This document shows positions 1 to 64,000 of a stretch of DNA of 64,000 nt, piece by piece; within the stretch, counting starts at the first letter, position 1, and each line of letters begins with the position of its first letter. The position numbers and the translations under genes were made by a program. This DNA comes from a bacterium (lineage in GTDB: Bacteria > Oederibacteriota > PGYV01). The stretch lies in contig JAKQNO010000138.1 in the NCBI GenBank assembly GCA_029565735.1, positions 18,195 through 82,194 of the forward strand, given 5' to 3'. The notes under the pieces were generated by a model, which was not told where the DNA came from, searched no databases, and worked only from the letters and a program-made list of their open reading frames with translations.

Positions 1-35
1 CTTTAAAAATTGGTTTTACTTTTATAGGGTACATT

Positions 36-2060
36 TTAATCTCCATACAGTTTTTTTATCTGCGAATCACTGTAATAATGCCTTAATATTTCCTTATACT
101 TTTTCCCTTTTTCTGACATTCCTTTTAAACCGCGCTGGCACATGCCCACGGAATGGCCCCAGCCCGCGCCGTAAATATAGATAAATTTTATAAAACCTTC
201 ACTGTCTGACGCGTATTCCCATTTTATCACATTTGACCTTATTTTGCCCATAACCGAGCGTATGGGGTCAAACTTCACCTCGTAGACCCCTTTTTCGCCG
301 GTAATCCTTATGCGCGTCACCGCCCCTCCGCGCGCGCGTTTTAAAGGTTCCACTTTTTTAATCCTTCCTATGTCCTTCCTCTTCGCGACATATCTCTGAA
401 GGTCCTGCGCGTCAAGGTACCTTATCCACCTGAAGCTGGTCTCTGCCGCGCCTTCAGCCTTGCAGTAAACATCAGGCATGCTTCTTACGTATTCTTCCAA
501 GTCAAAGGGCGCAAGCGGGAATTTCCATTTCCAGTTAAAATCGCCGTCATACACCCCTTTTAGACTCTTTGACTCTTTATAACCCCAGACTTCAAAAACA
601 TCCTCGGTATGGCCGCCGCAGCAGTTGGAAAAAAAGGTGCTTAAAAGTTTGCCTTCAGCGTCATACAGCACCTCTCCGCGCGTGGCGTCCACCGCCGCTA
701 TTGTTCTTGCATTTTCGCCGCTAACCCCCTTATACACAGCGCAGTGCTGGGTTGCGCAGACATCATACCCGTCTTTTTTATGGCTGTTTAAATGCTTCAT
801 TGTGTAAGTCCTTGCGGAAACCGCCTGGGCTTTTAAAGCCTCTTCCGGCCAATCCGGCGGAATCTCCGCCGCTATAACGCCGTAAAGGTACTCTTCCATA
901 TTAAGGGAGTTTATGACATTTATCTTTCCCGATTTCTCCACAATCACAAAATCGCCCCTGTACGTCGTGTCCGCGCGCTCCGCCCAGTAAAATCCCTGCC
1001 CGTAAGCGATATTATAAAAAGCGGCCGTGGCGTTTTCATTTGCCGGTTTAATCACGGAATTTTCCCCGATAAGCGTTCTGGAATTGCCTTCTGAATCGGA
1101 TATAAATATGCCCTTTTTTTCCGCCGTCAGTTCATAATCCGTAACAGCCGCGCCTTTAAATAATTCTTCACCTTTATGATTGATTACGGCAAAATCCGAA
1201 CCGTGCTTAAAATGCACCTGACGCGCGCCTGTTATTATTCCCGCTTTAACCTGCTGAAAACCGGCGGATTCCTTTATACGGATTTTTTCCGGCGGGGTAT
1301 AGGCAGCGCGCCCGTCTGTCTTTCTTTTTTTATCATTTTCTATCATCTGTTTTATGGCGGGGACAAATTGAGCGAACTTCTGAGCTTTTTCTCTGGCTTC
1401 CGTGTCCTGCGTATCAACTTCCACAACCTTATTCCAGTATTTATAGGCGCTTATGAATTCCTGCTTTTTTTCGTGCAGCACGGCTATGCGCCTGTTAAGT
1501 TCGGTATAGGTCTTATCCTTATTAATGGCTTCTTTATAATACTCAAGGGCTTTATCAATGTCTCCGGTTTTTTCGTACGCTTCTGCCATTTTTATATATG
1601 AAATATTCCTGTACATATTTTCATCTATTGCCTGCAGAAATCTTATCTTTGCCTCTTCGTACCTTCCTGTTTCCAGAAGCATGCAGCCGTGCCAGTAAAG
1701 AACCTCCCAGTTGGCCATATTTTTAGACTCAAGGACGTTCACCATCTCTTCGCCTTTTGCCGCATCTCCCGTATAATAATACATCTTTGCAAGTTCAAAA
1801 TGAGCCCTGACTTCTTTGGGATTAAGCTTAAGGATTTCCAGATACGCTTCTATGGCTTTCTGATTTTCCCCAAACTCCTTAAATACCGAAGCAAGCGAAT
1901 AATAATTCGCCCTGTTTGAAGGGTTTTCCGCGGTTTTCAGCACATAATAAGCCGCGGTCTTTTCAGGATCCGCCCCATAATAAAAATCCTGCATATCCGC
2001 GGCGTTGGCGCCGGCAACGGCGCACAGCAGCGCGCCAAGAATAAAAAGAACCCGCGTCAT
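36..2060 (-). CDS. TPR-repeat protein fused to C-terminal SpoIID/LytB (amidase-enhancer) domain, with signal peptide
   Basis: N-terminal signal peptide [20 protein letters not shown]. Tandem TPR-like helices follow. The C-terminal half carries the SpoIID/LytB-type motif ([15 protein letters not shown]). An ATGA start/stop overlap with lptB suggests co-translation. Confidence 0.7.
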
Positions 2061-2794
2061 AGCGTGAACTTTTCACCAAGGTATATTTCGCGGGCTTTTT
2101 TGTCATGCGCAAGCTGTTCCGCGGGCCCGTGAAGAAGTATCTTCCCTTCGTACAGGATGTAAGCCCTGTCCGTGATTGAAAGGGTTTCCCTGACGTTATG
2201 GTCGGTAATCAGTATGCCTATATTTTTCTTTTTTAACTCCCTGATAATATTCTGTATGTCAAAAACCGCAATCGGGTCAATGCCCACAAACGGCTCGTCA
2301 AGCAGTATGAAGCTTGGGGACAGGACAAGCGAACGCGCTATTTCCGTCCTTCTTCTTTCCCCGCCCGACAGGGTGTAAGCTTTCTGCTTTGCAAGGTGCG
2401 ATATTTTAAATTCTTCAAGAAGCTGTTCAAGCCTGTGCTTTTTTTCCTCTTTTGTGATATCCATAAATTCCAGCACTGACATGATGTTTTCTTCAACGGT
2501 TAGGCGCCTGAAAATGGACGGCTCCTGCGAAAGGTAGCTTATGCCGTTTAACGCCCTTTTGTACATGGGCATGCCGGTCAAGTTCATCCTGCCGCCGTCT
2601 TTGTCTTCAAGGAATATGCCGCCGGCGTCGGGCTGAATTACGCCAAGCACCATATAAAAAGTTGTGGTCTTGCCCGCGCCGTTGGGCCCCAAAAGCCCCA
2701 CTATCTCGCCCTGCTTAACATCAACGCATACGTCGTTTACCACCCGTTTTTTATTATACGTTTTTACCAGGTGCTCTGTTTTAAGGTGTTTCAT
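2057..2794 (-). CDS. lptB: LPS export ABC transporter ATP-binding protein LptB
   Basis: Walker [13 protein letters not shown] signature LSGGERRR, Walker B ILLDEP. Context downstream of lptC/lptA and kdsCD. Confidence 0.85.
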
Positions 2795-3650
2795 ATTTTT
2801 CCGCCTCCTTGCGCGCTTTTTCAGCGTCTGTATAGTATATTTTTGACCAGATATTATCCTGCAGTTTTATCTTTTTTGTATCAGTGTCAATCACCGCCCT
2901 GTCGGACAAGAACAGGCTTTTTTTCCTTTTAAAAACCGGTTTGCCGGTAAGTTCAAGCTCTTTTTTTTCGTCATTATAAACTACCTTGTCCGCGAATGCC
3001 GTAATATCCTGATATTCCATCCTTACTCGGCTTTTGATTTTTTCAGCCGTTATTTCGTTTTTTACCGTGTCAAAATCCGCTTCATCGCAGTAAATTACAA
3101 TTGTATTTCCGTCAGCCGCCGCTTTTTTGGCTTTAACTTTCTCTGAAACCGTAATTACATTAAGCCCGTTGGAATAAGACATTTTTTTTGATTCAAGGTT
3201 AAGCCCGTACTCTTTGTAAAAAACCCGGACATCGCCATCAGCTTCCGCGCTTTTTTTGTAATCTTTGCTCTTTAACCTGTCGGCGTGTACCAGCGCGCCC
3301 GCGGCTTTTATTATTACATTCCCCGAAAAAACCGCCATTTTATCTTCAACCGCGAACTTCATATTATCGGCGCTTATGTTAAGTTCTTTTATTGTGGGTT
3401 TCTTTTTAGCCGCAACAGGCGAAGGAGAAGGCGACGGCTTAACCGCAGTAACTGCCGGAGTCACTGCCGCAGGTAATGAAACAACAGTTGTCGGCACAGG
3501 CGTTAATCCGTCTTCACCTGTTTTTTTTGCTTCCTGTATCCTTTCGGAAACATTCTTAAAATATTCATTTTCGTATTTCGCGTCATCAATTTTAAAACAT
3601 CCCGCGGTTATAACAAGCAGGGCGATAAACAAAGCGGCTTTTTGCATCAC
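2781..3650 (-). CDS. lptA: LptA-like periplasmic LPS transport protein (OstA-like fold) with Pro/Ser/Ala-rich linker
   Basis: Signal peptide. Shares the DRAVIDTDT motif with the upstream LptC-like paralogue. Sits between lptC and lptB as in the canonical kdsD-kdsC-lptC-lptA-lptB cluster. Confidence 0.55.
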
Positions 3651-4198
3651 TCGCCCACATCCACTGCCTTTAATGTCACCCTTCGCTTTATTTCAAGATT
3701 TTTAAATCCGGCGTCGGTTTCAAGCCCTATGCCTTTTAATACCGTGCCGTCCCTTGTAACCGTCACTTCTTCTTCGGTATACATTTTTTTGCGCCTGTCA
3801 TCCCAAAAAAGCCTGTTGGTCCGCACAACCGCGCCGTCGCCGGAAATCGCCTTTACATTGCCGGTAATTTCCATAAAATTTGTGTCAGTATCTATTACGG
3901 CGCGGTCGCCGTAAAGCACGGTTTTGCTGTTATTAGCGTCCAGGTAATTCATCACAAAACCCTGCGCGTAAGCTTTCTTTTTTAATTCAAAAACCTGCGC
4001 GCCTTTGGCGTTGACTTCCCACTTCACTTCGCCTTTCTGCGCGGATTTAAGGGTAAAATTTTCCATTACAAAATTAGGGACAGATTCCACGCTGTCGCCC
4101 ACGGGAAGGCTTGGTTTTATCTTTTTTTCCCTGCCGCAGCCGGCAAATAACACCGCCGCCGTAAGCGCCAGTAATAAAATTTTTGTTATCCTGTTCAC
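3647..4198 (-). CDS. lptC: LptC-like LPS transport protein (lipoprotein-type N-terminus)
   Basis: Start reassigned to a GTG that overlaps the lpxL TGA stop (GTGA coupling). Product begins MNRITKILLLALTAAVLFAGC (lipobox-like) and has an OstA-like C-terminal region. Position is upstream of lptA. Confidence 0.5.
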   Translation of the reverse strand: MNRITKILLLALTAAVLFAGCGREKKIKPSLPVGDSVESVPNFVMENFTLKSAQKGEVKWEVNAKGAQVFELKKKAYAQGFVMNYLDANNSKTVLYGDRAVIDTDTNFMEITGNVKAISGDGAVVRTNRLFWDDRRKKMYTEEEVTVTRDGTVLKGIGLETDAGFKNLEIKRRVTLKAVDVGE

Positions 4199-5118
4199 AG
4201 TTTTACGCCCTTTTCTTCCATTTCTTTTTCCACCGTCATCCTGAACCTTCTGTGGACCCATATCCATTGTTCCGGATATTTAAGTATGAATTCCGACAAC
4301 TGCCTGTTATATTCCGCCGCAAGCTGCTCTGTTGTTTTATCCGCCGTTTCTATGGGCGCGTTTATCTGTATTCCGTAATAATTATCAGGCCTTCTGAAAA
4401 TGCACACCGTTAAAAGGGTAAGCCCAAGTTTTTTTGCAAGTAAAGCCGGCCCGGAAGGCGTCTTTGCCATTGTTCCCAGAAACGGCGCGTAAACGCTTTC
4501 AACGCTTGTATCCTGGTCCGACAGAATGCCAAAAATCATACCCTGCCTTAAATCCTTTATCATCACCCTTATGTCGTCATCCTTTAAAAATATCTTAACG
4601 CCGGTTTTGGTGCGGGCCGAATTGACGGCTTTATCAATACGCGGGTCAAACATCCGCTTTGCCGCGGCGCCCGCTATGTTGCCGTTTAACGCGGTAAAGT
4701 GCGCCAAAAGCTCCCAGTTAGAAAGGTGAAGCGTGACAGCTATCACCCCTTTTTTTGTCTCTTTGGCGCTGTTAAAGTGTTCAAGGCCGTGCGTTTCCCT
4801 GACCATATTTTTTATTTTTGAAGCGGGCCATACCGTAAATTTTAAGAACTCAAAAAATCCCCTGCCGTAATTGCGTATGTTGCGCTTTGCCAGCTGTTTT
4901 TTTTCTTTTGCGGAAAGCGCGCTGCCGTAAACTATATCAAGATTTCTGTAAAGCGTGCGTTTGTCTTTTTTAAGAAAAAGAAAGACAAACAGCGCGAAAT
5001 ATTCGCAGGCTTTTGCCCCGGCTTTCCACGGGATAAAAAATACAAGGAACCTTGCCCCCTGTATAAACAGGAAAAATATATAATTTCTAAATGCCTTCAG
5101 CTTCTTTTTCATCATCAA
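4195..5118 (-). CDS. Lipid A biosynthesis (Kdo2-lipid IVA) acyltransferase, LpxL/HtrB family
   Basis: N-terminal TM helix. HX4(D/E) acyltransferase motif in the form TLHLSNWELLAHF, typical of the LpxL family. Embedded in the kds/lpt operon. Confidence 0.7.
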   Translation of the reverse strand: MMMKKKLKAFRNYIFFLFIQGARFLVFFIPWKAGAKACEYFALFVFLFLKKDKRTLYRNLDIVYGSALSAKEKKQLAKRNIRNYGRGFFEFLKFTVWPASKIKNMVRETHGLEHFNSAKETKKGVIAVTLHLSNWELLAHFTALNGNIAGAAAKRMFDPRIDKAVNSARTKTGVKIFLKDDDIRVMIKDLRQGMIFGILSDQDTSVESVYAPFLGTMAKTPSGPALLAKKLGLTLLTVCIFRRPDNYYGIQINAPIETADKTTEQLAAEYNRQLSEFILKYPEQWIWVHRRFRMTVEKEMEEKGVKL

Positions 5119-5641
5119 GGTACCTTTTTACCGCCGTATCCCAAAGCCCGCGCGCTTTTAATATCATGTCAATTACTTCCCTTACGCAGCCGCGGCCTCC
5201 GCCGTTTTTGCAGATATAAAGCGCTGCTTTTTTTGCTTCAGACGCCGAATCAGCGGGCGCAGCGCCAAAACCGCAGCGCCTTAAAACCGGAATATCTATT
5301 ATTTCGTCCCCGATGAAGCACACCTCTTCATCCTTAAGGTTAAGTTTGCCTTTCAGTTCGGCGTACGGGCCAAGTTTGTTTAAAGCGCCCTGATACACGT
5401 GCTGAATTTTCAGTTCTTTCGCCCGAAACGCTATCGCCTTTGAAAACCTTCCGCTGATAACGGCAAACTGAAGCCCGGCGTGGCGGCCAAGGGCAATGCC
5501 TGTGCCGTCCTTGACGTTATACTGCTTGAATTCGGTTTTATTATTACCTATTATTATTCCGCCGTCGGTTAAAACGCCGTCAACATCCAGGCATACAAGT
5601 TTTATTTTTGAAAGATTTTTGAATTTTTTTGAAGCGGCCAC
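5087..5641 (-). CDS. kdsC: KDO 8-phosphate phosphatase KdsC (HAD family)
   Basis: HAD motif I VCLDVDGVLTDGGI. Size ~180 aa. Immediately downstream of kdsD. Confidence 0.75.
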   Translation of the reverse strand: MAASKKFKNLSKIKLVCLDVDGVLTDGGIIIGNNKTEFKQYNVKDGTGIALGRHAGLQFAVISGRFSKAIAFRAKELKIQHVYQGALNKLGPYAELKGKLNLKDEEVCFIGDEIIDIPVLRRCGFGAAPADSASEAKKAALYICKNGGGRGCVREVIDMILKARGLWDTAVKRYLDDEKEAEGI

Positions 5642-6604
5642 TTAAACAACCCCGGACTTTAAAATATCGTGAAGGTGAATTATTCCGTTTGGCCTGCCGT
5701 CCTTTGACAATACAAGCAGGACTGTGATTGATTTTTCTTCCATTATGCCAAGGGCTTTTATTACAAGCTCGCCTTCGGAAATTATTTTAGGATTTTTTAC
5801 CATCACTTCCGACATTTTAAGCATGAATGGATTGGCCTGTTTTTCCAGAAGGCGCCTTAAATCGCCGTCAGTAAATATACCGGCAAGTTTCCCGTTTTCG
5901 CCGGTTACGGCGACACAGCCGAACCTGCCTTCGGTCATTGCAAGCAGGCCGTCTTTTAAAACGGCGCCCTTATTTATTTTCGGCACGCTTTCGCCGGTGT
6001 GCATGATGTCTTTAACCTTAAGCACAAGCTTCTTCCCAAGCGAACCGCCCGGATGAAGCATTGCAAAATCTTCTTTTTTGAAATTTTTCATCTTTAAAAG
6101 CACTACAGAAAGCGCGTCGCCAAGCGCAAGCTGCACAGTGGTGGAGCATGTGGGCGCAAGGTTAAGCGGGCATGCTTCTTCTTTTACAGAGGAGCTAAGA
6201 ACGCATACAGCCGATTTTGCAAGGGAAGAATTTTTCTTTCCTGTTATTGCGATTATGGGTATGTTAAGCCTGCCCAAAGCCGGAAGGATATTTATAACCT
6301 CTTCGGTTTCACCGCTCTGCGACAGCATTATGACAACATCGCCTTTCATAAAAATTCCCATGTCGCCGTGCGCGGCTTCCACGGGATGCAGAAACACGGC
6401 AGGCGTGCCCATTGACGACATTGTGGCTGCAATCTTCTGCCCCACAAGGCCGGACTTGCCTATGCCGGATACAACCACTTTCCCTTTACATTCCTTTAAA
6501 ATTTCTATGGCTTTAATAAAATCCCTGCCAAGCCTTTTCTTTGCCGCTGTTATTTCCACAGCTTCCATTGCCAGAACTTTTTGGGCTTCTTTAATAATAT
6601 CCAT
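5642..6604 (-). CDS. kdsD: Arabinose-5-phosphate isomerase KdsD (SIS domain plus tandem CBS domains)
   Basis: SIS motif VVVSGIGKSG followed by two CBS repeats. Canonical partner of kdsC. Confidence 0.85.
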   Translation of the reverse strand: MDIIKEAQKVLAMEAVEITAAKKRLGRDFIKAIEILKECKGKVVVSGIGKSGLVGQKIAATMSSMGTPAVFLHPVEAAHGDMGIFMKGDVVIMLSQSGETEEVINILPALGRLNIPIIAITGKKNSSLAKSAVCVLSSSVKEEACPLNLAPTCSTTVQLALGDALSVVLLKMKNFKKEDFAMLHPGGSLGKKLVLKVKDIMHTGESVPKINKGAVLKDGLLAMTEGRFGCVAVTGENGKLAGIFTDGDLRRLLEKQANPFMLKMSEVMVKNPKIISEGELVIKALGIMEEKSITVLLVLSKDGRPNGIIHLHDILKSGVV

Positions 6605-6633
6605 ACAGGCTCCCTGTCATTTAGTCTTTTGCG

Positions 6634-7359
6634 TTATTCCGGAACGTAAAGAATCCTTGCGCAGTTGGCGCAGTATTCTATGTTCTGCCTTTTTCTAAGT
6701 TTTATAACCATCTGCGCGCGTATTGCCATCCTGCAGCCGTCGCAGCTTCCGTCGCCGCGCGCGTCGCGCGTGACCGACGCAACGGCAACGCCGCCTTTGG
6801 CCTTTCTTATCTTTTCATATTTTTCAAACCACTGTTTATCCACTACAGCGGCTTTTTTTTCACGCTCCGCGGCAAGCGCGGCAATACCCGAATTCTTTTC
6901 CGCTTTCTGCGCTTCCAGCGTTTTTATTTCAGCGCCAAGCCGTTCTTCTTCTTTTTTAAACAAACCTTCCTGTTCCTTAATCCAGATTTTTACCTCTTCT
7001 TCTTCCTCTTCAATTCCAAGAATCTTATCTTCGGTCTTTCTTATTTCATCCTTATCCCTGGCAATTTCATCCTGAAGCGCCTTAAAAGCGTCATTTGTTT
7101 TTATTGACGCCCCCTGCCCTTCTTTTTTCAGAATATCAGCTTCCCTGGACTTTATTTCAAGGTCAAGCGCCGCTTTTTTGCGTTTAAATTCGTCAAGCCT
7201 TGCTTTTTTTTCGTTGAATTCCGCCTTAAATTCCTCTATTCTTTTTTTCTTTTCTTCAATTTCCGCGTCAATCATCCGCCCCTCTTTTTCCACTGCCAGA
7301 ACCGCATTGTCGGCCTTTTGCAGGTCAATAAGCGTGTTTAATATTTCGCCTTCTGTCAT
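6634..7359 (-). CDS. COG1579/DUF164-type coiled-coil protein with C-terminal C4 zinc ribbon
   Basis: Long Lys/Glu-rich coiled coil ending in CDGCRMAIRAQ...CANCARILY. Start moved to ATG (MTEGEILNTL), which has a GGAGG SD. The ORF-track GTG start lacks an SD. Confidence 0.65.
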   Translation of the reverse strand: MTEGEILNTLIDLQKADNAVLAVEKEGRMIDAEIEEKKKRIEEFKAEFNEKKARLDEFKRKKAALDLEIKSREADILKKEGQGASIKTNDAFKALQDEIARDKDEIRKTEDKILGIEEEEEEVKIWIKEQEGLFKKEEERLGAEIKTLEAQKAEKNSGIAALAAEREKKAAVVDKQWFEKYEKIRKAKGGVAVASVTRDARGDGSCDGCRMAIRAQMVIKLRKRQNIEYCANCARILYVPE

Positions 7360-7392
7360 TATTCCACCCTCCGGCTTTTTAATAAAAACATT

Positions 7393-7430
7393 ATATTTTA
7401 ACACTTTTATGGGGTTTATTAAAGGCGAAA
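7393..7430 (-). promoter_or_regulatory. Conserved 38-nt promoter element (copy A) with extended -10 TGTTAAAAT, upstream of the COG1579-LPS operon
   Basis: On the minus strand the sequence reads TTTCGCCTTTAATAAACCCCATAAAAGTGTTAAAATAT. It is 36/38 identical to a second copy at 9381..9418 and ends ~30 nt before the operon start codon. Confidence 0.4.
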
Positions 7431-7473
7431 TTTATGGAAACAACTATTGAAATTTTCCCGTTAAAAACTGCTC

Positions 7474-8877
7474 TTATTTAAGGCTTTTACCATACTTAAC
7501 ATCATCCCACCAGGCGGTTCCCTCGCCTATAAGCGACAAAGATATGCCCACTATCACAGTACCTTTTGGCACCGGAGTTATAATATCTATTCCGGTCCAT
7601 TCCGTATCTGCGGAAAAAGTCTTTGAATTCACCCCTCCCAATATACCGCCTTTGCGGTCAACAAAATTCAAAGACACCCCGGCGCCTTCTTTGACTCCGG
7701 CGGTCTTTATCTTGCATGAAAAATAAGCTTTTCCGCCGCCCGTTGTTTTTATGGCCTGGCCCCACCACTTGTTCTTTCCGGGGCCTTCGGTAGAAGTAAG
7801 TTTAAAACTTGCACGGCCTTCCGCCGCGTTTGCTGTGTCACGTTCCCATTTATTGCCTTCCGGCGCAATCAGGTCGCAGCGCCTCCAGTATTTTGGCATT
7901 TTATCATTGCCGGCAAGCTCCGCGCCTCCGTTCTTCAGCTTTAGCGGCATCATTAACCATCTGCGCAGCGAATTCATTGTGGAATATTTCCAGACAATCT
8001 TTTTATTCCTATTAATTTCAATCAGCCTTGAATGCTGGGCGTCAGCAATAAGAATATTTCCGCCGGGTAGCTGTTCGGCCTGGTACGGCATGGACAGAAT
8101 GCCTTTGCCATATTCAAACAAAGTATTGCCGGCATAATCAACCTCAATTATCCTGTTACCATAAGAATCAGATATTATAGTATTATTGTTTTCAAGCCTG
8201 CGGGCAAAACGGGGCCAGTTTAAACCCCTTGAAAACTGCCATACAATACCGCCTTTTTTGTCAACCTCAATCACCCTGTTATTATCAGAATCAGCAATAA
8301 TGATATTTCCGTTTTCAAGTTCCCGGGGAGCGTGCTGTTTGGAAGCGCCTTTATACGACCGGTATACCTGTCCGTTTCTGTCAGTCTCCACAACCGCGCT
8401 GTTAAATCTGTCAGAGAGCAGAAAATGCCCGTTGCCCATCTCTATAACATGGTTTGGATAATCTATTTTTGACCCGTCTGATAAAAGGCCTGTTCCCCCG
8501 CTCCACTGCGCACTTGTCCATACGGTATTGCCGGCGGGAGAAACTTCAACAAGACGGTCATTATTTGTATCAGGTATTAAAATATTTGAGTTTTTTAGTT
8601 TTATCGCGCTGTGCGCAAAACGCAGGCCCGAATCATATTTCCATAAAACTTTACCGGCTCTGTTTATAATAAAAACTTTGGAATTTTTATCTTCCCAAAG
8701 AAGCCCGCCTCCGTCGGTAACAAGTATATTTCCGTCGTCCAACACCTGAAATCCAAGCGGGCGTTCCAGTTCAAATTTTGAAGGGTAAAAGATAAAAGCA
8801 GCTGCAGCAGCCGTTATAATTAAGAAAATTATAACAAATATTAAAGCGGCGCCGCCCCTTTTAAGAGGCAGTTTCAT
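7474..8877 (-). CDS. Membrane-anchored beta-propeller protein of the arylsulfotransferase(ASST)/NHL-like type with C-terminal beta-sandwich (CBM-like) domain
   Basis: N-terminal signal anchor. About 6 repeats of the pattern NGN-ILI-D-NNR-IEVD-G-IVW. About 130-aa C-terminal domain. The start overlaps the upstream lipoprotein stop (TAATG). Confidence 0.5.
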   Translation of the reverse strand: MKLPLKRGGAALIFVIIFLIITAAAAAFIFYPSKFELERPLGFQVLDDGNILVTDGGGLLWEDKNSKVFIINRAGKVLWKYDSGLRFAHSAIKLKNSNILIPDTNNDRLVEVSPAGNTVWTSAQWSGGTGLLSDGSKIDYPNHVIEMGNGHFLLSDRFNSAVVETDRNGQVYRSYKGASKQHAPRELENGNIIIADSDNNRVIEVDKKGGIVWQFSRGLNWPRFARRLENNNTIISDSYGNRIIEVDYAGNTLFEYGKGILSMPYQAEQLPGGNILIADAQHSRLIEINRNKKIVWKYSTMNSLRRWLMMPLKLKNGGAELAGNDKMPKYWRRCDLIAPEGNKWERDTANAAEGRASFKLTSTEGPGKNKWWGQAIKTTGGGKAYFSCKIKTAGVKEGAGVSLNFVDRKGGILGGVNSKTFSADTEWTGIDIITPVPKGTVIVGISLSLIGEGTAWWDDVKYGKSLK

Positions 8878-9332
8878 TAATATCCCATAAAACGAAAGTC
8901 AAGTGTCACGTTTTCCGCTGCCGCTATTGTGACAGCCGACTTTGTCATGGAATAATACGTCCAGCCCGCATTTGCCTCGCCGGGAACATCAGCCCAATCC
9001 GCAGAAGCCGTCCTTGTCTGCCCATAAAAAGCATCTTCCGGTATCCCGGCAACAACATCATAAGTGCCCGGAACTATGGAGTTTATATGATAAAAACCGG
9101 ATGAATCAGTTGAAGTGTTTTTATAAAGCGTAGAACTTTGGTACATACTTATCTGCGCGGAAGGATAGGCATTCATTGGATTTGTATTATAATCGCAGCA
9201 AATCGTCTTGTATACGTATCCCGACAATGAACCCGTATTGGAACTTGATGTAGGATTGCTGTTATTGCTGCAGGATACAATTACAAAAACAGCTGCAATT
9301 GCACTAACCGCTAAAATTAACCACCTTTTCAT
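8877..9332 (-). CDS. Secreted lipoprotein with carboxypeptidase-regulatory-like (prealbumin/Cna-B-like) domain
   Basis: MKRWLILAVSAIAAVFVIVSC lipobox. The motif GFYHINSIVPGTYDV is typical of CarboxypepD_reg-like folds. Start moved to the second ATG, which has a GGAG SD. Confidence 0.45.
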   Translation of the reverse strand: MKRWLILAVSAIAAVFVIVSCSNNSNPTSSSNTGSLSGYVYKTICCDYNTNPMNAYPSAQISMYQSSTLYKNTSTDSSGFYHINSIVPGTYDVVAGIPEDAFYGQTRTASADWADVPGEANAGWTYYSMTKSAVTIAAAENVTLDFRFMGY

Positions 9333-9380
9333 ATCGCCACGCTCCATATAATATAGTATTTAATTAATACGCTTATAAAA

Positions 9381-9418
9381 ATATTTTAACACTTCTATTG
9401 GGTTTATTAAAGGCGAAA
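9381..9418 (-). promoter_or_regulatory. Conserved 38-nt promoter element (copy B) upstream of the lipoprotein/ASST-like operon
   Basis: Minus-strand sequence TTTCGCCTTTAATAAACCCAATAGAAGTGTTAAAATAT, 36/38 identical to copy A. Lies ~50 nt upstream of the start codon. Confidence 0.4.
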
Positions 9419-9467
9419 AGTTTTGTTTTTTGGGTGAAGTTATTTAAATCAGGACAAGAAATACCTC

Positions 9468-9803
9468 TTATCCGCCACCGACCGCCATACCAAATAGAAA
9501 AGATAAAATTATCGGCGATAAAGCAATTATCAAAACTGCAAAATAAACAAAAAATTGCAATGTATCCCACTTTAATTCTTTTAAATTCACTACAGCTTTT
9601 CTTATCATCAGGATTGGCATTAAAATAAACATTGCAACAATAACATAAATCATCCCCGCTATATCAAAAATATTCTGAAACATAGTAAACTCTAAGTTAT
9701 TAGAAAACCTATACGCAAAAAATAGCATCCATCCAAAGCCATGAATAATCAAAGGAATACAAATGTATTCTAATAACATTTTAACTTTTCTATTCATTGC
9801 CAT
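9468..9803 (-). CDS. Small hydrophobic membrane protein (3 predicted TM helices), unknown function
   Basis: ORF with three hydrophobic stretches. Sits in a conspicuously AT-rich ~280-bp segment just upstream of the GNAT gene. Confidence 0.3.
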   Translation of the reverse strand: MAMNRKVKMLLEYICIPLIIHGFGWMLFFAYRFSNNLEFTMFQNIFDIAGMIYVIVAMFILMPILMIRKAVVNLKELKWDTLQFFVYFAVLIIALSPIILSFLFGMAVGGG

Positions 9804-9847
9804 CTTTCACCACATTTAAGATATTTTTACCTGCTATATTTCCAGTT

Positions 9848-10327
9848 TCATATTTCCAATCTCATTACCCAATCAGCCTTGTTCTGCTTTATCTTTTTAA
9901 AGCCCATCCTTTCATAAAGCCTTACTGACGGGTTTTTCATGTCCGTGCTCAGCGATAAAGCATAATAACCCTTTATATGCGCAAGGGCGGTTAATTCTTT
10001 AAGCAGCAGCGTGCCTATACCCCTGTTTCTGAATTCTTTTCTTACAGCCACGGAAATCTCCGGAATTCCCGCTTCAACAAAACCATACCCTTTATCATTT
10101 TCCGGGAATAGAATATACCACGCCGCGCCTGCAGGTTTATCATTATCAAGTGCTATGACTCCCCCGCCATATGGCATAATGTATCTGACGTACCTGTTTA
10201 TTTCCGGAATCTTTAAAAGTTCGGCCGGCGGGGGTTTTAAAGATGGATCTTCAAAAAACACCATTTCATAAAGCATCTCTTCAAGAAACGCGTAATCGCT
10301 CCCCTGAATCTCCCTGATATTAATCAA
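9848..10327 (-). CDS. GNAT family N-acetyltransferase
   Basis: Acetyl-CoA binding motif RNRGIGTLLL (Q/RxxGxG/A). Size 159 aa. Confidence 0.75.
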   Translation of the reverse strand: MINIREIQGSDYAFLEEMLYEMVFFEDPSLKPPPAELLKIPEINRYVRYIMPYGGGVIALDNDKPAGAAWYILFPENDKGYGFVEAGIPEISVAVRKEFRNRGIGTLLLKELTALAHIKGYYALSLSTDMKNPSVRLYERMGFKKIKQNKADWVMRLEI

Positions 10328-10504
10328 ATCATCACCTGCTATTCTAAAATATGGCGTAACAAAAGCATCTCTGCTAATCAGCTAACCGGTTTGAACACAG
10401 CGCGGCTGCCGGAAATATATAAACAAACCATACGGCGTAAACTGAAAAAATATACCAGGTTCCCGTAAAACGTATGGACGGAACAAAACATAAATACCCG
10501 AAAA

Positions 10505-10540
10505 ATATAAAAGGGGCGGAAATATCCGCCCCTTTTATTT
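10505..10540 (-). terminator. Rho-independent terminator downstream of the RND pump gene
   Basis: Hairpin GGGGCGGATATTTCCGCCCC followed by TTTTATATTTTT on the minus strand. Confidence 0.5.
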
Positions 10541-10553
10541 AGCCCTCAAAAAA

Positions 10554-13500
10554 TCAGCTGTGCTGATTTTCCGCCTCTTCTTTTAACATTTTCTTTTCTT
10601 TCCTCTTTAACATCTTGTTTTCCACCCACTCATAAACAACAGGCACAACAACAAGCGTTAAGAAAGTGGATGTGATAAGCCCGCCGATGACCACTATTGC
10701 CAGCGACTCATTCCCTTTTGCCCCTTCACCCATTGACAGCGCTATGGGAAGCATACCGAATATCATGGCAAACGACGTCATAAGAATAGGCCTTAAACGT
10801 ATAGGCGCGGCGTGCAGCAGCGCTTCCCTGATATCCATTCCTTCTTCGCGCTTTTTATTTGTAAAATCAAGAAGCAGAATCCCGTTTTTGGCTACAAGTC
10901 CCAATACCATAAGAAGCCCGATAAACGCGAACATATCAAGCTGATATCCGGTTATCAGTATCCCGATAAAGGCTCCGATTATGGCAAGCGGAATTGAAGT
11001 CATAAGGATAAGCGGCTGTATAAACGAATTGTACAGGGACGCCAGTATCATATACATAAACAGCACGGCAAGAAGCATCGCGCCGCCCATCTGTACTACA
11101 AGCTCGCCAAACTGCTCGCTTTGCCCGCCGAATGTATATCTGTACCCCGAAGGCAGTTTAAGCTCTTCTTTAAGCCTTTTTTGAATCTTGCCGTTAACTT
11201 CAATGACGGAATAACCCGGCGCAAGAGAAGCCGTTACAATCACGTTTCTCATCTTGTCTTCCCTGCGTATTTCAACAGGGCCCGCGTAGTATTTAAAAGT
11301 ACAGACAGAACTTAACGGTATCTTTTTACCCATCCTGTTTGTCAGAATCATATTTCTGATGTCATCCGTCATCCTTTTGTTGGACTCATTCAGTTCAATA
11401 TTGATATTATATTCTTTTTCATCTTTCCTGAACGTGGAAATATCCGAACCTGATACAAGGGCCCTTAACGTGGAGCCCACTTCGTATACCGACATCCCAA
11501 GTTTTTCAGCTTTTACAGGGTCAACTGAAATTACCATTTCAGGTTTCCCCGGTTTGTAGGATATGTCCGTAGACGCGGTTCCGGGCGTTTCTTCTATCAT
11601 CTTTTTTATCTTCCCGGAATATTCAGCAAGCACTTTTAAGTCATCGCCGAAAATTTTCACAAGAATCGGGGTGCTCATTTCATCGTTGCCGCTCATTTTG
11701 CCGCCCATTCCCTGCGAAACAGTGACATTCATAAACACGTCAATCCTGTTATCCTTTACGTATTTCATTACTTTCTGTATAAACTGTTCGTTTGAAACCT
11801 TTCTTTCGGTCACCGGCAGAAGCGAAATCATTATGGAACCGGTATTGCTTCCGCCCGCGCCGCCAAAACCCGTGCCCGTATCGCCGATGCTGGCAAAATA
11901 AGTCTGTACTTCTTTCTGCTGGACTATAAATTTTTCCACTTCAAGCATGTATCCGTCTATTTTTTGAACAGGCGCGCCGGGATAAGTCTGCATGCTCAGA
12001 TTTACAATATTAATGTTCTGATTCATAAAACCCATCTTCATGAAGGGCAATAACATAAAGCTTCCCACAAAAAGCAGTACCGTCGTTATTAATACCGCTT
12101 TTTTTCTGTTAAGCGCCCAGTGCAGTATTTCGCCATAAACCCTGTTGCCTTCATCATATATCTGATTCCATTTTTTTGTAATTCCGTCCATGAATTTTGA
12201 AAAACCTTTTTTATCCGCGCTTTCCTTCTCTTTCTTATACCAGTACGCGGATAACATGGGCGCCGTTGTAAACGCGTCCAGAAGGGATATTGCAAGGGCA
12301 AAAGCTACCGTAAATCCAAACTGTTTGAAGAACTGCCCTATTACGCCGGTTAAAAACGATATAGGTAAAAAAACAGCCATAATAGAAAGGGTTGTAGATA
12401 TAACCGAAAGTGCCACTTCATTGGTCCCCTTTTCAGCCGCTTCCTTGGGAGGCATGCCCAATTCTATATGCCTGAAAATATTTTCGCGCACAACTATAGA
12501 GTCATCTATAAGAAGCCCGACCGCAAGTGATAATGACAGAAGTGTAATGACGTTAATGGAAAACCCGGACAGTGATATCAGGAAGAAAGCGCCGATAATG
12601 GAATTCGGAAGCGCAATCGCCGTAATAATGGCGGACCTGAAATTGCCCAGAAACAGCCACACTATAAGAAGCGCAAGTACGGCGCCTAAGACAATATTTT
12701 CCTGAACTCCCGAAACACTTTTCTTAATTCTTATGGTTGTATCAATAATGGTCTTTATCTTAATATCGGCCGGAAGCTCTTTTAAAGTTTTAGCTATCTG
12801 TTTAGTGACCTTATCCGCCGTCTCTACCGAATTGACGCCGCTCTGTTTAAATACAGCCATGAGCACCGCGGGCTTTGTATTTACCCTTAATTTGCCGGTT
12901 TCTTTCTGAAGAGTCCATTCAACTTTTGCAATGTCCTTAAGCCTTACGATTTTGCCGGTTGTGGAAGATACAGGCAGAAGCCCTATTTCATCAATTGTTT
13001 TAAATTCACCTATGACCCTTATAGCCATATTTTTTTCAACGCCATCAATATCGCCGACCGGATAGCTTAAATTTCTGGCTTTAATCGCCCCGCTTATCTG
13101 GTTCATATTAAGGCCGTTTGCCTGTAAAAGCGCCTTGTTAACCGTTACTTTGACAACCTTTTCCCTGCCGCCAAAAACATAAACCGCGGCCACGCCCTGC
13201 GTCTGCTCTATGGCAGGCTTCATTACGTCTTCCATTATTTCCTGGAGCATGGTCTGATCGCGGTCCGCTTCAATGGAGTAGAAAGCAATGGGGATGTCGC
13301 TTAACGAGAAACTCTGAATTATGGGATCCTGTATATCTTCGGGAAGGAACGACTTAATTCCGTCCACTTTTTCCCTGACTTTCTGTTCCGCGTATTTCAC
13401 TTCCACGCCAAGTTTAAAAGAAGCGGTTATAACGGCCAGATTTTCCCTTGCCACGGCATTTATGGTGTCAATGCCTTCAAGGGTGGCAAGCTGCTCTTCC

Positions 13501-13700
13501 ATAGGTTTGATTATCAGCGATTCCACATCTTCGGCCGACGCTCCCGGATAGACAACAGAAACGCTTATTGTCGGAAATTCAATGTTAGGCATAAGCTCCA
13601 CCGGCAGGTTTATATAACCAATAAAACCCAGTGTTATTATTGAAAGCACCATCATTACGACCAGTACCGGCCTTTGGATGGCTAATTTTGCTATATTCAT
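10554..13700 (-). CDS. RND family efflux transporter, inner-membrane permease (AcrB/HAE1-like)
   Basis: 1048 aa with 12-TM RND architecture, two large periplasmic loops and N-terminal MNIAKLAIQRPVLVVMMVL. Downstream of the MFP and TolC genes. Confidence 0.9.
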   Translation of the reverse strand: MNIAKLAIQRPVLVVMMVLSIITLGFIGYINLPVELMPNIEFPTISVSVVYPGASAEDVESLIIKPMEEQLATLEGIDTINAVARENLAVITASFKLGVEVKYAEQKVREKVDGIKSFLPEDIQDPIIQSFSLSDIPIAFYSIEADRDQTMLQEIMEDVMKPAIEQTQGVAAVYVFGGREKVVKVTVNKALLQANGLNMNQISGAIKARNLSYPVGDIDGVEKNMAIRVIGEFKTIDEIGLLPVSSTTGKIVRLKDIAKVEWTLQKETGKLRVNTKPAVLMAVFKQSGVNSVETADKVTKQIAKTLKELPADIKIKTIIDTTIRIKKSVSGVQENIVLGAVLALLIVWLFLGNFRSAIITAIALPNSIIGAFFLISLSGFSINVITLLSLSLAVGLLIDDSIVVRENIFRHIELGMPPKEAAEKGTNEVALSVISTTLSIMAVFLPISFLTGVIGQFFKQFGFTVAFALAISLLDAFTTAPMLSAYWYKKEKESADKKGFSKFMDGITKKWNQIYDEGNRVYGEILHWALNRKKAVLITTVLLFVGSFMLLPFMKMGFMNQNINIVNLSMQTYPGAPVQKIDGYMLEVEKFIVQQKEVQTYFASIGDTGTGFGGAGGSNTGSIMISLLPVTERKVSNEQFIQKVMKYVKDNRIDVFMNVTVSQGMGGKMSGNDEMSTPILVKIFGDDLKVLAEYSGKIKKMIEETPGTASTDISYKPGKPEMVISVDPVKAEKLGMSVYEVGSTLRALVSGSDISTFRKDEKEYNINIELNESNKRMTDDIRNMILTNRMGKKIPLSSVCTFKYYAGPVEIRREDKMRNVIVTASLAPGYSVIEVNGKIQKRLKEELKLPSGYRYTFGGQSEQFGELVVQMGGAMLLAVLFMYMILASLYNSFIQPLILMTSIPLAIIGAFIGILITGYQLDMFAFIGLLMVLGLVAKNGILLLDFTNKKREEGMDIREALLHAAPIRLRPILMTSFAMIFGMLPIALSMGEGAKGNESLAIVVIGGLITSTFLTLVVVPVVYEWVENKMLKRKEKKMLKEEAENQHS

Positions 13701-13742
13701 ACAATCGCTCCTTAAATTATTATTAAATTAGAATAATCCGCT

Positions 13743-14744
13743 TTACTTCTTTTCCGGCTGTACCGGAGTTTCTTCTTTTTTAGCGGCGCTTTTTTTATCT
13801 TCTTTCCCGCCCTTTACATCAGCCGCCGGTTTGGCCGGCTCATTCCCGGTGCTTATTAAAACCCCGTCAGACAGTTTAAACGTTCCGTCAGTTATAACTT
13901 CCGTGCCTGCCGCAAGCCCGTCGCCGGAAATTTCTATCATATCTTTGTTCCTGTATCCCGCTTTAACGGTTGTCTGTTTTGCTTTGCCTTCCACGGCCGT
14001 AAATATATAATCGCCGCTTTCCGTCATTATCACGGCTTTTTCCGGAACCATAAAACCCTTTATATCTTCAAGCAGTATTTCCGCGTTGACAGACATTCCA
14101 AGTTTTAATTTATTCCCGGTATTTGGAGCTTTAACCACAATGGTGCCTGACATAATATCGCTGTCAATCACAGGCGGAACAGAATATACTTCCCCCCGGA
14201 CGGAAAGCGACGCGTCTTCCACAAATGATATTATCGCCTTTTGCCCTTTTTTGATTTTAACAAGGTCTTCCTGCCCGGCATTAAAAACAAGTTTTACCTT
14301 TGAAGGGTCCGCTATTTCCGCGACCGGCATTGCCGGGCTTACAGCTTCGCCCCTGTCTATGCAGTAAAGTTTTGTAACCATTCCGCCCACAGGCGCGGTT
14401 ACAGGCGCAAGTTCATACTGGTATCCGACCATGTCCCTGTCAATGTAGACAAGCACATCCCCTTTATTCACATAACTTCCTTCAGCCACGGCATTTCTTG
14501 AAAACTTGCCCGGCACTATAGGAAACACTTTCACCTGCGGGTCCCCTTCAATTACCCCCTGCACTGCAAAATATTTGGCAATCTGCCTTGTTTCAAGTTT
14601 AACGGTCGCTACGTTATAAACAAGCTCCGCCGGTTTTTTTCCGCCTTTCGCTATGCTCTGTCCAATCCTGAAAATTATCAGCACGGCAATGATTATAAGC
14701 GTAATCTTTAAAACATTCTTAAGCAGGTTTCTTGTCTTGTCCAT
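13743..14744 (-). CDS. RND efflux periplasmic adaptor (membrane fusion protein, HlyD/AcrA family)
   Basis: N-terminal TM anchor, lipoyl/beta-barrel-type MFP organisation, Lys-rich tail. Operon position between TolC-like and RND. Confidence 0.8.
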   Translation of the reverse strand: MDKTRNLLKNVLKITLIIIAVLIIFRIGQSIAKGGKKPAELVYNVATVKLETRQIAKYFAVQGVIEGDPQVKVFPIVPGKFSRNAVAEGSYVNKGDVLVYIDRDMVGYQYELAPVTAPVGGMVTKLYCIDRGEAVSPAMPVAEIADPSKVKLVFNAGQEDLVKIKKGQKAIISFVEDASLSVRGEVYSVPPVIDSDIMSGTIVVKAPNTGNKLKLGMSVNAEILLEDIKGFMVPEKAVIMTESGDYIFTAVEGKAKQTTVKAGYRNKDMIEISGDGLAAGTEVITDGTFKLSDGVLISTGNEPAKPAADVKGGKEDKKSAAKKEETPVQPEKK

Positions 14745-14761
14745 TTATTTTCTCCCGTGTT

Positions 14762-16051
14762 TTATTCTATGAAATTTTTAAGTTTCTGCATTGATGTAAG
14801 GTAATTATTTAACGCGTTATAATAGTTTGTCTTTGCCCTCATTAGCCCTATTTCCGCGTTCATAAGGTCAACGCTCTGAATCAGGCCGTTTTTGTAGCTT
14901 TCTGACGCTATCCTGTACCCTTCTTCCGCCTGCTTTATCAGGTCCCCGGCCGCTTCAATCACTTCTGCGCTTTCTTCCATCCCTGTGTAAAGCTGGTCAA
15001 GCTGTATTTCAAGCAGGTTTACCGTGTTTTCCTTTGTAAGATTCTGCTTTGCTTCCTGCGCTGCAGCTTCTTTAAATGCGTAGACGTTTTTGAAACCGTT
15101 GAAAAAAGTCCACTGCAATCCGACCATGACATCCCACATTCCGTACCAGTAACTTTTTTCGCTGTGAAAAGCGGAATCAGCGGAAATGTAACTGTAGTTT
15201 GCCGCCAGGGCTATATTGGGCAGAAACATCGCGCCGGTAAGATATTTTTTGTACTCGGATATCCTTGAGGCGGATTCAATAAGTTCCCTGTCATCGCTTT
15301 TTTCCCTGAATTTATTTTTTATGTCATCCGCTGTCAGTTCAAGTTTTTTATAATCAGGCTCTCCGGTCAGTTCAACTTCCCGGTCAAGGCTGATGCCCGC
15401 CGTGTTTTTAAGCATCTGCATTGAAAGCAGGTATGTGTCTTCCGCTTTTCTTGCGTCAGGTTTTGAATTAGCGTACTGAACCTGTGCCTGAAGCACTTCA
15501 AAGTTGGAAGCCTGCCCGCTTTTGTACTTTGCCTGAGTAATCCTGTAGTATTCTTCATTGCTCTTTAAGCTCTGCTTTCCGGCGTTCATAAGTTCTTTTG
15601 TTATAAGGGCCCCGTAATAAGCCGATATAACATCAAGATCAAGTTTTTCTTTTGCTTTTTTATAGCTGATAGACGCTATTTTGTAAGCCTCTTCCGCCAT
15701 TTTAAAGCCAAAAACCGTTTTCCCGAACGTAAACACAGGCTGCTGAAGCGAAACCTGCGCTGCGTACCACGGCCTCATCGGCATCGTTGAAAAAGTATTG
15801 TAAACAGCCTGATAGCCGCCTGAAAGCGAAACCGACGGCCCAAAAGACGCGGCCGCCTGGCCAAGCTGAGCTTCGGCTATTTCTTTGTCAAGCTGCGCCA
15901 TCTTAAATTCCCTGTTATTGTCAGCGCACATTTTCGCGAAATCTTCAAAAGAAAGTGTTAACACAGTCTCTTCCGCGTAAACAGCCGCTGATAGAAACAC
16001 GGATACTAAAAGAACCATAAAATATCTGATTAAATTCATTGGTCTCATCAC
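14762..16051 (-). CDS. TolC-like outer membrane efflux protein
   Basis: Signal peptide, two-repeat coiled-coil/barrel organisation of ~430 aa, operon context. Confidence 0.75.
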   Translation of the reverse strand: MMRPMNLIRYFMVLLVSVFLSAAVYAEETVLTLSFEDFAKMCADNNREFKMAQLDKEIAEAQLGQAAASFGPSVSLSGGYQAVYNTFSTMPMRPWYAAQVSLQQPVFTFGKTVFGFKMAEEAYKIASISYKKAKEKLDLDVISAYYGALITKELMNAGKQSLKSNEEYYRITQAKYKSGQASNFEVLQAQVQYANSKPDARKAEDTYLLSMQMLKNTAGISLDREVELTGEPDYKKLELTADDIKNKFREKSDDRELIESASRISEYKKYLTGAMFLPNIALAANYSYISADSAFHSEKSYWYGMWDVMVGLQWTFFNGFKNVYAFKEAAAQEAKQNLTKENTVNLLEIQLDQLYTGMEESAEVIEAAGDLIKQAEEGYRIASESYKNGLIQSVDLMNAEIGLMRAKTNYYNALNNYLTSMQKLKNFIE

Positions 16052-16058
16052 GGCCTCC

Positions 16059-16628
16059 TTAATAATATATTTTCCAGGCTGCGCCTGTTTTTACAGTGTG
16101 AATTTCTTTTTCATTAACATCATAAAAAGCCGGCCTTTCAATGCTTAACCTTAGAACAGCAATATCTGCCACGTTTAAGTTAACACCGATACCAAAATTG
16201 TAATAGCCGCCGGTCCAGCTTATGTCCTTATAATACATAGGCGGCATAGCAGCATCGTACATATGCATACTGCCAAGGGTCATTCCGGTTTCAAAAAACA
16301 AATCCGGAAATACCGGCCATTCAGGGAAAATATTGCCGCGGATACCCGCGTAAAGCGGCGCGTATACCGCGCAGGAATTTGAATCCTGCCTGGCTACAAA
16401 CACGTTATATGAACCGCCCAGATATGCTTCACCCCATTTAAATACGGATACTCCCGCTTTCGCGTCAAAGACCGGGGTGTCAAATACACCGTAGCCTTCC
16501 AGCATCCTGCTCTGCGGACCTGTTACAGTTCCGTAATTTAGGCCAAATTCCGTAAACACCCACTTTTCCGCCTTTACAGGAAAAGCGATAAACAGCAGCA
16601 CCACCAATAAAGCAGATAATTTTTTCAT
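16059..16628 (-). CDS. Small outer-membrane beta-barrel protein (OmpW/OmpA-like barrel)
   Basis: Signal peptide, alternating amphipathic beta-strands, C-terminal aromatic residues (WKIYY). Confidence 0.4.
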   Translation of the reverse strand: MKKLSALLVVLLFIAFPVKAEKWVFTEFGLNYGTVTGPQSRMLEGYGVFDTPVFDAKAGVSVFKWGEAYLGGSYNVFVARQDSNSCAVYAPLYAGIRGNIFPEWPVFPDLFFETGMTLGSMHMYDAAMPPMYYKDISWTGGYYNFGIGVNLNVADIAVLRLSIERPAFYDVNEKEIHTVKTGAAWKIYY

Positions 16629-16630
16629 TT

Positions 16631-17071
16631 TTATACCATCCTTTCAAGGTAATCATTCATTTTAACAAGCATTTTAACTGCCTGTTTTTTCTCGGTCCCG
16701 GAAAGCACGTCCAGAAGCTTCCCCATTATTCCGTCCATCTCTTTTAAGTGGCACAGCACTTCCTTTTTTGTCCTGCCCGAAACAGATATCCATACGGTCC
16801 TTCTGTCTTTTTCATCGCTTTCCCTTATAAGCAGCCCGTTCTTTACCAGCTTATTTACCATGCTTGTCATAGTCGGAAGTTTTACACCTTCGCTTCTTGC
16901 AAGGTCGCCCATTTTCATCCTGCCGTTTTCAAAAACACGCCCCAGAATATACATCTGCGCCATGGTCACTTCATGAACGCCCTTTACGCAGTTTTTATGG
17001 GCAAACTTTTTTTTGACAAGCTGCCCGATCCTGCGGATGTATTCTATCAATTCCCTTGATGTCACATCCAT
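16631..17071 (-). CDS. MarR family transcriptional regulator, first gene of the efflux operon
   Basis: Winged HTH (MAQMYILGRVFENGRMKMGDLARSEGVKLPTMTSMVNKLVKNGL). Size 146 aa. Confidence 0.75.
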   Translation of the reverse strand: MDVTSRELIEYIRRIGQLVKKKFAHKNCVKGVHEVTMAQMYILGRVFENGRMKMGDLARSEGVKLPTMTSMVNKLVKNGLLIRESDEKDRRTVWISVSGRTKKEVLCHLKEMDGIMGKLLDVLSGTEKKQAVKMLVKMNDYLERMV

Positions 17072-17117
17072 TTTAGCACCTCTAATTATTTATTTAACTA
17101 ATTGTTAGATGGGCTAA

Positions 17118-17145
17118 GTATATTGATAAAAAACTATTTTGTCAA
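17118..17145 (-). promoter_or_regulatory. Sigma70-type promoter TTGACA-N17-TATACT for the marR-efflux operon, with overlapping imperfect palindrome
   Basis: Minus strand TTGACAaaatagttttttatcaaTATACT. An inverted repeat TTGAYAAAA...TTTTRTCAA overlaps the -35/-10 (a likely MarR operator). Confidence 0.45.
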
Positions 17146-17181
17146 CAAAAAAAAATATTTTTTTTAAACCAGTTTTATATT

Positions 17182-17982
17182 TTAATGGGCCTGTGCTTCT
17201 TTATTTGTCGCGTCCGCCGCCGGATAATATACGGCATTATCGGTTTTAAATTTTACATACAGCTGTTCTTTCCCGTCCGCAATCCACGCGCCTTCCATAT
17301 ATGAAGGAAGCTTGTACCCGTTATAATCTTTAAACTCTCCCGGATATCCCGCCCATTCCCTTGATACAAGCACTTTGCCCTCTTCCCTGTTCCTTTTTAA
17401 CTTTATTGACTTTAACGAACCGTCCGGATTAAACGCAAGGAGCGCGCGCGACGTCATGCCGCTGTCTTTTATTGACGCGTACGCGGAATCAGCCCCGGCT
17501 TTTTCCCAGGTTATTATGTTTTTATCAAACAATACCGTGGGAATAAGCAGGCATTCTGTAAGCATGCGCTCCAGCGAAGCCTGATTCATATAACCTCCGG
17601 CAGCATCCTGCAGCGTAAATAAAGACATAAGCTTAATGTGCATCCTGCCGGAACCGTTAAAATAAGAATCCGTCGCGCCCATCGTCACAAACGGCGCCAT
17701 ATTGATTACTCCCCTCCAGACAAATGAGGGTTTTTTGCCGGTAAGAAAATACTTGCCTTTTATTTTAAACCATTGCCCGTCCTGGGAAGGCTTAAATTCC
17801 CCGGTATGATTAATTTCCGCGGAGTCAATCATCGGCTTGCCTGTAATTTCAAGAAATGCCGCGAATTTTTTCACGGGCGCAGGCAGTGTTTTCACATAAG
17901 CCGCGCTTACAACAGCGCCGTTATGGCCGCCGGAGGCAGCTTTAATAGCTGCCGCTTTTTTAATAAATAACGATTCATCCAC
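17182..17982 (-). CDS. Hypothetical protein, probably secreted (start uncertain)
   Basis: No recognisable domain. A signal-peptide-like hydrophobic segment (KKTAAISVIFILAALFIIAISA) is encoded in frame immediately upstream of the ORF-track GTG start, with no canonical start codon. Confidence 0.4.
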   Translation of the reverse strand: MDESLFIKKAAAIKAASGGHNGAVVSAAYVKTLPAPVKKFAAFLEITGKPMIDSAEINHTGEFKPSQDGQWFKIKGKYFLTGKKPSFVWRGVINMAPFVTMGATDSYFNGSGRMHIKLMSLFTLQDAAGGYMNQASLERMLTECLLIPTVLFDKNIITWEKAGADSAYASIKDSGMTSRALLAFNPDGSLKSIKLKRNREEGKVLVSREWAGYPGEFKDYNGYKLPSYMEGAWIADGKEQLYVKFKTDNAVYYPAADATNKEAQAH

Positions 17983-18071
17983 AGTTGCCGATATTGCGAT
18001 AATAAATAACGCCGCCAGAATAAAAATTACGGATATTGCCGCTGTTTTTTTTATATGAAGCCTCCGGTATT

Positions 18072-18114
18072 TTTAATAAAAAAAGGCGCGGGATGCTTTG
18101 GGCACCCCGCGCCT
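18072..18114 (-). terminator. Rho-independent terminator after the GT2 gene
   Basis: Stem GGCGCGGG...CCCGCGCC (8 bp, extendable) followed by a T9 tract on the minus strand. Confidence 0.55.
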
Positions 18115-18131
18115 TTGAACTTTGCTTTAAA

Positions 18132-19271
18132 TTAACCTTCCAGGTTAATCGCGTTAAACTTCTTCTGGCTGTCAAGGCCGCCCTTAATGAAATTCCATTT
18201 GGACATATACTGTATGGTCATCCATGTAAAAAGTTTTGCCCTTGGTTTAACCTTAAATGACGGTATGAAAAATTTTCCCGTAAAGAATAACGCAAGGCCA
18301 AAAAGCACCGCAAGCGGTGTAAAGTTGGCTATAATCCCGCCCACAAAAGCCGAAACAACCAAAGTAATAAGGAACGCAAGCCCAAGCAAGTGCATTAAAA
18401 GCCAGTCGCCGATATAGATAATGCCCGGTATCGGGAAAGGTATCGGGATGGAAATTCCGCCGAAATAATCAATGTAAATTTCAAGCACTTTCTTGGAATG
18501 TTCCCTGATTAACAGCGGATGTCCGTAGCCGTATCCGTAAAGCTGCTTATAGAACTGCTGCGGTGTCGCCCTGTGCATATGGTCAACTATTGCCGAAGGC
18601 TGGAAGAAAAGCTTGAATCCGGCCTTTGAAACCCTAAGGTTAAAATCAACGTCTTCGCCCGTGGGTTCGTGCCAGAATTCATTTCCTATTGCCATGGCCG
18701 CTTTTTTGGAAACAGAAGCATTGGCCGTAGCAAAGAAAGGCGAAGTCTGTGAACCGTTGACTTCGTGCGGAAGGTCTTTTTTAACCGGCGGATAATAGCC
18801 GCCGTTCTTCATTCCAACACGATTACCTATTGATAAAAAGCCGGTCTGCTCGCAGTAATTTTCCGTGTCATTATTGGCGTCCGTCCTTAAAGTGTAAACT
18901 TCGCCGCCAACCATGCCGATCTGCGGGTCTTTAAGAAAAGGTTCTATCATTTTTTCTATCCAGTCTTTATGCGGCGCGCAGTCCCCGTCAGTAAACAGGA
19001 TGTATTCGCCCTGTGCCACTTTTAAAGCCGCGTTTCTTGCGTGACCCGGCGACTTTGAATCAGGCACCAGTTCAAGTTTGATAAACGGATATTTTTCCTG
19101 CCACTTTTTGATGATTTCCACAGTCTTGTCCGTGGAACCTCCGTCAGCAAAAACAATTTCCATGTTTTCCCTTGGATAATCGACATTTAAAAGGTACTGA
19201 ATCGTGGTGTCGATTGTCCTCTCCGCGTTTCTTACCGGGGAGATAATCGTTACAAACGGTTTCTCTGCCAT
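18132..19271 (-). CDS. Family 2 glycosyltransferase with C-terminal membrane domain
   Basis: GT-A motifs VTIISPVRN, DGGSTD and TDGDC (DxD). C-terminal 4 TM helices. Confidence 0.8.
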   Translation of the reverse strand: MAEKPFVTIISPVRNAERTIDTTIQYLLNVDYPRENMEIVFADGGSTDKTVEIIKKWQEKYPFIKLELVPDSKSPGHARNAALKVAQGEYILFTDGDCAPHKDWIEKMIEPFLKDPQIGMVGGEVYTLRTDANNDTENYCEQTGFLSIGNRVGMKNGGYYPPVKKDLPHEVNGSQTSPFFATANASVSKKAAMAIGNEFWHEPTGEDVDFNLRVSKAGFKLFFQPSAIVDHMHRATPQQFYKQLYGYGYGHPLLIREHSKKVLEIYIDYFGGISIPIPFPIPGIIYIGDWLLMHLLGLAFLITLVVSAFVGGIIANFTPLAVLFGLALFFTGKFFIPSFKVKPRAKLFTWMTIQYMSKWNFIKGGLDSQKKFNAINLEG

Positions 19272-19347
19272 TTACTTTCCTCCTGCAGTCCATATATAAG
19301 AATACAGCGGGCGCCGTATTCCTTCCCGCTTGTTAACACAGCAAGGG

Positions 19348-19375
19348 ATTATATCAGAAATGGCGCAGTTTTCAA
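19348..19375 (-). promoter_or_regulatory. Extended -10 sigma70 promoter (TTGAAA-N16-TGaTATAAT) for the GT2 gene
   Basis: Minus strand TTGAAAactgcgccatttcTGATATAAT, located ~75 nt upstream of the GT2 ATG. The GT2 start has AGGAGG as SD. Confidence 0.4.
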
Positions 19376-19395
19376 GGGGAAAATCTTTAAAGGCG

Positions 19396-19424
19396 GCAGC
19401 TTGGCAGCTTGGCAGCTTGGCAGC
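19396..19424. repeat. Tandem octamer microsatellite (GCAGCTTG)x3.5
   Basis: Sequence ggcagcttggcagcttggcagcttggcagc is read directly. It lies within a GC-rich 350-bp non-coding spacer. Confidence 0.6.
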
Positions 19425-19732
19425 TCGGAAAGACAAAAAGACAAAACACGAGGGACAGAGGTTCGGATACACGGTTGGAGCGAGCCTGCGAAGCGGAAAT
19501 CCCCGGGCTTGCGCGAGTTTACAAGCGCAAGTGTTAGGGGAAGGGACGGAAGTAAAAACAACTTCAATTGCCGCGCCCTGAAGGGTGCGCCTGCCAATAC
19601 ATTTTATTTTTACGTATTGGTAGCCGCGCCTTTTAAGGCGCGTTGTTTAAATCAAATCCTTAACTGCCGCAGGATAATACCCTCGCCTGCCAAGTCTAAA
19701 CCGTACCGCGAACCGCTGAGCCGCGTTATTTC

Positions 19733-20050
19733 TTATTTTTTATGCCAGCACAAATGCATATTCATACTTTGTCCCATTTTAGCAATTGTATTCACTTCCG
19801 CGTTGGGCGCGCCGTTCAGTATCCGTTTAACGACCTGCGGCCTTATTCCGGCTTTTTTCGCCAGTGCGTAAGGCGTAATTTTTTCTTTTACAAGCTCTTT
19901 ATTCAAACCTTCCACAAGGTGAAGCATTATCTCTTCGTCATAGCCTTTACTCGCGTTAGCGCTCTTTTCTATCAGTTTATCAAAGTATTTTTCCGGATTT
20001 GTTCCGTATACTTTTATTTTTCCAGCTTTGCCCACATATGTTTTTTTCAT
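19733..20050 (-). CDS. HTH (XRE-type) DNA-binding protein, HigA-like antitoxin candidate
   Basis: C-terminal HTH LAKKAGIRPQVVKRILNG. Encoded 11 nt downstream of a Gp49/HigB-like gene (toxin-first order). Confidence 0.5.
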   Translation of the reverse strand: MKKTYVGKAGKIKVYGTNPEKYFDKLIEKSANASKGYDEEIMLHLVEGLNKELVKEKITPYALAKKAGIRPQVVKRILNGAPNAEVNTIAKMGQSMNMHLCWHKK

Positions 20051-20061
20051 AATTATTCCTC

Positions 20062-20427
20062 CTATAATCTATTTCCGGATTTAGCCTTGAAATATCTTTT
20101 CATACGTTGTTCCGAAACCAACAAAGCTTCCAAAGGCGTCTTTTGGCTTTTCTTAATAATACCATGCACAAACCATGCCGTATCACCGTCCCAAAAGTAG
20201 AACAGCCTGATTTCTGTTTTTCCAAAACTTGGCCGCAATTCATAGATGCTTCCATTAAGTTTTTTTGCGTAAGGTTCCCTTATCATGGGGCCTCTTGTTT
20301 TTATCAAATCAAGATAATACTTAACCTTCCCCTGCTCTTTTTCGCTTAATTTAATCAAAAAATCCATGGCAAAACATTTATTTCCTTCCGTATAAAAAAC
20401 ATAATTGTATTCACCCACGTAAAACAC
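20062..20427 (-). CDS. Gp49-like (DUF891) RelE/ParE-superfamily protein, HigB-like toxin candidate
   Basis: ~120 aa. Pattern YELRPSFGKTEIRLFYFWDG...FVHGIIKKSQKTP is typical of phage Gp49/HigB-like toxins. Sits upstream of the HTH partner. Confidence 0.5.
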   Translation of the reverse strand: MFYVGEYNYVFYTEGNKCFAMDFLIKLSEKEQGKVKYYLDLIKTRGPMIREPYAKKLNGSIYELRPSFGKTEIRLFYFWDGDTAWFVHGIIKKSQKTPLEALLVSEQRMKRYFKAKSGNRL

Positions 20428-20454
20428 CCCTCTATTGTTTGTTTCTTATAAATA

Positions 20455-20483
20455 AATATAAACTTTAAAGTTCATAATGTCAA
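20455..20483 (-). promoter_or_regulatory. Sigma70-type promoter TTGACA-N17-TATATT for the TA pair
   Basis: Minus strand TTGACAttatgaactttaaagttTATATT. Inverted repeats TTAAGCAA/TTGCTTAA lie upstream and are possible operator elements. Confidence 0.35.
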
Positions 20484-20597
20484 GATTTAATTACAGGAAT
20501 TACGAAGCATTAAACCATAAACAATTAAGCAAAAGTGATACACATACATTTGTTCCGCTATGGCTTAATTGCTTAAACTATTAATACGATGTGTCCA

Positions 20598-23570
20598 TTA
20601 AAACAGAACATCCGCCTTGCTGTACGGGCAGATGTTGAAAAACGCGCAGTAGCGGCAGGTAAATGCCGCGGGTGTGGCTTCAAATTCTTCGTTCATTATA
20701 TGGCCTGCCACTTCGTGTATCTTCTCTTCGTATTCCCTGATTGTTTTTTCCTTAAAAGTCTTTGTCACAAGCATGGAACTTTTAAAGAAATACAGACCCG
20801 CTTCTTCCGGTATTTTTCCGAACATCTTTTCATACGCCAGGCAGTACAATTTAAGCTGCCTTTGAATATCCTGGCTTTTTATCTTTGTTTCGGCCTTTTC
20901 CTCGTCGCGGACATCAGAAGTTTTATAGTCCACGATTATTATCTTGCCGTCAATTTCGTCTATTCTGTCCCATCTTCCCCTTACGCCAAGTTTGTCATTA
21001 AGCTTAAATTCAAAATCTTTTTCAATATATTTCGGAATAATATTGTTTTGGCTTTCCTTGTCGTAAAAACGCTCAATGGCCTCTGCCGCGGCTTCGTAAT
21101 TTTTAATCGCTTCCTGCTGCGTTAAAAAACCCGCCGGCTTCCACATAGCGTCAAATATCTTCTTTAAATCATCCTTTGTGACTTTCCTGCCTTCCCTGCG
21201 CGCAATAAAAAATTCCGCAGACACGGCGTGCATAGCCGACCCAATCATGACATTAGGTTTGCTTCTGATGGGCATTTTAAACACGTGCACAAGTTTATAT
21301 TTAAACGGGCAGGTAAGGTAATCGTCAATCTGATAATTTGAAAGCTTAAGAAAGTCAGGTTTGGACTTCCTGCGCGCCTTTTCAAGGGCGGTTTCTTTCC
21401 TTTCAAAAAACTCAAATTTCTTAATTCTATCCGGCGTCACCGCAAAATCATCCGGAACATCAAACCCGGTTTCCTTTAAAAATACGCTTAATTTCTTTCC
21501 GCCCTTTCCGTCATACTGCCTTGCGGCCGTAAGAAAAAGCGCTTCTTTGGCCCTTGTCATCGCGACATAAAACAGGCGCCTTTCTTCTTCGTGAAAATAA
21601 GTGTCTTCATCAACTATATCATGCATAAGTGTTTCCGGGAAAGGCAGCGCGTAGTCAGCCCTTTTTCTTCCCGGAAATTTTTCCTGTATAAGCGCCGCCA
21701 CAAAAACAACCTTAAACTCAAGGCCTTTTGCCTTGTGTATGGACATCACCTGCACGGCGTCTTCTTTTACTTCAGACACAAATTCTTCCTTTGGATTCTC
21801 TCCGGATTTTATGCTTAAATCTATATAATTAACGAAATTATGAATGGTGTCGTATTTTTCATTTATGGAGAAATGTTTCATAATCTCAAAAAATCCGGAA
21901 ATGTTCGCCACTATCGCGTCCGAATCAGGCGTGTTTTCCTTAAACAGCCTGTCCAGAATTTTCTTCTGTTTTAAAAACTCAAGGACTATCTCGCCGGGCG
22001 GGATTTTTTCCGCCACCCTTGAAAGATAATGGTCAACATCCTTAATAAAACTTTTTATTTTTAACGCTTCTTTTTCCGGAATATTAAGTTCGGGGTATTT
22101 CTCGTTTTCCCTCATCATGTCAATTACCGCGGCGTTGTGCTCTTTGGCAAGGTTTCCAAGCTTGGAAATGACAAAAGGGTCAACATCATAGTGTTCGGAT
22201 ATTATTACATCCAGGACAGGGTTAAATTCATACGGGGCGGCAAGCATTCTGCAGAAGTTTATCAGAAACTGAACCTCTTTTTTATTATAAAGCCCTTCGT
22301 CACCGGAAAAAGCGTATGGTATGCCCTTTTTTTCAAAGGTCTTTAAAAACATCCGCGCGTCATTTTTTGCCCTTACAAGCACGGCAAAGTCGCTGTATTT
22401 GTAATACCCTTTGTCCACATATTGCTTTATTTCCGCCGCGGCAAAATCAGCCTCTTCGGAATAGTTTGAAAACACCTTCGCGTTAAGCCTGCTTATCCTG
22501 TGTTCAGGGGCGTATTTTGAAACCAGTTTTTTGTCCAGGTTATACTTTATTTCAAGCCTGTCTGTATTGTTCTGAATTACTTTGTGCGCCGCGTCCAGAA
22601 TCTCCTGACATGTCCTGTAGTTGTTCTTTAAAACAACCATCTCCCCGCTTCTGTAATGGTCCTTAAACCCCATAATATTGGAAATTGCCGCGCCGCGGAA
22701 ACGGTATATCATCTGGTCGTCATCGCCCACCGCGTTTATATTGCCCTGTTCTCCGGCAAGCAGTTTTATAAATTCAAACTGGGCGTAATTGGTGTCCTGA
22801 AACTCATCAATCAGTATGTATTTATATTTGTCCCTGTACTTTTTAAGGACGGATTTTTTTTCCTTAAGAAGCAGATACGGCACAAGGATAAGGTCCCCGA
22901 AGTCCATGCGGTTTTTTTCGGTCTTCAGTTTTTCGTATTCCCTGTAAAAACCCGCAAGCTCCCTGTGTTTCGCCGCAATTTCCCTGTCTTCGTCAGTTTC
23001 CGCTTTATCGGAAAAAGAGGCCGCAAAAATTTCATAGTCCTGCCACGTTATAAGGTTGTCTTTAAGTTTGGATATAAAACCCACAAGCTGGGCCAGATAC
23101 TGCCCCGGATTGTTAAGCGGCTTGTACAGATCAAGGTCAAAACAATCTATATTTTCCATGATAAGGATTACAGCGTCAGTTTCCTTTAATATTTCCCAGT
23201 CAGGGGCTATCTTTAACTCCGCGAAGTTCTCGCTTATTATCGCCTTGCCAAAGGAGTGAAAGGTTGATATCTGCGTTTCCGTCATTCCAAAAGGCACAAG
23301 TTTATCAACGCGCTCTTCCATCTCTCTTGCCGCTTTTTCAGAGAACGTAAGCGCCACAATCTGAGATGACAGCGCCTTATTTTCGCTTATCAGCCATGCT
23401 ATCCTTTCGGTTATTACCTTTGTTTTGCCGGTTCCCGCGCCCGCGACAATTAAAAGCGGGCCTTCGCCGTAGCGTATGGCTTTATCCTGCTGTTCGTCCG
23501 AAACAACACCTGATACCGCCGTAATTTCAGGCTCTGTTTTAACCTTATTTGTCTCTTTCTTAGCTGTCAA
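20598..23570 (-). CDS. Single-chain UvrD/PcrA-type SF1 helicase fused to a C-terminal Cas4/AddB-like PD-(D/E)XK nuclease with a 4-Cys (Fe-S) cluster
   Basis: Helicase motifs AGAGTGKT (Walker A), LIDEFQDTN, VGDDDQMIYRFRGA, YRTCQEIL and KAKGLEFKVVFV. C-terminal nuclease CPFKY...D...IVDYKTSD...CRYCAFFNIC. Starts with TTG and has a GGGAGAAGG SD. Confidence 0.8.
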   Translation of the reverse strand: MTAKKETNKVKTEPEITAVSGVVSDEQQDKAIRYGEGPLLIVAGAGTGKTKVITERIAWLISENKALSSQIVALTFSEKAAREMEERVDKLVPFGMTETQISTFHSFGKAIISENFAELKIAPDWEILKETDAVILIMENIDCFDLDLYKPLNNPGQYLAQLVGFISKLKDNLITWQDYEIFAASFSDKAETDEDREIAAKHRELAGFYREYEKLKTEKNRMDFGDLILVPYLLLKEKKSVLKKYRDKYKYILIDEFQDTNYAQFEFIKLLAGEQGNINAVGDDDQMIYRFRGAAISNIMGFKDHYRSGEMVVLKNNYRTCQEILDAAHKVIQNNTDRLEIKYNLDKKLVSKYAPEHRISRLNAKVFSNYSEEADFAAAEIKQYVDKGYYKYSDFAVLVRAKNDARMFLKTFEKKGIPYAFSGDEGLYNKKEVQFLINFCRMLAAPYEFNPVLDVIISEHYDVDPFVISKLGNLAKEHNAAVIDMMRENEKYPELNIPEKEALKIKSFIKDVDHYLSRVAEKIPPGEIVLEFLKQKKILDRLFKENTPDSDAIVANISGFFEIMKHFSINEKYDTIHNFVNYIDLSIKSGENPKEEFVSEVKEDAVQVMSIHKAKGLEFKVVFVAALIQEKFPGRKRADYALPFPETLMHDIVDEDTYFHEEERRLFYVAMTRAKEALFLTAARQYDGKGGKKLSVFLKETGFDVPDDFAVTPDRIKKFEFFERKETALEKARRKSKPDFLKLSNYQIDDYLTCPFKYKLVHVFKMPIRSKPNVMIGSAMHAVSAEFFIARREGRKVTKDDLKKIFDAMWKPAGFLTQQEAIKNYEAAAEAIERFYDKESQNNIIPKYIEKDFEFKLNDKLGVRGRWDRIDEIDGKIIIVDYKTSDVRDEEKAETKIKSQDIQRQLKLYCLAYEKMFGKIPEEAGLYFFKSSMLVTKTFKEKTIREYEEKIHEVAGHIMNEEFEATPAAFTCRYCAFFNICPYSKADVLF

Positions 23571-23726
23571 TTTAGCCTTCTCCCGTTATTTTTGTTTCAA
23601 ACGCCCTTGCGGATAAACCAGTATATAATACAATCCGTTTTATATAAAGCAATTGTTATGCCGTTATTTTTGATTTTAAACAAAGGTTTAAACAGGTTAT
23701 AGCCGTAAAACTGTCAGTTTGTGACA

Positions 23727-24770
23727 TCACTGCCTGTCAAATGCAAAATCATCCTTTTCAAACAATTCCACGCACGCGTCAACCGCCGGCGCGTAATACA
23801 GCTTCCCTTTGTTCACCTTAATCTCGTTTAAGGCAACCTCCGTGCCAAGCGCGGCTCTGTAGGGCCTTATTGAAGCCATAGCTTCCATAACATCCGCAAC
23901 ACTTATAATCTTTGCCTCTGTCATTATTTCATCTTCCGTTAATCCCAGCGGATATCCGCTTCCGTCCATCCTTTCGTGGTGCTGAAAGACTATCTTATCA
24001 ACAGGGAAAGGAAATTTAATGGTTTTTAAAATGTCATACCCCACCTGCGGATGCGTTTTTATTATGCTGAATTCTATCGTTGAAAGTTTGCCCGGCTTGG
24101 AAAGAATTTCTGCCGGCACATATATTTTGCCTATATCGTGAATTATGCCGCCGATATAAATGGCATTAATTGTCTCGTCAGGAAGCCCAAGTTTTACGGC
24201 AATCGCCTTGGCAAGCTGAGCCACCCTTCTTTGATGGCCCGCCGTATACGGGTCGCGCGTTTCCACAATTTTTTCCATGGCGAATATTATTCCGTCAGAT
24301 ATTGTTTTTAACTTTTCATAGCTCTCTTCAAGTTCAAGGCGCCCTTTCCTGCGGTCTATTATAAACCTGTTCCTTTCTATCGCGTAAAAAATAGACCTTA
24401 CAAGCACGCCTGCTTCTGTTTCGCCTTTTATAAGGTAATCCTGAGCGCCTTCTTTAACGGCCCTTAAGGAAAATTCTTTATCTTCCATTCCGGTAAGTAT
24501 CACAACGGCAATGTCCGGAAATCTTTCCCTGAATTTGATCAGCGTATCCATGCCATTGCTGTCAGGCAGGTTAAGGTCTAAAAGCACCACGTCAAAATTT
24601 TCCTGTCCGGCAAAAGCCATGGCTTCGCTTAAATAACTTGCGTTTTTAACGTTAAAAATATTCCCAGCTTCATCCTGCAGCGATATCTGCAGATATTTGG
24701 CAAGGCTCTTTTCATCCTCTACCAGAAGCAGTTTTATGTTTGATTCGCTGTGAAAAGAAAATTTTGCCAT
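23727..24770 (-). CDS. Response regulator with HD-GYP phosphohydrolase output domain (c-di-GMP phosphodiesterase type)
   Basis: REC domain (LLVEDE...DVVLLDLNLPD). HD-GYP motifs HQRRV, HDIGK and GYP (DGSGYPLG). Confidence 0.8.
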   Translation of the reverse strand: MAKFSFHSESNIKLLLVEDEKSLAKYLQISLQDEAGNIFNVKNASYLSEAMAFAGQENFDVVLLDLNLPDSNGMDTLIKFRERFPDIAVVILTGMEDKEFSLRAVKEGAQDYLIKGETEAGVLVRSIFYAIERNRFIIDRRKGRLELEESYEKLKTISDGIIFAMEKIVETRDPYTAGHQRRVAQLAKAIAVKLGLPDETINAIYIGGIIHDIGKIYVPAEILSKPGKLSTIEFSIIKTHPQVGYDILKTIKFPFPVDKIVFQHHERMDGSGYPLGLTEDEIMTEAKIISVADVMEAMASIRPYRAALGTEVALNEIKVNKGKLYYAPAVDACVELFEKDDFAFDRQ

Positions 24771-24881
24771 TTACATCTCCCTTTTGTACCCGCACTTATT
24801 ATAAACTTATATCCCTTTTTTGTCAAAAAAAAAAGCCCGTAACGCTGTATGCGTCCGGGCTTTATCGAACTGTTAAAGGCG

Positions 24882-25235
24882 CTACTTGCCTTCGTTAATG
24901 TATTCAAAAAGCTCTGCGGTTATAAGCTTTTTGTATATCTTGCCGTATTCAGCTTTATTTTCCCAGATAACTTCGTCTATTATGTGCCTGGTATGGCTGT
25001 CTTCCTGGTCAAGAATTTCCACTTCGGCATCGTATCCGGTACGGTGTATCTTTATTACCTTTAATTCCTCAAGTTTCGCGCAGGACTCTTTAACTTTGTT
25101 TATCGGAACTTTGGTCATTTCCGATATCCTTGCGCAGCTTACAAGCCCCTGATGCCGGTGTTTATTGTAGCAGATAATCGCAAGCGCCTCGTTAGTCGAC
25201 AGTACCTGTTTTAGATCCTCGTAACTTTCCCCCAT
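24882..25235 (-). CDS. Small putative winged-helix protein, unknown function
   Basis: 117 aa with an HTH-like segment (LVSCARISEMTKVPINKVKESCAKL). Has its own strong promoter. Confidence 0.3.
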   Translation of the reverse strand: MGESYEDLKQVLSTNEALAIICYNKHRHQGLVSCARISEMTKVPINKVKESCAKLEELKVIKIHRTGYDAEVEILDQEDSHTRHIIDEVIWENKAEYGKIYKKLITAELFEYINEGK

Positions 25236-25270
25236 AACACCACCGCCTCTCTTTTTTTCTTCTTGTCTGA

Positions 25271-25299
25271 AGTATAGCAGTGGATTTTAGTTTTGTCAA
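25271..25299 (-). promoter_or_regulatory. Sigma70-type promoter TTGACA-N17-TATACT
   Basis: Minus strand TTGACAaaactaaaatccactgcTATACT, ~35 nt upstream of the wHTH gene. Confidence 0.4.
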
Positions 25300-25356
25300 G
25301 TATAATGATAAATATTTAATACCTTACAAAAAACCTTACGTGTTTTAAATTTTCTT

Positions 25357-25977
25357 TTATTTATCTGAGTTTTCCATGGAAATATCTCTTAATTTCTTTT
25401 CCTGCAGTTCGTTCCACAGCGCAACAGAGTTGGCGTGTATTACATGCCCCGCGGCAATCAGATATGTCAGTTTTTCTTTTGCCACTTCCAGAGCAAGCTC
25501 ATTTAATGTTATGCTTTTGTCTTTTAAGAACCTCTCCCTTAATTTTTTGGACCCTATATATCTCCGCCCTGTTTCAATAAAATCAGATATATACACTATC
25601 TTTTCAATGTTGGTCATTCCCTTCCTGCCGACCGTATGATGCGAAATCGCGGACAGTATATCCTTATCAGTTATCCCAAAACGGTCACGCGCCATGTGGG
25701 CGCCCGTCCTGCTGTGAAATAAGGCGGACAGTCTGGGATATTTTAAGTCCCTTTTTATGCCGTGATGTTTCATATAAGCGCGCTGTTCCTCGTGATCCAT
25801 GTCTTTGGCGCAGTCATGAAGAAGGCAGGCAATTGCGGCTTTTTGCGGATCTTCCCCGAAACGGATAGCAAGCTTAACGCCTATTTTTTCGGCACCAAGC
25901 GCGTGCCGGTATGTGGTTTTATTAAGAAAATTTTTAATTTCCGCCCTTAACGCAAGCGGGACATAACCGTTGGCCAT
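25357..25977 (-). CDS. HD-domain phosphohydrolase of the YqeK type (putative Ap4A hydrolase)
   Basis: HD motif LLHDCAKD. Further His/Asp ligands. ~200 aa. Confidence 0.65.
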   Translation of the reverse strand: MANGYVPLALRAEIKNFLNKTTYRHALGAEKIGVKLAIRFGEDPQKAAIACLLHDCAKDMDHEEQRAYMKHHGIKRDLKYPRLSALFHSRTGAHMARDRFGITDKDILSAISHHTVGRKGMTNIEKIVYISDFIETGRRYIGSKKLRERFLKDKSITLNELALEVAKEKLTYLIAAGHVIHANSVALWNELQEKKLRDISMENSDK

Positions 25978-25978
25978 T

Positions 25979-26149
25979 TTATCTTACGCTGAAATAAATA
26001 ATAAGCGCGATTAAAACAACCGGTATCGCGATAATTATCAACCTGACCGCGGCTTTTACCGCCCTGTCAGAAAGCCCTATTGTTTTAATCCTCTGTTCGT
26101 GAAGCGCCATATCCAGATTTCTTTTTTTTGCCGCTTTATTTTTTTTCAT
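25979..26149 (-). CDS. Unannotated 56-aa single-TM peptide (MKKNKAAKKRNLDMALHEQRIKTIGLSDRAVKAAVRLIIIAIPVVLIALIIYFSVR)
   Basis: Not in the ORF track (<60 aa). ATG preceded by AAGGAGG at 10 nt. Basic N-terminus and hydrophobic C-terminus. The stop lies 2 nt before the yqeK-like ATG. Confidence 0.4.
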   Translation of the reverse strand: MKKNKAAKKRNLDMALHEQRIKTIGLSDRAVKAAVRLIIIAIPVVLIALIIYFSVR

Positions 26150-26343
26150 GGATACAAGTCCTCCTTATTTATTATTACTGTTTATCTTTAAACGTTGATA
26201 AATTATATCACGAAAGGCGCTATAACGTACGCATAAAATATATTCCTGCCTTATTAGATTACCCTTCATCATAATAAATAAGCCCTGCCGGCTTGTTTTA
26301 AGCAGTCCGGCAGGGCTGTATAAACAATACAATTTAAGATATA

Positions 26344-27573
26344 TTACTGTGTCCTGGCAAGGCGGAACCCGCATCCCCAATATTCCGTATAAGGTGCGGA
26401 AGCGTTACGAAGCCCGGTTGCCATTAAATCGACTTGGACATATCCGCTGCGGCATATGCGTGAAACCGAGTATGCGGGGCCCCTGTAGTCCGTAGAATCC
26501 CCCGGATAATCAGCCCAATTGTCCCAAACCCATTCATAAACATTGCCCGACATATCATATATATTAAGGGCATTTGGCAGTTTTCCGCCTACATCATGCG
26601 TGGTAGAGTTCATGTTAGCTGAATACCAGCAATAATCCCCGATTGTTGTTGAAGTGTCATACGGCGCGGAGTCCCCGGAAGCGTAATTTGCAGGGGTCCA
26701 GTTTGTCCCGTCAATATATCGCGCCGCAAATTCCCATTCCCCTTCTGTTGCAAGGCGGTAACCGTCGCAGTTCCAGTTAACGTAAGGATTATCCACGCTC
26801 CCTGCGGCTGCATTAACAGTGTTGCCAAACGAGCCGTCAGCTGAATTCTTTATTGGCGTTGTAAGAAGCGCGTCAGAATAATACACGGGAGTTTTTTCAT
26901 ACTTCTGGCTGTAAGCGTTGCACCAGACAATTGCGTCGCGCCAGTTAATGGTTGTAACAGGCTGAAATTGATTCGCTGACGGCGCCGATCCGAAGAATGT
27001 GGCATCCTCTCCTTCTCTGCCCGCGTTTGCAAATGTATACCCATTGCTTAAAGCCCACTGCCTTACTGTATACCAAAGTTCATAAGTTACCTGATATTTT
27101 CCAATATAAAAAGATGATATTGTATGGTCAAAACTTTGAGGCTTTTTGGAATCTGTCTGTGTAAAAGTTCCTCCGTCCACATATACAAAAACACGCGATT
27201 CTTCAGCTGTCTGTGTTACGTTTGGCGTATTTGCAGCTGTGCTGGTTAAAGTTACAGTCGGAGTACATGTAGCCGTTATTGTTATTGTGCTTGTTGCCGT
27301 AGCCGATACAATTTCCGTGGCTGTCTCTGTCTCGGTTATCGTCATCGTAGGTGTAACAGTAGATGTAGACGTAGCCGACATAATTTCCGTAACCGTGCTG
27401 GTCATGGCATTTACAGTCGTTTGCGTCGTTGTCGGTGATTGCTGTTCATTTGACACATCCGGCGATGTCGGCGAGGATTTTTTGTTACAGGATACCAACA
27501 GGACTGATACCAATACTGCTGCTGCTAAAAAAATTAAAACTCTCTTCATATAAGCCCCCTTATCAATTTGCAC
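26344..27573 (-). CDS. Lipoprotein with Thr/Ser/Ala-rich repetitive linker and C-terminal formylglycine-generating-enzyme (FGE/SUMF1) family domain
   Basis: Lipobox LVSC. ~80 aa of (T/S/A)-rich imperfect repeats. FGE-domain signatures YEWVWDNW...RICRSG...GFRLARTQ. Confidence 0.7.
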   Translation of the reverse strand: MQIDKGAYMKRVLIFLAAAVLVSVLLVSCNKKSSPTSPDVSNEQQSPTTTQTTVNAMTSTVTEIMSATSTSTVTPTMTITETETATEIVSATATSTITITATCTPTVTLTSTAANTPNVTQTAEESRVFVYVDGGTFTQTDSKKPQSFDHTISSFYIGKYQVTYELWYTVRQWALSNGYTFANAGREGEDATFFGSAPSANQFQPVTTINWRDAIVWCNAYSQKYEKTPVYYSDALLTTPIKNSADGSFGNTVNAAAGSVDNPYVNWNCDGYRLATEGEWEFAARYIDGTNWTPANYASGDSAPYDTSTTIGDYCWYSANMNSTTHDVGGKLPNALNIYDMSGNVYEWVWDNWADYPGDSTDYRGPAYSVSRICRSGYVQVDLMATGLRNASAPYTEYWGCGFRLARTQ

Positions 27574-27648
27574 GCCTGACTGATTACAGTTATTTTAATA
27601 AATATTCCCGTTAAAAACAATCCAATACAAAGTAATAATAATCAGTTT

Positions 27649-28581
27649 TTATTCCTGCAGCGAAGTGAACACAACGCCTTTCATTATATGGCGCTGGAAG
27701 AAACCGAATATTATTATGGTCGGAATCATTGACAGCGTTACCGCGGCCATTACAATGTTCCACGGCTGCCCTTCTTCTATCAGTTTGTATATTCCAAGCA
27801 TAAGGGTGTAAATACCCGGCTCATTTGTCACGATAAGCGGCCAGAAAAAGGAATTCCAGATATTTACAAAATTCATTATCCCGACCACCACAATTATGGG
27901 CTTTGAAACAGGCATTATAATTTTGAAGAAAATACCTGTTTCTGAATATCCGTCTACGCGCGCCGCCTCTATAAAGTCATCCGGCAGTTTGTCAAAGAAA
28001 CTTTTAAAAATAAAAATATTCACGGCATTGGCAAGGCCGGGCAGTATTAAAGCCCAGTATGAATTTATAAGGTTAATCTTCAAAAGGCCGGCGATTGAGA
28101 AATCCCTCATATAAAGGTAAAGCGGAATGGCAATTGTTTCAAACGGTATCATTAACGTGGAAAGGAATAAAACCACAAGCGCCGAATATAAAGGCGGCTT
28201 TAATTTTGAAAGCGAATACGCTGCCATAGCGCTTATTATTACCTGCCCAAGCACAACGCACGCGGCAACAATTACGCTGTTTATAAAATATAAAGTAAAC
28301 GGGGCTATTTCCCATGCTTTTTTAAAGTTATCAAAACCCAGCTCCGGGGTATTTATGATTTCAGGCAGAGGGTCATAAATCCTTCCAAGCGGCAGCATGG
28401 AAGAAATAATCATCCATAAAAAAGGAATTGTGACAAGAAGCGCGCCCAAAAAGACAAAAAATCCCCAGATTGAACTTACAAGCCTTGTCCCCGGATTCTT
28501 CATTTCATATTTCGGGAACAGGTAATTGGGTTCTTCCATTACATATTGTGTGATAACTTTTGACCTCTTCTTTTGCGCCAT
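27649..28581 (-). CDS. Carbohydrate ABC transporter permease (MalG/UgpE-like)
   Basis: 6-TM permease carrying the EAA-like motif (EAARVDGYSETGIFFKIIMP). Confidence 0.8.
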   Translation of the reverse strand: MAQKKRSKVITQYVMEEPNYLFPKYEMKNPGTRLVSSIWGFFVFLGALLVTIPFLWMIISSMLPLGRIYDPLPEIINTPELGFDNFKKAWEIAPFTLYFINSVIVAACVVLGQVIISAMAAYSLSKLKPPLYSALVVLFLSTLMIPFETIAIPLYLYMRDFSIAGLLKINLINSYWALILPGLANAVNIFIFKSFFDKLPDDFIEAARVDGYSETGIFFKIIMPVSKPIIVVVGIMNFVNIWNSFFWPLIVTNEPGIYTLMLGIYKLIEEGQPWNIVMAAVTLSMIPTIIIFGFFQRHIMKGVVFTSLQE

Positions 28582-29844
28582 TTATTTCCTCTTTCTGCCA
28601 AGGGTGTTCATCCTTAGCAGGGTTATAGATATTAAAAGTATCAGGAAAAATACCGCGACACCGGAAGCATACCCTATATCCATATACAGGAATGCTTTTT
28701 TATAGATATAGGTCGCTATAACTTCGGAAGCGCCTTCAGGGCTTCCGTTTGTCATTATATAAACCTCCGCAAAGACCTGCATGCCGCTTATCATCTGTAT
28801 AAAAATAACGGTGATAATTACCGGGACCATTGAAGGAAGTATGATGCTTTTGACCTTTGTCCATATTCCCGCTCCAAGCAGCGACGCGTCTTCAAAAAGA
28901 ACTTTCGGGACATTCTGCAGGCCGGCAAGGTAAATAAGCATCGCCCAGCCCGTATTTTTCCAGACAAACACTATGGCAATTGACAACAAAACCAGATTCG
29001 GGTCAGTAAGCCATCCGATATGGACAGGCGCCCCAAACATTGACAGAAAAGAATTAATAAGGCCGTATCCCTGATTGTAAATCCATTTCCATAGTATCGC
29101 GGCAGGGACAGCCGGTGTTAAAAAAGGTATAAAATACAGAACTTTTACAATTCCGCTTCCCTTCTTCATTTCATAAACATAAATGGCAATAAGAAGCGGG
29201 AGCCAGGTTCCAAGCACGATAATTAAAAGCGTAAGTATGGCGGAATTTTTAAACGCCTGCCAGAACGCGGCGTCATTCATAATTTTAATAAAATTTGCCA
29301 TCCCCGCAAAAGCCGGGGAATTTATGGTTTCAAACGTGTTTAAACTTATTATAAATGTTTTTATTATCGGCATCCAGCTGAACAAAAGGAACAAAAGCAG
29401 CGCCGGCAGCAGCAGTTCAAATCCGAAAAATTTTCTTTTTATTCCAAGCAGTTTAAGCTTCCCTTTTTCTTCTTCTTTTATTTCCGGAAGCGGAAGCTGC
29501 GGGCGTTTGAATTTTCCGGGGGTTACAGCTTCCCCAAAACGCCTGTAACGGAAAGCTTTCTTTAATTTTTGAGACAGGGATAAGGAATCCGGTATCTTAA
29601 TTACGTTTTCGCCCGTGCCTTTTATCAAATCTCCCGCCGAAGACACTTTAAAAATATTTTTCGGTTCTTCCGCGGGTTTGGGTTTTCTTATTTTTACAAC
29701 TTCTTCCTGGACAGGAAGCTTGAACTTTATAATAGGCAGGACGGCTTCGTCGCTTTTATGGCTGGTTATTTCGTCGTGTATTATGCCTTTAATGGCCTCT
29801 TCTGACAGGTCGTTTCCGACCCTTCTGAAGATTTCGTCACTCAT
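28582..29844 (-). CDS. Carbohydrate ABC transporter permease (MalF/UgpA-like) with ~130-aa N-terminal cytoplasmic extension
   Basis: EAA motif FEDASLLGAGIWTKVKSIILP. Charged Lys/Glu/Pro-rich N-terminal region precedes the first TM helix. Confidence 0.75.
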   Translation of the reverse strand: MSDEIFRRVGNDLSEEAIKGIIHDEITSHKSDEAVLPIIKFKLPVQEEVVKIRKPKPAEEPKNIFKVSSAGDLIKGTGENVIKIPDSLSLSQKLKKAFRYRRFGEAVTPGKFKRPQLPLPEIKEEEKGKLKLLGIKRKFFGFELLLPALLLFLLFSWMPIIKTFIISLNTFETINSPAFAGMANFIKIMNDAAFWQAFKNSAILTLLIIVLGTWLPLLIAIYVYEMKKGSGIVKVLYFIPFLTPAVPAAILWKWIYNQGYGLINSFLSMFGAPVHIGWLTDPNLVLLSIAIVFVWKNTGWAMLIYLAGLQNVPKVLFEDASLLGAGIWTKVKSIILPSMVPVIITVIFIQMISGMQVFAEVYIMTNGSPEGASEVIATYIYKKAFLYMDIGYASGVAVFFLILLISITLLRMNTLGRKRK

Positions 29845-31081
29845 TGTATTCCGCCTTCATCTTTTTTTCAAAGTCGTATAAAATACCTTCAAAATCAACT
29901 TCCTTGTTTGTGAATATTTTTTCCAGCACAAACTTATTAAAATCTTCCTTTATCATCGGCCAGCGGTAAAGCGGCGGTTCAATGTGCGCGTATTCAAAAA
30001 GCCCTTTGATATTTGCGAACTCCGGCATATTTAAAAGGTTTGTAGCGCAGGAAAAATCCCCCGGAAATATTGGGATATTAAGATTTTTCATTTTTATGTA
30101 TTTCCCAAGCTGCGCCGAAGGCGACAGCACATACTGAATATATTTCCAGGCCATTTCTTTTTTTTCAGGGGCGATGGAATCATTCACTATAAAAGCTTCC
30201 CCGCCGGCATGCCACGCCTTAATGCCTTCCGGCCCCGCGGGAAGCGGCACTATTTCAACCTGTTTCATATCCAGCCCGTAACGCCTTGCCATTACCGGAA
30301 GCCTTTTGGCAACCGCCGGCATCATTGCGATTTTCCCGGTTGAAAAAAGCTGCTCCACATCCGATTCATACAATATATCCACAGGAGGGGTCGCCTTATA
30401 TTTCCATTTAAGAGCGTGCCAGAATTTAAGCGCGTTTACTGTTGCCGGCTCGTTCAAAACCATTTTTCCGCCGGTAAAAACAGTGCCTCCCGCCTGCCAG
30501 ATAAAATCTATAAAGTGGAACATGTCGGGCTGCAGCCCTATTCCGTAAACATCGCCCATTTTTGAATGTATAATGGCGCTGAATTCAACAATATCTTTCC
30601 AGTTTTCCGGAGCCCTGTTTATTCCGCATTTTTCAAATATGTCTTTCCTGTAAAACATAACAGTAAAAAAAGAATCGTAAGGGACTCCGTATATTTTCCC
30701 GTTTATGTCCACCGAATCCCACATTATTTCCGGCATGTAATCCTTTTGTATCCAGTTGGAAGTGAATGCGCTTAAATCCGCAAGAAAACCGTGTTTTGCC
30801 ATTACAGGGACAGCTGTTATGGGTATTCTTACGACATCAGGCCCTTTTCCGCTTGCCATAACGCTTACAAATTCCTGCGGTTTGTATTCCCTGCTGATGC
30901 CGCGCACTTCAACGCCCGGATTTGCGGTTTCAAACGCTTTTGTCTCTTCATCCCAGACTTTTTTCTGAAGGGTGTCCGCCTCTGTCGGCATATTCCATAC
31001 AACTATTTCTTCCGCGTATACGCAGGCAGAAACAGCCGTTATAGCCGCCATGAATATAATTAACTTTAAAAAGTTTTTCAT
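29837..31081 (-). CDS. ABC transporter extracellular solute-binding protein (sugar family 1)
   Basis: Signal peptide. ~410-aa SBP fold. Operon context with the two permeases. Confidence 0.8.
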   Translation of the reverse strand: MKNFLKLIIFMAAITAVSACVYAEEIVVWNMPTEADTLQKKVWDEETKAFETANPGVEVRGISREYKPQEFVSVMASGKGPDVVRIPITAVPVMAKHGFLADLSAFTSNWIQKDYMPEIMWDSVDINGKIYGVPYDSFFTVMFYRKDIFEKCGINRAPENWKDIVEFSAIIHSKMGDVYGIGLQPDMFHFIDFIWQAGGTVFTGGKMVLNEPATVNALKFWHALKWKYKATPPVDILYESDVEQLFSTGKIAMMPAVAKRLPVMARRYGLDMKQVEIVPLPAGPEGIKAWHAGGEAFIVNDSIAPEKKEMAWKYIQYVLSPSAQLGKYIKMKNLNIPIFPGDFSCATNLLNMPEFANIKGLFEYAHIEPPLYRWPMIKEDFNKFVLEKIFTNKEVDFEGILYDFEKKMKAEYNE

Positions 31082-31539
31082 TAAGCTCCTTCAAGTTTTA
31101 AAAATACTTTTTCAACCGCTTCTTCGGGCCCCGCGCATTTCATAATTCCCGGTATATCATATGTGTCTATGCCGGCAACCGGTTTTCCCGCCTTAAGGGC
31201 GAAAGCCAGTTCTGACAGCGTGCCTTCTTTTCCGTCTATTGCCACAAAAGCGTCCGCGGTGTTTACAATCACCACGTTGCGCGCCTCTCCCATACCGGTT
31301 GCAACCGGTATATCCACGTATTTATTCGCTGTTTTTCCGTTTTTTGAAGGCAGTATTCCTATTGTAATACCGCCGCCTTTTTTTGCGCCCCTGCACGAAG
31401 CTTCCATTACTCCCGAAAGCCCGCCGCAGACAAGAACCGCGCCGCGCCGCGCTATTTCATTTCCCGCCTTATACGCCGCTTCAATGTGTTTTTTTGCGGC
31501 GTTATTGCCGCCGATGACGGCAATTATCTTTCTTTTCAA
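31081..31539 (-). CDS. TIGR00725/SLOG-family Rossmann-fold protein (LOG/DprA-like)
   Basis: IAVIGGNNA...VLVCGGLSGVMEASCRGAKKGGGITIGILP pattern of the TIGR00725 family. Confidence 0.55.
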   Translation of the reverse strand: MKRKIIAVIGGNNAAKKHIEAAYKAGNEIARRGAVLVCGGLSGVMEASCRGAKKGGGITIGILPSKNGKTANKYVDIPVATGMGEARNVVIVNTADAFVAIDGKEGTLSELAFALKAGKPVAGIDTYDIPGIMKCAGPEEAVEKVFLKLEGA

Positions 31540-32258
31540 AGTTTAATTTCTTTCATTTTTTCAGAGGCAACAGAAGCCCAAAAAGTGCCTTTCATTTCTT
31601 CGGTTATTTTTTTATAAATATCAATAGCTTTCTGTTTGTCATTAAGTTTTACGTAACAGTCGGCAAGTTTTAATTTCACATCATTGGCATTTGGGCCCGA
31701 TTCAAAAATCTTTGTATCCTGCCAGACGTTTACAGCTTCCTGATAATTGCCTGACTGATAAAGCGCGTAGCCCTTGCCGCTTAAAGCTTCCGGATAAAGC
31801 GGGCTTGACTTGTACTTGTCAATAAATGTCCCGTAGTATTCCAGCGCTTCCTTATACATCCCGTTATTATAGTACGCGTTTGCCGCGCCAAGATAAGCGG
31901 CAGGAGCCTGGTTTGTGCCCCTGTATTTGCTTATGACTTCCAGATAAGTCTGAATTGCTTTTTCATACTTTTCGTTTTTTGACCTGAAGAACCCGTACAT
32001 TGTCATGTTGGAATCTTCCACAACCGGCCTGTTAATGTAAAAATTCGCCTCGGAGATAAGCCTTTCAGCCTTAACTTCGTTTGTCTTTCTGAAATTTATT
32101 ATAACCGGAATTGCCACCACAATAATAACGGCAATTACCGCTGTAATAATGACATTTTCCGTGTTCTTGGAAGCAAACTTCCCTATTGACGAAACCAGTT
32201 CCGCGAATTCATTCCTTTTAATGATTTTTTTTGCGTCTTTGTGCTTAATCTTGTCCAT
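31536..32258 (-). CDS. Membrane-anchored TPR-repeat protein
   Basis: Single N-terminal TM helix followed by 4-5 TPR-like helical repeats. Confidence 0.55.
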   Translation of the reverse strand: MDKIKHKDAKKIIKRNEFAELVSSIGKFASKNTENVIITAVIAVIIVVAIPVIINFRKTNEVKAERLISEANFYINRPVVEDSNMTMYGFFRSKNEKYEKAIQTYLEVISKYRGTNQAPAAYLGAANAYYNNGMYKEALEYYGTFIDKYKSSPLYPEALSGKGYALYQSGNYQEAVNVWQDTKIFESGPNANDVKLKLADCYVKLNDKQKAIDIYKKITEEMKGTFWASVASEKMKEIKL

Positions 32259-32291
32259 CCATTTCCTCCGTAATCATTTGTGTGTTTTGAT

Positions 32292-32879
32292 TTATTTTAA
32301 AAATATAGTTACGCCCAGGTCTATTGTCAGGAAAGTATTAAGGTCGCCCGTTCCGCCCGCAAGCGATACGTGATTATAAAGGGCTTCCAGATTGGCCGCG
32401 AACATCTTTGTTATTGGATAATTCGCGCCAACCCCAAAAATAAGGCCAAAAGATGTCTCTGATGTCATTTCCACCGTGGTCATATCTTTCTGTTTGGCGT
32501 ATTTCATTATGTACATGCCAACGCCGGCTTTAAGATACGGCCATACGAAAAAATCAGGCAGATAAGGAGCCCATGCCAGTTCCGCGTCCACCACTGAAGC
32601 GGAAAAATTATCAGGCGCTGTCTCCGCTTTGTAAGGGACTGAAATAAAACTGAAACCGCCTCCCGCGGAAAATTCCATGTCAAAACCTTTTCTGGCGGAA
32701 ATGCCAAAATTATACCCGGGAGTCACATGGTTCGCGAACTCGCCTATCGGATAAGAAACGCCGCCTTTTACGTTTGCAATCCAGTAATCAACATTATAAA
32801 CTTTCGGCGGCCTTGTTAAAGCCGCTGCCGCAAATACCGCGGGCAGCATAAATAAAATAACAAACAGCAACCTTTTCAT
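32292..32879 (-). CDS. Outer-membrane beta-barrel protein (OmpA/OmpW-like barrel)
   Basis: Signal peptide and alternating beta-strand pattern. Confidence 0.4.
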   Translation of the reverse strand: MKRLLFVILFMLPAVFAAAALTRPPKVYNVDYWIANVKGGVSYPIGEFANHVTPGYNFGISARKGFDMEFSAGGGFSFISVPYKAETAPDNFSASVVDAELAWAPYLPDFFVWPYLKAGVGMYIMKYAKQKDMTTVEMTSETSFGLIFGVGANYPITKMFAANLEALYNHVSLAGGTGDLNTFLTIDLGVTIFLK

Positions 32880-32904
32880 TCAAACCCTCCATAAAACACC
32901 CGTT

Positions 32905-33564
32905 TTAAATTTTAAAGCCTTTGCTTATTAACAGCGTTTCTGAATTGCGTATCACCTGCAGAATCTGGCCTTTATTTAATCCGGCTTCCGCCAGCACGCT
33001 TTCCCTTTTTTTCGCGTCCGCCAAATCAGACGGCGCGTGGCCGTCCGTATCAAAAACAAGTTTCGCCCCTGCTTTTAAAGCCGCCTGAGCCACGTGTTTA
33101 TTTGTAATATTATGCCCGTTTCTGGCTGTTATTTCAAGGTAAACATTATTCTTTGCCGCAAGAGCAGCGTCTTCATCCGTAATATTGCCGGGATGCGCAA
33201 GAATGTCCACTTTTGCATCTATGGCTGCCCTGTTTGAACCGGGTTCAACCGGCTCGGTTACAGTTTCGCCGTGAAATACAACTATCTTTGCGCCAAGAGA
33301 CCTTGCCTTTTTTACAAGGCCTGAAACTAAAACAGGCGGAATATGTGTCAGCTCCACTCCGGGAAGGCATATTATGTCTTTATATGCTTTGCCCATATCG
33401 CGGCAAACCTTTGTCAGGTTTTTAACAACAAATTCAATATTGGAAATATCGGCGTGATCTGCAATGCCTATGGCGCGGTACCCCATTTTTCTGGCGCGCT
33501 GAATAAGTTCTGACGGCAGCAAGACTCCGTCAGAAAAAAATGTGTGCGTGTGAAGGTCTATCAT
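32905..33564 (-). CDS. PHP-family metal-dependent phosphoesterase
   Basis: MIDLHTHTFFSDG motif and further conserved His/Asp ligands. Confidence 0.7.
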   Translation of the reverse strand: MIDLHTHTFFSDGVLLPSELIQRARKMGYRAIGIADHADISNIEFVVKNLTKVCRDMGKAYKDIICLPGVELTHIPPVLVSGLVKKARSLGAKIVVFHGETVTEPVEPGSNRAAIDAKVDILAHPGNITDEDAALAAKNNVYLEITARNGHNITNKHVAQAALKAGAKLVFDTDGHAPSDLADAKKRESVLAEAGLNKGQILQVIRNSETLLISKGFKI

Positions 33565-33594
33565 ATGTACACCCCTTATTGATTGATTTAATCA

Positions 33595-33638
33595 GAAACC
33601 TGCATTATATTTTTTAATGGTGGGCCCGAGACGAATCG
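33595..33638. repeat. 44-bp perfect direct repeat, copy 1 (duplicate of the tRNA-Arg 3' end plus 3' flank)
   Basis: gaaacctgcattatattttttaatggtgggcccgagacgaatcg is identical to 33767..33810. It contains the last 21 nt of the tRNA including CCA. Confidence 0.7.
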
Positions 33639-33766
33639 GTCACATAGCAAAACGCTTCCTGCGTTTTGCACCGCGACCTACCCTCCGGGCACTATAGCCC
33701 GCGCTCGCTTCCGCTAATTCGCTTTTCCTCGCTATTCGCTCGGCGCTCGCTTGTTTCGATTCGTCC

Positions 33767-33810
33767 GAAACCTGCATTATATTTTTTAATGGTGGGCCCG
33801 AGACGAATCG
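33767..33810. repeat. 44-bp perfect direct repeat, copy 2 (genuine tRNA-Arg 3' end plus flank)
   Basis: Identical to 33595..33638 and overlaps the tRNA-Arg gene 3' end. Confidence 0.7.
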
Positions 33811-33865
33811 AACGTCCGGCCAAAAGTTTAGGAAACTTCTGCTCTATCCACTGAGCTACGGGCCC
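33790..33865 (-). tRNA. tRNA-Arg (anticodon CCU), CCA encoded
   Basis: GGGCCCGUAGCUCAGUGGAUAGAGCAGAAGUUUCCUAAACUUUUGGCCGGACGUUCGAUUCGUCUCGGGCCCACCA folds as a canonical cloverleaf: 7-bp acceptor stem, anticodon loop UUCCUAA and T-loop UUCGAUU. Confidence 0.85.
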
Positions 33866-33936
33866 ACAATAAATCAAAAAATACCTGTATATTATATAGA
33901 AAAATGGTTTTAATGCAAGAAATTTGTTGCCGTTTT

Positions 33937-34869
33937 TTATTCCATCATTGTATTTTTCATAATTTTAGACCTTAAAACAGAAGCCAGAATAGCTATAGTA
34001 AGCACTGATACAATTACAAGAAGCGAAACTCCCGTTGGTATCTTAAAATAATGCGCGATAAGCATTTTCACGCCCACAAATGCCAGAATTACAGATAATG
34101 CGTATTTCAAATAGTGGAACAGCTTCATTACCCCTGCAATTGCAAAATACAAAGCCCTTAATCCCATAATGGCAAAAATATTGGATGTATACACAATAAA
34201 AGGGTCGGTGGTAATGGCAAATATGGCAGGTATGGAATCAACGGCAAAAACAAGGTCGACAAAACTTATGGTCACAAGCACAACAAAAAGCTGTGTCAGG
34301 TGGCGCTTGCCGTTTTCTTTTTCAATAAAGTTGTGATTCTTATATTCCATCTTCATGGGCATTATTTTTGAAAAGAGTTTTACCACCAGATTCTTTGAAG
34401 GGTCATATTCTTCGTTTTTCTCGGCCACCATTTTTATCGCTATATATATAAGGAAAGCGCCGAAAATATACATAATCCATTCAAATTCCGTGACAAGCTT
34501 AATTCCGGCAAGTATAAACGCGGCCCTTAAAATCATAGCCACAAGAATGCCGTAAAAAAGCACCCTGTGCTGATAAACAGCAGGAACACGGAAATAGCTG
34601 AATATGACAATAAAAACAAAAAGGTTGTCCACGCTTAATGATTTTTCTATAAGGTAACCCGTAAGGTAATCCAGCGCCTGCTGCCTTCCGTCGGTTAACA
34701 GAATAAAAACGTTAAAAAGCAGCGCCAGCGTTATCCATACCGCGGTCCAGATAAGGGACTCTTTTATTGATACTTCATGGTCACGTTTATGAAATACAAG
34801 CATATCAACCATGATAAGGACAATAACCAGTGCGTTAAAACCTATCCACCAAAGCGCGTTGTGTTCCAT
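33937..34869 (-). CDS. TerC-family integral membrane protein
   Basis: Multi-TM protein with TerC signature region YLTGYLIEKSLSVDNLFVF. Start moved to MEHNAL, which has an AGGAG SD at 8 nt. Confidence 0.8.
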   Translation of the reverse strand: MEHNALWWIGFNALVIVLIMVDMLVFHKRDHEVSIKESLIWTAVWITLALLFNVFILLTDGRQQALDYLTGYLIEKSLSVDNLFVFIVIFSYFRVPAVYQHRVLFYGILVAMILRAAFILAGIKLVTEFEWIMYIFGAFLIYIAIKMVAEKNEEYDPSKNLVVKLFSKIMPMKMEYKNHNFIEKENGKRHLTQLFVVLVTISFVDLVFAVDSIPAIFAITTDPFIVYTSNIFAIMGLRALYFAIAGVMKLFHYLKYALSVILAFVGVKMLIAHYFKIPTGVSLLVIVSVLTIAILASVLRSKIMKNTMME

Positions 34870-35011
34870 GCATTTGCTCCTTAACAAGTTTAATATAATT
34901 TACCTATTATATACTATCAGTATTTTTATGGCAACAAGATACACAGATACACCATTAAGCGGTAAAAAAAAGCGTTAGAACCGGTTATACAAACCTGTTT
35001 TCATTCAGTTA

Positions 35012-35467
35012 TCACTTATCTTTGTATTCTTTTATTATACTTTCGGTTAATTTCACGGCAAGTTTCACCAGGTCAAAACAGCGGGTGCGGTAAACCCCTT
35101 TTTCCCTGAGATATGCATCTTCTTCAGGTATACTTAAATCCCTTCCCAGCAGTTCCCTGCAGATAACAGTTTTTTCCGCGGCTTTGAATTCTTTAACAAA
35201 CTTATCAGCCAGCATTATTCCATGCGCTTTCATGGCGGCATCAGATTCAAACTTATTTCCTATAAGAAAAGCCCCTAAGGCCATAATAGCCCCGGAAACA
35301 GCGCCACATGTTTCCGCGTTTCTGCCTATACCGGCGCCAAAACCCGAAGCAAGAGCAATTTTCATTTCCCTGTTTATTTTTTCATCCGGAACACAGGCGG
35401 TAAATACCGACTGCGAGCAGTTATATCCGTTTTTAAACATATCCACGGCTTTTTCTTCATTTGTCAT
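35012..35467 (-). CDS. C_GCAxxG_C_C family putative redox-active protein
   Basis: Spacing of GYNCSQ...CGAVSGA...C...C matches the C-GCAxxG-C-C family. Confidence 0.6.
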   Translation of the reverse strand: MTNEEKAVDMFKNGYNCSQSVFTACVPDEKINREMKIALASGFGAGIGRNAETCGAVSGAIMALGAFLIGNKFESDAAMKAHGIMLADKFVKEFKAAEKTVICRELLGRDLSIPEEDAYLREKGVYRTRCFDLVKLAVKLTESIIKEYKDK

Positions 35468-35551
35468 TTTACGCCTTCCTGTTATTTATTAAACACATAC
35501 GATAAACTATATTACACGCCTGTTTTTTTGTCAAACCGTTATTGTTTTTTC

Positions 35552-35592
35552 TTGACATTACGGATAATAGTTAGTATACTAACTAAAACATT
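35552..35592 (+). promoter_or_regulatory. Promoter TTGACA-N17-TATACT with perfect 12-nt palindrome TTAGTATACTAA over the -10 (MarR operator candidate)
   Basis: cTTGACAttacggataatagttagTATACTaactaa, ending 25 nt upstream of the marR ATG, which has a GGAG SD. Confidence 0.45.
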
Positions 35593-35606
35593 CAAGGAGC
35601 GCGTTT

Positions 35607-36014
35607 ATGAAAGATACGATAACGCTTTTAAAAAAGGCATCAAAAGCCGTAAAATGCGGATTGGATGCAAAACTCAGGCAATCCGGCCTTACAAGGGCGC
35701 AATGGGATGTAATAAGGCAGATATCACTTGGCGCGGAAAAAGCCAAAGACATCTCGTCAGCCCTTAATTCTGACAAGCCGACAATTTCCGGCATTATAAA
35801 ACGCCTGAAATCCGGCGGATGGATAACATTTGAGGAGAGCCCAAAAGACAGAAGGATTAAACGCCTTTCCCTTTCCCCCAAAGCCCGTTTAATAATAAAA
35901 GCAGGGACAAAATGCGGAAACACGGTTAAAACCAGAGCGTTAAAAGGCATTGGCAGGCGCGAACAAAACCTTTTGAATAAATACCTGGAATTAATGATTA
36001 AAAACCTTAAATAA
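35607..36014 (+). CDS. MarR family transcriptional regulator
   Basis: wHTH LTRAQWDVIRQISLGAEKAKDISSALNSDKPTISGIIKRLKSGGWI. Confidence 0.75.
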   Translation: MKDTITLLKKASKAVKCGLDAKLRQSGLTRAQWDVIRQISLGAEKAKDISSALNSDKPTISGIIKRLKSGGWITFEESPKDRRIKRLSLSPKARLIIKAGTKCGNTVKTRALKGIGRREQNLLNKYLELMIKNLK

Positions 36015-36066
36015 TTGTTTTTATTATTAATTGTTTAAGATATAATTTAATGGCCAAGGAGGAACA

Positions 36067-36801
36067 ATGGAACACACAGCGGAAATTACATTAATTACAG
36101 CTTTTGTTGCGGGGATTATTTCATTTTTATCGCCGTGCGTCCTTCCTTTAATACCCGGTTATATTTCTTTTATTTCCGGCTCTTCTTTAAAGGAAATGAT
36201 GGAACGTGAAAACCTTAAAAAAATAAAACACGACGTAATATGGAACTCTTTTGCTTTTGTCGCGGGGTTTTCCGCCATTTTCATATCACTGGGGGCTTCC
36301 GCGACTTTTATCGGCAGGTTTCTGCTTCAGCACCTGAATACCTTTTCCATGGTTGCCGGAATAGTTGTCATTATACTGGGGCTTCATATGACCGGAATTT
36401 TCAGGATAAAAGCGCTTTATCACGAAAAAAGAATTCATCATTCCAAAGAACCCATGAATCTTTTTGAATCATTCCTTCTTGGGCTTGCTTTCGCCTTTGG
36501 GTGGACGCCATGCATAGGCCCTATTTTAGCCGGAATACTTGCAATAGCAGCCACCGGAGATTCAGTGGGTTACGGGATACTGCTTCTTGCATCCTATTCT
36601 CTTGGCCTTGGCATACCTTTTATGCTTACGGCTTACAGCCTTACGTTTTTCTTTAAATGGTTTACAAAAATGAAAAAACACATGAACAAAATAGAAATTA
36701 TCGCGGGCATACTTCTTATAATAATAGGCGTACTTATGATGACCGGCGGGCTTACAAAAATAGCGGGAATGCTGAGCATGTTTGACGGCTTCTCTAAATA
36801 A
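36067..36801 (+). CDS. ccdA: Cytochrome c-type biogenesis / thiol-disulfide transporter CcdA (DsbD-beta domain)
   Basis: Two conserved Cys in TM helices (LSPCVLPLIPGY, GWTPCIGPILAGIL). Confidence 0.8.
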   Translation: MEHTAEITLITAFVAGIISFLSPCVLPLIPGYISFISGSSLKEMMERENLKKIKHDVIWNSFAFVAGFSAIFISLGASATFIGRFLLQHLNTFSMVAGIVVIILGLHMTGIFRIKALYHEKRIHHSKEPMNLFESFLLGLAFAFGWTPCIGPILAGILAIAATGDSVGYGILLLASYSLGLGIPFMLTAYSLTFFFKWFTKMKKHMNKIEIIAGILLIIIGVLMMTGGLTKIAGMLSMFDGFSK

Positions 36802-36813
36802 CAGGAGGGTTTA

Positions 36814-37332
36814 ATGAAAAAGTTATTGTTTTTATCTTTAGCTTTATTGCTGGTTTTTTCACTTGTAAGCTGCGGTTCTTCCAAGGCTCCAAAAGTCAGC
36901 AAAGAAAACGGAAATTCAGTGGCAAAGGCCTACCCTGCACCGGATTTTACGCTTACGGGAATTGACGGGCAGAACATTCAGCTTTCTTCTTTTAAAGGCA
37001 AAGTTGTAATCCTTGACTTCTGGGCAACGTGGTGCCCTCCGTGCAAGGCGGAAATCCCTTTCTTTATTGAACTGCAGTCACAGTACGGCAAAGACGGCCT
37101 TGCCATAATAGGCGCGGCGCTTGATGACACGGAAAAAGTAAAAACATTCGCCAAAGATTACGGCATTAATTATCCCGTGGCGCTTGCAAACAGGGATACA
37201 GCCACAACATACGGCGGAATACGCGGCATTCCCACAACCTTTGTTATTGATAAAAAAGGAAATGTGGTAAGGCAGTACGTGGGTTACAGGCCGAAAGAAG
37301 TCTTTGAAGCAGATTTTAAAGCGCTTAAATAA
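36814..37332 (+). CDS. TlpA/ResA-like thiol:disulfide oxidoreductase (thioredoxin fold), lipoprotein
   Basis: Lipobox SLVSC. Active site WATWCPPCKAE. Confidence 0.75.
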   Translation: MKKLLFLSLALLLVFSLVSCGSSKAPKVSKENGNSVAKAYPAPDFTLTGIDGQNIQLSSFKGKVVILDFWATWCPPCKAEIPFFIELQSQYGKDGLAIIGAALDDTEKVKTFAKDYGINYPVALANRDTATTYGGIRGIPTTFVIDKKGNVVRQYVGYRPKEVFEADFKALK

Positions 37333-37822
37333 AATGAAAGTATTGCCGATTATACTCTGTTTTGCGGTATCCGCGGCTGTTTCAACCGGCTGCGGCACCG
37401 CGGGCAAAGTAAGGCCTGATTCTTTTTCCGACAGGGTAAATGTAAAAACCCTTGAAGGGCCATTAAAGAAAATGTCGGATTTCAAAGGCAAAGTCGTATT
37501 TTTTACTGTATGGACCACCTGGTGCGGCCACTGCACAGCCGAACTGGAAAAACTTATGGAAACTTATAACAAGTATAAAGACAGAGACTTTATAATTGTT
37601 GCCGCCTCTGATGATGACCCGGAAAAAGTTAAAGAATTTATTAAAAGCAAAAATTATCCTTACTATTTCTGCCTTGCCGACAGGGATTCGCTTGGAAAAT
37701 CCGGTTATCAGGTTATTGCCTACCCCACGCTGTACATAATTGACAAAGAAGGCCGCGCCGCCGCGTGCATGGTAGGCGCTTTACCCGACGACACTTTTAC
37801 GGACTACCTTCTGGATCGCTGA
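37304..37822 (+). CDS. Second TlpA-like thioredoxin-fold protein
   Basis: Signal peptide. Active site WTTWCGHCTAE. Confidence 0.7.
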   Translation: MKQILKRLNKMKVLPIILCFAVSAAVSTGCGTAGKVRPDSFSDRVNVKTLEGPLKKMSDFKGKVVFFTVWTTWCGHCTAELEKLMETYNKYKDRDFIIVAASDDDPEKVKEFIKSKNYPYYFCLADRDSLGKSGYQVIAYPTLYIIDKEGRAAACMVGALPDDTFTDYLLDR

Positions 37823-37871
37823 TACTTGCCTTTGCCTCCCCCTTCTGCTATATAATGAAGGGGGTAACAAA

Positions 37872-38690
37872 ATGAATAAATCAAAGATACGCGTCTGCAC
37901 GGCAAGTTTCACTGACCCCACCTGGAACGGGGTTATTTACCCTGACGGTTTAAAACCCCGGCAGGAGCTTTCCTACTATCAAAAAGAACTTGGTTTTAAT
38001 TGCGTTGAAATTGACGTTACCTTTTACGCCCTTATTTCCCCCAAATCCGCCGCAGGAATGGAAAGAAAAACATCCGATGATTTTGAATTTATCGTAAAGG
38101 CTTTTAAGGGCATAACACATGACCCGTTTATCCAAAAAAACGCCGGCAGTAAAACCGCTTTAAACGAGGCAGAAAAATATATCGAAGAGTTCCTTTACAT
38201 CATAAAACCCTTTAAAGATAAGGATAAACTGGGATGCGTATTGCTTCAGTTCCCCGGTTTTTTTCTGCCTTCAGATGAAAATTACAGATATTTAGAGTTA
38301 TGCAGGTCCGCGTTCAGGGATACACCCATGTCCGTGGAATTCAGAAATGAAAAATGGGCCACGGAAGAAACTTATGATTTTCTGAAAAAACACAGCCTTG
38401 GCTGCTGCAACGTTGACGAGCCGCACGTTAATCACATGATGCCTTTTTTAAACCGTCTTACATCCAATATTGCTTTTTTCAGATTTCACGGCAGAAACAA
38501 AAACTGGCAGTATTTACCAAAAGAAGAAAAAGTGGAGTATGACTATACTAACGAAGAACTTGAATTCTTTGCCAAAGAAATCCTAAAATCCGCCGCTTTA
38601 GCTGATAAGGTTTACGTTGTCTTCAACAACAACTACGCCGGCTTATCCGTAAAAAACGCGGTAAAATTAAAACAGATACTAAATTTATAA
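37872..38690 (+). CDS. DUF72 family protein (UPF0759)
   Basis: N-terminal IRVCTASFTDPTWNGVIYP and overall ~270-aa DUF72 pattern. Confidence 0.65.
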   Translation: MNKSKIRVCTASFTDPTWNGVIYPDGLKPRQELSYYQKELGFNCVEIDVTFYALISPKSAAGMERKTSDDFEFIVKAFKGITHDPFIQKNAGSKTALNEAEKYIEEFLYIIKPFKDKDKLGCVLLQFPGFFLPSDENYRYLELCRSAFRDTPMSVEFRNEKWATEETYDFLKKHSLGCCNVDEPHVNHMMPFLNRLTSNIAFFRFHGRNKNWQYLPKEEKVEYDYTNEELEFFAKEILKSAALADKVYVVFNNNYAGLSVKNAVKLKQILNL

Positions 38691-40637
38691 TTAAACCCGT
38701 ACCCCGTCCACCCTCTTTAACTCCCCTTCGCATCCTCCGGCCGCGTTATCCGCGGATTTTACAAACTCAAAAACATTATGCATAAGGATTGTGTCGCTTT
38801 CCATGCCTGTTATTTCAGCAATATGCGTTACCTTTCTTTTTCCGTCTTTAAACCTTGCCTGCTGGACCACTATATTAATCGCGCTTTTTATCTGTTCCCT
38901 TATCGCCCTTACAGGAAGGTCCATCCCCGCCATTAACACCATAACCTCCACTCTTGACAGCGCATCGCGCGGCGAATTGGCGTGAACCGTTGTCATTGAA
39001 CCGTCATGGCCGGTGTTCATTGCCTGAAGCATATCAAGCGCTTCCCCGCCGCGGCACTCGCCAACCACTATCCTGTCCGGCCTCATCCTTAATGAATTTT
39101 TTACCAGTTCCCTTATTGTAATTTCGCCCTTTCCTTCAATATTTGACGGCCTTGATTCAAGCCTTACAACGTGTTCCTGCGGAAGCCTAAGCTCCGCGGA
39201 ATCTTCAATTGTCACTATTCTTTCATCAGCCGGTATAAAAGATGATATGACATTTAAAAGCGTTGTCTTGCCCGAACCGGTGCCTCCGGATATAAGTATA
39301 TTTTTTCTGCGCCTGACACATTCTTCAAGATAATCCGCAGCCTGCCGGGTAAGGCTTTTGTAATCAACAAGGTCGCTTACGGTAAGTTTATTTTTGGAAA
39401 ATTTCCTTATTGTAATTACAGGCCCGTCCAGAGCAAGCGGAGGTATAACCGCGTTTACCCTTGACCCATCGGCAAGCCTTGCGTCAACATATGGCCTGCT
39501 TTCATCAATACGCCTGCCTATAGGCGTGACAATCCTTTCTATCGCCCTTATCACCGCCTGACCGTCGGTGAATTCCCTGCCTGAATCCTTTATTTTTCCG
39601 CCTTTTTCAATGAATATTTTATCGTGCCCGTTTACCATTATTTCGCTGATATCATCATCCCTTAGAAGTTCCTGTATAGCGCCCAATCCGGTTACTTCAT
39701 CAAATATTTCACCGGCAATTTTATCCCTGTCGTTTAAAATGTGTATCATACCTGTTTCGTCTATGACGGATTTTATTTTTTGCCTTATATCAGTGTTAAA
39801 TTTTTCTTTGGCAGCCGGATCAATCATCATCTGGCTTTCAATCTTTCTCATATCAAACGCTTCATATAATTTTCTGCTTATTTCTTTTTTCAGTTCCGCC
39901 CTGCCATTTTTAAAATTATCCGGCGTTTCTTTTTTTGTATCAATATTATCATCCGCCCAGGTAATAAAGGATTTTTTTTCGCTGTTTGACGCTGTTTTTT
40001 TGACAATATCGCCCATAATGCTTTTAAATTCATGAAAAAACAGCCCTTTTGCCTTTCCGCTTATAAGTAGCCTGCCGTTTTTCTGAAAATCTGAAACTTC
40101 TTTATCATAAGGGAGAATGCCCGAGACATTAAAAGGTCCAAAAATTTCTTTCAAATCCTCTTTTTTCAGAAACCCGCCGTCTATCTTATTTACCAGAATA
40201 TCAATTCGCTGTACCGGGAAACCGTCCTGCCGCAGTTTTTCCGCAGTGTAAATAGCGTGTTTTAAATCCGGTTGGGATAAAACAGCCGGTATTATTATCC
40301 TGTCAGAAACTTCTATAACAGATTTTTCCGGCAGGCTGTCCGAATCAATTATGACAGCGTCAAAACTCCCTGCTTTAAAAATGTCCTTAAGGCCTGCAGT
40401 GTCTCCGCATTCAAGATAAACATTCGCTGATTTATGTTTAAAAATAAGAGGTTTATCAGTTTTTTCAAACACTCCGGATGTGCCGTATACCGCCTCCCCG
40501 TCATTAACATGCTTCCGGCACTCAAAAATTAAGACCTTAGCCGCTTTATCCGCCGCAAAATATTCTGCCAGATTAAAAGCAAACGTGGTTTTTCCGGAGC
40601 CGCTTCTGGAGTTAGCGAATGTAATTATCTTATTCAT
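38691..40637 (-). CDS. Tad/Flp pilus secretion ATPase TadA/CpaF fused to an N-terminal TadZ/CpaE-like (MinD/ParA-type) domain
   Basis: N-terminal ~230 aa with deviant Walker A SRSGSGKTT and AVIIDSD. C-terminal VirB11/CpaF module with Walker A ISGGTGSGKTTLLN, Asp/His boxes and VVGECRGGEA. Confidence 0.75.
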   Translation of the reverse strand: MNKIITFANSRSGSGKTTFAFNLAEYFAADKAAKVLIFECRKHVNDGEAVYGTSGVFEKTDKPLIFKHKSANVYLECGDTAGLKDIFKAGSFDAVIIDSDSLPEKSVIEVSDRIIIPAVLSQPDLKHAIYTAEKLRQDGFPVQRIDILVNKIDGGFLKKEDLKEIFGPFNVSGILPYDKEVSDFQKNGRLLISGKAKGLFFHEFKSIMGDIVKKTASNSEKKSFITWADDNIDTKKETPDNFKNGRAELKKEISRKLYEAFDMRKIESQMMIDPAAKEKFNTDIRQKIKSVIDETGMIHILNDRDKIAGEIFDEVTGLGAIQELLRDDDISEIMVNGHDKIFIEKGGKIKDSGREFTDGQAVIRAIERIVTPIGRRIDESRPYVDARLADGSRVNAVIPPLALDGPVITIRKFSKNKLTVSDLVDYKSLTRQAADYLEECVRRRKNILISGGTGSGKTTLLNVISSFIPADERIVTIEDSAELRLPQEHVVRLESRPSNIEGKGEITIRELVKNSLRMRPDRIVVGECRGGEALDMLQAMNTGHDGSMTTVHANSPRDALSRVEVMVLMAGMDLPVRAIREQIKSAINIVVQQARFKDGKRKVTHIAEITGMESDTILMHNVFEFVKSADNAAGGCEGELKRVDGVRV

Positions 40638-41719
40638 TATACTTCACCGGTGTCTATAACTTTTGTGGTCACAAATATTACAAGTTCCGTCCTGCGGGTT
40701 TCTTTATGCGTGTTTTTAAAAAGTTCGCCAAGCACAGGTATGCCTGAAAGCACGGGAACGCCGCCTGATACCATTACATCTTCATTCTGTATTAATCCCG
40801 CAATCACTATTGTATCTTCCGGCGTTACCGAAATGGTTGTTCCCGCCCATCTTGTTTTTAGCGCCGGCATTACTCCGGAACCCAGGCTTATCGCATTGGC
40901 GTAATCAAGATTGCTTACTTCAGCCTTAAGTTCCGCCTTAATATGCCCGTTTTTCTTTAATTCCGGCTGTATTTCAAGCGATATTCCGTATTCTTTCCAC
41001 TCTATATTTGCGTTGCCGTCTTTATCAACAAGCGCGACCGGCATTTCTCCTCCGGATAAAAACTTGGCTTTATTTCCGCTTGAAGTAAGAATTTTGGGCT
41101 TTGCCAATATTTTGCCGTAATTATTTTTCACCATAAAATCAAGCAGTAAATTAATATTGCCCCTTGAAAACTTTCCAAAGGCCAAAAGCGGCGCGCCGCT
41201 TTCCGCCACATTCAGCGGCCCTAACAGGCCCGCGCCGGCGCCTTCTTTATCTTCTGCGGCTCCGCCAATCAGCGTGGGCCAATCCAGCCCTATATCAGAA
41301 GTGTCGTTCCCGCTTATTTCCATAACCTGAACGGATACTTCTATCATCTGTTCCGATGATGCCGGCTTTTTTACGTTTACAAGAATTGTTTCCAGGCCGT
41401 TTTTTCCCTGTATATTTACCGCGCTTACGCCTTCTTTTTTCCCTTCTATAATAATCTCTTTTTTGGAAATTATAATGGCTGAAGCTATCTCTTCCCTTAT
41501 AACCTCCACTTTTTCCGCTTCATCAGTTTTAATAACTTTTGAACCGCCAACTTTTACGGTTATTGACCTTCCATCCGCGAAAATGGTTACTGCTTGAAAA
41601 ATTAAAAATATGCAAAAACAAAGCAACACCTTTAAAACTTTACATTCTTGGTTTAATTTCATTCTCAGATACTTCCTTTCTGCCGGGAGACCCCATAATA
41701 TATTCTTTTTTAAGTTCAT
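40637..41719 (-). CDS. Tad pilus secretin CpaC/RcpA family (short form)
   Basis: Secretin C-terminal domain GGVPVLSGIPVLGELFKNTHKETRRTELVIFVTTKVI. Preceded by a BON-like N domain. Confidence 0.75.
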   Translation of the reverse strand: MNLKKNILWGLPAERKYLRMKLNQECKVLKVLLCFCIFLIFQAVTIFADGRSITVKVGGSKVIKTDEAEKVEVIREEIASAIIISKKEIIIEGKKEGVSAVNIQGKNGLETILVNVKKPASSEQMIEVSVQVMEISGNDTSDIGLDWPTLIGGAAEDKEGAGAGLLGPLNVAESGAPLLAFGKFSRGNINLLLDFMVKNNYGKILAKPKILTSSGNKAKFLSGGEMPVALVDKDGNANIEWKEYGISLEIQPELKKNGHIKAELKAEVSNLDYANAISLGSGVMPALKTRWAGTTISVTPEDTIVIAGLIQNEDVMVSGGVPVLSGIPVLGELFKNTHKETRRTELVIFVTTKVIDTGEV

Positions 41720-42458
41720 CTTCGCTTTTCTCGTTGGATTTTATCTGTTTCATAAGGTCATTAAACGACGCAAGCCTGACACTCTCCTTAATCCTGTCGC
41801 CAAGAGGCCTTAACGCAAGGTTAATTCTGCCTTTATCTTTCGCGAATGTCAGAATTTCAGCCTCTTCCGGGGTCAACGCCAGTGTTATGGAATTGTAATC
41901 ACCCTGTGTTTCATTGCCTTTAAAATTCGCCCCCACTCCTATCACCTTTACAGACTGCAGTATAGTGGCGGTTGCCGTATATAACCTTTGATTCTCGGCG
42001 GTTTCAAATGTCAGCAGTATGTCAACGTTATCGCCGGGTTTAATCATGAATCCCACGCCGGATTCTTCATCAACAGAAACAGTCATTGCCCTCAGCCCGG
42101 TGGGAATTGACATGTTAAGTTCGGTTCCTCTGTCGCTTATTTTATTCATTAAAATGGGCTCGCCTTTGATAAACGGCACTATTGTAAGTTTTGATTCAGC
42201 CTGCTTAATGTCAGTTATATGGGCTTTGGTCACAAATTTGGCCGGCATTTCAATGAATTCAACGCTGTTCTTATCTATTTCGGAATTCGCCGAAATATAA
42301 CCTGCCGCGGCAAGGACTTTAACAGGGTTCATCCCTGCCATTAAATTATTCTCTTTCCAGGTCAGAAATCCGTATCCGCTTCCGGCGGCAATAAGCCCGC
42401 AGGCAAGCGACAGTATCAAAAGCCTGTTTTCTTTACTTATTTTTTCTGTAAATTTCAA
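41640..42458 (-). CDS. Flp pilus assembly protein CpaB/RcpC
   Basis: N-terminal TM anchor. SAF-like/CpaB organisation. Position upstream of the secretin. Confidence 0.55.
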   Translation of the reverse strand: MKFTEKISKENRLLILSLACGLIAAGSGYGFLTWKENNLMAGMNPVKVLAAAGYISANSEIDKNSVEFIEMPAKFVTKAHITDIKQAESKLTIVPFIKGEPILMNKISDRGTELNMSIPTGLRAMTVSVDEESGVGFMIKPGDNVDILLTFETAENQRLYTATATILQSVKVIGVGANFKGNETQGDYNSITLALTPEEAEILTFAKDKGRINLALRPLGDRIKESVRLASFNDLMKQIKSNEKSEDELKKEYIMGSPGRKEVSENEIKPRM

Positions 42459-42476
42459 TTTTCCCTCCTGTTATTT

Positions 42477-43223
42477 TCATCCGATTACACAGACGGTATA
42501 ATTTCCGCCTTCGCCGTTATAATTTACCGTTATAGAAACAGACCGGTTTTTCTTCTGTGCCAGAAAGTATCCGTTATCAGCACCCAAATAGGCCGCGCCG
42601 ATAACCCATTTATCTTTTTCAAGACGCGCCCTGTAATCGCTTAATACGGTTCCCGCGCTGTCCGCTGCCAAAGTATATGTGTTTGCAAAATGAATTGTTT
42701 GATTGCCCGACAAAAGTTCAACGCTTTCCGTAATCTTAACACCTTTGGGATGGCTGATTTCATCGTCAAAAAAAACAGCTTTATCCGTTCTGTATGCCTG
42801 CGGCATAGTGACAATCACTATCAGGCTTCCTTTTTGCGCCTGTGCGATTCCGGCCGCCGTAAGGCATCCATTTTTTTCGGTTACATATATATCCATATCT
42901 TCCGCGGCTGTATCCGGAAGTAACGCCTTAAAAACAGCCGCATAACCGCCCGCATTGCCTTTCATCAAAACAGGGACGCTGTTTTTTTCGGCAAATACTT
43001 TTGCCGCCGCTTCAGGAGCAAGCGCCGAGGCAAACCTTTCAATTTTTACAAAACTGCCGTTAATTCTTGCACTGATTTCGCCGCTGCATTTAAAATCCGC
43101 CATTCTGACGCCGGGTTCTTCCAATTCTTCGGACTTATCATAAATAAATGAAAAAAGGCCTGCCGGAATCAGGATAACTATCAGGCTAATGTACAGGCGC
43201 TTCATCGGATACCTCCATTCCAT
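42477..43223 (-). CDS. Hypothetical secreted protein embedded in the tad locus
   Basis: N-terminal hydrophobic anchor. No recognisable domain. Confidence 0.35.
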   Translation of the reverse strand: MEWRYPMKRLYISLIVILIPAGLFSFIYDKSEELEEPGVRMADFKCSGEISARINGSFVKIERFASALAPEAAAKVFAEKNSVPVLMKGNAGGYAAVFKALLPDTAAEDMDIYVTEKNGCLTAAGIAQAQKGSLIVIVTMPQAYRTDKAVFFDDEISHPKGVKITESVELLSGNQTIHFANTYTLAADSAGTVLSDYRARLEKDKWVIGAAYLGADNGYFLAQKKNRSVSITVNYNGEGGNYTVCVIG

Positions 43224-43698
43224 ATTCCCTTACTTTTTCCGCCTGTTTTTCTGTCAGCACAAATTTTAAAGGCCCGCCTTTCGCCGAATAGATGCTTGTC
43301 TTTAATTTTATGCCCTCTTTTCCCGTAATTTTTTCAAAGACGGGCGAAGTTTTGCATATGTATTCCAGATTAATTGTGACGCCGGTAAAATTTTCCATCA
43401 AATCGCCCAGAATCCCTTTTTGTTCCGGTTTTTCGCCTTCACCCGTTGAAACCGCAAGCAAATCCGGATTTAACCCTTCAGCGGCAGCATACTCTTTGGC
43501 AAAACTTTCAAGCATTTCCGGCTTCTCTGATTCTGATGTTATAAATCTCATCAGCTCGCGTTCAACCATCGCCAGCTTAACGCGGTCAAGGGATATGGAT
43601 GCAAATTGAATTATTCCAAACAGCATCAGAATCAGTAAAGGCAGGACTATAATAAACTCCGCCATTGCCTGGCCTTTGTATCGGTTTATGGCAGTCAA
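43186..43698 (-). CDS. TadE-like pseudopilin
   Basis: N-terminal TadE-like domain AEFIIVLPLLILMLFGIIQF. Confidence 0.55.
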   Translation of the reverse strand: MTAINRYKGQAMAEFIIVLPLLILMLFGIIQFASISLDRVKLAMVERELMRFITSESEKPEMLESFAKEYAAAEGLNPDLLAVSTGEGEKPEQKGILGDLMENFTGVTINLEYICKTSPVFEKITGKEGIKLKTSIYSAKGGPLKFVLTEKQAEKVREYGMEVSDEAPVH

Positions 43699-44711
43699 TT
43701 TATTCCCGCCCTTTCTTTTAAAATTTTTCCGACAGAATCAAGTTCCCCGCCTGATCCGGGAATCTGTTTTTGTATATCTTCAGCGGCATCCATTAAACCG
43801 GACAGGCCGAAATCCGGTATTTTAACGGGCACAAGAGACGCCTGATATGAAGCGCCGTTTATGTCCAGAATATCCATGGTTCCTCCGGCTGCGCCGGCCA
43901 TTGACAGCGCGACAAAATACTTTTTTTTGCCGCCATTTTTAAAGAACCTGTTATTTAATAACAAACCGGACTTTTCCCTGCAGGCGATGACCAGAACAGT
44001 GTGTTCGGCGGATTTTTCTTTTACATCAAGCGGAATAAGGCCCTTTTCTTCTTTCAATATCCTTGAAGGGCCGCCGTATCCTTTTTTGGTTATATGCCCT
44101 CCCTTTCCATGGGAAAGGTTTTCATCCCATCTGACGTCATCCTTATCCACATATATCTTCTTGCCGTCGCTCTTTCTTTTATATGAATACTTTCCGGGAA
44201 CATCCTTATCCGGAACAAGAAGTTCTGACGCATATCTGCGTTCAAGGTTAAACGAAGGCAGATAATTATTATCTTCGTTATTAACATTAAAAACAGGTAT
44301 GCACGCAGAGCCGTTATTGATGCCGTTTCTGATAACCGCGGCAGACAGCAAAAGCGGCGCCGGTTTAATGGGCAATTTATCAAAATCACCGGTTCCGGCA
44401 AAAGCATCCTGCACCTTCTGAACCGCTTCAACCGTCTTCAAAGCGCCTTTTAAACCCGCTATTTCACATATTGTTGCCGCCAATGCCGAGACCGCAAGTA
44501 TCTTATTGCTTATAGAGACAATATTAAGGCTTCTTGCGTACCAAAGCCCGGCTTCAACAGCGGCAGAATCAGCGGCATTCTGCGCTTTAATTTTTTCAAA
44601 GACCACATTGCCCGTTTCAACCGTTAGAATAACGGCCATAAATAAAGCCACCACAGCCAGTATGGCCGGAACAAGAATCTGGCCTTTATTTCCTGTTATA
44701 TTTCTTTTCAT
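43695..44711 (-). CDS. TadG-like pilus assembly protein
   Basis: N-terminal GQILVPAILAVVALFMAVILTVETG...AQNAADSAAVEAGLW pattern typical of TadG. Confidence 0.5.
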   Translation of the reverse strand: MKRNITGNKGQILVPAILAVVALFMAVILTVETGNVVFEKIKAQNAADSAAVEAGLWYARSLNIVSISNKILAVSALAATICEIAGLKGALKTVEAVQKVQDAFAGTGDFDKLPIKPAPLLLSAAVIRNGINNGSACIPVFNVNNEDNNYLPSFNLERRYASELLVPDKDVPGKYSYKRKSDGKKIYVDKDDVRWDENLSHGKGGHITKKGYGGPSRILKEEKGLIPLDVKEKSAEHTVLVIACREKSGLLLNNRFFKNGGKKKYFVALSMAGAAGGTMDILDINGASYQASLVPVKIPDFGLSGLMDAAEDIQKQIPGSGGELDSVGKILKERAGIN

Positions 44712-45244
44712 TCCAGCCTCATCACTGCGGAGGCTTTTATTGTATAAAAAGGATAACCAAGATAAGCGGCGGAGTAATTTACGGGTTTTTTCTGAAACAT
44801 CCCGAATATATTTTTTACAACCGGCACTTTTAACGGCATGTTGTATGAAACTATAACACTTAAAAAAGCGCTGTTAACTGAATTTTGAAATTGCGTTTCT
44901 GTTATAACGGCCTGTTGGTTAAACCCGGCAAATTTTATAATTTTAACCGCAGCCATGCTTTTAAAGTTTGAAGCAATCATATCGGCAGAATCACCGGAAT
45001 AGTTATTTGCCGCGTCAAACATATAACCCGCAAAGGCATTTGTTTTTTCGGCGTATAACGGCCTTTCATCCGCCTGCCTTACAACCATGGAACGTACGGT
45101 TATATAAGCCGCGTATTTTACCATCGCGTAATTAATAAATATAAGCGTAAGCTGCGCCATACCCAGAGTTAACAGTAAAAAAAACGGCAATATGGCGCAA
45201 AATTCAACAACGCTTTGCCCTTTGTTTTCCGTAAAATTTTTCAT
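44708..45244 (-). CDS. TadE-like pseudopilin
   Basis: GQSVVEFCAILPFFLLLTLGMAQL TadE-like N-terminus. Confidence 0.55.
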   Translation of the reverse strand: MKNFTENKGQSVVEFCAILPFFLLLTLGMAQLTLIFINYAMVKYAAYITVRSMVVRQADERPLYAEKTNAFAGYMFDAANNYSGDSADMIASNFKSMAAVKIIKFAGFNQQAVITETQFQNSVNSAFLSVIVSYNMPLKVPVVKNIFGMFQKKPVNYSAAYLGYPFYTIKASAVMRLE

Positions 45245-45251
45245 TAGTTAT

Positions 45252-45285
45252 AAAAAAATAAGGGTGTTTTTTCAAAAACACCCTT
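45252..45285 (-). terminator. Intrinsic terminator/attenuator immediately after the flp pilin gene
   Basis: Stem AAGGGTGTTTTT/AAAAACACCCTT followed by ATTTTTTTAT on the minus strand. Confidence 0.5.
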
Positions 45286-45298
45286 ATGTCTTTCCTCC

Positions 45299-45511
45299 TT
45301 AAATTCCGCCTTTTGAATTGTTCCCTTTGTTTATACCTGAATCCACTGATTTTTCAATTGTTTCAGCGGAATCATTAAAACCTTTTTTTACTTTCTGGCC
45401 AAAAAACTTTACACCGCCTATCACAAACAGCGCTATCAGGGCGATAATAAGTATGTATTCTGTCATCCCCTGCCCTTTTTTTGACTTAATAAGATTTTTC
45501 AATTTGTTCAC
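45299..45511 (-). CDS. flp: Flp/Fap family type IVb pilin (prepilin)
   Basis: Leader MNKLKNLIKSKKGQG with G/XXXXEY processing motif (G|QGMTEY), followed by a hydrophobic helix. GTG start with GGGAGG upstream. Confidence 0.7.
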   Translation of the reverse strand: MNKLKNLIKSKKGQGMTEYILIIALIALFVIGGVKFFGQKVKKGFNDSAETIEKSVDSGINKGNNSKGGI

Positions 45512-45521
45512 CCCCTCCCGA

Positions 45522-45686
45522 TTATGGAATTATTGGAATTAAAAAGATATTGATTACATGTTCAAGAAAACCGTTAATTAATTGCTGTAAAAAACCGCTT
45601 AAGCCGGCGCATGCCAATATTACTACGCCCGCGGCAAGCAGATATTCGGTCAATGCCTGGCCTTTATTATTTGAAATTAAGCGCAA
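45522..45686 (-). CDS. Second Flp-family pilin. Start reassigned to TTG (short form of the ORF 45522..45866)
   Basis: Contains G|QALTEYLLAAGVVILACAGL (G/XXXXEY plus hydrophobic helix). GGAG sits 9 nt upstream of the TTG. The N-terminal 60 codons of the long ORF lie directly downstream of a transcription terminator. Confidence 0.45.
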   Translation of the reverse strand: MRLISNNKGQALTEYLLAAGVVILACAGLSGFLQQLINGFLEHVINIFLIPIIP

Positions 45687-45762
45687 AATATCACGCTCCG
45701 ACCAGAAATAAAGAGATATGTGAAAAGATATAAAATGGTGTAGGATAAAATAATTTGTAATT

Positions 45763-45802
45763 CCGGTTTTACCGCGTGTTTTGCATTGCACGGTAAAACC
45801 GG
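45763..45802. promoter_or_regulatory. 12-bp perfect inverted repeat CCGGTTTTACCG-N16-CGGTAAAACCGG with a nested TGCATTGCA palindrome, in the flp upstream region
   Basis: Read directly from the sequence. Candidate operator or RNA stem-loop between the upstream terminator and the flp genes. Confidence 0.4.
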
Positions 45803-45877
45803 AACGCTGTAAAAAAATAAGCTCATAAAACCCCTCTATGTCTTCTGAGACTCTTTTGCATTTCATTTTAAAAAAAA

Positions 45878-45910
45878 CCGCAGGCGGTGTTACCCGCCTG
45901 CCGTATTTTC
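45878..45910 (-). terminator. Rho-independent terminator separating the gluconokinase-like gene from the tad locus
   Basis: Stem GCAGGCGG/CCGCCTGC (8 bp) followed by T9 on the minus strand. Confidence 0.5.
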
Positions 45911-46125
45911 CGGCACCTCGTTAATGCCGAAAAACCCCTCTACTGCCCCTGACTATAAAAACAAATTAAAACTTAAAATAACAAAGGGATTTAAACAGAA
46001 AGTTAACATTGACGTTTTAGAATATCCCGTTAGCTCGTTTGTCCCCTATGTTAAAAACAAAATTATGATATAAAAATATGCGGTTATTGTCAAGACTTTA
46101 TTTTTATGGATAAGGCTGCTTGGGA

Positions 46126-46596
46126 TTAAACAAGAATCAGTTCCGCGATTTCATCCGGAATTTTATCTTTAACATCTATTATTATGCAGTTATCCGGCTC
46201 TTCAAGGTTGTCAAACTGATACTGCAGAAGTTTAATATGGTTTTTTTTATGCCGTAACCTTTCCCTTGCTGTTTCAATATCGGTTTTGAAGTAAATAAGT
46301 TTTATCTGCGGCCTGTTTGCTATGACCGCGGCCCTTTGCTTTTCCTTTAACAGGGTGGCGGTTATAACAGCATTTTTCTGCATCGCGATTTCCATATCCA
46401 CAACAGCCCTTAAAGCAAAAACCCAATCCTTCCACTCATGCTCCGAAAGGTTTATCCCCTCATTTAACAGTTCAAGCGACTCTTCAGAATGATAATCATC
46501 GCCTTCATGATACGGGCAGTTTAACCTGTTGGCAAGTTTTTTCCCCACTGTTGTCTTGCCTGATCCTGAAACCCCTGTAATCAAATATACCATCAT
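46126..46596 (-). CDS. Gluconokinase-like P-loop kinase (GntK/IdnK family)
   Basis: P-loop GVSGSGKTTVGKKLA. ~155 aa. Overall similarity in pattern to thermoresistant gluconokinase. Confidence 0.5.
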   Translation of the reverse strand: MMVYLITGVSGSGKTTVGKKLANRLNCPYHEGDDYHSEESLELLNEGINLSEHEWKDWVFALRAVVDMEIAMQKNAVITATLLKEKQRAAVIANRPQIKLIYFKTDIETARERLRHKKNHIKLLQYQFDNLEEPDNCIIIDVKDKIPDEIAELILV

Positions 46597-46645
46597 TCCC
46601 CCAAAATGTTTTGTTACAGAATTCTATCAGTTAAAACCTCAATAA

Positions 46646-47641
46646 TCAAGAACTGTAATCAAGGGTGTCGTTTTTAAGCCTGTTTTTTATTATCAGCATG
46701 TTTTCAGATGCCTGTTTGTGCGAATTAACCGCATAGCAGTATTCACAGCCGTGGCCGCAGGTATTATAAGCGCCAATATCCTTACTTTGCGCGCAAAGGC
46801 ATTCTTTCCTTTGATTCGGGTCTTTTAAATGCGAATAATCCATTTCATCCGGAAACAACACGCCATTGGCCCCGATATATGACATCAGTTCCGTATCGCC
46901 GCAGAACGTTTTAGCAATCATCGCCGGATCAATGCAGGAGCCGGGTTTGATTCCGCGGGATTCAAGGTCAAAATCAACAGCGCACGGCGAAAGCTGCAGT
47001 TTATATTTAACCGCTATTTTTTGCATTGACTTCAGGATCCTGTGCTTTTCCTGTTCCGAAAGCTCCCTAATTCCCTTTTTGGCGCCTTCTGTATTTCTTT
47101 TTACTTTCCTGTACTTATCAATATCAACAAAACTGAATATTAGTTTTTCGGTGTAAGGTGATATCTTTTCCGCAATACTCTCTATTTTACGTGCAAGCTT
47201 TTCCACGGTCATACCCGGCGCCATTAAAAGAGGGTCAAAACGCCAGCACACCCTGTTTTTACCGGTTCTTTTTGACAATCTGATAAATGTCTTAATCCTT
47301 TTTTGCAGTTCCGGCAGGCCGGTTTCCAGACCTTCTGCCTCGTAATCGTTTAAAGTAAAAAGAAAATAATAATTAATCCCTGTTTTATCAAGTTCATCCA
47401 GATGAATCATAAACGGTTCCGGATTCTTGGTCCAAAAGACAAAAAGCCGCGTATTATTAAATGATATATATTCCTTTTTCCCGTTAAACGGGTTAATTTT
47501 GCCGTAATAGCCCGCTTTTACCCGCTCCATAAACCAATCCCCAAAAAAGGCGGGAATATCAGTGGCCCTTGACGCCGATACAATTACCGGCGCCGCAGCT
47601 TCATGGAGTGTCCTTTTTATCTTTACAAATGTCTTTTCCAT
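46646..47641 (-). CDS. DUF1848-like protein with C-terminal Cys cluster
   Basis: N-terminal VIVSASRATDIPAFFGDWFMERVKAGY pattern. C-terminal CxxxC...CGHGCEYCYA. Confidence 0.4.
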   Translation of the reverse strand: MEKTFVKIKRTLHEAAAPVIVSASRATDIPAFFGDWFMERVKAGYYGKINPFNGKKEYISFNNTRLFVFWTKNPEPFMIHLDELDKTGINYYFLFTLNDYEAEGLETGLPELQKRIKTFIRLSKRTGKNRVCWRFDPLLMAPGMTVEKLARKIESIAEKISPYTEKLIFSFVDIDKYRKVKRNTEGAKKGIRELSEQEKHRILKSMQKIAVKYKLQLSPCAVDFDLESRGIKPGSCIDPAMIAKTFCGDTELMSYIGANGVLFPDEMDYSHLKDPNQRKECLCAQSKDIGAYNTCGHGCEYCYAVNSHKQASENMLIIKNRLKNDTLDYSS

Positions 47642-47671
47642 TTTTTCCCGTTATTCAGTTTTATTTATATA

Positions 47672-47705
47672 ACAAAAAAGGCGGGATGTTTTCACATCCC
47701 GCCTT
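47672..47705 (-). terminator. Rho-independent terminator after fba, ending the ribosomal superoperon
   Basis: Stem GGCGGGATGT/ACATCCCGCC (10 bp) followed by TTTTTTGTTAT on the minus strand. Confidence 0.55.
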
Positions 47706-47724
47706 TGTATTTAGCTGTAATTAA

Positions 47725-48657
47725 TTATGCTTTACCCGAACATCCAAGAACATTTTTAAGTTTGTTCTTTACAACCGCTTTAATGGCATCCCTTGCAGGG
47801 CCAAGATACTTTCTTGGGTCAAATTCTTCCGGAGTCTTTGCAAAAACTTCGCGGATTGACGCTGTCATTGCAAGCCTTAAGTCAGAATCAATATTTATCT
47901 TTGCAACGCCCATGCCGGCCGCTTTTCTTAAGAAATCTTCCGGAACGCCTTTGGCTCCCGGCATTTTTCCGCCGTACTGGTTGCATTTTTCAACAAGTTC
48001 CTGAGGGACAGATGATGCGCCGTGAAGGACAAGCGGATATCCGGCAGGAATAAGTTTCATTATCTGTTCAAGCCTTGCAAAATCAAGCTTTGCTTCGCCT
48101 TTAAACTTATAAGCGCCGTGGCTTGTGCCTATTGCGATTGCAAGAGAGTCAACGCCTGTCCTTTTGATAAATTCGGCGGCCTGTTCCGGATTTGTAAACT
48201 TCGCGTCCGCTTCAGATACGTTAACCGCGTCTTCAATGCCGGCAAGTTTGCCAAGTTCGGCTTCAACCACAACGCCTTTTGAATGCGCGTATTCAACAAC
48301 CTGCTTTGTAAGTTTGATGTTTTCTTCAAAGTCATATTTGGAACCGTCTATCATAACCGATGTAAATCCGCCGTCAACGCATGATTTGCATATTTCAAAA
48401 TCATCGCCGTGGTCAAGATGAAGCGCAATAGGAAGGCCTGAATCTTCTTCAGCCGCTTTTACAAGGTGGACAAGGTATCCCGGCCTTGCGTATTTTCTTG
48501 CGCCTGATGAAACCTGAAGAATTAAAGGCGCTTTTTCTTCTTTTGCCGCGTCCACAATACCCTGCACTATTTCCATGTCATTTACGTTAAACGCGCCAAC
48601 CGCATAACCTTCTTTATTGGCCCTTGCAAACATCTCTTTCGTTCCAACTATCGGCAT
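47725..48657 (-). CDS. fba: Fructose-bisphosphate aldolase class II
   Basis: MPIVGTKEMFARANKEGYAVGAFNVNDME. Zn ligands in context (LHLDHG, H...SHGAYK). Confidence 0.85.
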   Translation of the reverse strand: MPIVGTKEMFARANKEGYAVGAFNVNDMEIVQGIVDAAKEEKAPLILQVSSGARKYARPGYLVHLVKAAEEDSGLPIALHLDHGDDFEICKSCVDGGFTSVMIDGSKYDFEENIKLTKQVVEYAHSKGVVVEAELGKLAGIEDAVNVSEADAKFTNPEQAAEFIKRTGVDSLAIAIGTSHGAYKFKGEAKLDFARLEQIMKLIPAGYPLVLHGASSVPQELVEKCNQYGGKMPGAKGVPEDFLRKAAGMGVAKINIDSDLRLAMTASIREVFAKTPEEFDPRKYLGPARDAIKAVVKNKLKNVLGCSGKA

Positions 48658-48680
48658 AATAACCTCCGTTTAATGTATTG

Positions 48681-49193
48681 TTATTTCTTTGTTTCCGCTT
48701 TTTTGACTTCTTTCTTTTTCTCTTTCTTTTCCGGCTTTGCAGCTTCCGGTTTTTCTTTAACAGGTTTTTCTTTTTTTACCTTTGCCGGTTTCTTGCCTTT
48801 TTCCTCTGCAGGTTTTTCTTCTTTCTTGTAAAGTTTTTCCCTGTCAACCATTTCAATTATTGCAATTTCCGCGTTATCGCCTTTTCTGTTATAAAACTTA
48901 AGTATCCTTGTGTAACCGCCGTTGCGTTCCTTATAAAAAGGCCCGACTTCCGCAAAAAGTTTTTTAACCGCGGCTTCATCGGTAAGGAATGACGCCACCT
49001 GCCTTCTGTCGTGAATTGTGCCGCTTTTCGCCCTTGTAATCATCGGTTCAATATATATCTTTAACTGTTTCGCCCTCTGCGTTGTCGTTTCTATTCTTCC
49101 GTTCAGAATAAGCGCGCGGCAAAGGTTATTAAACATAGCCCTTCTGTGCGACGACGTCATATTGAACTGTTTTGCTTTCTTTCTGTGCCTCAT
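48681..49193 (-). CDS. rplQ: 50S ribosomal protein L17 with ~55-aa Lys/Glu/Pro-rich C-terminal extension
   Basis: RHRKKAKQFNMTSSHRRAMFNNL... L17 core. Tail KKEEKPAEEKGKKPAKVKKEKPVKEKPEAAKPEKKEKKKEVKKAETKK. Confidence 0.85.
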   Translation of the reverse strand: MRHRKKAKQFNMTSSHRRAMFNNLCRALILNGRIETTTQRAKQLKIYIEPMITRAKSGTIHDRRQVASFLTDEAAVKKLFAEVGPFYKERNGGYTRILKFYNRKGDNAEIAIIEMVDREKLYKKEEKPAEEKGKKPAKVKKEKPVKEKPEAAKPEKKEKKKEVKKAETKK

Positions 49194-49221
49194 ATTAATA
49201 CTCCTTTAGCGGTGTTTGTTT

Positions 49222-50211
49222 TTACTTCTTGCCTTTTTTAATTTCTTTTATCACTTCTTTGTCTATCTTCATGCCAAGCCCAAGGCCCATTTCGGTCAGG
49301 ACTTCTTTGATTTCGTTTAACGACTTTCTTCCGAAATTCCTGTACTTTAACATGTCAACTTCTGACTTTGTTACAAGGTCAATTATTGTCTTGATATTTG
49401 CGTTTTTAAGGCAGTTGGAAGAACGGACAGAAAGTTCAAGTTCATCAACAGTCTTGCCCATAAGGGACTTCTGTTTTTCTTTTTCTTCGTCCATTTTATC
49501 TTCTTTAATCTCTATTTCGCCTTCCTGCGTGATAAAGATATTCAGGTATTCCCTTAATATAAGGGCTGCCTGTGTAAGCGCGGTTTCCGGTGACACCCTT
49601 CCGTCCGTGCCTATTTCAAGGATAAGCTTGTCATAGTCGGTTATCTGGCCGACCCTTGTATTTTCAACTTCAAGTTTTACGTTTGTGACAGGGGTAAAAA
49701 TTGAATCTATCGGGATTGTTCCAAGAGCCATATCATCCCTTTTATTCTTTTCCGCGGTGACATAACCCCTTCCGCTGTCAACTTCCATCTCTATTGCAAG
49801 TTTTGCTTCCCTGCTTGTAAGGGTGGCAATGTGAAGCTGCGGATTAAGGATTTTAATGTCGCTGTCAGCCTTGATATCAGCGCCGGTTACTTCCCTTTCG
49901 CCTGAAGCTTCAAGATATATTTTCTTCGGCCCGTCCCCTTCAAGCACAAGTTTAAGCTGCTTTATGTTAAGGATTATTTCCGATACATCTTCCATTACTC
50001 CCTTTATGGTGGCAAATTCATGCTGAACGCCTTCAATTTTAACAGCGGTCACAGCGGCGCCGGGAATAGAAGACAGAAGTATCCTTCTTATCGCGTTTCC
50101 TATGGCAACAGCATAACCTCTTTCAAAAGGTTCCGAAACAAACCTTCCAAAATTATCCCTTAATTCTTCTTTTTCAAGCTTTTTTGGTTTCTGCAGATTT
50201 TTCCATTTCAT
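49222..50211 (-). CDS. rpoA: DNA-directed RNA polymerase alpha subunit
   Basis: NTD/CTD organisation. Conserved GYAVAIGNAIRRILLSSIPGAAVT. Confidence 0.9.
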   Translation of the reverse strand: MKWKNLQKPKKLEKEELRDNFGRFVSEPFERGYAVAIGNAIRRILLSSIPGAAVTAVKIEGVQHEFATIKGVMEDVSEIILNIKQLKLVLEGDGPKKIYLEASGEREVTGADIKADSDIKILNPQLHIATLTSREAKLAIEMEVDSGRGYVTAEKNKRDDMALGTIPIDSIFTPVTNVKLEVENTRVGQITDYDKLILEIGTDGRVSPETALTQAALILREYLNIFITQEGEIEIKEDKMDEEKEKQKSLMGKTVDELELSVRSSNCLKNANIKTIIDLVTKSEVDMLKYRNFGRKSLNEIKEVLTEMGLGLGMKIDKEVIKEIKKGKK

Positions 50212-50242
50212 CCGTTGTTAACCCCTTTCAATTATATTTTTA

Positions 50243-50875
50243 TTATTTGGAGTACAACTCGACTATAAGCTGTTCCTGAACCGGCAGAGTAATATCGGTC
50301 CTTGCAGGGTCATTTTTGATGACCGCTGTTTTTGATTCATGATTTGTTTCTATCCATGTCGGAACATTTCTTTTCTTAAGCGCGATGGCAAGCGAATTCT
50401 TTACCGCGTTAAGGTTGGATGCTTTTTCATCAAGGGTCAGTTTATCTCCGGCTTTAACCTGATAAGACGCAATGTCAACCCTTTTTCCGTTAACAAGCAC
50501 ATGGCCGTGATTTACAAGCTGCCTTGCTTCCCTTCTTGACTGGGTAAAACCCGCTTTATGCAGTGTGTTATCAAGCCTTTTTTCAAGAAGTTTCAAAAGA
50601 TTTTCACCGGTTTCTCCCTGGCGCCTGTTTGCTTCTTCAAAATATTTCCTGAACTGGCGTTCCAGAACTCCGTAAATCCTTTTTACCTTCTGTTTTTCCC
50701 TTAACTGCTTTCCGTATTCGGAAAGTTTCCTTCTCTGAGTATCATGATGCTGTCCGGGAATCTGAGGCCTTCTTGAAAAAGCGCACTTTTCAGTGAAACA
50801 TCTGTCGCCTTTAAGAAAAAGCTTCAGCCCTTCCCTTCTGCATTGCCTGCATAATGACTTTGTATACCTGGCCAA
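50243..50875 (-). CDS. rpsD: 30S ribosomal protein S4
   Basis: [16 protein letters not shown] Zn-type N-terminus. S4 domain. Confidence 0.9.
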
Positions 50876-50901
50876 TTGACTGTCCTCCTTTTATTTAAGG
50901 G

Positions 50902-51276
50902 TTATACCCTTCTCTTTTTAGGCGGCCTGCACCCGTTGTGCGGGATAGGCGTAATGTCTTTAATTAATATTATTTCAAGCCCGACTGCCTGAAGCGACCT
51001 GATTGCAGGTTCCCTGCCTTCTCCCGGCCCTTTTACAAGCACTTCAACTTTTTTTACACCCGCGTCAAAAGCTTTTTTACCGGCTTTTTCGGCAGCAAGC
51101 TGCGCCGCAAAAGGCGTGCTCTTTCTTGAGCCCTTCATTCCGACGCTTCCGCCGCTTGCCCAGGAAATTGTATCCCCTTCTTTGGTGGATATGTTAATGA
51201 TTGTGTTGTTGAATGTAGAGTTGACATTTGCTATTGCCAGCTCCGGAATCGCACTTATCTTTTTTGATTTAGCCAA
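50902..51276 (-). CDS. rpsK: 30S ribosomal protein S11
   Basis: Conserved S11 pattern ([15 protein letters not shown]...). Confidence 0.9.
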
Positions 51277-51309
51277 AAATACTACCTCCTTTTAATTGAT
51301 TCTATATTA

Positions 51310-51687
51310 TTATTCGACTTTAACTTTCGCGCCGACTGTTTTTCTTGGTCCTTTTCTTGTCCTTGCGTTGCTTCTGGTCCTCTGGCCCCTTACAGGAAGG
51401 CCCTTGCGGTGCCTCATACCCCTGTAGCAGCCGATATCCATAAGCCTTTTGATATCCTGCGAAACTTCTTTTTTTAAGTCGCCTTCGGACTTTATGCCTT
51501 TTTTAAGCATAACTTCCTGAATCTTGTAGGCTTCATCCTCTGTAAGATTGAAAACCCTGGTATCGGGTTTCACATTGGCGTCTTCCAGTATCTGCTTTGA
51601 AAGGACATCGCCTATACCGTAAATGTATGTAAGCGCCACATCTATTCTTTTGTTTTTCGGTAAGTCTATTCCGGATATACGTGCCAA
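51310..51687 (-). CDS. rpsM: 30S ribosomal protein S13
   Basis: [26 protein letters not shown]. Confidence 0.9.
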
Positions 51688-51699
51688 ATTAGTGCCTCC

Positions 51700-52049
<350 letters not shown>

Positions 52050-52063
52050 ATATACTCCTTATT

Positions 52064-52816
52064 TTATGAATGCCGGGTTAAAATTACCGGCCCGTTTTCT
52101 GTTACAGCCACCGTGTGTTCAAAATGAGCCGACACAGCGCCGTCCATCGTTACAACCGTCCATTCATCGTCCAGTGTCGCCACTTCATAACTTCCGGCAT
52201 TCACCATCGGTTCTATAGCCAGAACCATTCCGGGCTGAATTAAAGGCCCCTGTCCGGGCTTTCCAAAATTCGGAATCATTGGTTCTTCATGAACTTTTCT
52301 GCCAACGCCGTGCCCGCAAAGGTCCCTGACAACGGAAAAACCGTTGGCTTCAACGTATCTCTGAACTGCCGCGGAAATGTCAGATATACGGTTGCCCGGC
52401 TTTGCCATATCAATGCCTTTTAAAAGCGCTTCCTGCGTGACTTTTATAAGCTTCTGCGCCCTTCCGGAGATCTTTCCGACCGGAACAGTCAATGCCGCAT
52501 CCGAAAAAAAGCCTTCACGTTCAACCCCGAAATCCAGGCTGACAATATCGCCTTCTTTTAATTTTATCTTTGAAGAAGGTATTCCATGAACAACCTCTTC
52601 GTTTACGGAAACGCATACAGCCGCCGGATAACCCCTGTAGCCTAAAAACGCGGCTTTTACACCGCGGTCTTTGACCATTTTTCTTGCCAGACCGTCAATT
52701 TCTTCGGTGGTTATTCCCGGCTTTATCATCTCTTTCATCTTTATAAGAACTTCGCTTAATATTTCAGCGCTTTTTGCTATCAGCTCTATTTCTTTTTCGG
52801 ACTTTAAATCTATCAT
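52064..52816 (-). CDS. map: Methionine aminopeptidase type I
   Basis: Start moved to MIDLKSEKEIEL (the usual Map N-terminus). Metal ligands present (D, D, H, E, E pattern). Confidence 0.85.
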   Translation of the reverse strand: MIDLKSEKEIELIAKSAEILSEVLIKMKEMIKPGITTEEIDGLARKMVKDRGVKAAFLGYRGYPAAVCVSVNEEVVHGIPSSKIKLKEGDIVSLDFGVEREGFFSDAALTVPVGKISGRAQKLIKVTQEALLKGIDMAKPGNRISDISAAVQRYVEANGFSVVRDLCGHGVGRKVHEEPMIPNFGKPGQGPLIQPGMVLAIEPMVNAGSYEVATLDDEWTVVTMDGAVSAHFEHTVAVTENGPVILTRHS

Positions 52817-52817
52817 T

Positions 52818-53468
52818 TTACTTGCTTTCCAGCGCCGCCTTAATCTTTGCAACTATTTCATCAACGCTTCCGTTTGACGCGTTGACATCTTTCAGCACTT
52901 TTCTTGATTTATAGTAATCAATAAGAGGCGCAGTCTGTTTGTCATAAACAACCAGCCTGTTCTCTATTGTTTCGGGCTTATCATCGTTTCTCTGGAACAG
53001 TTCTCCGCCGCAGGCATCGCATACGCCGTCTTTCTTGGGCGGCATTGTGTTCACGTTAAAACCGGCTCCGCAGGCCTTGCACATTCTGCGGCCTGTAAGC
53101 CTTTTAAACAGTACATCCTTATCAACTATTATGTTTATTACGCCTTTAAGATTCAGCTTGTTTTTCACAAACAATTCCCCAAGAGCGTCAGCCTGGGCCA
53201 CAGTCCTTGGAAAACCGTCAAGCAAAAATCCGTTTTTGCAGTCGTTCTCTTTTATTCTTTCTTCAACTATACCTATTATTACTTCATCAGGCACAAGCGC
53301 GCCTTTATCCATATATTCTTTTGCCTTAATCCCAATAGGCGTTCCGGCCTTAACTGACGCCCTTAAAATATCGCCGGTTGAAATCTGGGGTATTTTATAA
53401 ATGTCAATTAACTTCTGTGAATAAGTTCCTTTTCCAGCTCCGGGTGGTCCTAAAAGAATGAATATCAT
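52818..53468 (-). CDS. adk: Adenylate kinase with Zn-binding LID (CxxC...CxxC)
   Basis: P-loop GPPGAGKGT. LID CKACGAGF...CDACGGEL. Confidence 0.9.
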   Translation of the reverse strand: MIFILLGPPGAGKGTYSQKLIDIYKIPQISTGDILRASVKAGTPIGIKAKEYMDKGALVPDEVIIGIVEERIKENDCKNGFLLDGFPRTVAQADALGELFVKNKLNLKGVINIIVDKDVLFKRLTGRRMCKACGAGFNVNTMPPKKDGVCDACGGELFQRNDDKPETIENRLVVYDKQTAPLIDYYKSRKVLKDVNASNGSVDEIVAKIKAALESK

Positions 53469-53484
53469 TTTTTCCTCCGGTTAT

Positions 53485-54816
53485 TTAGCCTCTGCGGCCT
53501 CTTATTTTTCCAGTCTTCATAAACCCGTCATAGTGCCTCATTAAAAGGTGCGATTCTATCTGAGAAACCGTGTCAAGGGCGACACCTACAATAATAAGTA
53601 TTGTGGTTCCGCCGAAATAAAAACCGATATCAAACACCCTTCCGAACATATCCGGTATCACGGCTATAAGGACAATCATCAATGCCCCGCCCAGCGTGAT
53701 ATGAGTCAGGATATCATTTATATAATCAGCTGTGGGTTTGCCGGGCCTTATACCCGGTACAAATCCGCCGTTCTTTTTCATATTTTCCGCAAGGTCATTC
53801 GGATTAAAAGATATTGCCGTATAAAAATAGCAGAAAAATATTATTAACGCTATGTAGAACAGCAGATAAACCGGAGCGCCCGGAGCAAGCCATGCCTGTA
53901 TTCCGTTTAAAATTGCCGCCGTTACGCCTGTCTGTCCCGGCCTTTCAAAAAACTTTGCTATCATTGCCGGAAGAATCATAACCGACGAGGCAAAGATAAC
54001 GGCTATAACGCCCGAATAATCAACCTTAAGCGGAAGATTTGTGCTCTGCCCCCTGTATATCTTTCTGCCGACAATCCTCTGCGCGTATTGAACAGGTATT
54101 TTCCTGAACGACTGCTGCGACACAACCGCAAGCGCCGTAAGCGCCAGCATTATTACAACGAAGGACAATATCTGGAAAAGATTAATGGAACCCGCTTTCC
54201 AAAGGCTGGCCATGGATAAAAACTGCCCCGGTATGCTTGCAAGGATACCCGCAAGGATAAGGATTGACATACCGTTTCCTATTCCGTGTTCCGTCATCTG
54301 TTCGCCAAGCCACATAAGAAAAATCGTTCCCGTTGTAAGCGTAAGGACCGTCGTTATCTGAAAGAATAATGAAAAATGAGGTACAAGCTGCATTCCGCCG
54401 ATTGCCACGGATTTCAGCCAAAAAGTTATACCGAATGACTGAACCGCGCAGATTGCCACGGTTAAGTACCTTGTATACTGCGTTATCTTTTTTCTGCCCG
54501 CGTCGCCTTCTTTTGAAAGCGCTTCAAGGGCGGGTATTACCGCGGTTAAAAGCTGAAGAATGATGGATGCCGAAATATAAGGCATAATCCCAAGGGCAAA
54601 AATGGTAAAGTTTCTTAATGCGCCGCCCGAAAACATATCAAGAAATCCAAGAAGCCCGCCTGACTGCGAACTGATAAGGCTGTTCATAACATGCGTATCA
54701 ATGCCCGGCGTGGGAATGTGAGTCCCAAGCCTGAAAACAAAAAGCATCCCAAGCACAAATAAAAGCCTTTTCTTAAGCTCCGGTATCCTGAATATATTTA
54801 CGAGTGAATTATTCAT
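53485..54816 (-). CDS. secY: Preprotein translocase subunit SecY
   Basis: 10-TM SecY with conserved segments. Position between rplO and adk. Confidence 0.9.
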   Translation of the reverse strand: MNNSLVNIFRIPELKKRLLFVLGMLFVFRLGTHIPTPGIDTHVMNSLISSQSGGLLGFLDMFSGGALRNFTIFALGIMPYISASIILQLLTAVIPALEALSKEGDAGRKKITQYTRYLTVAICAVQSFGITFWLKSVAIGGMQLVPHFSLFFQITTVLTLTTGTIFLMWLGEQMTEHGIGNGMSILILAGILASIPGQFLSMASLWKAGSINLFQILSFVVIMLALTALAVVSQQSFRKIPVQYAQRIVGRKIYRGQSTNLPLKVDYSGVIAVIFASSVMILPAMIAKFFERPGQTGVTAAILNGIQAWLAPGAPVYLLFYIALIIFFCYFYTAISFNPNDLAENMKKNGGFVPGIRPGKPTADYINDILTHITLGGALMIVLIAVIPDMFGRVFDIGFYFGGTTILIIVGVALDTVSQIESHLLMRHYDGFMKTGKIRGRRG

Positions 54817-55256
54817 TATGCAATTACCTCTCCGCCGGCTTTTTTAATCTTTTCTTCAGCCGTTTTTGAAAGTTTGTTCACTTTCACGTTAAGAGCTTTT
54901 GTTATCTCGCCGTCTCCAAGGACTTTAACAAGTGAATCTTTGCTGTTAATGCACCTTTTGGCGTAAAGCGAAGCCGCGTCAACTGTCGCGCCCGCTTCAA
55001 ATTTTTTGTCAAGGGTTGATACGTTTACTATTTCATACTCTGTCGGGAAAGGATTGTTAAATCCGGACTTTGGTATTCTCTGCGTAAGCCTCTGCTGTCC
55101 GCCTTCAAACCACGGAGCTTTTGCGCCGCCGCTTCTTGCCCTCTGTCCCTTTGCGCCGTACGCGGCTGTTTTGCCCATTCCGCTTCCGGTTCCGCGCCCT
55201 ATCCTTGTCTTCTTTTTCCTTTTGCTTTTGGTTATCTTTAAATCGCTGAATTTCAT
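54816..55256 (-). CDS. rplO: 50S ribosomal protein L15
   Basis: Gly/Arg-rich N-terminus RIGRGTGSGMGKTAAYGAKGQRARSG. Confidence 0.9.
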   Translation of the reverse strand: MKFSDLKITKSKRKKKTRIGRGTGSGMGKTAAYGAKGQRARSGGAKAPWFEGGQQRLTQRIPKSGFNNPFPTEYEIVNVSTLDKKFEAGATVDAASLYAKRCINSKDSLVKVLGDGEITKALNVKVNKLSKTAEEKIKKAGGEVIA

Positions 55257-55269
55257 GTTTTATCCTCCG

Positions 55270-55449
55270 TTATTTCTCTTCAACGCTTAAGAGGTATGCA
55301 ACTTTTTTAATCATACCTTCAATCGCCGGTGTCTTTTCATATTCCTTGGTGTCGCCAACTTTTCTTAAGCCCATAACCCTTACTATTTCCCTGTTCTTAT
55401 TGTTCTTTCCGGCAAGGCCTTTTTTAAGAGTAACTTTTATCTTTGCCAT
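55270..55449 (-). CDS. rpmD: 50S ribosomal protein L30 (not in ORF track)
   Basis: Manual translation gives MAKIKVTLKKGLAGKNNKNREIVRVMGLRKVGDTKEYEKTPAIEGMIKKVAYLLSVEEK. Confidence 0.85.
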   Translation of the reverse strand: MAKIKVTLKKGLAGKNNKNREIVRVMGLRKVGDTKEYEKTPAIEGMIKKVAYLLSVEEK

Positions 55450-55450
55450 G

Positions 55451-55939
55451 TTATTTGCCCTTCCTTAACGCAATGATTTTTTCAGGATCACAAAGCATAT
55501 CAATCGCTTTAAATGTGGCGTATACCACGTTGAAAGGATTGGTGGTCCTGCCGACGCACTTTGAAATAATGTCGTGAACTCCGGCGGATTCCACAATGGC
55601 GCGCACCGCGGAGCCCGCGATAACGCCTGTACCGGCGCATGCCGGCTTTAAAAGCACTTTTGCCGCGTCTGATTCGGCTGTAACTTCAAAAGGTATTGTT
55701 GTGCCTTTCAAAGGAAGCAGTACAAGGTTCTTTTTTGCCCTGTTAACCGCTTTTTTGATGGCTTCCGGCACTTCTCTTGCTTTTCCAAGGCCGTAACCCA
55801 CATATCCGTGGCCGTCGCCGACTACCACCAGGCAGCTGAATTTAAACCTTTTGCCGCCTTTTACAACTTTAGCAACTCTGTTTATGGCAATTATTCTTTC
55901 CTTTAAATCCAACTTTGTCGAATCAATCCTTACTCTCAA
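55451..55939 (-). CDS. rpsE: 30S ribosomal protein S5
   Basis: S5 dsRBD plus C-domain pattern. Confidence 0.9.
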
Positions 55940-55960
55940 AACGGCCTCCCGTAATCTAAA

Positions 55961-56329
55961 TTAGAATTTAACTCCGCCTTCGCGAACCGCGTCAGCAAAA
56001 GCCTTTACAACTCCATGAAACTGAAAACCGCCTCTGTCAAATACCACAGTTTCCACCTTGCTTGCCTTGCACTTTTCGGCAATAGCTTTTCCAAGTTTAA
56101 CAGCGGACTCTTTGTTCTTGCCTTTGATTTCCGCGTTTTTGGTGTTTGTCGCCATGCCAAAAAGGCTTTTCTGCGCCTCGTCATCAATAACCTGCGCGTA
56201 AAGGGAGTTTGCTCCCCTGTAAAAAGCAAGCCTTGGCCTTTCCTGTGTGCCTGTTACTTTTTTTCTTCCGCGTTCGTGCCTTAAAATTCTTTTGGCTGTT
56301 GGTGCAGCTGTTCTTTTTGTTATCTTCAT
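55961..56329 (-). CDS. rplR: 50S ribosomal protein L18
   Basis: Conserved L18 pattern. Position between rplF and rpsE. Confidence 0.9.
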   Translation of the reverse strand: MKITKRTAAPTAKRILRHERGRKKVTGTQERPRLAFYRGANSLYAQVIDDEAQKSLFGMATNTKNAEIKGKNKESAVKLGKAIAEKCKASKVETVVFDRGGFQFHGVVKAFADAVREGGVKF

Positions 56330-56368
56330 ATTAGCCTTTATCCTCCGGCATTTCTTTTATTTTTACCG

Positions 56369-56932
56369 TTATTTGCCTTTTGCTCCTGCCGCGCTCTTTC
56401 CGGCTTTTCTTCTTACACGTTCATCCTCATACATTATTCCCTTGCCCTGATAAGGTTCAGGCGGCTTTACTTTTCTTAATTTTGCCGCTGTCTCGCCTAC
56501 CAGCTGCTTGTCTATGCCTGTTACGGTTATTTTTGTCTGGTTTTCCGTTACTTCCGCTTTAACACCGGCAGGTATGTCAAAAACCACCGGATGCGAAAAA
56601 CCCATAGCCATTGTAATTTTTGTACCCTGCATCTGAGCCCTGTATCCGACGCCTTTTAAAAGAAGCACTTTTACATAACCATCGGCAACGCCCTTTACCT
56701 TATTCGCGATTACAGCCCTTTCAGTTCCAAACTGTGCTTTTGACGCTTTGTCTTTTTCTACGTTAGTCCTGGGAACAACAACCACTTCGTTGTTTTCAAC
56801 TTTATACTCGAACTTGTTATTTATAACATGTTCGGCTTTTCCCTTGGGCCCCTCAATCTTTAAAAGACTGCCGCTGTTTGTAACTTTAACGCCTGAAGGT
56901 ATTGCAACAGGCTGCTTTCCAATTCTTGACAT
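56369..56932 (-). CDS. rplF: 50S ribosomal protein L6
   Basis: MSRIGKQPVAIPSGVKV. Confidence 0.9.
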   Translation of the reverse strand: MSRIGKQPVAIPSGVKVTNSGSLLKIEGPKGKAEHVINNKFEYKVENNEVVVVPRTNVEKDKASKAQFGTERAVIANKVKGVADGYVKVLLLKGVGYRAQMQGTKITMAMGFSHPVVFDIPAGVKAEVTENQTKITVTGIDKQLVGETAAKLRKVKPPEPYQGKGIMYEDERVRRKAGKSAAGAKGK

Positions 56933-56946
56933 AGTTTATTTCTCCT

Positions 56947-57336
56947 TTACCATATTTCGCAGATTATTTCGCCGCCAATGTTAAGCTCTCTTGCTTTCTG
57001 GCTTGTCATTATTCCCTTGGAAGTTGATACCACAAGCACTCCAAGTCCGCTTTTAATTTTAGGCATTTTGTCCTTGCCCATATAAACACGCCTTGAAGGT
57101 TTGCTTACCCTTTTAAGCGAGTTAATAAGCTTTTCTTTGTTGACACCGTACTTCATGTATACCCTTACGATGCCCTGCTTATTGTCTTCTATATACCTGT
57201 AGCCTTTTATAAAGCCCTCGTCCTTTAAAAGCTTTACAATATTCTGTTTCAGTTTCGAAGAAGGAACATCAACATAATCTTTCATTTTCATGTTGGCATT
57301 CCTAATTCTTGTAAGCATATCGCCGATAGAATCCAT
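56947..57336 (-). CDS. rpsH: 30S ribosomal protein S8
   Basis: DSIGDMLTRIRNA. Confidence 0.9.
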   Translation of the reverse strand: MDSIGDMLTRIRNANMKMKDYVDVPSSKLKQNIVKLLKDEGFIKGYRYIEDNKQGIVRVYMKYGVNKEKLINSLKRVSKPSRRVYMGKDKMPKIKSGLGVLVVSTSKGIMTSQKARELNIGGEIICEIW

Positions 57337-57346
57337 TGTTCCTCCT

Positions 57347-57532
57347 TTACCAGCTTGACTTTTTTATTCCGGGTATCTCGCCTTTATAGGAGAGTTCCCT
57401 GAAGCATAACCTGCATATTCCGAACTTTCTCATATATGCCCTGGGCCTTCCGCATATCTGACAGCGGTTGTAAGCCCTTGATTTAAACTTTGGTTTCTTG
57501 TTTGATTTATTTACAATTGCCTTGGTAGCCAC
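57347..57532 (-). CDS. rpsZ: 30S ribosomal protein S14 type Z (zinc-binding)
   Basis: 61 aa carrying [20 protein letters not shown]. Confidence 0.9.
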
Positions 57533-57546
57533 CTAATAAGTCCTCC

Positions 57547-58092
57547 TTATTTTTTTCTGAAAGGCATTCCCAGATTTTCAAGCAATGCCAGCGCGTCTTC
57601 ATTTTTCTTTGCGGTTGTTACAAAGGTTACGTCCATTCCCATTATATTGGCAACCTTGTCAAATTTAATTTCCGGGAATATTATCTGTTCTTTCAGGCCA
57701 AGGGTGTAGTTGCCCCTGCCGTCAAAACTTGTGCGCGGCACTCCGTTAAAATCCCTTACCCTTGGAAGCGCAAGAGAAATAAGCCTGTCGGCGAATTCAT
57801 ACATCTTTTCCCCTCTTAAGGTTACCTTGCATCCTATCGCCATTCCCTGCCTTAATTTGAAATTTGATATGGCAACCTTGGCCTTTGTAACAAGGGGTTT
57901 CTGCCCTGTGATCTGCGTCAGCTGGTCAACAGCTTCATCAAGCACTTTTGCGTCCTGGGTTGCTTTGCCAACGCCCATATTCACGACAATCTTAACAAGT
58001 TTCGGGACTTCATTGGGATTTTTAAATCCCTCGCCCTGCATCATCTTTGGTATTACTTCTTTTTTGTATTTTTCCTTAAGCCTGGCCGCCAT
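57547..58092 (-). CDS. rplE: 50S ribosomal protein L5
   Basis: Conserved L5 pattern. Confidence 0.9.
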
Positions 58093-58113
58093 TATTAAGC
58101 TCCTCCTGGATTT

Positions 58114-58437
58114 TTACTTTTCATCAAGCATTTCATTGCATTTTTTGCAGATTCTTACTTTCTTATTGTCCGCAATCATTCCAACTTTTACCCTGGTAGG
58201 CTTTCCGCATTTGTTGCAGATAAGCATAACATTGTCTATTCTTATTGCGGCTTCTTTTTCAATAATTCCGCCCTGCTGAACTTTCTGTGAAGGTTTTGTG
58301 TGCCTTTTTACAAAATTTATCTTCTCCACAACAATTCTTCTGTCATCAGCAAACATTTTAAGCACTTTGCCGCTTTTGCCTTTGTCTTTTCCTTTGATAA
58401 CGGTAACTATGTCGTTCTTTTTAATTTTAACTTTCAT
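58114..58437 (-). CDS. rplX: 50S ribosomal protein L24, variant with C-terminal CxxC...CxxC zinc-ribbon
   Basis: KOW motif KGKDKGKSGKV. The C-terminus reads CNKCGKPTRVKVGMIADNKKVRICKKC in place of the usual Cys-free tail. Confidence 0.85.
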   Translation of the reverse strand: MKVKIKKNDIVTVIKGKDKGKSGKVLKMFADDRRIVVEKINFVKRHTKPSQKVQQGGIIEKEAAIRIDNVMLICNKCGKPTRVKVGMIADNKKVRICKKCNEMLDEK

Positions 58438-58446
58438 GTTGTCCTC

Positions 58447-58815
58447 CTAAACGACTTCAGGCGCCAGGGAAATTATCTTAAGGAAGTTCTTCTCCCTTAA
58501 TTCCCTTGCAACCGGCCCGAATATGCGTGTTCCTCTCGGGTTATTCTGGTCATTTATAATAACAGCCGAATTATTGTCAAACCTGATATAAGTACCGTCT
58601 TTTCTTCTGATCTTTTTTACAACCCTTACTATTACGGCTTTCACAACTTCTTTTTTCTTAACCTGCGCTCCCGGTATGGCATCCTTTACAGAAGCCACTA
58701 TGACGTCTCCAAGCGACGCGTACCTTGCCCTTGATCCGCCAAGCACCTTGATGCACATTATTTCTTTCGCGCCGGAATTATCGGCCACTTCAAGCCTGGA
58801 CTGTTCCTGAATCAT
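58447..58815 (-). CDS. rplN: 50S ribosomal protein L14
   Basis: [17 protein letters not shown]. Confidence 0.9.
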
Positions 58816-59111
58816 TAGTTTTCACTCCCGTCTTTGATTTCGGCGGCGGTTTCATGCATTCCCTGTTTAACCACGCTTACAACCATCCACCTTTTCCTTT
58901 TGCTTATCGGAGCAACTTCCTTAATTACAACCGTATCTCCCTGCTTGCACCGGTTGGTTTCATCGTGCGCAAGAAGTTTTGTTGACCTTTTGATAATTTT
59001 CTTAAAAAGCGGGTGCTGAACCTGCCTTGTAACCGTAACTGTAACGGTCTTATCGGCTTTATCCGAAGTGACAACTCCTTCAAGGGTCTTTCTGCTATTT
59101 TTTTCCGACAT
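58815..59111 (-). CDS. rpsQ: 30S ribosomal protein S17
   Basis: OB-fold S17 pattern. Confidence 0.9.
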
Positions 59112-59313
59112 TTACAGCCTCCTTGCCGTTCTTCTTCTGTTTAAGCACTGTAAGAGCCCTTGCGATATCCTGCTTTATAGTCTTAATCTGAGAAGTTTTT
59201 TCTATCTGTTTTGTTGAAAGTTTAAGTTTAAGCTTAAAAAGCTGTTCTTTAAGTTCCGTCATCTTTCTTTCAATTTCATCGGACGTCATATCCCTGAATT
59301 CCTGCGCCTTCAT
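59095..59313 (-). CDS. rpmC: 50S ribosomal protein L29
   Basis: Helical L29 pattern [13 protein letters not shown]. Confidence 0.85.
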
Positions 59314-59329
59314 TTATTCCTCCGTTTTA

Positions 59330-59749
59330 TTACAGCTCGTGCCTTGCTGTGAATTTTGTAAAGATGGGAAGCTTTGCTCCCGCTTTTTTAAAAGCAAACC
59401 GTGCCACTTCTTCCGTTACGCCGTCAAGTTCAAAAAGAACTCTTCCGGGTTTTACAACAACAACCCACTGATCCGGCGCGCCTTTACCTTTACCCATCCT
59501 TGTTTCAGCAGGCTTTTTTGTTATCGGTTTGTCCGGGAATATCCTTACCCAGAGCTTTCCGCCTTTTTTAAGCTGCCTGTTTATTGCAACGCGCGCGGCT
59601 TCAATCTGCCTTGCGGTTACCCATGCAGGTTCCAGCGCCTTCAGTCCGAACTCTCCAAAACTTACTTTATTGCCGCTTGTGGCAACGCCCGACATTCTTC
59701 CTCTCATCTGTTTCCTGTATTTAACCCTTGATGGCATCAGCATGTACAA
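59330..59749 (-). CDS. rplP: 50S ribosomal protein L16
   Basis: [14 protein letters not shown]. Confidence 0.9.
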
Positions 59750-59764
59750 AATCCTCCGTATTAA

Positions 59765-60412
59765 TTATTCTTTATTTTCGCCGGGAAGTATTTCGCCCTT
59801 GAATATCCAAACCTTTACACCTATTGTTCCATAGGTGGTTTTTGCTATAGCGTATCCGTAATCAATATCCGCCCTTAATGTCTGAAGCGGAACACGGCCT
59901 TCTGTATACCATTCGGTCCTTGCTATTTCAGCGCCTCCAAGCCTTCCGGATGTGCATATCTTGATTCCCTGCGCGCCGGCGTCGGATGCCATTGTTGTCT
60001 GCATGGCTTTCTTCATAGCCCTTCTGAACGCGACTCGTTTTTCAAGCTGCTGGGCGACATTTTCCGCGACAAGCTGTGCGTCCAGTTCCGGCCTTTTAAC
60101 TTCAACGGGATCTATCAGCATCTGCTTGCCTGTAAGTTTTTCAAGCTGTTTCTTTAAAACTTCAACTTCAGTTCCTTTTCTGCCGATAATCATTCCCGGC
60201 TTCGCGGTATGAATCTTCACTATGGCTTTCTGCCCGGCCCTTTCAATTTCTATCTTCGATATGCCGGCGCTGTAAAGTTTTTCTTTGATGTATTTTCTTA
60301 TCTTATTATCTTCAAGGAGAAGTTCCTTAAAATTCTTTTTGGACAGCCATTTAGACTTCCAAGTCCTTATTATTCCAATTCTTATTCCTTCCGGATTAAT
60401 CTTATGGCCCAT
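59765..60412 (-). CDS. rpsC: 30S ribosomal protein S3
   Basis: KH plus S3-C domains. [14 protein letters not shown]. Confidence 0.9.
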
Positions 60413-60418
60413 ATGGAA

Positions 60419-60778
60419 TTATCTCTCCTTCTTTATTTTTTTATCTGTTACGACTATCGTAAGGTGAGCCGCTTTTTTGTGAATACCCGCAGCCCTTCCC
60501 ATTGCTCTGGCGTGGAATCTTTTTGCCCATTTGATGATAGGCCCGTCGTTTACCACAGATTCAAGAACATAAAGTTTTTCCGCGTCCGCGCCATGGTTTT
60601 TTGCGGCGTTTGCCACGGCTGATTTTAAAACCTTAAGCACGTGAGGCGCGCCGGCTTTGTTCATAAACTGCAAAGTTGAAATGGCTTCGCTGACGCTTTT
60701 TTTCTTTATCTGTTTTGCCACAAGCCTTAACTTGATGGGCGATATTCTTAAATACCTTCCTATTGCTTTAGCTTCCAT
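60419..60778 (-). CDS. rplV: 50S ribosomal protein L22
   Basis: Conserved L22 pattern. Confidence 0.9.
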   Translation of the reverse strand: MEAKAIGRYLRISPIKLRLVAKQIKKKSVSEAISTLQFMNKAGAPHVLKVLKSAVANAAKNHGADAEKLYVLESVVNDGPIIKWAKRFHARAMGRAAGIHKKAAHLTIVVTDKKIKKER

Positions 60779-60800
60779 TTTATATTGGCTCCTTTACCTG

Positions 60801-61085
60801 TTATTTCTTGGCTGCTGATTCTTTTTTCATATCGCCGTGGCCTTTAAATGTCCTTGTCGGCGAAAACTCTCCAAGCCTGTGCCCTACCATGTTTTCAGTT
60901 ACATACACAGGGACAAACTTCTTGCCGTTATGAACCGCAAACGTAACCCCGACCATTTCCGGTGAAATTACGCTTCTTCTTGCCCATGTCTTAATTACCT
61001 TTTTATCGCCTGCTTCATTTGATTTCAAAACCTTATCAAGCAGTTTTTCGTCTATGTAAGGGCCTTTCTTGAGGGACCTGCTCAT
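60801..61085 (-). CDS. rpsS: 30S ribosomal protein S19
   Basis: [12 protein letters not shown]. Confidence 0.9.
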
Positions 61086-61931
61086 TTATATTGTTCCTCC
61101 TGTTTTTGCTTTACGCCTTCTGATAATATATTTATTGGAATATTTCTTTTTATCCCTTGTTTTGAAACCCTTTGCCTTTACGCCGGTAGGCGAGCATGGG
61201 TGCGCGCCGGATTTGGATTTTCCTTCTCCGCCGCCCATAGGATGGTCAACAGGGTTCATAGCCATAGCCCTGTTTCTTGGCTTAATGCCTCTCCATCTGT
61301 TTCTTCCTGCTTTGCCGATTATAATATTTTCATGGTCTGTGTTTCCAACCTGGCCTACTGTCGCCCTGCACCTTTTCATAACCATACGAAGTTCGCCTGA
61401 AGGCATCTTTAATACAACATGCTCGCCTTCCTTGCCCATAATCTGCGCGAAAGAACCCGCGCCGCGCGCAATCTGTCCGCCTTTTCCCGGCGTAATTTCA
61501 ATGTTATGCACGATGGTACCGACAGGCATGAAATTCAAGGACAAGCTGTTTCCGGTCTTAATTTCAGCCGTATCAGAACTTACCACTGTATCGCCTACAT
61601 TTAAACCGACAGGTGCTACAATATAACGTTTGTCGCCGTCTTTATACGAAAGAAGCGCTATTCTGCATGTTCTGTAAGGGTCATATTCAATGGCGGTAAC
61701 AACCGCGGGCACTTCGAATTTATCCCTTTTAAAATCAATTATCCTGTAAAGCTTCCTGTGGCCGCCGCCCCTGAAACGGGAAGTAATCCTTCCAAGACTG
61801 TTTCTTCCTGTCTTGTTGTTCAGGTTTATAGTCAGCGACTTTTCCGGTGAATCTTTTGTAACATCCTCTTTTGTGTCGACCGTCATCATCCTTCTTGAGG
61901 GCGTAATCGGCCTGAAGCTCTTTATTCCCAT
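61086..61931 (-). CDS. rplB: 50S ribosomal protein L2
   Basis: MGIKSFRPITPSRR...GGGEGKSKSGAHP. Confidence 0.9.
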   Translation of the reverse strand: MGIKSFRPITPSRRMMTVDTKEDVTKDSPEKSLTINLNNKTGRNSLGRITSRFRGGGHRKLYRIIDFKRDKFEVPAVVTAIEYDPYRTCRIALLSYKDGDKRYIVAPVGLNVGDTVVSSDTAEIKTGNSLSLNFMPVGTIVHNIEITPGKGGQIARGAGSFAQIMGKEGEHVVLKMPSGELRMVMKRCRATVGQVGNTDHENIIIGKAGRNRWRGIKPRNRAMAMNPVDHPMGGGEGKSKSGAHPCSPTGVKAKGFKTRDKKKYSNKYIIRRRKAKTGGTI

Positions 61932-61934
61932 GGC

Positions 61935-62222
61935 TTATACTCCTTCTACTATTTCTATTTTATCTTCCTTCTTTAACTGTACAATTGCTTTCTTAAATTT
62001 CCTTGCCGCGGATATCTGGCGTCCAAAACGTTTGGCTTTGCCCGGAAGGTTCGCGGTGTTGATTTTTAAAACCTTAACCTTGAATATTTTTTCCACGGCT
62101 TCCTTTATCTGTTTCTTTGAAGCCTTGCTGTCAACTTCAAAAGTATAGAAGTTGCCTTTTTCCCTTGCGATGGAGCTTTTCTCTGTAAGAGAAGGTTTTT
62201 TTATTATCTGGTAAATATCCAT
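61935..62222 (-). CDS. rplW: 50S ribosomal protein L23
   Basis: Conserved L23 pattern. Confidence 0.9.
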   Translation of the reverse strand: MDIYQIIKKPSLTEKSSIAREKGNFYTFEVDSKASKKQIKEAVEKIFKVKVLKINTANLPGKAKRFGRQISAARKFKKAIVQLKKEDKIEIVEGV

Positions 62223-62845
62223 TACCCTATTCTCCTTATTATTTCTTCCATGGATTTTTTTGTGACAAGTATGTTTGAATTAACCATAAGGTCATATACG
62301 TTAAGATTCTTGGAAGTAATAATGTCCGCGTTCCTTATGTTGCGGACTGATTTCACAACCGCATTGTCCGCTTTTTCCAAAACAAACAGGACTTTTTTTC
62401 CGTTAAGCTTCATCTTCTTAAGCATTTCAGAAACATCTTTTGTCTTTGGCTGAGCAAAATCCATAGTGTTTATTATTTTAATTTCGCCGTCTTTTAGCTT
62501 GCCGGCTACAACCATCTGCATGGCTGCTTTTTTCTGTTTTTTAGGAACTTCCATCCTTGCCTTAAGCGGCCTTGGGCCAAATGTGACGCCGCCGCCTTTC
62601 CAGATAGGCGACCTGTTGGAACCGTGCCTGGCGCGGCCTGTCCCTTTCTGTTTCCATGGTTTTCTTCCGCCCCCGCGTACTTCAGCCCTTGTAAGCGTGT
62701 TGGATGAACCGTTATGCTGATTCTGCTGATAAGCCAGAATCACATCATGAACCGCGTTATCCTTTGCTTCAACTGTAAGAACGCTGTCGGCTATCTCAAA
62801 TTCTTCCAGCTTCTTGTTTTCTTTATCAACTACGTCAAGTTTCAT
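62222..62845 (-). CDS. rplD: 50S ribosomal protein L4
   Basis: Conserved L4 pattern. Confidence 0.9.
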   Translation of the reverse strand: MKLDVVDKENKKLEEFEIADSVLTVEAKDNAVHDVILAYQQNQHNGSSNTLTRAEVRGGGRKPWKQKGTGRARHGSNRSPIWKGGGVTFGPRPLKARMEVPKKQKKAAMQMVVAGKLKDGEIKIINTMDFAQPKTKDVSEMLKKMKLNGKKVLFVLEKADNAVVKSVRNIRNADIITSKNLNVYDLMVNSNILVTKKSMEEIIRRIG

Positions 62846-62865
62846 TAGTGAAATCTCCTTTTCGT

Positions 62866-63519
62866 TTACTTCTTTTTAACGCTTTTTCTTATTTCAACAA
62901 CGCCGTTGTTGGAACCCGGAACAGCGCCCTGAACAAGCATAAACTTATTTTCAAGGTCTACTTTTTCAACAGCAAGATTAAGAACCGTTACCCTGTCAAC
63001 ACCCATGTGTCCGGCCATCCTCATATTCTTAAAAACCCTTGCAGGATATGTGCTGGAACCAATAGAGCCCGGAGCGCGTTTGTGATTGCTTCCGTGACTG
63101 GCTGCGCCGCCTGCAAAGTTATGCCTTTTTACAACACCCTGAAACCCTTTACCCTTTGAAATCCCGCAAACATCAACAAACTTGAGGTCTTTCATGGCTT
63201 CAATTGTAAGCGTATCGCCTATATTGAATTTTTCAGCAGTCGCTGCATCTACCCTTACTTCCTTTAATACTTTCTTTAAAGGAAGGTCTTTCTTTGTTTT
63301 TTCGTTTTTGAAAACGCCCTTTAATGCTTTGGGCATCCTTTTGGGCTTTTCGCAGTCAAAGAAACCGAACTTTACGGCTGTGTATCCGTCCCTTTCGGAC
63401 GTCTTTTTGTCCACCACAATACCGTCCGCTATTTCCAGTATTGTTACGGGAACAGCCTCTCCTTTGCCGTTAAAAACCTGTGTCATTCCTATCTTTTTGC
63501 CAAGTATCGTTGATATCAT
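62866..63519 (-). CDS. rplC: 50S ribosomal protein L3
   Basis: GKKIGMTQVF. Confidence 0.9.
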   Translation of the reverse strand: MISTILGKKIGMTQVFNGKGEAVPVTILEIADGIVVDKKTSERDGYTAVKFGFFDCEKPKRMPKALKGVFKNEKTKKDLPLKKVLKEVRVDAATAEKFNIGDTLTIEAMKDLKFVDVCGISKGKGFQGVVKRHNFAGGAASHGSNHKRAPGSIGSSTYPARVFKNMRMAGHMGVDRVTVLNLAVEKVDLENKFMLVQGAVPGSNNGVVEIRKSVKKK

Positions 63520-63535
63520 TTTTTACACTCTCCGC

Positions 63536-63850
63536 TCACAGCTTGATTTCTACGTCAATGCCCGCGGGCAGGTCAAGGGTCTTTAACTTTTCAACCGTGT
63601 CATTATTTGGTTCGAGAATATCTATGAGCCTCTTGTGGATTCTCATCTCGAACTGTTCCCTTGACGTCTTGTTGACGTGCGGCGACCTTACAATTGTGTA
63701 CTTATGAAGCTTTGTCGGAAGCGGTATTGGGCCGCAAACACGCGCTCCGGTTTCCTTGACCTTCTTGATTATGTCAGAAACTGACTTATCAAGTAATTTG
63801 TGGTCATAGGCTTTAAGCCTGATTCTTATCTTCTGTGTATCTAACTGCAT
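63536..63850 (-). CDS. rpsJ: 30S ribosomal protein S10
   Basis: [14 protein letters not shown]. Confidence 0.9.
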
Positions 63851-63889
63851 TTAAGGTCCTCCATTCTTCTGCTTTCTTAATCTCTTTTG

Positions 63890-64000
63890 TTATTCCAGAA
63901 TCTTTGTAATAACTCCCGAACCTACTGTCCTTCCGCCTTCGCGGATGGCGAACCTTAATTCCTGTTCCATTGCTATCGGCATTATCAGTTCCACTTCTAT
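63890..64000 (-). CDS. tuf: Elongation factor Tu, 3' end only (gene continues beyond the window)
   Basis: Manual translation of the window edge gives ...[36 protein letters not shown]. Confidence 0.8.

What the first reader, a model, noticed from the sequence alone, without database searches (positions are those of the whole stretch)
38691..45910. Atypical Tad/Flp pilus locus: fused TadZ-like::TadA ATPase, two pilins, attenuator after flp, palindromic operator. No tadB, tadC or tadV
Order on the minus strand: terminator, IR element, flp2 (TTG start), flp1, strong hairpin terminator, tadE, tadG, tadE, unknown 248-aa protein, cpaB, short secretin, 648-aa ATPase. In the ATPase, a MinD/ParA-like CpaE/TadZ domain (deviant Walker A SRSGSGKTT) is fused in front of the CpaF motor. 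The platform genes tadB/tadC and the prepilin peptidase tadV are absent. The operon ends abutting a convergent DUF72 gene, with stop codons adjacent. Either the platform is encoded elsewhere, or this is a reduced Tad variant. The terminator between flp and tadE is a classic pilin:machinery stoichiometry attenuator.
Basis: partly seen in the sequence, partly recalled or inferred. Interest (0 to 1): 0.6.

Follow-up and report, generated by a model that had tools for sequence, protein, structure and literature searches.

The report
Tad pilus operon lacking platform genes
This is a real, conserved Tad/Flp adhesion-pilus operon of uncultured Goldbacteria whose motor is fused to its positioning protein. 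It lacks the membrane platform and pilin-processing genes that every such machine needs, so these are most likely encoded elsewhere in the genome.

Summary
On the minus strand, 45686 to 38691, lie flp2, flp1, a strong hairpin terminator, tadE, tadG, tadE, a 242-aa unknown, cpaB, a short secretin and a 648-aa ATPase. The ATPase carries a MinD/ParA-fold, TadZ-like domain in front of a CpaF motor.

No T2SSF platform gene (tadB/tadC) and no A24 prepilin peptidase was found in about 80 kb of the 84-kb span examined (the 64-kb window plus 10 kb on each side).

The same nine-gene module recurs in 18 species genomes (Goldbacteria, FCPU426, related MAGs). It had no platform gene within 10 kb in 0 of 7 contexts, against 36 of 44 ordinary CpaF loci.

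The fusion itself is not unique. Elusimicrobiota and Deltaproteobacteria have it with tadB/tadC nearby.

The five prepilin-like proteins share a KG|Q cleavage motif. The motor keeps the residues that contact the platform in Caulobacter CpaF. The module therefore most likely depends on genes elsewhere, but I could not test this genome-wide.

The head "terminator" belongs to a conserved promoter plus about 190-nt structured leader with no Rfam match. The "operator" behaves like an RNA hairpin.

Verdict: a new variant of a known kind, of moderate interest.

The parts
46065..46093 (-). Sigma-70-like promoter, TTGACA-17-TATCAT. It lies downstream of the kinase gene stop (46126).
   Evidence: It matches 11 of 12 consensus positions. 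Both hexamers and the spacing are conserved in L008 and L117.
45868..46058 (-). Conserved structured leader RNA of about 190 nt. It ends in an invariant intrinsic terminator (stem 45880-45901, followed by a T8 run). It is a candidate cis-regulatory attenuator or small RNA of unknown class.
   Evidence: Minimum free energy is -54.5 kcal/mol, z = -3.5. It is conserved in blocks across three species; 9 predicted pairs show compensatory changes, mainly in the hairpin just before the terminator. No Rfam family matched at gathering score, and none matched convincingly at E<=10.
45806..45856 (-). A 51-nt block that is almost invariant across three species. Its function is unknown.
   Evidence: Alignments. 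It is more conserved than the neighbouring coding sequence.
45760..45805 (-). Inverted repeat or hairpin (17-bp stem, about 12-nt loop) in the presumed 5' untranslated region of flp2.
   Evidence: Read from the sequence. In RNAalifold, three stem pairs change on both sides and none breaks; the loop sequence varies.
45522..45686 (-). flp2: a 54-aa Flp-like prepilin with a TTG start (MRLISNNKG|QALTEY...). The mature part is almost wholly hydrophobic.
   Evidence: The TTG aligns with ATG in L008 and L117. Genes of 53-54 aa are called at the same place in relatives. tblastn finds homologues upstream of flp1 in L094, L099, L107, L112 and L039.
45299..45502 (-). flp1: a 67-aa Flp pilin with a TTG start (a GTG at 45511 would give 70 aa), MKNLIKSKKG|QGMTEY...
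   Evidence: PF04964, E 3.6e-6, 27 bits, below the cutoff. Gene calls of 67 aa in L004 and L008. N-terminus and upstream GGAGG read.
45251..45287 (-). Intrinsic terminator or attenuator between flp1 and tadE (13-bp stem, GAAA loop, T7 run). The tadE ATG follows 14 nt after the stem, with no Shine-Dalgarno sequence.
   Evidence: Hairpins followed by U-tracts, with different sequence, occupy the same place in L008, L117 and L094.
44708..45244 (-). tadE-like pseudopilin (178 aa), N-terminus MKNFTENKG|QSVVEF.
   Evidence: PF07811, E 8.5e-8. N-terminus read.
43695..44711 (-). tadG-like protein (338 aa), N-terminus MKRNITGNKG|QILVP.
   Evidence: PF13400, E 7e-8. N-terminus read.
43186..43698 (-). 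Second tadE-like pseudopilin (170 aa, TTG start), N-terminus ...NRYKG|QAMAEF.
   Evidence: PF07811, E 1.8e-8. N-terminus read.
42477..43205 (-). Clade-specific accessory protein (242 aa). It has one N-terminal membrane helix and two tandem alpha/beta domains of the BamC/DcrB/PA1624 type. It is probably periplasmic and is not a platform.
41640..42458 (-). cpaB/rcpC (272 aa, TTG start). It belongs to a sharply delimited clade-specific subfamily.
   Evidence: TIGR03177, 149 bits. In the homologue search, bit scores fall from 234 to 109 after 43 clusters.
40637..41662 (-). Short secretin (341 aa with signal peptide; PF13629 N-domain plus secretin domain). Its stop overlaps the ATPase start (ATGA).
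   Evidence: PF00263, E 4e-40. Gene calls of 330-341 aa.
38691..40637 (-). TadZ(ATPase domain)::TadA/CpaF fusion ATPase (648 aa). N-domain aa 1-215 (nt 39993-40637), linker aa 216-284, motor aa 285-648.
   Evidence: The N-domain model (pLDDT 86) has a MinD/FleN/ParA fold, TM about 0.7. BLASTP against the standalone TadZ of L042 gives E 7e-8. The motor aligns to C. crescentus CpaF (8RKD), E 1e-114.

Best explanation
This is a lineage-specific form of the Tad/Flp (type IVc) pilus gene cluster, found in Goldbacteria, candidate division FCPU426 and related uncultured bacteria.

The nine-gene module encodes:
- the filament parts: two Flp pilins, two TadE-like proteins and one TadG-like protein;
- the envelope conduit: CpaB, a short secretin and a periplasmic two-domain accessory protein;
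- the cytoplasmic motor: a CpaF/TadA hexameric ATPase whose variable N-terminal region has been replaced by the ATPase half of TadZ. This ties the positioning/scaffold protein to the motor one-to-one.

The module is not self-sufficient (inferred). The prepilin peptidase and the TadB/TadC-type (T2SSF) platform must be supplied from elsewhere in the genome. They could be dedicated genes at another locus or could be shared with another type IV filament system.

Inferred expression: a sigma-70 promoter drives a structured leader that ends in its own terminator. Transcripts that read through carry a conserved hairpin and then flp2 and flp1. A strong terminator after flp1 lets only a fraction of transcripts continue into the machinery genes. 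Several of these overlap, so translation may be coupled. The outcome would be much pilin and little machinery.
For: Tad identity of each gene.

The module is conserved:
- The same order (flp2-flp1-tadE-tadG-tadE-unknown-cpaB-secretin-ATPase) is seen in three close species at one chromosomal site and in a different genomic context in L009. All or part of it appears in the 8-kb loci from 18 species genomes found with a clade-specific cpaB pattern.
- In the 1.7-Mb contig the module is split into two loci about 100 kb apart, and neither has T2SSF. The secretin-ATPase pair of the 908-kb contig also stands alone, without T2SSF.

Local absence is real and unusual: 0 of 7 clade contexts have T2SSF within 10 kb, against 36 of 44 control CpaF loci, Fisher p = 5.6e-5.

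Evidence for dependence on genes elsewhere:
- Five proteins share a class-III signal motif, [NKY]KG|Q, followed in four of the five by E at +5. They therefore need a prepilin peptidase that the module lacks.
- No module protein has more than one or two membrane segments.
- The CpaF residues shown in Caulobacter to be essential, and modelled there at the CpaG/CpaH interface (D208; E331, G332, G334; PMC11300603), correspond to D378 and E501/G502/G504. These are invariant in all 23 fused ATPases aligned.
- Pilin, peptidase, ATPase and platform are the four universal core parts of type IV filaments (PMC10191384). Peptidases are known to be exchanged between systems (PMC6668835).

Regulation: promoter; leader conservation and covariation; post-flp1 hairpins conserved in structure but not in sequence.
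Against: - No platform or peptidase gene of this organism was actually found. The species is not in the genome collection I could scan.
- In two long-read MAG contigs (1.7 Mb and 908 kb), none of the three module loci fetched (about 22 kb each) has T2SSF.
- The clade's ATPases lack the last 25 or so residues of CpaF. The meaning of this is unknown.
- The transcript structure is inferred from sequence only.
Confidence: 0.68

Rival explanations
1. The machine truly lacks a TadB/TadC-type platform. In these bacteria the Tad apparatus would work without a T2SSF protein. Either an unrecognised membrane protein takes that role, or the fused TadZ-like domain and the bitopic TadG/CpaB proteins couple the motor to the pilins.
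For: - T2SSF is absent from every clade locus examined, in at least four unrelated genomic neighbourhoods.
- The clade has its own sharply separate CpaB subfamily, a very divergent N-domain (only 20 representative clusters at E<=1e-3 among 1.84 billion) and a truncated motor C-terminus. These could mark a rewired machine.
- Other Tad-like loci with N-terminally extended ATPases also lack T2SSF within 10 kb (L039, L044).
Against: - No polytopic membrane protein is in the module.
- Processed pilins have no cytoplasmic part, so a membrane hub is considered indispensable (PMC10191384).
- The platform-contact residues of the motor are invariant.
- The peptidase is missing too, so help from genes elsewhere is needed in any case.
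- 8 of 44 ordinary CpaF loci also lack a nearby T2SSF, so local absence alone is weak evidence.
Confidence: 0.08
2. The module is a decaying or silent remnant of a Tad locus that lost tadB/tadC/tadV. It no longer builds a pilus.
For: - Core genes are missing.
- In the FCPU426 MAG, a gene with transposase-like HTH domains lies between two tblastn fragments of tadE, and the module is split.
Against: - All nine ORFs are intact.
- Gene order is kept in the 8-kb loci from 18 species genomes, at 40-80% protein identity.
- Catalytic and platform-contact motifs of the motor are invariant.
- Regulatory hairpins show compensatory changes.
This pattern indicates long purifying selection.
Confidence: 0.04
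3. On the regulatory elements only. The inverted repeat at 45760-45805 is a DNA operator for a dimeric repressor or activator. The upstream promoter-to-terminator unit is then an independent small RNA gene, and flp2 has its own promoter downstream.
For: - The repeat is a near-perfect palindrome close to the pilin genes.
- Symmetric changes in both half-sites would also preserve an operator.
- The 51-nt invariant block just upstream could hold a promoter or binding site.
Against: - A 17-bp arm with a 12-nt variable spacer is long for an operator.
- The arm sequence itself changes between species while pairing is kept (three double changes, none broken).
- No conserved -35/-10 pair was found between the leader terminator and flp2.
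Confidence: 0.25

Closest known systems
Tad/Flp (type IVc) pilus systems, such as the Aggregatibacter actinomycetemcomitans flp-tad locus and the Caulobacter crescentus pilA-cpa locus
   Same: - Flp-type pilins with G|xxxxEY processing motifs.
- TadE and TadG pseudopilins.
- CpaB/RcpC.
- A CpaC/RcpA-type secretin with the PF13629 N-domain.
- A CpaF/TadA motor (E 1e-114 to CpaF, PDB 8RKD).
- A TadZ-like P-loop domain.
- The pilin gene comes first and is followed by a terminator.
   Different: - No tadB/tadC and no tadV/cpaA in the locus or in the roughly 80 kb of the surrounding 84-kb span that was examined.
- TadZ is reduced to its ATPase domain and fused to the motor.
- The secretin is short (341 aa).
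- No TadD/RcpB/CpaD was recognised.
- There is a clade-specific periplasmic protein (AF_1845-like).
- The motor lacks the C-terminal 25 or so residues.
TadZ::TadA fusion ATPases of Elusimicrobiota, Firestonebacteria, Deltaproteobacteria and Myxococcota (P0059, P0090, P0096, P0093)
   Same: They have the same domain order (ParA/MinD-like domain, linker, CpaF motor) and are 41-43% identical overall. They are clearly homologous along the whole length.
   Different: - The two loci I inspected keep two T2SSF genes, either next to the ATPase (L012) or about 7 kb away (L011).
- Their Walker A is the TadZ-type KGGxG(Q/S/K)T.
- They retain the CpaF C-terminal tail.
Standalone TadZ/CpaE (for example PDB 3FKQ from Eubacterium rectale; the L042 and L078 genes here)
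   Same: The N-domain aligns over its full length with the ATPase domain of a TadZ encoded directly upstream of cpaF (25% identity, E 7e-8). It has a MinD/FleN fold.
   Different: - The receiver-like N-terminal domain that TadZ is thought to use for polar localisation is absent.
- The signature lysine of the deviant Walker A is Arg here, and the P-loop lysine is Arg in several clade members.
Riboswitch-controlled pilin genes, such as the c-di-GMP-II riboswitch upstream of Clostridioides difficile pilA1 (from my own knowledge; not tested here)
   Same: A structured leader ending in an intrinsic terminator sits directly upstream of the major pilin genes.
   Different: There is no match to c-di-GMP-I/II or to any other Rfam family. 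The ligand or partner is unknown, and only three sequences are available.

Membership tests
Tad/Flp (type IVc) pilus system | Flp-family major pilin with a short leader and the G|xxxxEY motif | tested here: met
   Flp1 carries KKG|QGMTEY and Flp2 carries NKG|QALTEY. PF04964 gives E 3.6e-6 but only 27 bits, below the cutoff of 32.2.
Tad/Flp (type IVc) pilus system | TadA/CpaF-subfamily secretion ATPase | tested here: met
   PF00437, E 9e-61. TIGR03819, 343 bits, just under the cutoff of 373. E 1e-114 to C. crescentus CpaF structures.
Tad/Flp (type IVc) pilus system | Two single-domain T2SSF platform proteins (TadB and TadC), normally next to tadA | tested here: not met
   There is no PF00482 and no tblastn hit in the window, in the fetched flank loci (about 80 kb of the 84-kb span examined) or in any clade locus. 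The same queries hit 36 of 44 control loci. Presence elsewhere in the genome could not be tested.
Tad/Flp (type IVc) pilus system | Dedicated prepilin peptidase TadV/CpaA (Peptidase_A24) | tested here: not met
   No PF01478 was found among the window's ORFs of at least 150 aa or the called genes of the flank loci. A genome-wide test was not possible. Peptidases can be shared between systems (PMC6668835).
Tad/Flp (type IVc) pilus system | TadZ/CpaE ParA/MinD-like protein | tested here: met
   It is present as a fused N-terminal domain: CbiA E 4.8e-12, MinD/FleN fold, homology to a standalone TadZ. The receiver-like domain is missing.
Tad/Flp (type IVc) pilus system | RcpA/CpaC secretin and RcpC/CpaB | tested here: met
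   PF00263 plus PF13629; TIGR03177 at 149 bits against a cutoff of 71.
Tad/Flp (type IVc) pilus system | TadE/TadF/TadG pseudopilins | tested here: met
   PF07811 twice and PF13400 once. All have KG|Q leaders.
Tad/Flp (type IVc) pilus system | All components encoded in a single locus | tested here: not met
   Platform and peptidase are not in the locus. In the FCPU426 long-read MAG the remaining genes are themselves split into two loci, and the other long-read MAG shows the same pattern.
TadZ/CpaE family | N-terminal atypical receiver domain plus C-terminal atypical ParA-like ATPase domain | tested here: not met
   Only the ATPase domain is present (aa 1-215). The nearest non-clade relatives do have an N-terminal region of about 135 aa before the ParA domain.
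Known riboswitch or leader families (Rfam 15) | A covariance-model match at the gathering score | tested here: not met
   Only a tRNA passes in the whole window. In the leader region the best hits are spurious (U12, 26.5 bits against a gathering score of 53).

The most novel reading that the evidence does not exclude
Goldbacteria, FCPU426 and their relatives run a Tad-type pilus machine that has no TadB/TadC-type platform and no dedicated peptidase. One of the four supposedly universal core parts of type IV filaments would be replaced by something unrecognised. The fused TadZ-like domain could be part of the new coupling.
Probability: 0.07. Interest if true: 0.85.

Novelty: new variant of a known kind. 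Interest (0 to 1): 0.45.

Why it matters
The platform protein and the prepilin peptidase are two of the four parts found in every type IV filament machine. Tad systems are described as single-locus islands.

This is a whole clade of uncultured bacteria that keeps a nine-gene Tad module under selection, but without those two parts nearby. There are two possible readings:
- Tad machines can be modular, with the membrane core kept at a separate locus or shared.
- Much less likely, the core can be replaced.

The natural TadZ-TadA fusion also bears on a mechanistic question. It implies a direct one-to-one association of the positioning ATPase with the motor, at the site of the variable NTD0 region. 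That region modulates extension versus retraction in Caulobacter.

The conserved leader with its own terminator is a candidate for a new regulatory RNA that controls pilin expression.

Tried and rejected
1. A metagenome scan with an alignment of the clade's ATPases. The automatic patterns (DMLQAMN, DRI[VI]VGEC) were generic to all CpaF proteins and returned 80 ordinary loci. It failed for its purpose, and I reused the loci as a control set.
2. A genome scan with a three-sequence CpaB alignment. It gave no confirmed hits. This also showed that the window's species and its two closest relatives are not in the genome collection.
3. My first hand-written DNA pattern had the wrong spacing and matched nothing. 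I rebuilt it by script.
4. Finding TadB/TadC of the same genome. I rejected this: only 120 hits are listed, and a T2SSF from this clade would not rank that high. It could not be done with the remaining caps.
5. A single-sequence PDB search with the N-domain gave only weak Soj/ParA hits (E about 0.02). The predicted structure was needed to settle the fold.
6. BLASTP of the N-domain against the L078 TadZ was not significant. Against the L042 TadZ it was.
7. A recurring 'TAGAGGGG' motif in the leader region. A window search for one form of it (ACATAGRGGGR, one mismatch) found a single site against 2.4 expected by chance, so I dropped it.
8. The leader is not detectable in more distant clade members (nhmmer and blastn). 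Covariation therefore rests on three species only.
9. The accessory proteins of the related loci L009, L039 and L044 had no significant Pfam hits (one weak, sub-cutoff Toluene_X match). Most have no more than one hydrophobic segment, and none looks like a polytopic membrane protein.
10. Literature. No paper in the library links Goldbacteria with pili. None of the listed hits from my searches appeared, by title or abstract, to describe a TadZ-TadA or CpaE-CpaF natural fusion; I did not read them for that point.

Full report

Yes. Between 45866 and 38691 the minus strand carries a tight run of ORFs.
- a 648-aa ATPase with PF01656 CbiA/ParA at aa 5-189 (E 4.8e-12) and PF00437 T2SSE at aa 317-593 (E 9e-61);
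- a secretin (PF00263 and PF13629);
- CpaB (TIGR03177, 149 bits against a cutoff of 71);
- two TadE proteins and one Tad/TadG protein;
- an Flp pilin (PF04964 below its cutoff, but with the motif KG|QGMTEY);
- a 248-aa ORF with no family in my Pfam copy.

The convergent DUF72 gene ends at 38690, directly against the ATPase stop codon. The hairpin after flp1 (13 bp plus T7) and the terminator at the head of the locus were both found by the pattern scan. The inverted repeat is visible in the sequence.

The proposed TTG start of flp2 (45686) aligns exactly with an ATG in two related species. Small Flp-like genes sit upstream of flp1 in several relatives. flp2 is therefore a real gene.

**2. Are tadB, tadC and tadV really missing?**

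Locally, yes.
- I read the translations of the window's ORFs of at least 150 aa in its first 35 kb. Pfam tables for the called genes came with the contig look-ups.
- I extended the view 10 kb beyond each end of the window on the 100.5-kb JGI contig. One side is the ribosomal protein/rpoBC region. The other holds ClpB, a peptidase and a RuBisCO-like gene. Together these views cover about 80 kb of the 84-kb span; roughly 2.2 kb on each side, between the window ends and the fetched loci, was not read.
- I scanned the remaining doubtful ORFs.
- No PF00482 and no PF01478 was found.
- tblastn with four T2SSF proteins taken from related loci finds nothing in the window or in any locus of the clade. 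The same queries detect T2SSF in 36 of 44 unrelated CpaF loci that have at least 3 kb downstream.

**3. What organism, and how general is this?**

The ATPase is found identically on 17 contigs from anaerobic-digester metagenomes and on two NCBI MAGs. Its named relatives are Candidatus Goldbacteria/Goldiibacteriota.

A clade of about 45 protein clusters shares 47-70% identity and the same length. The CpaB of this clade is a sharply separate subfamily: bit scores fall from 234 to 109 after 43 clusters.

I wrote a DNA pattern from residues invariant in this CpaB. It matched only clade loci among the 98 loci I then held. In the species-representative genome collection it matched 18 genomes: Goldbacteria, candidate division FCPU426, several MAGs labelled Spirochaetia, and one labelled Methylomirabilis.

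The held loci show all or part of the order flp2-flp1-tadE-tadG-tadE-unknown-cpaB-secretin-ATPase.

In two long-read MAGs the module appears cut between cpaB and the secretin:
- In the FCPU426 MAG the two halves lie about 100 kb apart on a 1.7-Mb contig, and neither half has T2SSF.
- In the other MAG the secretin-ATPase pair stands alone on the 908-kb contig, without T2SSF. An 8-kb locus from the same contig shows part of the pilin half.

In seven species-level contexts with enough downstream sequence, covering at least four unrelated neighbourhoods, none has T2SSF within 10 kb. The control loci give 36 of 44 (Fisher p = 5.6e-5). The local absence is therefore a conserved trait of the clade and not an accident of this window. 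However, 8 of 44 controls also lack a nearby T2SSF, so local absence alone does not prove absence from the genome.

**4. The fusion**

The N-terminal 215 residues give a confident model (pLDDT 86) with a MinD/FleN/ParA fold (TM about 0.7). They align over their full length with the ATPase domain of a standalone TadZ encoded directly upstream of cpaF in locus L042 (25% identity, E 7e-8).

The nearest non-clade relatives of the domain have the CpaE/TadZ layout: about 135 aa, then a ParA domain.

The fused domain is therefore the ATPase half of TadZ without the receiver-like half. It is also highly divergent. Only 20 representative clusters out of 1.84 billion reach E<=1e-3. The signature lysine is Arg, and the P-loop lysine is Arg in several members.

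The fusion as such is not new to the databases. The same architecture occurs in Elusimicrobiota, Firestonebacteria, Deltaproteobacteria and Myxococcota. In the two such loci I inspected there are two T2SSF genes, adjacent in one and about 7 kb away in the other. None of the papers my searches listed appeared, by title or abstract, to discuss it.

In Caulobacter CpaF, the region that the fusion occupies is the variable, disordered NTD0, which influences retraction (PMC11300603).

**5. Does the motor still look platform-dependent?**

The motor aligns with C. crescentus CpaF at E 1e-114. In that protein D208 (Loop 8) and E331/G332/S333/G334 (Central Loop) are essential in vivo and are modelled at the CpaG/CpaH interface. 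By the alignment these correspond to D378 and E501/G502/K503/G504. D378, E501, G502 and G504 are invariant in all 23 fused ATPases aligned.

No protein of the module is polytopic.

Five proteins carry the same [NKY]KG|Q leader, so a peptidase from elsewhere is needed in any case.

I therefore think the platform and the peptidase are encoded elsewhere, either as dedicated genes or shared. I give this about two chances in three, and a platform-less machine well under one in ten.

This is inference. The species is not in the scannable genome collection, and I exhausted the collection scans, protein searches and contig look-ups.

**6. The unknown protein**

The 242/248-aa protein has one N-terminal membrane helix. 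Its homologues occur only in the clade, and some carry PF27226 (AF_1845) in the precomputed tables.

It is probably a periplasmic, membrane-anchored accessory protein. It is not a platform.

**7. Regulation**

- A near-consensus promoter (TTGACA-17-TATCAT, 46093-46065) lies after that gene's stop.
- Promoter, terminator and several internal blocks are conserved in three species while the stretches between them vary.
- The 191-nt transcript folds well (z = -3.5).
- RNAalifold finds 9 pairs with compensatory changes, concentrated in the hairpin just before the terminator. The loop of that hairpin (AUUAACGAG) is conserved.
- No Rfam family matches.

This is either a transcription-attenuating leader (riboswitch-like, or bound by a protein or an RNA) for the pilin genes, or a small RNA gene. 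I could not detect it in more distant members of the clade.

Downstream come a 51-nt nearly invariant block and then the inverted repeat. The repeat forms a 17-bp stem with three double changes, no broken pair and a variable loop. That pattern fits a transcribed hairpin better than a protein operator, but an operator is not excluded.

The terminator after flp1 is matched by different hairpins followed by U-tracts at the same place in L008, L117 and L094. The tadE ATG follows 14 nt later without a Shine-Dalgarno sequence.

**8. Comparison and verdict**

By gene content this is a Tad/Flp (type IVc) system. It fails three features that are usual for the family:
- tadB/tadC next to tadA;
- a dedicated peptidase;
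- single-locus organisation.

It also has a TadZ reduced to one domain and fused to the motor.

I class it as a new variant of a known kind. It is of moderate interest as it stands. It would be of high interest only if whole-genome searches found no T2SSF protein.

Noticed in passing
window 45868-46093 (minus strand): A near-consensus promoter is followed by a conserved structured leader of about 190 nt that ends in an invariant terminator, directly upstream of the pilin genes. There is no Rfam match. Compensatory changes are seen across three species. It is a candidate new cis-regulatory RNA or small RNA.
   Followed up: partly
window 45806-45856 (minus strand): A 51-nt non-coding block is almost identical in three species whose proteins are only about 70% identical. 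It is more conserved than the flanking genes. Its function is unknown.
   Followed up: partly
proteins P0004, P0005, P0006: Proteins of 950-960 aa score 790-820 bits against the 648-aa ATPase and carry T2SSE plus several AAA-type Pfam hits but no CbiA. They may be tandem double-motor CpaF fusions.
   Followed up: no
L094 5864-7437 (FCPU426 MAG, 1.7-Mb contig): The tadE homologue appears as two tblastn fragments on either side of a 321-aa gene with HTH_23/HTH_38 (transposase-like) domains. In this MAG the module is also split from its secretin-ATPase pair, which lies about 100 kb away. This may be an insertion that inactivates tadE.
   Followed up: partly
L007 12104-12454: In the FCPU426 MAG a PilZ-domain gene lies about 170 nt downstream of the fused ATPase. 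This hints at c-di-GMP control of this machine.
   Followed up: no
window 23727-24770 (minus strand): A response regulator with an HD-GYP-type domain (PF13487 HD_5, E 6e-37; motif HHERMDGSGYP). It is likely a c-di-GMP phosphodiesterase and lies 14 kb from the pilus operon.
   Followed up: no
L039 1405-11074 and L044 3263-8041: Two other metagenomic Tad-like loci have an N-terminally extended ATPase and no T2SSF within 10 kb downstream. L039 has pilins, cpaB and a secretin, with a 743-aa ATPase whose first 400 aa have no Pfam hit. L044 has cpaB, a secretin and a 736-aa ParA-fused ATPase. The 'no adjacent platform' pattern may therefore be wider than the Goldbacteria clade.
   Followed up: partly
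window 45244-45258 (minus strand): The tadE start codon lies 14 nt after the flp1 terminator stem, inside the U-tract region, with no recognisable Shine-Dalgarno sequence. This would further lower machinery expression.
   Followed up: no
C-terminus of the ATPase, window 38691-38720 (alignment A2): All ATPases of the clade end about 25 residues earlier than C. crescentus CpaF and than the fused ATPases of other phyla. They lack the conserved tail (…G.IP.F…G…F).
   Followed up: partly
L004 (GCA_029549485.1, JAKPLI010000156.1): This MAG contig carries an identical ATPase but different flanks: an unknown 426-aa gene upstream of the kinase, and an unknown 303-aa gene in place of the thioredoxin genes. 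This is either a strain-level rearrangement or an assembly chimera.
   Followed up: no
L095 20120-21343 (about 8 kb beyond window position 1): A RuBisCO large-subunit-like gene (PF00016) in this anaerobic-digester bacterium. It is probably a form III/IV enzyme.
   Followed up: no
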